13,460 bases of DNA, taken from a bacterium. GTDB taxonomy: Bacteria; Zhuqueibacterota; Zhuqueibacteria; Oceanimicrobiales; Oceanimicrobiaceae. The DNA is taken from NCBI GenBank assembly GCA_046757025.1, contig JBHHXN010000143.1, positions 1 to 13,460 of the forward strand, read 5' to 3'. Below are positions 1-13,460 of the stretch, one piece after another. The first letter of the stretch is position 1, and each line of letters opens with the position of its first letter. The notes beneath the pieces are model-generated. The model was not told the origin of the DNA and ran no database searches. It saw only the letters and a list, made by a program, of their open reading frames with translations. A program made the translations under genes and the position numbers.

Positions 1-2576
1 AAGCCGAGCTGCCGCTGCTTGTGATGGCGGACGTGGAGTGGGGCTTGCCCATGCGCGTGGACGAGAGTACGCGATTTTTACAAAACATGGCCATCGGCGC
101 CACGGCTAACGAAACGTACGCGTATGAAATGGGGGCGATTACGGCCAAAGAAGCTCGGGCCATCGGCGTGCACATCGGCTTTGCGCCGGTGCTGGATGTG
201 AACAACAATCCGGACAACATTATCATCAACACGCGCTCGTTTGGAGAAGAGCCGTCCCTGGTGGCGAAGCTTGGCAGTGCCTTCATCAAAGGTCTGCAGG
301 ACCACGGCGTGTATGCCACGGCCAAACATTTTCCCGGGCACGGCGATACCAACATCGATTCGCATCTGTCCTTACCCACCATTTCCGCTTCGCGCGAGCG
401 CATTCGAACGGTGGAGCTGCCGCCGTTTCGAGCCGCGGTGGAGGCCGGCGTAAAATGCTTCATGGTAGCGCACATCACGTACAGCGATTTTCCCGAAATG
501 CAGGGCCGGCCGGCCACCCTCGATAAATATTTTATCCAAGAGGTGTTGCGAAAAGAGATGGGCTTCGACGGGCTGGTTTTCACCGACGCCATGGGCATGG
601 GCGGCATTACAGAGAACTACTGGTCCGGTGAAGCCGCGGTCCTGGCTATCAATGCCGGCATAGACATGGTGTTGTTATCGCCAAATTTTGAAGCCACGTT
701 CGACTTTGTTGTGCAAGCCGTCAAAAGCGGTCGCATTGCCATGCAGCGCATCGACGAATCTGTGAAGAGAATATTGCAGGCCAAGCTGGCTTTCGGGCTG
801 GATCGCAAGCCCGAAATCCGATTTGAACAGATGGAATCCATCATTGCCTCTCCCCAGCATCAGGCAAAAGCCGAGGAGATGGCGGATGCAGCCATGACCC
901 TGCTACGGGACGACAAAAACCTCTTTCCCCTGCAAGCCGAAAAACTCAACAGCGTGCTGGCGCTGACGGTTTCCGATGATCCGGCCTACGTTTTTCGCGG
1001 CGACGCCATGAACCGGGAAATCGCCTGGCGGGTGCCGGGCATGCAAACCGCCTTTGTGGACCCCAGAACAACCGAAGAGGAGATGCAGGAGATTGTGGCC
1101 AAAGTCGATTCGGTAGATGCCGTAATTGCAGGCGTGTTCGTGAAATGGGGCAGCTACAAAGGCTCCATCGCGCTGCCCGACACCACCGCGAAGCTGCTTT
1201 CAGACTTCTTCAAAATGGATAAACCCATGGCGGTGGTCGCTTTTGGCTCGCCGTATGTCATCCGGCAAATTCCGGACGTACCTTCCTATTTGTGCGCTTA
1301 CGAGACCGTGCCTTTGGCCGTGCGTTCAGCCATGCGGGCGGTCTTTGGCGAAATCCCTCTCAATGCAAAGCTGCCGGTCTCCATTCCAGGCTTCTTCGAG
1401 ATCGGCGATGGACTCGAACGACCCCGCCGCATGATGGAGCTGGTGAAAGCCATTGACGACGATATTTTGGAAGACGCGTATGCGGTGTTGAAGAAGGCCA
1501 TTGCCGATTCGATTTTCCCCGGCGCCCAAGTGGCGGTGATACGCGACGGTAAAATAATTGCCAGCCGCGGGTTTGGCCGGCAGAAATACGAGCCGTCTTC
1601 ACCGGCTGTGACCAGGGAAACGATTTATGATCTGGCTTCGGTCACCAAAGTAGCGGCCACCACCGTCACCGCCATGCGCTTGTGGGAACAGCGAAAAATT
1701 GTCCTGGATATCCCGGTGAAAAGCTATTTGCCCGATTTTCAGGGCGGTGAAAAAGACGCGGTGACCCTGCGTCATCTGCTGACCCATTCCTCCGGCGCCC
1801 ACTGGTGGGTGGACCTCTGGAACAAAGCCCAAAACAAACAGGAAGCGCTGGAATACATTTATCAGCTTCCGCTTGATTTTGCGCCTGGCGATTCCATGAT
1901 TTACTCTGATTTGGGTTTGATCATGGCGGGAAAAATTCTGGAAACGGTGACCGGCAAACCGCTGGACCAACTGGCGGCGGAAACCATCCACAAACCATTG
2001 GGGATGAAAAATACCATGTACAATCCTCCGAAAGCCTTGCTCAGCAGAATCGCGCCCACAGAAATCGGCGGCAGCATGAACCGCGGTTTGATCCACGGCG
2101 ACGTGCACGATGAAAACGCGTTCTTCTTGAACGGGGTGTCTTCGCACGCCGGGCTGTTTTCCACCGCCGAGGATCTGGCCATCCTGGCACAAATGCTTAT
2201 CAACGGCGGCATTTACGGACATCGTCGTTATTTTTCACCAACTACAATCAAATATTGGACCCGCCGGCAGCATCTGCCGGAGTGGAGTGACCGTGCCATC
2301 GGCTGGGATACGCCTTCTGATGAGCGCTCGTTAGCCGGGGACTATTTTTCCGAAGGCAGCTTTGGGCACACGGGGTTTACCGGCACGTCCATCTGGGTGG
2401 ATCCTAACCGCAAAATCGCCATCATCCTTTTGACCAATCGCGTTTATCCCACACGCGAGCGCGGCGGTATGTCTCAGGTGCGGCGGGATTTTCACAACGC
2501 CGCCATGAAAGCGATCTTGCAAGAAATGGGCGAGGAGATTTCTGACGAGAAAGAAAAATCGTCTGAAAAGTTCTAA
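1..2576 (+). CDS. GH3 beta-N-acetylglucosaminidase (NagZ-type) fused to a C-terminal serine hydrolase/beta-lactamase-fold (AmiE-like) domain; 5'-partial
   Basis: The frame is open from base 3 (AELPLLVMADVEWG), so the gene starts upstream of the window and GTG21 is not the true start. GH3 motifs: APVLDVNNNP..IINTRSFG, the NagZ signature KHFPGHGDTNIDSH (from nt 324), and the nucleophile in VFTDAMGM. The C-terminal domain has SxxK (ASVTK, Ser at nt 1638), LLTHSSG, YSDLG and GHTGFTG. Confidence 0.93.
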   Translation, partial: AELPLLVMADVEWGLPMRVDESTRFLQNMAIGATANETYAYEMGAITAKEARAIGVHIGFAPVLDVNNNPDNIIINTRSFGEEPSLVAKLGSAFIKGLQDHGVYATAKHFPGHGDTNIDSHLSLPTISASRERIRTVELPPFRAAVEAGVKCFMVAHITYSDFPEMQGRPATLDKYFIQEVLRKEMGFDGLVFTDAMGMGGITENYWSGEAAVLAINAGIDMVLLSPNFEATFDFVVQAVKSGRIAMQRIDESVKRILQAKLAFGLDRKPEIRFEQMESIIASPQHQAKAEEMADAAMTLLRDDKNLFPLQAEKLNSVLALTVSDDPAYVFRGDAMNREIAWRVPGMQTAFVDPRTTEEEMQEIVAKVDSVDAVIAGVFVKWGSYKGSIALPDTTAKLLSDFFKMDKPMAVVAFGSPYVIRQIPDVPSYLCAYETVPLAVRSAMRAVFGEIPLNAKLPVSIPGFFEIGDGLERPRRMMELVKAIDDDILEDAYAVLKKAIADSIFPGAQVAVIRDGKIIASRGFGRQKYEPSSPAVTRETIYDLASVTKVAATTVTAMRLWEQRKIVLDIPVKSYLPDFQGGEKDAVTLRHLLTHSSGAHWWVDLWNKAQNKQEALEYIYQLPLDFAPGDSMIYSDLGLIMAGKILETVTGKPLDQLAAETIHKPLGMKNTMYNPPKALLSRIAPTEIGGSMNRGLIHGDVHDENAFFLNGVSSHAGLFSTAEDLAILAQMLINGGIYGHRRYFSPTTIKYWTRRQHLPEWSDRAIGWDTPSDERSLAGDYFSEGSFGHTGFTGTSIWVDPNRKIAIILLTNRVYPTRERGGMSQVRRDFHNAAMKAILQEMGEEISDEKEKSSEKF

Positions 2577-2600
2577 TCTGTTATTCAGACTTCTAATTCG

Positions 2601-2660
2601 TTTGAAATATTTTCAAAAGCAATTTCTGAAAATATTTTTGGTTCAAATCATTTTGAACCA
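2601..2660. promoter_or_regulatory. Operator-like inverted repeats upstream of the first symporter
   Basis: TTTGAAA-tat-TTTCAAA (2601-2617) and TGGTTCAAA-tcat-TTTGAACCA (2639-2660) both have perfect arms. A consensus TTGACA lies at 2681-2686, but no good -10 sits at canonical spacing. Confidence 0.45.
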
Positions 2661-2806
2661 CATAGGACGAAGCTGTTATATTGACATTCATTACACGGCA
2701 TTTGAACTTTAGTTGCAATTCTCGATTAGCCAAACATCTATTTAAATACTAAATAACTCAGTCAATAATCCCTTACTGTTTCGCATGATTAACACAAGGA
2801 GCGCCA

Positions 2807-4297
2807 ATGGGTTTTTCTACAATTGATATAATTATTGTTGTTGTGTATATGGCAGTTTCCGCAGGCTTTGGCGCCTGGATTGGCCGCAAGCAAAAGGACA
2901 CCACGGACTATTTCCTCGGCGGCCGGCGCATTCCCTGGTTCGCGGTGACCTTCAGCATCGTCGCCACCGAAACCAGCGTCCTCACTTTCATCAGCATTCC
3001 TGCGGTTTCCTACCAGGGCAACATGACCTTCCTGCAAATCGTGTTCGGATACGTGGTGGGAAGAATCCTCGTGGCGCTGATCCTGATTCCCGCCTACTAC
3101 CGCGGCAGCATGGACACCGCCTACCATTTTCTCGGCGCCCGCTTTGGTCAGAAAATGCGCAACACCGCCAGCGTGACTTTTATGTTGACGCGCTTGTTAG
3201 CCGACGGCGTGCGGCTGTTTGCCACCGCCATTCCGCTGGCCATCATCATCAAAGGCAGCGGCGCGTTTAGCGGTTTTTCCGATTCGCAGTTTTACGCCCT
3301 GTCGATTTTGTTCATCGGCTTGCTGACCATGGTTTACACCTACATTGGCGGCATCCGCTCCGTCATCTGGATGGACGTGATTCAGATGGCCATTTACATG
3401 GGGGGAGCCATTCTGGCCGTTATCCTGATTTTGAATCGCCTGCCGGAGGGACTGGCTACAGTCACCAATTGGGCCGCTGACGATGATAAATTCCAGTGGC
3501 TGTATTGGGGATCAGAACTGCCGTTTGCCGAATTTATCCAAAAACCGTACACTTTTTTTACAGCATTGTTCGCCGGCGCGATTTTCAGCCTGGCGTCGCA
3601 CGGCACCGATCAGTTGATCGTGCAGCGCGTGTTAACCTGTAAAGATAAAAAGGCCGGCCAAAAAGCCATTGCGTTTAGCGGATTTGCCGTACTCATCCAA
3701 TTTATTATTTTTCTGTTTTTAGGAACTTTACTTTTTGCCTATTATAAAGGTCTCAGCCCCGACGAGTTGGGATTAACCCGGGCTGATGGCATATTCCCGA
3801 AATTTATTGTAGAAGAAATGCCCAGTGGCATCAGCGGTTTGATTGTCGCAGCCCTTTTTGCTGCCGCCATGAGTACGCTGTCGAGCAGCCTTTCCAGTCT
3901 GTCGAGTGCAGCGGTATTGGATATTTATATTCCGCTGGCAGGCAAAAGCAAGTCCGATGCTGAGCTGTTGAAAATATCCCGTCTGGTCACCCTGGTCTGG
4001 GGCGTCGTGTTGATGCTGGCGGCGGTGGTTTTTATCGGTTTAAAAGGCACGGTGGTGGAGGTGGCTCTGGGCATTGCCTCCTACACTTACGGCGGGTTGC
4101 TGGGTACGTTTTTGTTAGGGTTGATCTATAAACCGGCGGTGCAGCGGGACGCTATCATCGGATTCATTTTTGCCCTTTTGGGTATGGCGGTGGTCATTCA
4201 AACCATTCAGATCGCCTGGCCGCTTTACACGGTGGTGGGAAGTCTGACGACCGTCGTCGTCGGTATTTTATCCCATAAAGTTTTTTCGCGTGCCTGA
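2807..4297 (+). CDS. Sodium:solute symporter (SSS/SLC5 family), 496 aa; probable sugar/amino-sugar importer
   Basis: RBS AAGGAG (2796-2801). Many hydrophobic TM segments. SSS motifs DYFLGGRRIPW, SIVATETS, YTYIGGIRSVIWMDVIQ, GTDQLIVQRVL and GLIVAALFAAAMSTLSSSLSS. The substrate is inferred from gene context only. Confidence 0.92.
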   Translation: MGFSTIDIIIVVVYMAVSAGFGAWIGRKQKDTTDYFLGGRRIPWFAVTFSIVATETSVLTFISIPAVSYQGNMTFLQIVFGYVVGRILVALILIPAYYRGSMDTAYHFLGARFGQKMRNTASVTFMLTRLLADGVRLFATAIPLAIIIKGSGAFSGFSDSQFYALSILFIGLLTMVYTYIGGIRSVIWMDVIQMAIYMGGAILAVILILNRLPEGLATVTNWAADDDKFQWLYWGSELPFAEFIQKPYTFFTALFAGAIFSLASHGTDQLIVQRVLTCKDKKAGQKAIAFSGFAVLIQFIIFLFLGTLLFAYYKGLSPDELGLTRADGIFPKFIVEEMPSGISGLIVAALFAAAMSTLSSSLSSLSSAAVLDIYIPLAGKSKSDAELLKISRLVTLVWGVVLMLAAVVFIGLKGTVVEVALGIASYTYGGLLGTFLLGLIYKPAVQRDAIIGFIFALLGMAVVIQTIQIAWPLYTVVGSLTTVVVGILSHKVFSRA

Positions 4298-4422
4298 GTC
4301 GGGGTGATTTTTTAAAATTAAAGAAAGACTATTGCATAAATTAACTGAATCAACTAAATCAATCTGAAATCATCATTGCGGTTTTGTTTTCTCATTTGGG
4401 CTTAACCATAAAAAATATCAGG

Positions 4423-4485
4423 GTCATTGGGAATCTCCTGCCTGAATCACATTTGGATTCCCGCTCAACACCACGCGGGAATGAC
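4423..4485. repeat. REP/dRS3-like palindromic element, left half degenerate
   Basis: The stem ATTCCCGC(4457-4464)-10 nt loop-GCGGGAAT(4475-4482) ends in GAC. The outer ends GTCATT(4423-4428) and AATGAC(4480-4485) are complementary, and GGGAATC(4429-4435) is complementary to GATTCCC(4456-4462). It resembles the widespread GGATTCCCGC..GCGGGAATGAC intergenic repeats. Confidence 0.6.
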
Positions 4486-4500
4486 ACTTGAGGAGCAGAT

Positions 4501-4551
4501 ATGAAAAAAATAAAATGGTTCAGGTTCTCTGTTTTCGATGTGGAAGCGTAG
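4501..4551 (+). CDS. Putative 16-aa small ORF (MKKIKWFRFSVFDVEA); leader peptide or gene remnant
   Basis: GAGGAG at 4490-4495, 5 nt before ATG4501; TAG at 4549-4551. It is below the ORF-track size cut-off. Confidence 0.3.
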   Translation: MKKIKWFRFSVFDVEA

Positions 4552-4604
4552 CAATTTGAAATACAAATGGACGTTATCATTCAAAAATTACGGAGGGGTC
4601 AGAA

Positions 4605-6362
4605 ATGCAGGTCAGTTTTCTCGATTGGACATTTGTCGTCGTATATTTTGTTTTAGCGCTGGGAATTGGATTATATTTTTCCAAAAGAGCCGGCGGCAAT
4701 ATTACAGAGTATTTTACATCCGGGAGAAGTTTGCCCTGGTGGTTGGCGGGTACCAGCATGGTCGCCACGACCTTTGCTGCAGATACCCCCCTGGCCGTAA
4801 CCGAACTTGTGGCCAATCATGGCATCGCTGGCAATTGGCTCTGGTGGAACATGGTGATGAGCGGATTGCTAACGGTTTTTTTGTTCGCCCGACTGTGGCG
4901 GCGAACCGAAGTCCTGACAGACGTGGAATTTACCGAACTCAGATATTCCGGCAAACCGGCGGCCATTTTGCGCGGTTTCAGAGCGCTCTACCTGGCCATT
5001 CCCATCAACCTGATCATTTTGGGCTGGGTGACACTGGCATTAGTCAAAATAATTGAATTGACCATCGGCGTGGATAAATGGATTGCTGTGGGAATATGCG
5101 TGGTCGTGACGTTACTTTACAGCGGTTTAAGCGGACTCTGGGGCGTAGTAATGACCGATTTCCTGCAGTTCATCATCGCCATGGTTGGCTCCATCGCACT
5201 GGCCATTTTCGCCACCGACGCGGTCGGCGGAATTGGCGGCTTAAAAACCGAGTTGATTCGAATTTACGGCCCGGAACACGACGTGCTCAACTTTGCGCCG
5301 GCGGTCGGCTCGGTCTGGATGCCGGTGACCGCTTTTTTGGTCTATCTTGCGGTTAACTGGTGGGCGGCCTGGTATCCCGGCGCCGAACCCGGGGGCGGTG
5401 GTTACATTGCCCAGAGAATGTTTTCCACAAAAGATGAGCGCCATTCGTTTTTAGCCACGCTCTGGTTCAACATTGCGCATTATGCCCTGCGGCCCTGGCC
5501 CTGGATCATGGTGGCTTTGGCCAGTCTGGTGCTGTTCCCGGATATTGAAGATAAACAAACCGGCTACATTTTAGTTATGCTCAATCACTTGCCCGTGGGC
5601 TTTAAAGGACTGTTGCTCGCGTCTTTTGCAGCAGCGTTCATGTCCACGGTCAGTACCCAGCTCAACTGGGGCAGCTCCTACCTGGTGAACGATTTTTACA
5701 AAAGATTTGTGAAGAAAGATGGATCGCCGGAACATTACGTTTTGGTTGCCCGCCTGGCAACCGTCGGCCTGGTGTTAGCCGGCGCCGTGGTGACTTCGCA
5801 GATGGAAACCATCGCCGGCGCCTGGAAATTCTTGCTGGCGCTGGGAGCGGGAACCGGCGCGGTTTATATCCTGCGCTGGTTCTGGTGGCGAATCAATGCC
5901 TGGTCCGAGATTTCCGCCATGATCACGTCCTTTGTGGTGGCGATATTCCTGCAATCCGTGCTGGGCATGGACACCGCCGACGCCAACGTGTTCGCGAAAG
6001 TTATGTTGATCACGGTAGCGGTGAGTACTTTAGTCTGGCTGACGGTGACGTTTCTAACCCGTCCTGAAAAGGAAGAGACCTTACTGAAATTCTACCGAAA
6101 AGCCCGACCCGGCGGCAACCTCTGGAAACCCATTTCAGCCCGGGCTCCGGAGGTGGCGACCGACAAAGGATTAGGCTGGGATTTTTTGGACTGGGCTGTG
6201 GGGCTGGCGCTGATTTATTCGGCACTCTTTGGCGTGGGAAAAATCATTCTGGGCTCCACTCTGATTGGCTTTTCGTTGTTAGCATTGGCGGCGGCTTGTT
6301 TTGTTTTTATTCGCTGGGATTTGAATCGCCGAGGGTGGAAGACATTCGGTGAGGAAAATTAA
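4605..6362 (+). CDS. Sodium:solute symporter (SSS/SLC5 family), 585 aa; second, distinct subfamily
   Basis: RBS GGAGGGG (4592-4598). Motifs EYFTSGRSLPWWLAGTSMVATTFAADTP, YSGLSGLWGVVMTDFLQF, GGGYIAQRMFS and GLLLASFAAAFMSTVSTQLN. Multiple TM helices. Confidence 0.92.
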   Translation: MQVSFLDWTFVVVYFVLALGIGLYFSKRAGGNITEYFTSGRSLPWWLAGTSMVATTFAADTPLAVTELVANHGIAGNWLWWNMVMSGLLTVFLFARLWRRTEVLTDVEFTELRYSGKPAAILRGFRALYLAIPINLIILGWVTLALVKIIELTIGVDKWIAVGICVVVTLLYSGLSGLWGVVMTDFLQFIIAMVGSIALAIFATDAVGGIGGLKTELIRIYGPEHDVLNFAPAVGSVWMPVTAFLVYLAVNWWAAWYPGAEPGGGGYIAQRMFSTKDERHSFLATLWFNIAHYALRPWPWIMVALASLVLFPDIEDKQTGYILVMLNHLPVGFKGLLLASFAAAFMSTVSTQLNWGSSYLVNDFYKRFVKKDGSPEHYVLVARLATVGLVLAGAVVTSQMETIAGAWKFLLALGAGTGAVYILRWFWWRINAWSEISAMITSFVVAIFLQSVLGMDTADANVFAKVMLITVAVSTLVWLTVTFLTRPEKEETLLKFYRKARPGGNLWKPISARAPEVATDKGLGWDFLDWAVGLALIYSALFGVGKIILGSTLIGFSLLALAAACFVFIRWDLNRRGWKTFGEEN

Positions 6363-6477
6363 CTGGCATTTATTGAACACTTTTGGACAATACCTGAAAA
6401 GTGGATTTCGTTTAAACCGCTTTTCTTTAAATCTTAATGTAAAAAACTGGAAGCTTAATAGATTGTGCAATTTAGAT

Positions 6478-6506
6478 TTGCCTGATAATGGTAAATTTTG
6501 TAAATT
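6478..6506 (+). promoter_or_regulatory. Candidate sigma70-type promoter for the R-M cassette
   Basis: TTGCCT(6478-6483)-17 nt-TAAATT(6501-6506), about 50 nt upstream of ATG6557. The region is AT-rich, so a chance match is possible. Confidence 0.3.
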
Positions 6507-6556
6507 GATAAATTATTAAAGAGGCTAAAATTTTACAGAATTGAATGGCTTAAATT

Positions 6557-7885
6557 ATGAAAACCACTCACAAATGTATCATCGGCGACTCCAGAAAGAT
6601 GAAAGAGGTAGAAGACTCTTCGGTGCATCTCATCGTCACCTCGCCCCCTTATTGGCAATTAAAAGATTATGGAACTACAAATCAGATTGGATTCAACGAT
6701 TCTTATGAGGTGTACATAAATAACCTCAATCTTGTTTGGAATGAATGTAATCGAGTTCTGCACCCGGGATGTCGAATGCTGATAAATATTGGCGATCAAT
6801 TTGCCAGAGCAGTTTATTACGGAAGATATAAGGTTATTCCAATCCGTACTGAAATCATTAAGTTTTGCGAGGCAATTGGTTTCGATTATATGGGAGCGAT
6901 CATCTGGCAAAAGAAAACAACCATGAACACAACCGGGGGCGCAACCGTGATGGGTTCTTTCCCATTTCCTCGCAACGGAATCATTGAAATTGATTATGAA
7001 TTCATATTGATTTTTAAAAAACCTGGCCAAAGTCCTAAAGTAAGCACGGCAGTCAAAGAACAATCTCGAATTCCAAAAGAAAAATGGAAAGAATATTTTT
7101 CTGGTCACTGGTATTTTAACGGAGCTAAACAAGACCATCATATAGCAATGTTTCCCATTGAATTGCCAAAACGAGCTATTGAGATGTTTACCTTTGTTGG
7201 TGAAACCGTTCTTGATCCATTTCTTGGTAGTGGGACAACTTCTCTGGCTGCAATGATAAAAAATAGAAACTCTATCGGTTATGAAATCAATAAAGATTTT
7301 TTGCCTGTCATCAAAAAGAAGTTGAACGCTGAAACAACTTCCTTATTTAGCGAAAATGAATTCATCTTAGAAGAGCAGGCCCCTGTGGATATCGATTTGA
7401 ATACTGAAATTGAAAAAATGCCTTATCTTTTTTCAGATCCAGTGAAATTTGATAAGAAAGTTGACCCAAACAAACTCAAGTTTGGCTCGAAGATAAGTGT
7501 TGTTGATGGAATAAATGGAGCCAAGCGGGAACAATATTATACGGTTAAACAATTAATTTCACCTAACCTGATTAAGCTAAACAACGATTTAATTGTTCGA
7601 TTAATTGGCGTGAAGCCCAGCTCTACAAATCAAAACGCTGCCATGACATTTTTAACCAATAAAATACTAAGCAGACAAATATTTCTCAAATTTGATGAAA
7701 CGAAATATGACAAAAATAACTATCTAATGGCCTATGTTTATATGAAAAATAAAACTTTTGTCAACGCGCATCTTCTGAAGCACGGTTTTGCTGAAATCGA
7801 CACTGAATTTTCTTTCAAGTACAACCAGAAATTTGAGAAACTACTACAGAAAAAATTCCATTATGAAAACGAAACTAAAACTTAG
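6557..7885 (+). CDS. Site-specific DNA methyltransferase (N4/N6 family, beta class, probably m4C) with a C-terminal degenerate thermonuclease (SNase-like) domain
   Basis: Catalytic motif IV VTSPPY (TSPPY at nt 6638-6652) precedes SAM-binding motif I VLDPFLGSGTT (DPFLGSGTT at nt 7214-7240), which is the beta order. HIAMFPIELP and IGYEIN are also present. SPPY is typical of m4C enzymes. Residues ~326-432 (YTVKQLISPNLIKL..VRLIGV..KYDKNNYLMAYVY..FVNAHLLKHGFA) follow the SNase pattern. Confidence 0.9.
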   Translation: MKTTHKCIIGDSRKMKEVEDSSVHLIVTSPPYWQLKDYGTTNQIGFNDSYEVYINNLNLVWNECNRVLHPGCRMLINIGDQFARAVYYGRYKVIPIRTEIIKFCEAIGFDYMGAIIWQKKTTMNTTGGATVMGSFPFPRNGIIEIDYEFILIFKKPGQSPKVSTAVKEQSRIPKEKWKEYFSGHWYFNGAKQDHHIAMFPIELPKRAIEMFTFVGETVLDPFLGSGTTSLAAMIKNRNSIGYEINKDFLPVIKKKLNAETTSLFSENEFILEEQAPVDIDLNTEIEKMPYLFSDPVKFDKKVDPNKLKFGSKISVVDGINGAKREQYYTVKQLISPNLIKLNNDLIVRLIGVKPSSTNQNAAMTFLTNKILSRQIFLKFDETKYDKNNYLMAYVYMKNKTFVNAHLLKHGFAEIDTEFSFKYNQKFEKLLQKKFHYENETKT

Positions 7886-8450
7886 TAATGACGAAATCAA
7901 AGTATTATTAGGATGTAAGTCTTATGATTTCCCCAAGTATTCCACGCAAATAATAAATCTTGCAAATCAAAACTCACAGGGTACCCGTCCCGCTGTGGTT
8001 GGTCAAATGAGTGAATTGATTCAGCAGTTCTCAGGTCAATCCATTGAAGAATGGGAAAAATGGTATTTAGAGAAACACCCTGAAGCCATTCAAAAAGCCA
8101 CTGAAAAAATTAGAAAAATGATAAAAAACCTTCAGTCTGCCATGGAGCAGATTGACGAACAGATGATTGAAAACTGGGTAAAAGATTTGGTACTCATAAA
8201 GACCTACATCGGTCTGCAATTTCAAGAGGCCATTTTGATCAAACTATCCCAACTTCATCAAACATCTTACCGATTGGCCTCGCGCGAGGAAGAATCCCAA
8301 GGTATCGATGGCTTTGTGGGAAAGATGCCGGTAAGCATCAAGCCCGAATCTTACAAATCTAAAAAAGGCTTGCAAGAATAAATCGCAGCAAAATTCGTTT
8401 ACTACAAGAAAGTCAAGGGTGGGGTCGTAATCGATCTGTCTGAGCTTTAA
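7863..8450 (+). pseudogene. MjaI-family type II restriction endonuclease with an in-frame premature stop at 8379-8381 (open frame 7863-8381, 172 aa; 195 aa if read through)
   Basis: The probable start ATG7863 overlaps the MTase end by 23 nt. FPKYSTQIINLANQNSQGTRPAVVGQMSELIQQF and EESQGIDGFVGKMPVSIKP match my recollection of the RE_MjaI family (PD-(D/E)xK-like core). After TAA the same frame continues IAAKFVYYKKVKGGVVIDLSEL to TAA8448-8450. Confidence 0.75.
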
Positions 8451-8456
8451 ATAACA

Positions 8457-8478
8457 AGCGAATTCCTCGTTCTTTTTT
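8457..8478 (+). terminator. Weak candidate intrinsic terminator after the R-M cassette
   Basis: A short stem AGCGA-attcc-TCGTT is followed by CTTTTTT, immediately after TAA8450. Confidence 0.25.
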
Positions 8479-8643
8479 ACGATTAGTTTCTGGGAGTCAG
8501 AATCGCCAAAATTCCTCTATTTTCATCGCTGACACAAAAAGAGCAATCCGGTGCAAAGATAACCAGCAGTCGTTGAGTAGCCTTTAAAGGTTGGTTTAGT
8601 TTTAAATATGCAAACCTGAAACTCGGTAAAAGGAGAAATTATC

Positions 8644-9930
8644 ATGCAGTTCAAAAAATGTCGTGAAGTTTTTCCAAACACCTTGTTTGTCGTTCTGCTC
8701 TGGGGGTTGGCCGGGCTTTTTTTTCAAGAAAGCTGTGCGACTTCAAGCCGTCGGCAGGCTAAACAATTTAGTTCCGAGAGACAACAAGCCATTCAAGATT
8801 CACTGCAAAAAGCCCGGGAATTTGAAATCCAGAAGTACCTGAGTTTTGGACGCGAAAATTGGAAAAACAAGATGTTCACCGACGCACTGCCGCATCTGTG
8901 GAAAGTGGTAGATTTGGACACAGAAAAAAAGTACCCGATGGCGTTTCAATATCTCGGTGAATGCTATCTCAAGCTTGCGAAGCCGGACAGCGCTGAATTT
9001 GTTTACCGACAAGCCATCGAAAAATATCCGGCCAATTCTTACTTTCATCGCATGCTGGGCTGGCTGCTCAATAGCCTGAGAAAATATGAGCAGGCGGTTT
9101 TCGAGTATCGGGAAGCGATTCGGCTGGATTCCGTGGCACGGGCGGATGACTATCGCGCGCTTGGGATTTTGCTGGTGCAATTGGACCGCCGACAGGAAGC
9201 GCTGCCGGTCTATGAAAAGCTCGTTGAGCTTGAGCCAGATGACATCGAGGCTTTGATTGTGCTGGCAAATCTTTATATGTTTGTTGGAGAAGAAGAAGCA
9301 TCTTTAACTGTGCAGGAGCGGGCGTTAGTACTCGACCCCCAAAATACCAAACTCCTGTACAGTCTGGGCGAAGCTTACTACAAACGCCATGAATTTGAAA
9401 AAGCTATTGCAAAATTCAAACAACTACTTACTATCACCCCCGAAGATATTTTGGCGCTGGAAATTTTAGGGTATGCCTTTCAGAATGCCGGCGATCCTAA
9501 AAACGCCATCGCAGCTTATGAAAAAGTTTTGTCCTTGAAACCTGACCACAAAAAAGTGTTGTGTGAAATGGCCACCAGTTTGAAAGAACTCAAACAATAT
9601 CGAGCAGCACGAAGTACGGTGCGCAAAGCCTTGAAAATGGATCCCCATTATGGTTATGCCAATATCGTACTGGGCGAAATTTACGAAAGCGCAGCCAACA
9701 ATTGTCTTGAACGCCGCGAAGACAAAACCATTCGTTTTGACGATAAACTGGTTTTTGAATTGGCATTTCAACAGTTTCAGAAAGCCGCAGGTGATCCGGC
9801 ATTTGCGGGCATGGCAAAAACAAAGTTGGATTACGTGAAGAACGACATTCCCACCCGTGGAGACCGACACATGCACCCTGATCAGAAATATCCTCGGTTG
9901 GATTGCTATAAATGGATCGTTGAGGATTGA
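8644..9930 (+). CDS. Tetratricopeptide-repeat protein with an N-terminal signal/anchor, possibly a lipoprotein
   Basis: RBS AGGAG (8631-8635). A basic N-terminus and hydrophobic stretch (LFVVLLWGLAGLFF) precede a Cys. Repeated ~34-aa TPR units include LLYSLGEAYYKRHEFEKAIAKFKQLLTITPED and ALEILGYAFQNAGDPKNAIAAYEKVLSLKPDH. Confidence 0.85.
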   Translation: MQFKKCREVFPNTLFVVLLWGLAGLFFQESCATSSRRQAKQFSSERQQAIQDSLQKAREFEIQKYLSFGRENWKNKMFTDALPHLWKVVDLDTEKKYPMAFQYLGECYLKLAKPDSAEFVYRQAIEKYPANSYFHRMLGWLLNSLRKYEQAVFEYREAIRLDSVARADDYRALGILLVQLDRRQEALPVYEKLVELEPDDIEALIVLANLYMFVGEEEASLTVQERALVLDPQNTKLLYSLGEAYYKRHEFEKAIAKFKQLLTITPEDILALEILGYAFQNAGDPKNAIAAYEKVLSLKPDHKKVLCEMATSLKELKQYRAARSTVRKALKMDPHYGYANIVLGEIYESAANNCLERREDKTIRFDDKLVFELAFQQFQKAAGDPAFAGMAKTKLDYVKNDIPTRGDRHMHPDQKYPRLDCYKWIVED

Positions 9931-9988
9931 ATATGGAGGGCGTGTGTCGCCATGAAATTTTTCGAAATTTTCAGGAGGATTGAATCTC

Positions 9989-11032
9989 ATGTCATTTGAA
10001 CTCTGGTCGCTGTATAAGGCAATGCTGCGCAGCCGTTTGTTTGAAGAAGCGGTAATCGAAATTTGGAACGACGGTAAAATCTCAGGTGAAATGCATCTCG
10101 GCCTCGGAGAAGAAGCGATTGTGGCAGGTGTGGTGGCGCAGCTCATCGACGGCGACGCCCTGGCGCTGGATCACCGCGGCACCCCGCCTGTGCTCATGCG
10201 CGGCGTGGATCCGCTGCTATTGCTGCGCGAGTTTTTAGGCCAACCCGACGGACTGTGTGCCGGCCGAGGCGGACACATGCACCTGTTTTCGCGTGAACAC
10301 CTTATCGCGTCGTCGGGCATTGTGGGCGCTTCCGGGCCCGCAGCCGTGGGATTTGCCCTGGCGGCCCGGCATCTTCGTCCCAAAAATCTGGCAGTGGCCT
10401 TTTTCGGAGAAGGCGCCATGAACCAGGGCATGCTCATGGAATCCTTGAATTTAGCGGTGGCCTGGAATCTGCCGGTGATCTTCGTTTGTAAGGACAGCCA
10501 GTGGGCCATCACCACTCGTTCCGAGTCGGTTACCGGCGGCAGTTTGCTCGAACGCGCCCGCAGCTTTGGCATGCCGGCGGCAGAGGTCGATGGCAGCGAC
10601 GTGGAAACGGTCTGGAAGGCCGCCGAAGTAAGCAGCGTCCGTGCCCGACGCGGCAAAGGACCCTCTTTTCTTTACGGTCAATGTTTTCATCCGGAAGGCC
10701 ATTTTTTAGGGGATCCGCTTTTGCGCGTGGCCCGGCATCCCTTGCGGGAAATGAAAGAAATCGGCGGACCTCTGCTAAAATCCGTTATGAAGGGGGATGG
10801 CGCTTCCGTAACTAAGAGGAGCGGCCGTCTGGGAACCGTAACGGCGTTGATCGGAAAAACCGCGAAAGAGCAGTGGGTCAAGCAAAAGGATCCCCTGATC
10901 GAGACTCGCTCAAAATTGCAGAAAACCGATAAAAAACGCCTGCAAAAATTAGAAACCGAAATCGCCAAAGAAATTAAAACGACCGTCGAAGCGGCATTGG
11001 CTTTTTCTGTAGAGGAGAGGGAACGCTCATGA
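9989..11032 (+). CDS. TPP-dependent dehydrogenase E1 alpha subunit (pyruvate/acetoin/2-oxoacid dehydrogenase family)
   Basis: Motifs GEMHLGLGEEA, HRG, GRGGHMH, SSGIVG, TPP-binding FFGEGAMNQG..ESLNLAVAWNLPVIFVC, EVDGSDV and GHFLGDP. ATG9989 is preferred over TTG9980 because AGGAGG (9973-9978) is 10 nt from the ATG but only 1 nt from the TTG. Confidence 0.9.
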   Translation: MSFELWSLYKAMLRSRLFEEAVIEIWNDGKISGEMHLGLGEEAIVAGVVAQLIDGDALALDHRGTPPVLMRGVDPLLLLREFLGQPDGLCAGRGGHMHLFSREHLIASSGIVGASGPAAVGFALAARHLRPKNLAVAFFGEGAMNQGMLMESLNLAVAWNLPVIFVCKDSQWAITTRSESVTGGSLLERARSFGMPAAEVDGSDVETVWKAAEVSSVRARRGKGPSFLYGQCFHPEGHFLGDPLLRVARHPLREMKEIGGPLLKSVMKGDGASVTKRSGRLGTVTALIGKTAKEQWVKQKDPLIETRSKLQKTDKKRLQKLETEIAKEIKTTVEAALAFSVEERERS

Positions 11033-12042
11033 AAAACAGGACTTTCGCACAGGCCATTGAAGACGCGCTGGCTCAGGCCATGGCCGAGGATTCCCGAGTG
11101 GTTATTTTTGGTGAAGATATCCATCTGCTGCGCGTGAACTTATTTGCGCGCTTTGGCAAGGAGCGAGTGCGCGCCGCACCCATCAGCGAAAGCGCGTTTG
11201 TGGGGGCGGCCGTGACCGCGGCCATGGCGGGATTGCGGCCGGTGGTGGAGGTGATGCTGGTGGACTTCATCGGCGTGGCCGTGGATGCCCTGCTGAATCA
11301 CGCCGCAAAGTTAGAGAGCTTTTCCAGCGGCAAATGGCAGTCGCCTCTGGTAGTACGGGCAGCTTGTGGCGGCGGTTACGGTGACGGCGGCCAACACGAG
11401 CAAACTCTGTGGGGCTGGTTAGCGCACATTCCGGGTTTGACGGTTGTGGTACCTTCAAACCCGGCCGACGCCGGCGGTTTGATGCTTTCTGCCATCGAAC
11501 ATTCGGGGCCGGTGATCTATTTGGAGCATAAATTGCTGTCGGATTACTGGCGGGATTACCTGGGGGCCGGCGGCAGAAAAACCGTACACTATGACGTGCC
11601 GCAAGCAGGAAGAGAGGGCACGGTGACCGATACTTGGCAGCCTCTTCCCCTGGGGCAGGCCACAGTCCTGCAGGAGGGCCGCGACCTCACTCTGGTGAGT
11701 GTGGGCGTGGGAGTACACCGCGCGCTGGAAGCCGCAGCGGAGCTGAAAAAACAAGAGCTGGCTTGCGAAGTCATCGATCTGCGCACAGTCTGTCCGCTGG
11801 ATAAGGAAACCATGTCTAATTCCGTTGCCAAAACCGGCCGGCTGCTGGTGGTGGATGAAGATTATGAGCGTTTCGGGCTTTCAGGAGAAATAGCGGCGCA
11901 GCTGTTAGAATCTGGTTTGAGCTTTAAATATGCCAGAGTTTGTACCCGGGAAACCATCCCGTACGCGCGTGAGCTGGAAAATCAAACTCTTCCCAACACA
12001 CAACGGATCGTTGAAGTCGCTACCCGTTTAGCGGATGGTTAG
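11029..12042 (+). CDS. TPP-dependent dehydrogenase E1 beta subunit
   Basis: ATGA overlap with the alpha gene stop. Motifs FGEDI, APISESAFVGAAV, GLRPVVEVMLVDF, QHEQ, HIPGLTVVVPS, EVIDLRTVCPLD and SVAKTGRLLVVDE. Confidence 0.9.
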   Translation: MKNRTFAQAIEDALAQAMAEDSRVVIFGEDIHLLRVNLFARFGKERVRAAPISESAFVGAAVTAAMAGLRPVVEVMLVDFIGVAVDALLNHAAKLESFSSGKWQSPLVVRAACGGGYGDGGQHEQTLWGWLAHIPGLTVVVPSNPADAGGLMLSAIEHSGPVIYLEHKLLSDYWRDYLGAGGRKTVHYDVPQAGREGTVTDTWQPLPLGQATVLQEGRDLTLVSVGVGVHRALEAAAELKKQELACEVIDLRTVCPLDKETMSNSVAKTGRLLVVDEDYERFGLSGEIAAQLLESGLSFKYARVCTRETIPYARELENQTLPNTQRIVEVATRLADG

Positions 12043-12355
12043 CGCCGAGGCCGGGCGTTGGCAGCATAGAAAATCTTGTTTAAATGAATCCATCCAAAAT
12101 GACGGCATTGAACCCGCTGCATTACCAGTGAAAGCCCTTCTCTCGTTTACACGGAATCCAAAATAGCGGGATAAGCTTTGCGAAACCATTTAGGTTAGAA
12201 TAGAGGCTAGAGAATGGTTCGGGGCCGTGACAAGGGACGTAGCGATTGGGCGGGCAATGATAACACTTTTTATAAGCCCATCGCAATGTTGAAATACCAT
12301 TGACTTGTAGGATGGTTCGGACCGCTGCACGTCAATCTCGACAAAAAAGTTTCGA

Positions 12356-12384
12356 TTGAAAATATCATTTTTGATTTGTATAAT
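12356..12384 (+). promoter_or_regulatory. Near-consensus sigma70 promoter for nagB
   Basis: TTGAAA(12356-12361)-17 nt-TATAAT(12379-12384), about 100 nt upstream of the nagB start. Confidence 0.65.
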
Positions 12385-12485
12385 GGTCAGGATTCTTTTT
12401 GAGCAAACGATCAAAATATTTGCTTTATGAGGTTTAACTGAAAAAGGTGTTCACGAAATAACGCACAATTTAAGGAGGGATTCCC

Positions 12486-13223
12486 ATGTTGGTTATCGTT
12501 AAAGATGATTATGAAAGTATGAGTGTGGAAGCGGCGCGTCGGGTAGTAGATTTGATCAAAAAGAAACCCGATTGTGTTTTGGGTCTGGCAACGGGCAGCT
12601 CGCCCCTGGGACTTTATAAAGAACTGATCAGAATGCACAAAGAAGAAGGGCTGGATTTTGCACGGGTTACCACGTTCAATCTCGATGAGTATGTAGGGCT
12701 TCCAGAGGAGCACGACCAGAGCTACCACTATTTCATGAACGAAAATTTGTTCAATCATATAAACGTCGACCGGCGATTTGTTCACGTTCCAAACGGCATG
12801 GCTGAAGATATCGAAAAAGAGTGTGAGGAATACGAGCAAAAAATTTTGGATGCAGGGGGTATCGACTTGCAAATTTTAGGCATCGGCGCCAACGGTCACA
12901 TTGCTTTTAATGAACCGTACTCATCATTGGGTTCGCGTACCCGTATCAAAACTTTGACCGAGAAAACCCGCCAGGACAATGCGCGTTTTTTCAAATCCAT
13001 GCAGGAAGTGCCCAAATACGCTATTACTATGGGGGTAGGCACCATCATGGACGCGCACACGCTCATCCTGGTGGCAAACGGAGAAGGAAAAGCCGAAGCC
13101 ATCGCTAAAACCGTGGAGGGTCCCATAACCGCTATGGTGCCCGCCACCATCGTGCAAATGCATCGGGACGCTATCATCATCGTCGACCGGGCCGCGGCTT
13201 CGAAATTAAAATTGCAAACCTGA
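12486..13223 (+). CDS. nagB: Glucosamine-6-phosphate deaminase
   Basis: RBS AAGGAGG (12472-12478). Signature motifs LGLATGSSP, TFNLDEYVGL, GGIDLQILGIGANGHIAFNEP and AITMGVGTI; 245 aa. Confidence 0.97.
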   Translation: MLVIVKDDYESMSVEAARRVVDLIKKKPDCVLGLATGSSPLGLYKELIRMHKEEGLDFARVTTFNLDEYVGLPEEHDQSYHYFMNENLFNHINVDRRFVHVPNGMAEDIEKECEEYEQKILDAGGIDLQILGIGANGHIAFNEPYSSLGSRTRIKTLTEKTRQDNARFFKSMQEVPKYAITMGVGTIMDAHTLILVANGEGKAEAIAKTVEGPITAMVPATIVQMHRDAIIIVDRAAASKLKLQT

Positions 13224-13267
13224 ATCACTGGCGTTGGCTTTGCAATGGCTTGGTTACGGAGCCGGCA

Positions 13268-13289
13268 CGCTCAGGGGAGCGACAATTTT
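13268..13289 (+). terminator. Candidate terminator hairpin downstream of nagB
   Basis: A CGCTC-aggg-GAGCG stem is followed by ACAATTTT. The U-tract is displaced and short. Confidence 0.3.
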
Positions 13290-13460
13290 GAAGAATAATC
13301 TCAATATTGGTTTTTTGAGGGGGTACAACCTTTGGCGCCTTTGTTCGAAATTAATTGCAACTGTGAGCAGCAACGGAATTTTCGTGATCTATTTTTTGTT
13401 ATAAAACTCAAGTTTCGCAGTTGTGTAATCAATGGTTTTTAAGGTATTTTTCTTAACCTG

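Follow-up and report, generated by a model that had tools for sequence, protein, structure and literature searches.

A likely inactive staphylococcal-nuclease-fold tail, conserved in a common family of beta-class DNA methyltransferases

What is the use of a nuclease-like domain attached to a DNA methyltransferase (MTase)? This question is raised by a two-gene cassette (6557..8450) found in the window, as we call the whole stretch of 13,460 nucleotides analysed here. The first gene (6557..7885, plus strand) is an open reading frame coding for a 442 amino acid beta-class N4/N6 MTase, which ends in a domain resembling staphylococcal nuclease (SNase). The second gene (7863..8381, plus strand) codes for a restriction endonuclease of the MjaI family, and its start overlaps the end of the MTase gene by 23 nt. 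The initial annotation regarded the SNase-like domain as apparently catalytically dead, and suggested several functions for it.

The cassette has a GC content of 0.37, against 0.47 for the genome. The dip (0.32–0.40) covers positions ~6250–8500, and the housekeeping genes elsewhere in the window have values of 0.48–0.60. The cassette lies between genes for a sodium:solute symporter and a TPR protein. The genome has one close copy for the MTase gene, and likewise for the endonuclease gene. The cassette, a type II restriction-modification (R-M) pair, has spread horizontally. The surrounding regions (21–6362 and 9980–13223) are ordinary: They code for a GH3/beta-lactamase-fold fusion, two sodium:solute symporters, a TPR protein, the alpha and beta subunits of a dehydrogenase E1 and a glucosamine-6-phosphate deaminase. 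Repeats, a promoter and a terminator were sought around the cassette, and nothing telling was found.

The catalytic core of the MTase (residues 1–260, 6557..7336, plus strand) is defined by its motif order, its Pfam match and its fold. PF01555 matches residues 23–254 (E 2.8e-40), and TSPPY (motif IV) precedes DPFLGSGTT (motif I), which is the beta-class order. The best fold matches of the core are TTHA0409, N4CMT, M.RsrI, CcrM and M.PvuII. In a model of the full-length protein (pLDDT 81.7, pTM 0.69) the core matches beta-class MTases and the C-terminal part matches SNase. Core and C-terminal domain are joined by a linker with a conserved, lysine-rich motif (F.DP..FDKK.DP.KL.FGSKI, residues 291–317, 7427..7507, plus strand), which was recognised by column conservation. 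In an alignment of 120 rows the mean conservation of linker columns 296–316 is 0.83, close to the 0.85 of the core, against 0.56 for residues 261–295. The linker is weakly ordered (pLDDT 55–72) both in the full-length model and in the model of the C-terminal part.

The C-terminal domain (residues 324–435, 7526..7861, plus strand), which we will call the tail, is matched by PF00565 (SNase) on residues 360–429, with an E of 1e-6 and 29.6 bits (cut-off 21). The stretch 7532..7885 that had first drawn attention corresponds to residues 326–442. A search of the PDB with the single tail sequence gave no SNase match, a tail profile of 17 rows reaches SNase only at E 0.03, and BLASTP of the tail against the free SNase of the same genome gave no alignment. 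An AlphaFold2 model of residues 291–435, built from 88 sequences, has a mean pLDDT of 89.7, with values of 96–98 over the domain. Compared with 48,161 solved chains, it superimposes on staphylococcal nuclease 1sta with Z 15.7 and an rmsd of 1.7 A over 111 residues (22% identity). Tudor-SN domains follow with Z 13.3–14.4 and eTudor with 6.7–11.5, and unrelated OB folds only reach about 4. Foldseek agrees with the SNase fold (E 7e-8). In the ESM Atlas, the SNase and MTase clusters are at 0.82–0.88, below the 0.9 mark. The characteristic SNase OB fold with three helices is present in the model, by which the C-terminal domain is a staphylococcal nuclease fold, as had been read from the sequence by eye.

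We refer to the key SNase residues as D19, D21, R35, D40, E43 and R87, with the numbers and roles that we take them to have: D21, D40 and E43 act as calcium ligands and general base, and R35 and R87 bind phosphate. The IDGDT motif is replaced by ISPNL in the tail, so that D19 becomes S335 and D21 becomes N337. Free SNases aligned to the same profile place R35 at R348, which is kept, D40 at K353 and E43 at S356. R348 and K353, where the charge is reversed, lie in the former active-site cleft (7598..7615, plus strand). Alignment to an SNase from the PDB shows DKYGR replaced by DKNNY, with Y389 at the position of R87. The initial mapping of these residues was correct.

The loss is found in the whole family. 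All domains were aligned to one profile built from 120 rows, and 175 close fused domains were compared (119 database proteins, 55 loci and the query, which are overlapping sets of related members). The GD of the DGD motif is missing from every one of the 175, and D40 and E43 never occur in the same domain. The most complete members are six domains that retain three of the five key residues. The position of R35 is arginine in 163 of 175 and lysine in 11, and that of D40 is lysine in 159 and arginine in seven. The R87 position is variable, with arginine in 37 of 175. A more distant set was taken from the best 150 representatives of 50% clusters, of which the 97 domains lacking a gap at a key position were counted. 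Among the 52 of these with an MTase or linker attached, GD is found in one and D40 plus E43 in one. GD is found in 11 of the 45 unattached domains, which are a mixture of family fragments and free nucleases. On the same profile, all five key residues are found in three of the four free SNases from this phylum, so the profile maps the active site correctly. A FastTree phylogeny groups 15 catalytic-like domains and a further free one in a clade of 16 tips (support 0.995). No fused domain falls inside this clade, which fits a single origin of the fusion.

The tail is also basic, with 17 K/R and 8 D/E in residues 327–434. The mean net charge of the fused domains is +7.8, versus +2.2 for four free domains. 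Y393, N398, T400, F401, N403, H405 and K408 are the most invariant residues of the tail, and may be structural or belong to another surface. Taken together, the alignments suggest that the tail is likely catalytically dead. A precedent for caution is Tudor-SN, which according to excerpts of PMC2441809 has weak nuclease activity on nucleic acid despite changes in most of its active-site residues; for this reason we only infer that the tail is dead. A weak or metal-independent cutting or nicking activity of this kind, for which the retained R35 and the arginines at the R87 position might speak, is clearly improbable here: No acid is conserved at the positions of D19, D21, D40 and E43, at most three of the five residues survive, in the six cases mentioned, and the R87 position varies freely.

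Other SNase-like sequences were also noticed. The free SNase of the same genome (L001:628-984, G000:C85) has 118 amino acids and contains YDGDT, RLARINAPE and GKYGR motifs. It immediately follows the C-terminal portion of a Type ISP restriction-modification gene. Two unrelated proteins, P0147 (1096 amino acids, also with FecR and HEAT matches) and P0261 (707 amino acids), contain several degenerate SNase-like repeats, so pseudo-SNase repeats exist outside MTases as well.

The fusion is abundant. When residues 265–442 were used as a query, 1143 proteins were found at E <= 0.001 among 1353 candidates. The best 120 of these all carry PF01555 and most also PF00565; one of them is the protein of the window. 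Titled records of relatives include Calditrichota, KSB1, Desulfobacteraceae, Zixibacteria, Nitrospirota and Spirochaetota. In the phylum of the window, 61 of 167 genomes have a match to the domain profile, which in a few cases is due to a free SNase. In these 167 genomes there are 57 MTase cores with 63–100% identity, and 49 of them are part of frames of 416–481 amino acids with a tail match. Six of the other eight reach contig ends and two are truncated, one past the linker (genome G063) and one within the core (G013). On the other hand, linker and tail are both missing from all ten fetched paralogues, whose identity is about 40%. In these comparisons the tail is tied to one MTase clade. No match to the tail is found in 50,697 phage records. 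Among 72,556 plasmids, the tail search gave one free thermonuclease, and no record covers 80% of the MTase protein. We should also note that NCBI labels some family members as 'thermonuclease family protein', a name at odds with the missing catalytic residues.

The initial annotation saw in this architecture the best candidate for an undescribed system. This does not hold: The PADLOC type II MTase model PDLC03259 (MTase_II) spans the whole protein (residues 3–429 on positions 2–422 of a model of 423, 574 bits, E 4.4e-173), and the relatives and intact fusions just counted are numerous. What the window contains is an ordinary R-M pair from an abundant type II family that is already catalogued, its endonuclease having been broken recently. 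The function of the domain, on the other hand, does seem to be undescribed, as a literature search aimed at it, among papers open without subscription, found nothing.

Two individual loci deserve mention. In G063 the truncated gene (L071:2350-3291) is an orphan, an open frame of 314 amino acids which ends right behind the FGSKID motif of the linker: It is a natural deletion of the tail. In another relative (L015:3344-4153 and 6991-9491) the cassette sits amid further genes which, judged by eye, are probably also involved in restriction-modification.

The breadth of the family bears on one alternative, a tail which has a structural or protein-interaction function (stability, oligomer formation, docking of a host factor, a decoy for phage inhibitors) and makes no contact with DNA. 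The strongest conservation is indeed found beyond the old cleft, in the stretch Y.Y.KNKTF.NAH..K and in the linker motif, and excerpts of PMC2441809 and PMC7641849 describe SN5 of Tudor-SN and eTudor as pseudo-SNase scaffolds. Nevertheless, R35 and the new lysine are present in the phosphate-binding cleft nearly throughout, the tail as a whole is basic and belongs to an enzyme which acts on DNA. Besides, horizontal transfer has taken the tail into many phyla, and that it works there speaks against a partner specific to one host. We regard a purely structural function as unlikely, though not negligible, and the decoy function suggested initially found no support.

The second gene of the cassette matches PF09568 (RE_MjaI) with an E of 1.8e-61. 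An Asp and an IKP motif (PD-(D/E)XK residues) are conserved across 19 relatives and are present in the window. The gene has 172 codons to a premature TAA (8379–8381), which deletes the last 23 residues seen in relatives. Past the stop, 22 codons remain in frame (8382..8450, plus strand) and match what in intact relatives are the C-terminal strands. The stop does not stem from an assembly error, because contigs of three runs (X1, X2 and X3), all from one study, share it, X1 or X2 being possibly the source of the window. In a contig of a fourth run of the same study (X4, depth 5.3) the base differs and the codon is open, so the stop is polymorphic in the population. From the truncation we infer that the endonuclease is no longer active here.

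The 52 loci of the phylum show different situations behind the MTase gene: 25 have an intact endonuclease (an overcount by at least two, as the genes of the window and of G076 are broken), six have a broken one, 20 have none and one lies at a contig edge. The tail is whole in the 20 loci with no endonuclease. Genes overlap or abut in most of the intact pairs. The partners of this MTase family belong to two PADLOC endonuclease families, only 20–25% identical to each other, which are interspersed on the MTase tree, a quick tree with SH-aLRT support only.

The group which we call family f15 shows what happens to the tail when the endonuclease is gone. Nine of its orphan MTases form one clade (support 82 on the quick tree). 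A search with PF09568 of the genomes of this clade gave no match, and eight of the ten orphan f15 genomes are 93–100% complete. Genus g71 retains the endonuclease (three intact, one broken), and genera g68–g70 have none in the whole genome. The GC content of the MTase genes of g68–g70 is now within a few points of their flanks. The f15 gene is found at a shared locus, beside a menaquinone MqnA-domain gene or an ArgZ-like gene (Pfam on five neighbours). A fusion of a radical-SAM (CofH/MqnC-type) and an MqnA domain, of ~630–650 amino acids, lies upstream of the MTase in some cases (L053:2-1945, L060:130-2007, L059:1-1236).

Substitution rates were estimated by the Nei-Gojobori method with the dS of the whole gene; pairs are non-independent and many dS values are near saturation, so to be read with these limits are the dN/dS values of the tail, 0.11–0.28 in ten orphan pairs of genus g68 and 0.03–0.17 in eight pairs with an endonuclease. 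Pairs with G155 and G158 give 0.11–0.20, as far as their dS could be estimated, and pairs with G154 give 0.18–0.61. The ratio of tail to core distances has a median of 3.3 among orphans (36 pairs) and of 3.0 where an endonuclease is present (105 pairs). R35, N398, N403, H405 and K408 are invariant in 18 aligned orphans. Selection on the tail is somewhat weaker in orphans than beside an endonuclease. As judged from these substitution patterns, the tail of the orphan clade is under purifying selection which does not depend on a partner endonuclease. G154 (L056) is a case apart: Compared with its sister orphans, a sub-clade with G156 (L057) and G153 (L062), its tail is only 45–51% identical and its core 80–91%, which suggests either faster change or a swapped tail.

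The tail is selected in orphans and it is kept with exchanged endonucleases; its job therefore survives the loss or exchange of the endonuclease. This independence, as far as it can be read from sequences, is what is new here. A tail which binds and controls the overlapping endonuclease, as had been suggested, would agree with the overlapping or abutting genes and with the slightly stronger selection beside an endonuclease. We consider it most improbable, since selection continues in orphans and the same MTase family is found with two distant, interspersed endonuclease families. Moreover, the endonuclease of plasmid pFZ1, 58% identical to that of the window, has a tail-less MTase.

Autoregulation is another proposal: The tail would act in place of a C protein, on the promoter or the mRNA of its own operon. 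Some MTases repress their own promoter and OB folds bind single strands, which may be said in its favour, and no ORF with the size of a C protein precedes the MTase in the window. On the other hand, the tail persists in long-resident orphans, where no endonuclease has to be timed. An upstream gene is listed for 12 f15 loci; in eight of them it lies on the same strand and is followed by the MTase start after 21–46 nt, which leaves little room for an operator of its own. CTAG, the likely target sequence (see below), is found within 150 nt upstream in only three of 55 loci, no common upstream motif is seen by eye, and promoter-like matches in the window are at chance level (five found, 6.9 expected). 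Such a function received no support, and we keep it as an improbable alternative.

The reading that we moderately favour is a likely dead SNase-fold module which likely serves the MTase itself by non-specific DNA binding. A basic, metal-free SNase cleft is tied to one MTase clade, so holding DNA is the simplest job that fits. The view of a non-catalytic OB-fold module thus stands as regards the SNase fold, the lost metal acids, the conservation and, probably, nucleic acid binding; its coupling to the endonuclease does not. The domain would have been acquired, probably once, from a free nuclease of the SNase family. Catalysis would then have been lost, as an active nuclease may be intolerable in a cytoplasmic enzyme bound to DNA. 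R35, the lysine at the D40 position, the basic domain and the lysine-rich linker would hold DNA for methylation. The nonsense change in the endonuclease of the window would be a recent, early step toward the orphan state of many relatives.

Some observations count against DNA binding. Most beta-class MTases, including the pFZ1 (MthZI) enzyme, have no such tail, so it is not generally needed for the chemistry or, probably, for the target. In addition, the orphan of G063 has lost the tail, that of G154 is divergent, and selection is weaker in orphans.

A more specific form of DNA binding may be imagined, which is tentative and rather doubtful: A large clade of m4C MTases would have domesticated the fold of a toxic nuclease of the secreted type. 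The change from a calcium-binding Asp to Lys would have made a metal-free phosphate clamp, and paired tails in an MTase dimer would grip the duplex or prise it open for methylation, in convergence with CcrM, and be essential enough to outlive the restriction partner. Precedents exist for the favoured, simpler reading of DNA binding as well. CcrM, as far as excerpts of PMC6787082 describe it, is a beta-class dimer with a core (1–260), a linker and a C-terminal domain (271–358) which binds the non-target strand in trans, and deletion of this domain abolishes activity. In Tudor-SN, according to the excerpts already cited (PMC2441809), paired degenerate SN domains keep their phosphate-binding clefts and form a basic clamp for nucleic acid. 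A complex prediction with two cores (1–290) and the linker and tail (291–435) scored 0.08 against a mark of 0.32, which gives no answer and counts for neither side.

In summary, the tail is a conserved and unstudied part of a very common MTase family, partly mislabelled as thermonucleases in databases, and the comparison removes the popular guess that it controls the endonuclease. If it works like the CcrM domain, beta-class MTases would have gained an accessory strand-holding module a second time, independently, and the tail would be a clear bacterial pseudo-nuclease.

The SPPY motif is typical of m4C enzymes. Of all 4-mers in the genome, CTAG shows the strongest depletion (O/E 0.35), but it is rare in many bacteria. 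The target of the window system is likely CTAG with m4C, as suggested by the resemblance of its endonuclease to the pFZ1 enzyme, the SPPY motif and, weakly, the depletion of CTAG. The closest known systems are MjaI and MthZI; the latter we presume to be carried by Methanothermobacter plasmid pFZ1 (NC_001337), whose record only names an MjaI-family endonuclease. As in the window, a PF09568 endonuclease (58% identical over 157 amino acids) is found with a beta-class SPPY MTase. The pFZ1 MTase differs in being only 34% identical, in belonging to PADLOC PDLC03283, in having no SNase domain and in being convergent with its endonuclease.

MjaI and MthZI recognise CTAG, according to excerpts of PMC2615612, and M.MjaI makes m4C (PMC4752239). 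LomA is an orphan CTAG m4C methylase with a regulatory role, as an excerpt of PMC7708080 reports. The methylome table of PMC4752239 contains 14 CTAG MTases, including M.Cab13497I from Caldithrix abyssi DSM 13497, an m4C enzyme with a cognate Cab13497IP. A genome assembled from a metagenome and titled Caldithrix abyssi (L007) has the fused gene and an intact endonuclease. A characterised fused MTase was sought by sequence, and none could be tied to the family.

How does the MTase of the window compare with known systems? It is a member of the PADLOC PDLC03259 family (PF01555 plus PF00565), whose model assigns no function to the tail. The likeness to CcrM is one of analogy: Both consist of a beta-class core (about 260 residues), a linker and a C-terminal domain (about 90–110 residues), for which the same role may be proposed. 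CcrM differs in having a SAND/PWWP-like domain instead of an SNase fold, and in making m6A in GANTC. With the NCBIfam model for CcrM (NF050803), the MTase of the window scores 34 bits against a cut-off of 830, which gives no sign of orthology, and the CcrM domain is absent among the best 50 structure matches listed for the tail, beyond which a weak match may lie. Staphylococcal nuclease has the same fold, and the tail differs from it at D21, D40 and E43 (N337, K353 and S356) and in the absence of the DGD motif and R87. Tudor-SN and eTudor also share the fold, and catalytic residues are changed in the tail as in Tudor-SN. Compared with both Tudor-SN and SNase, the tail is distinguished as a single domain on a cytoplasmic DNA methyltransferase.
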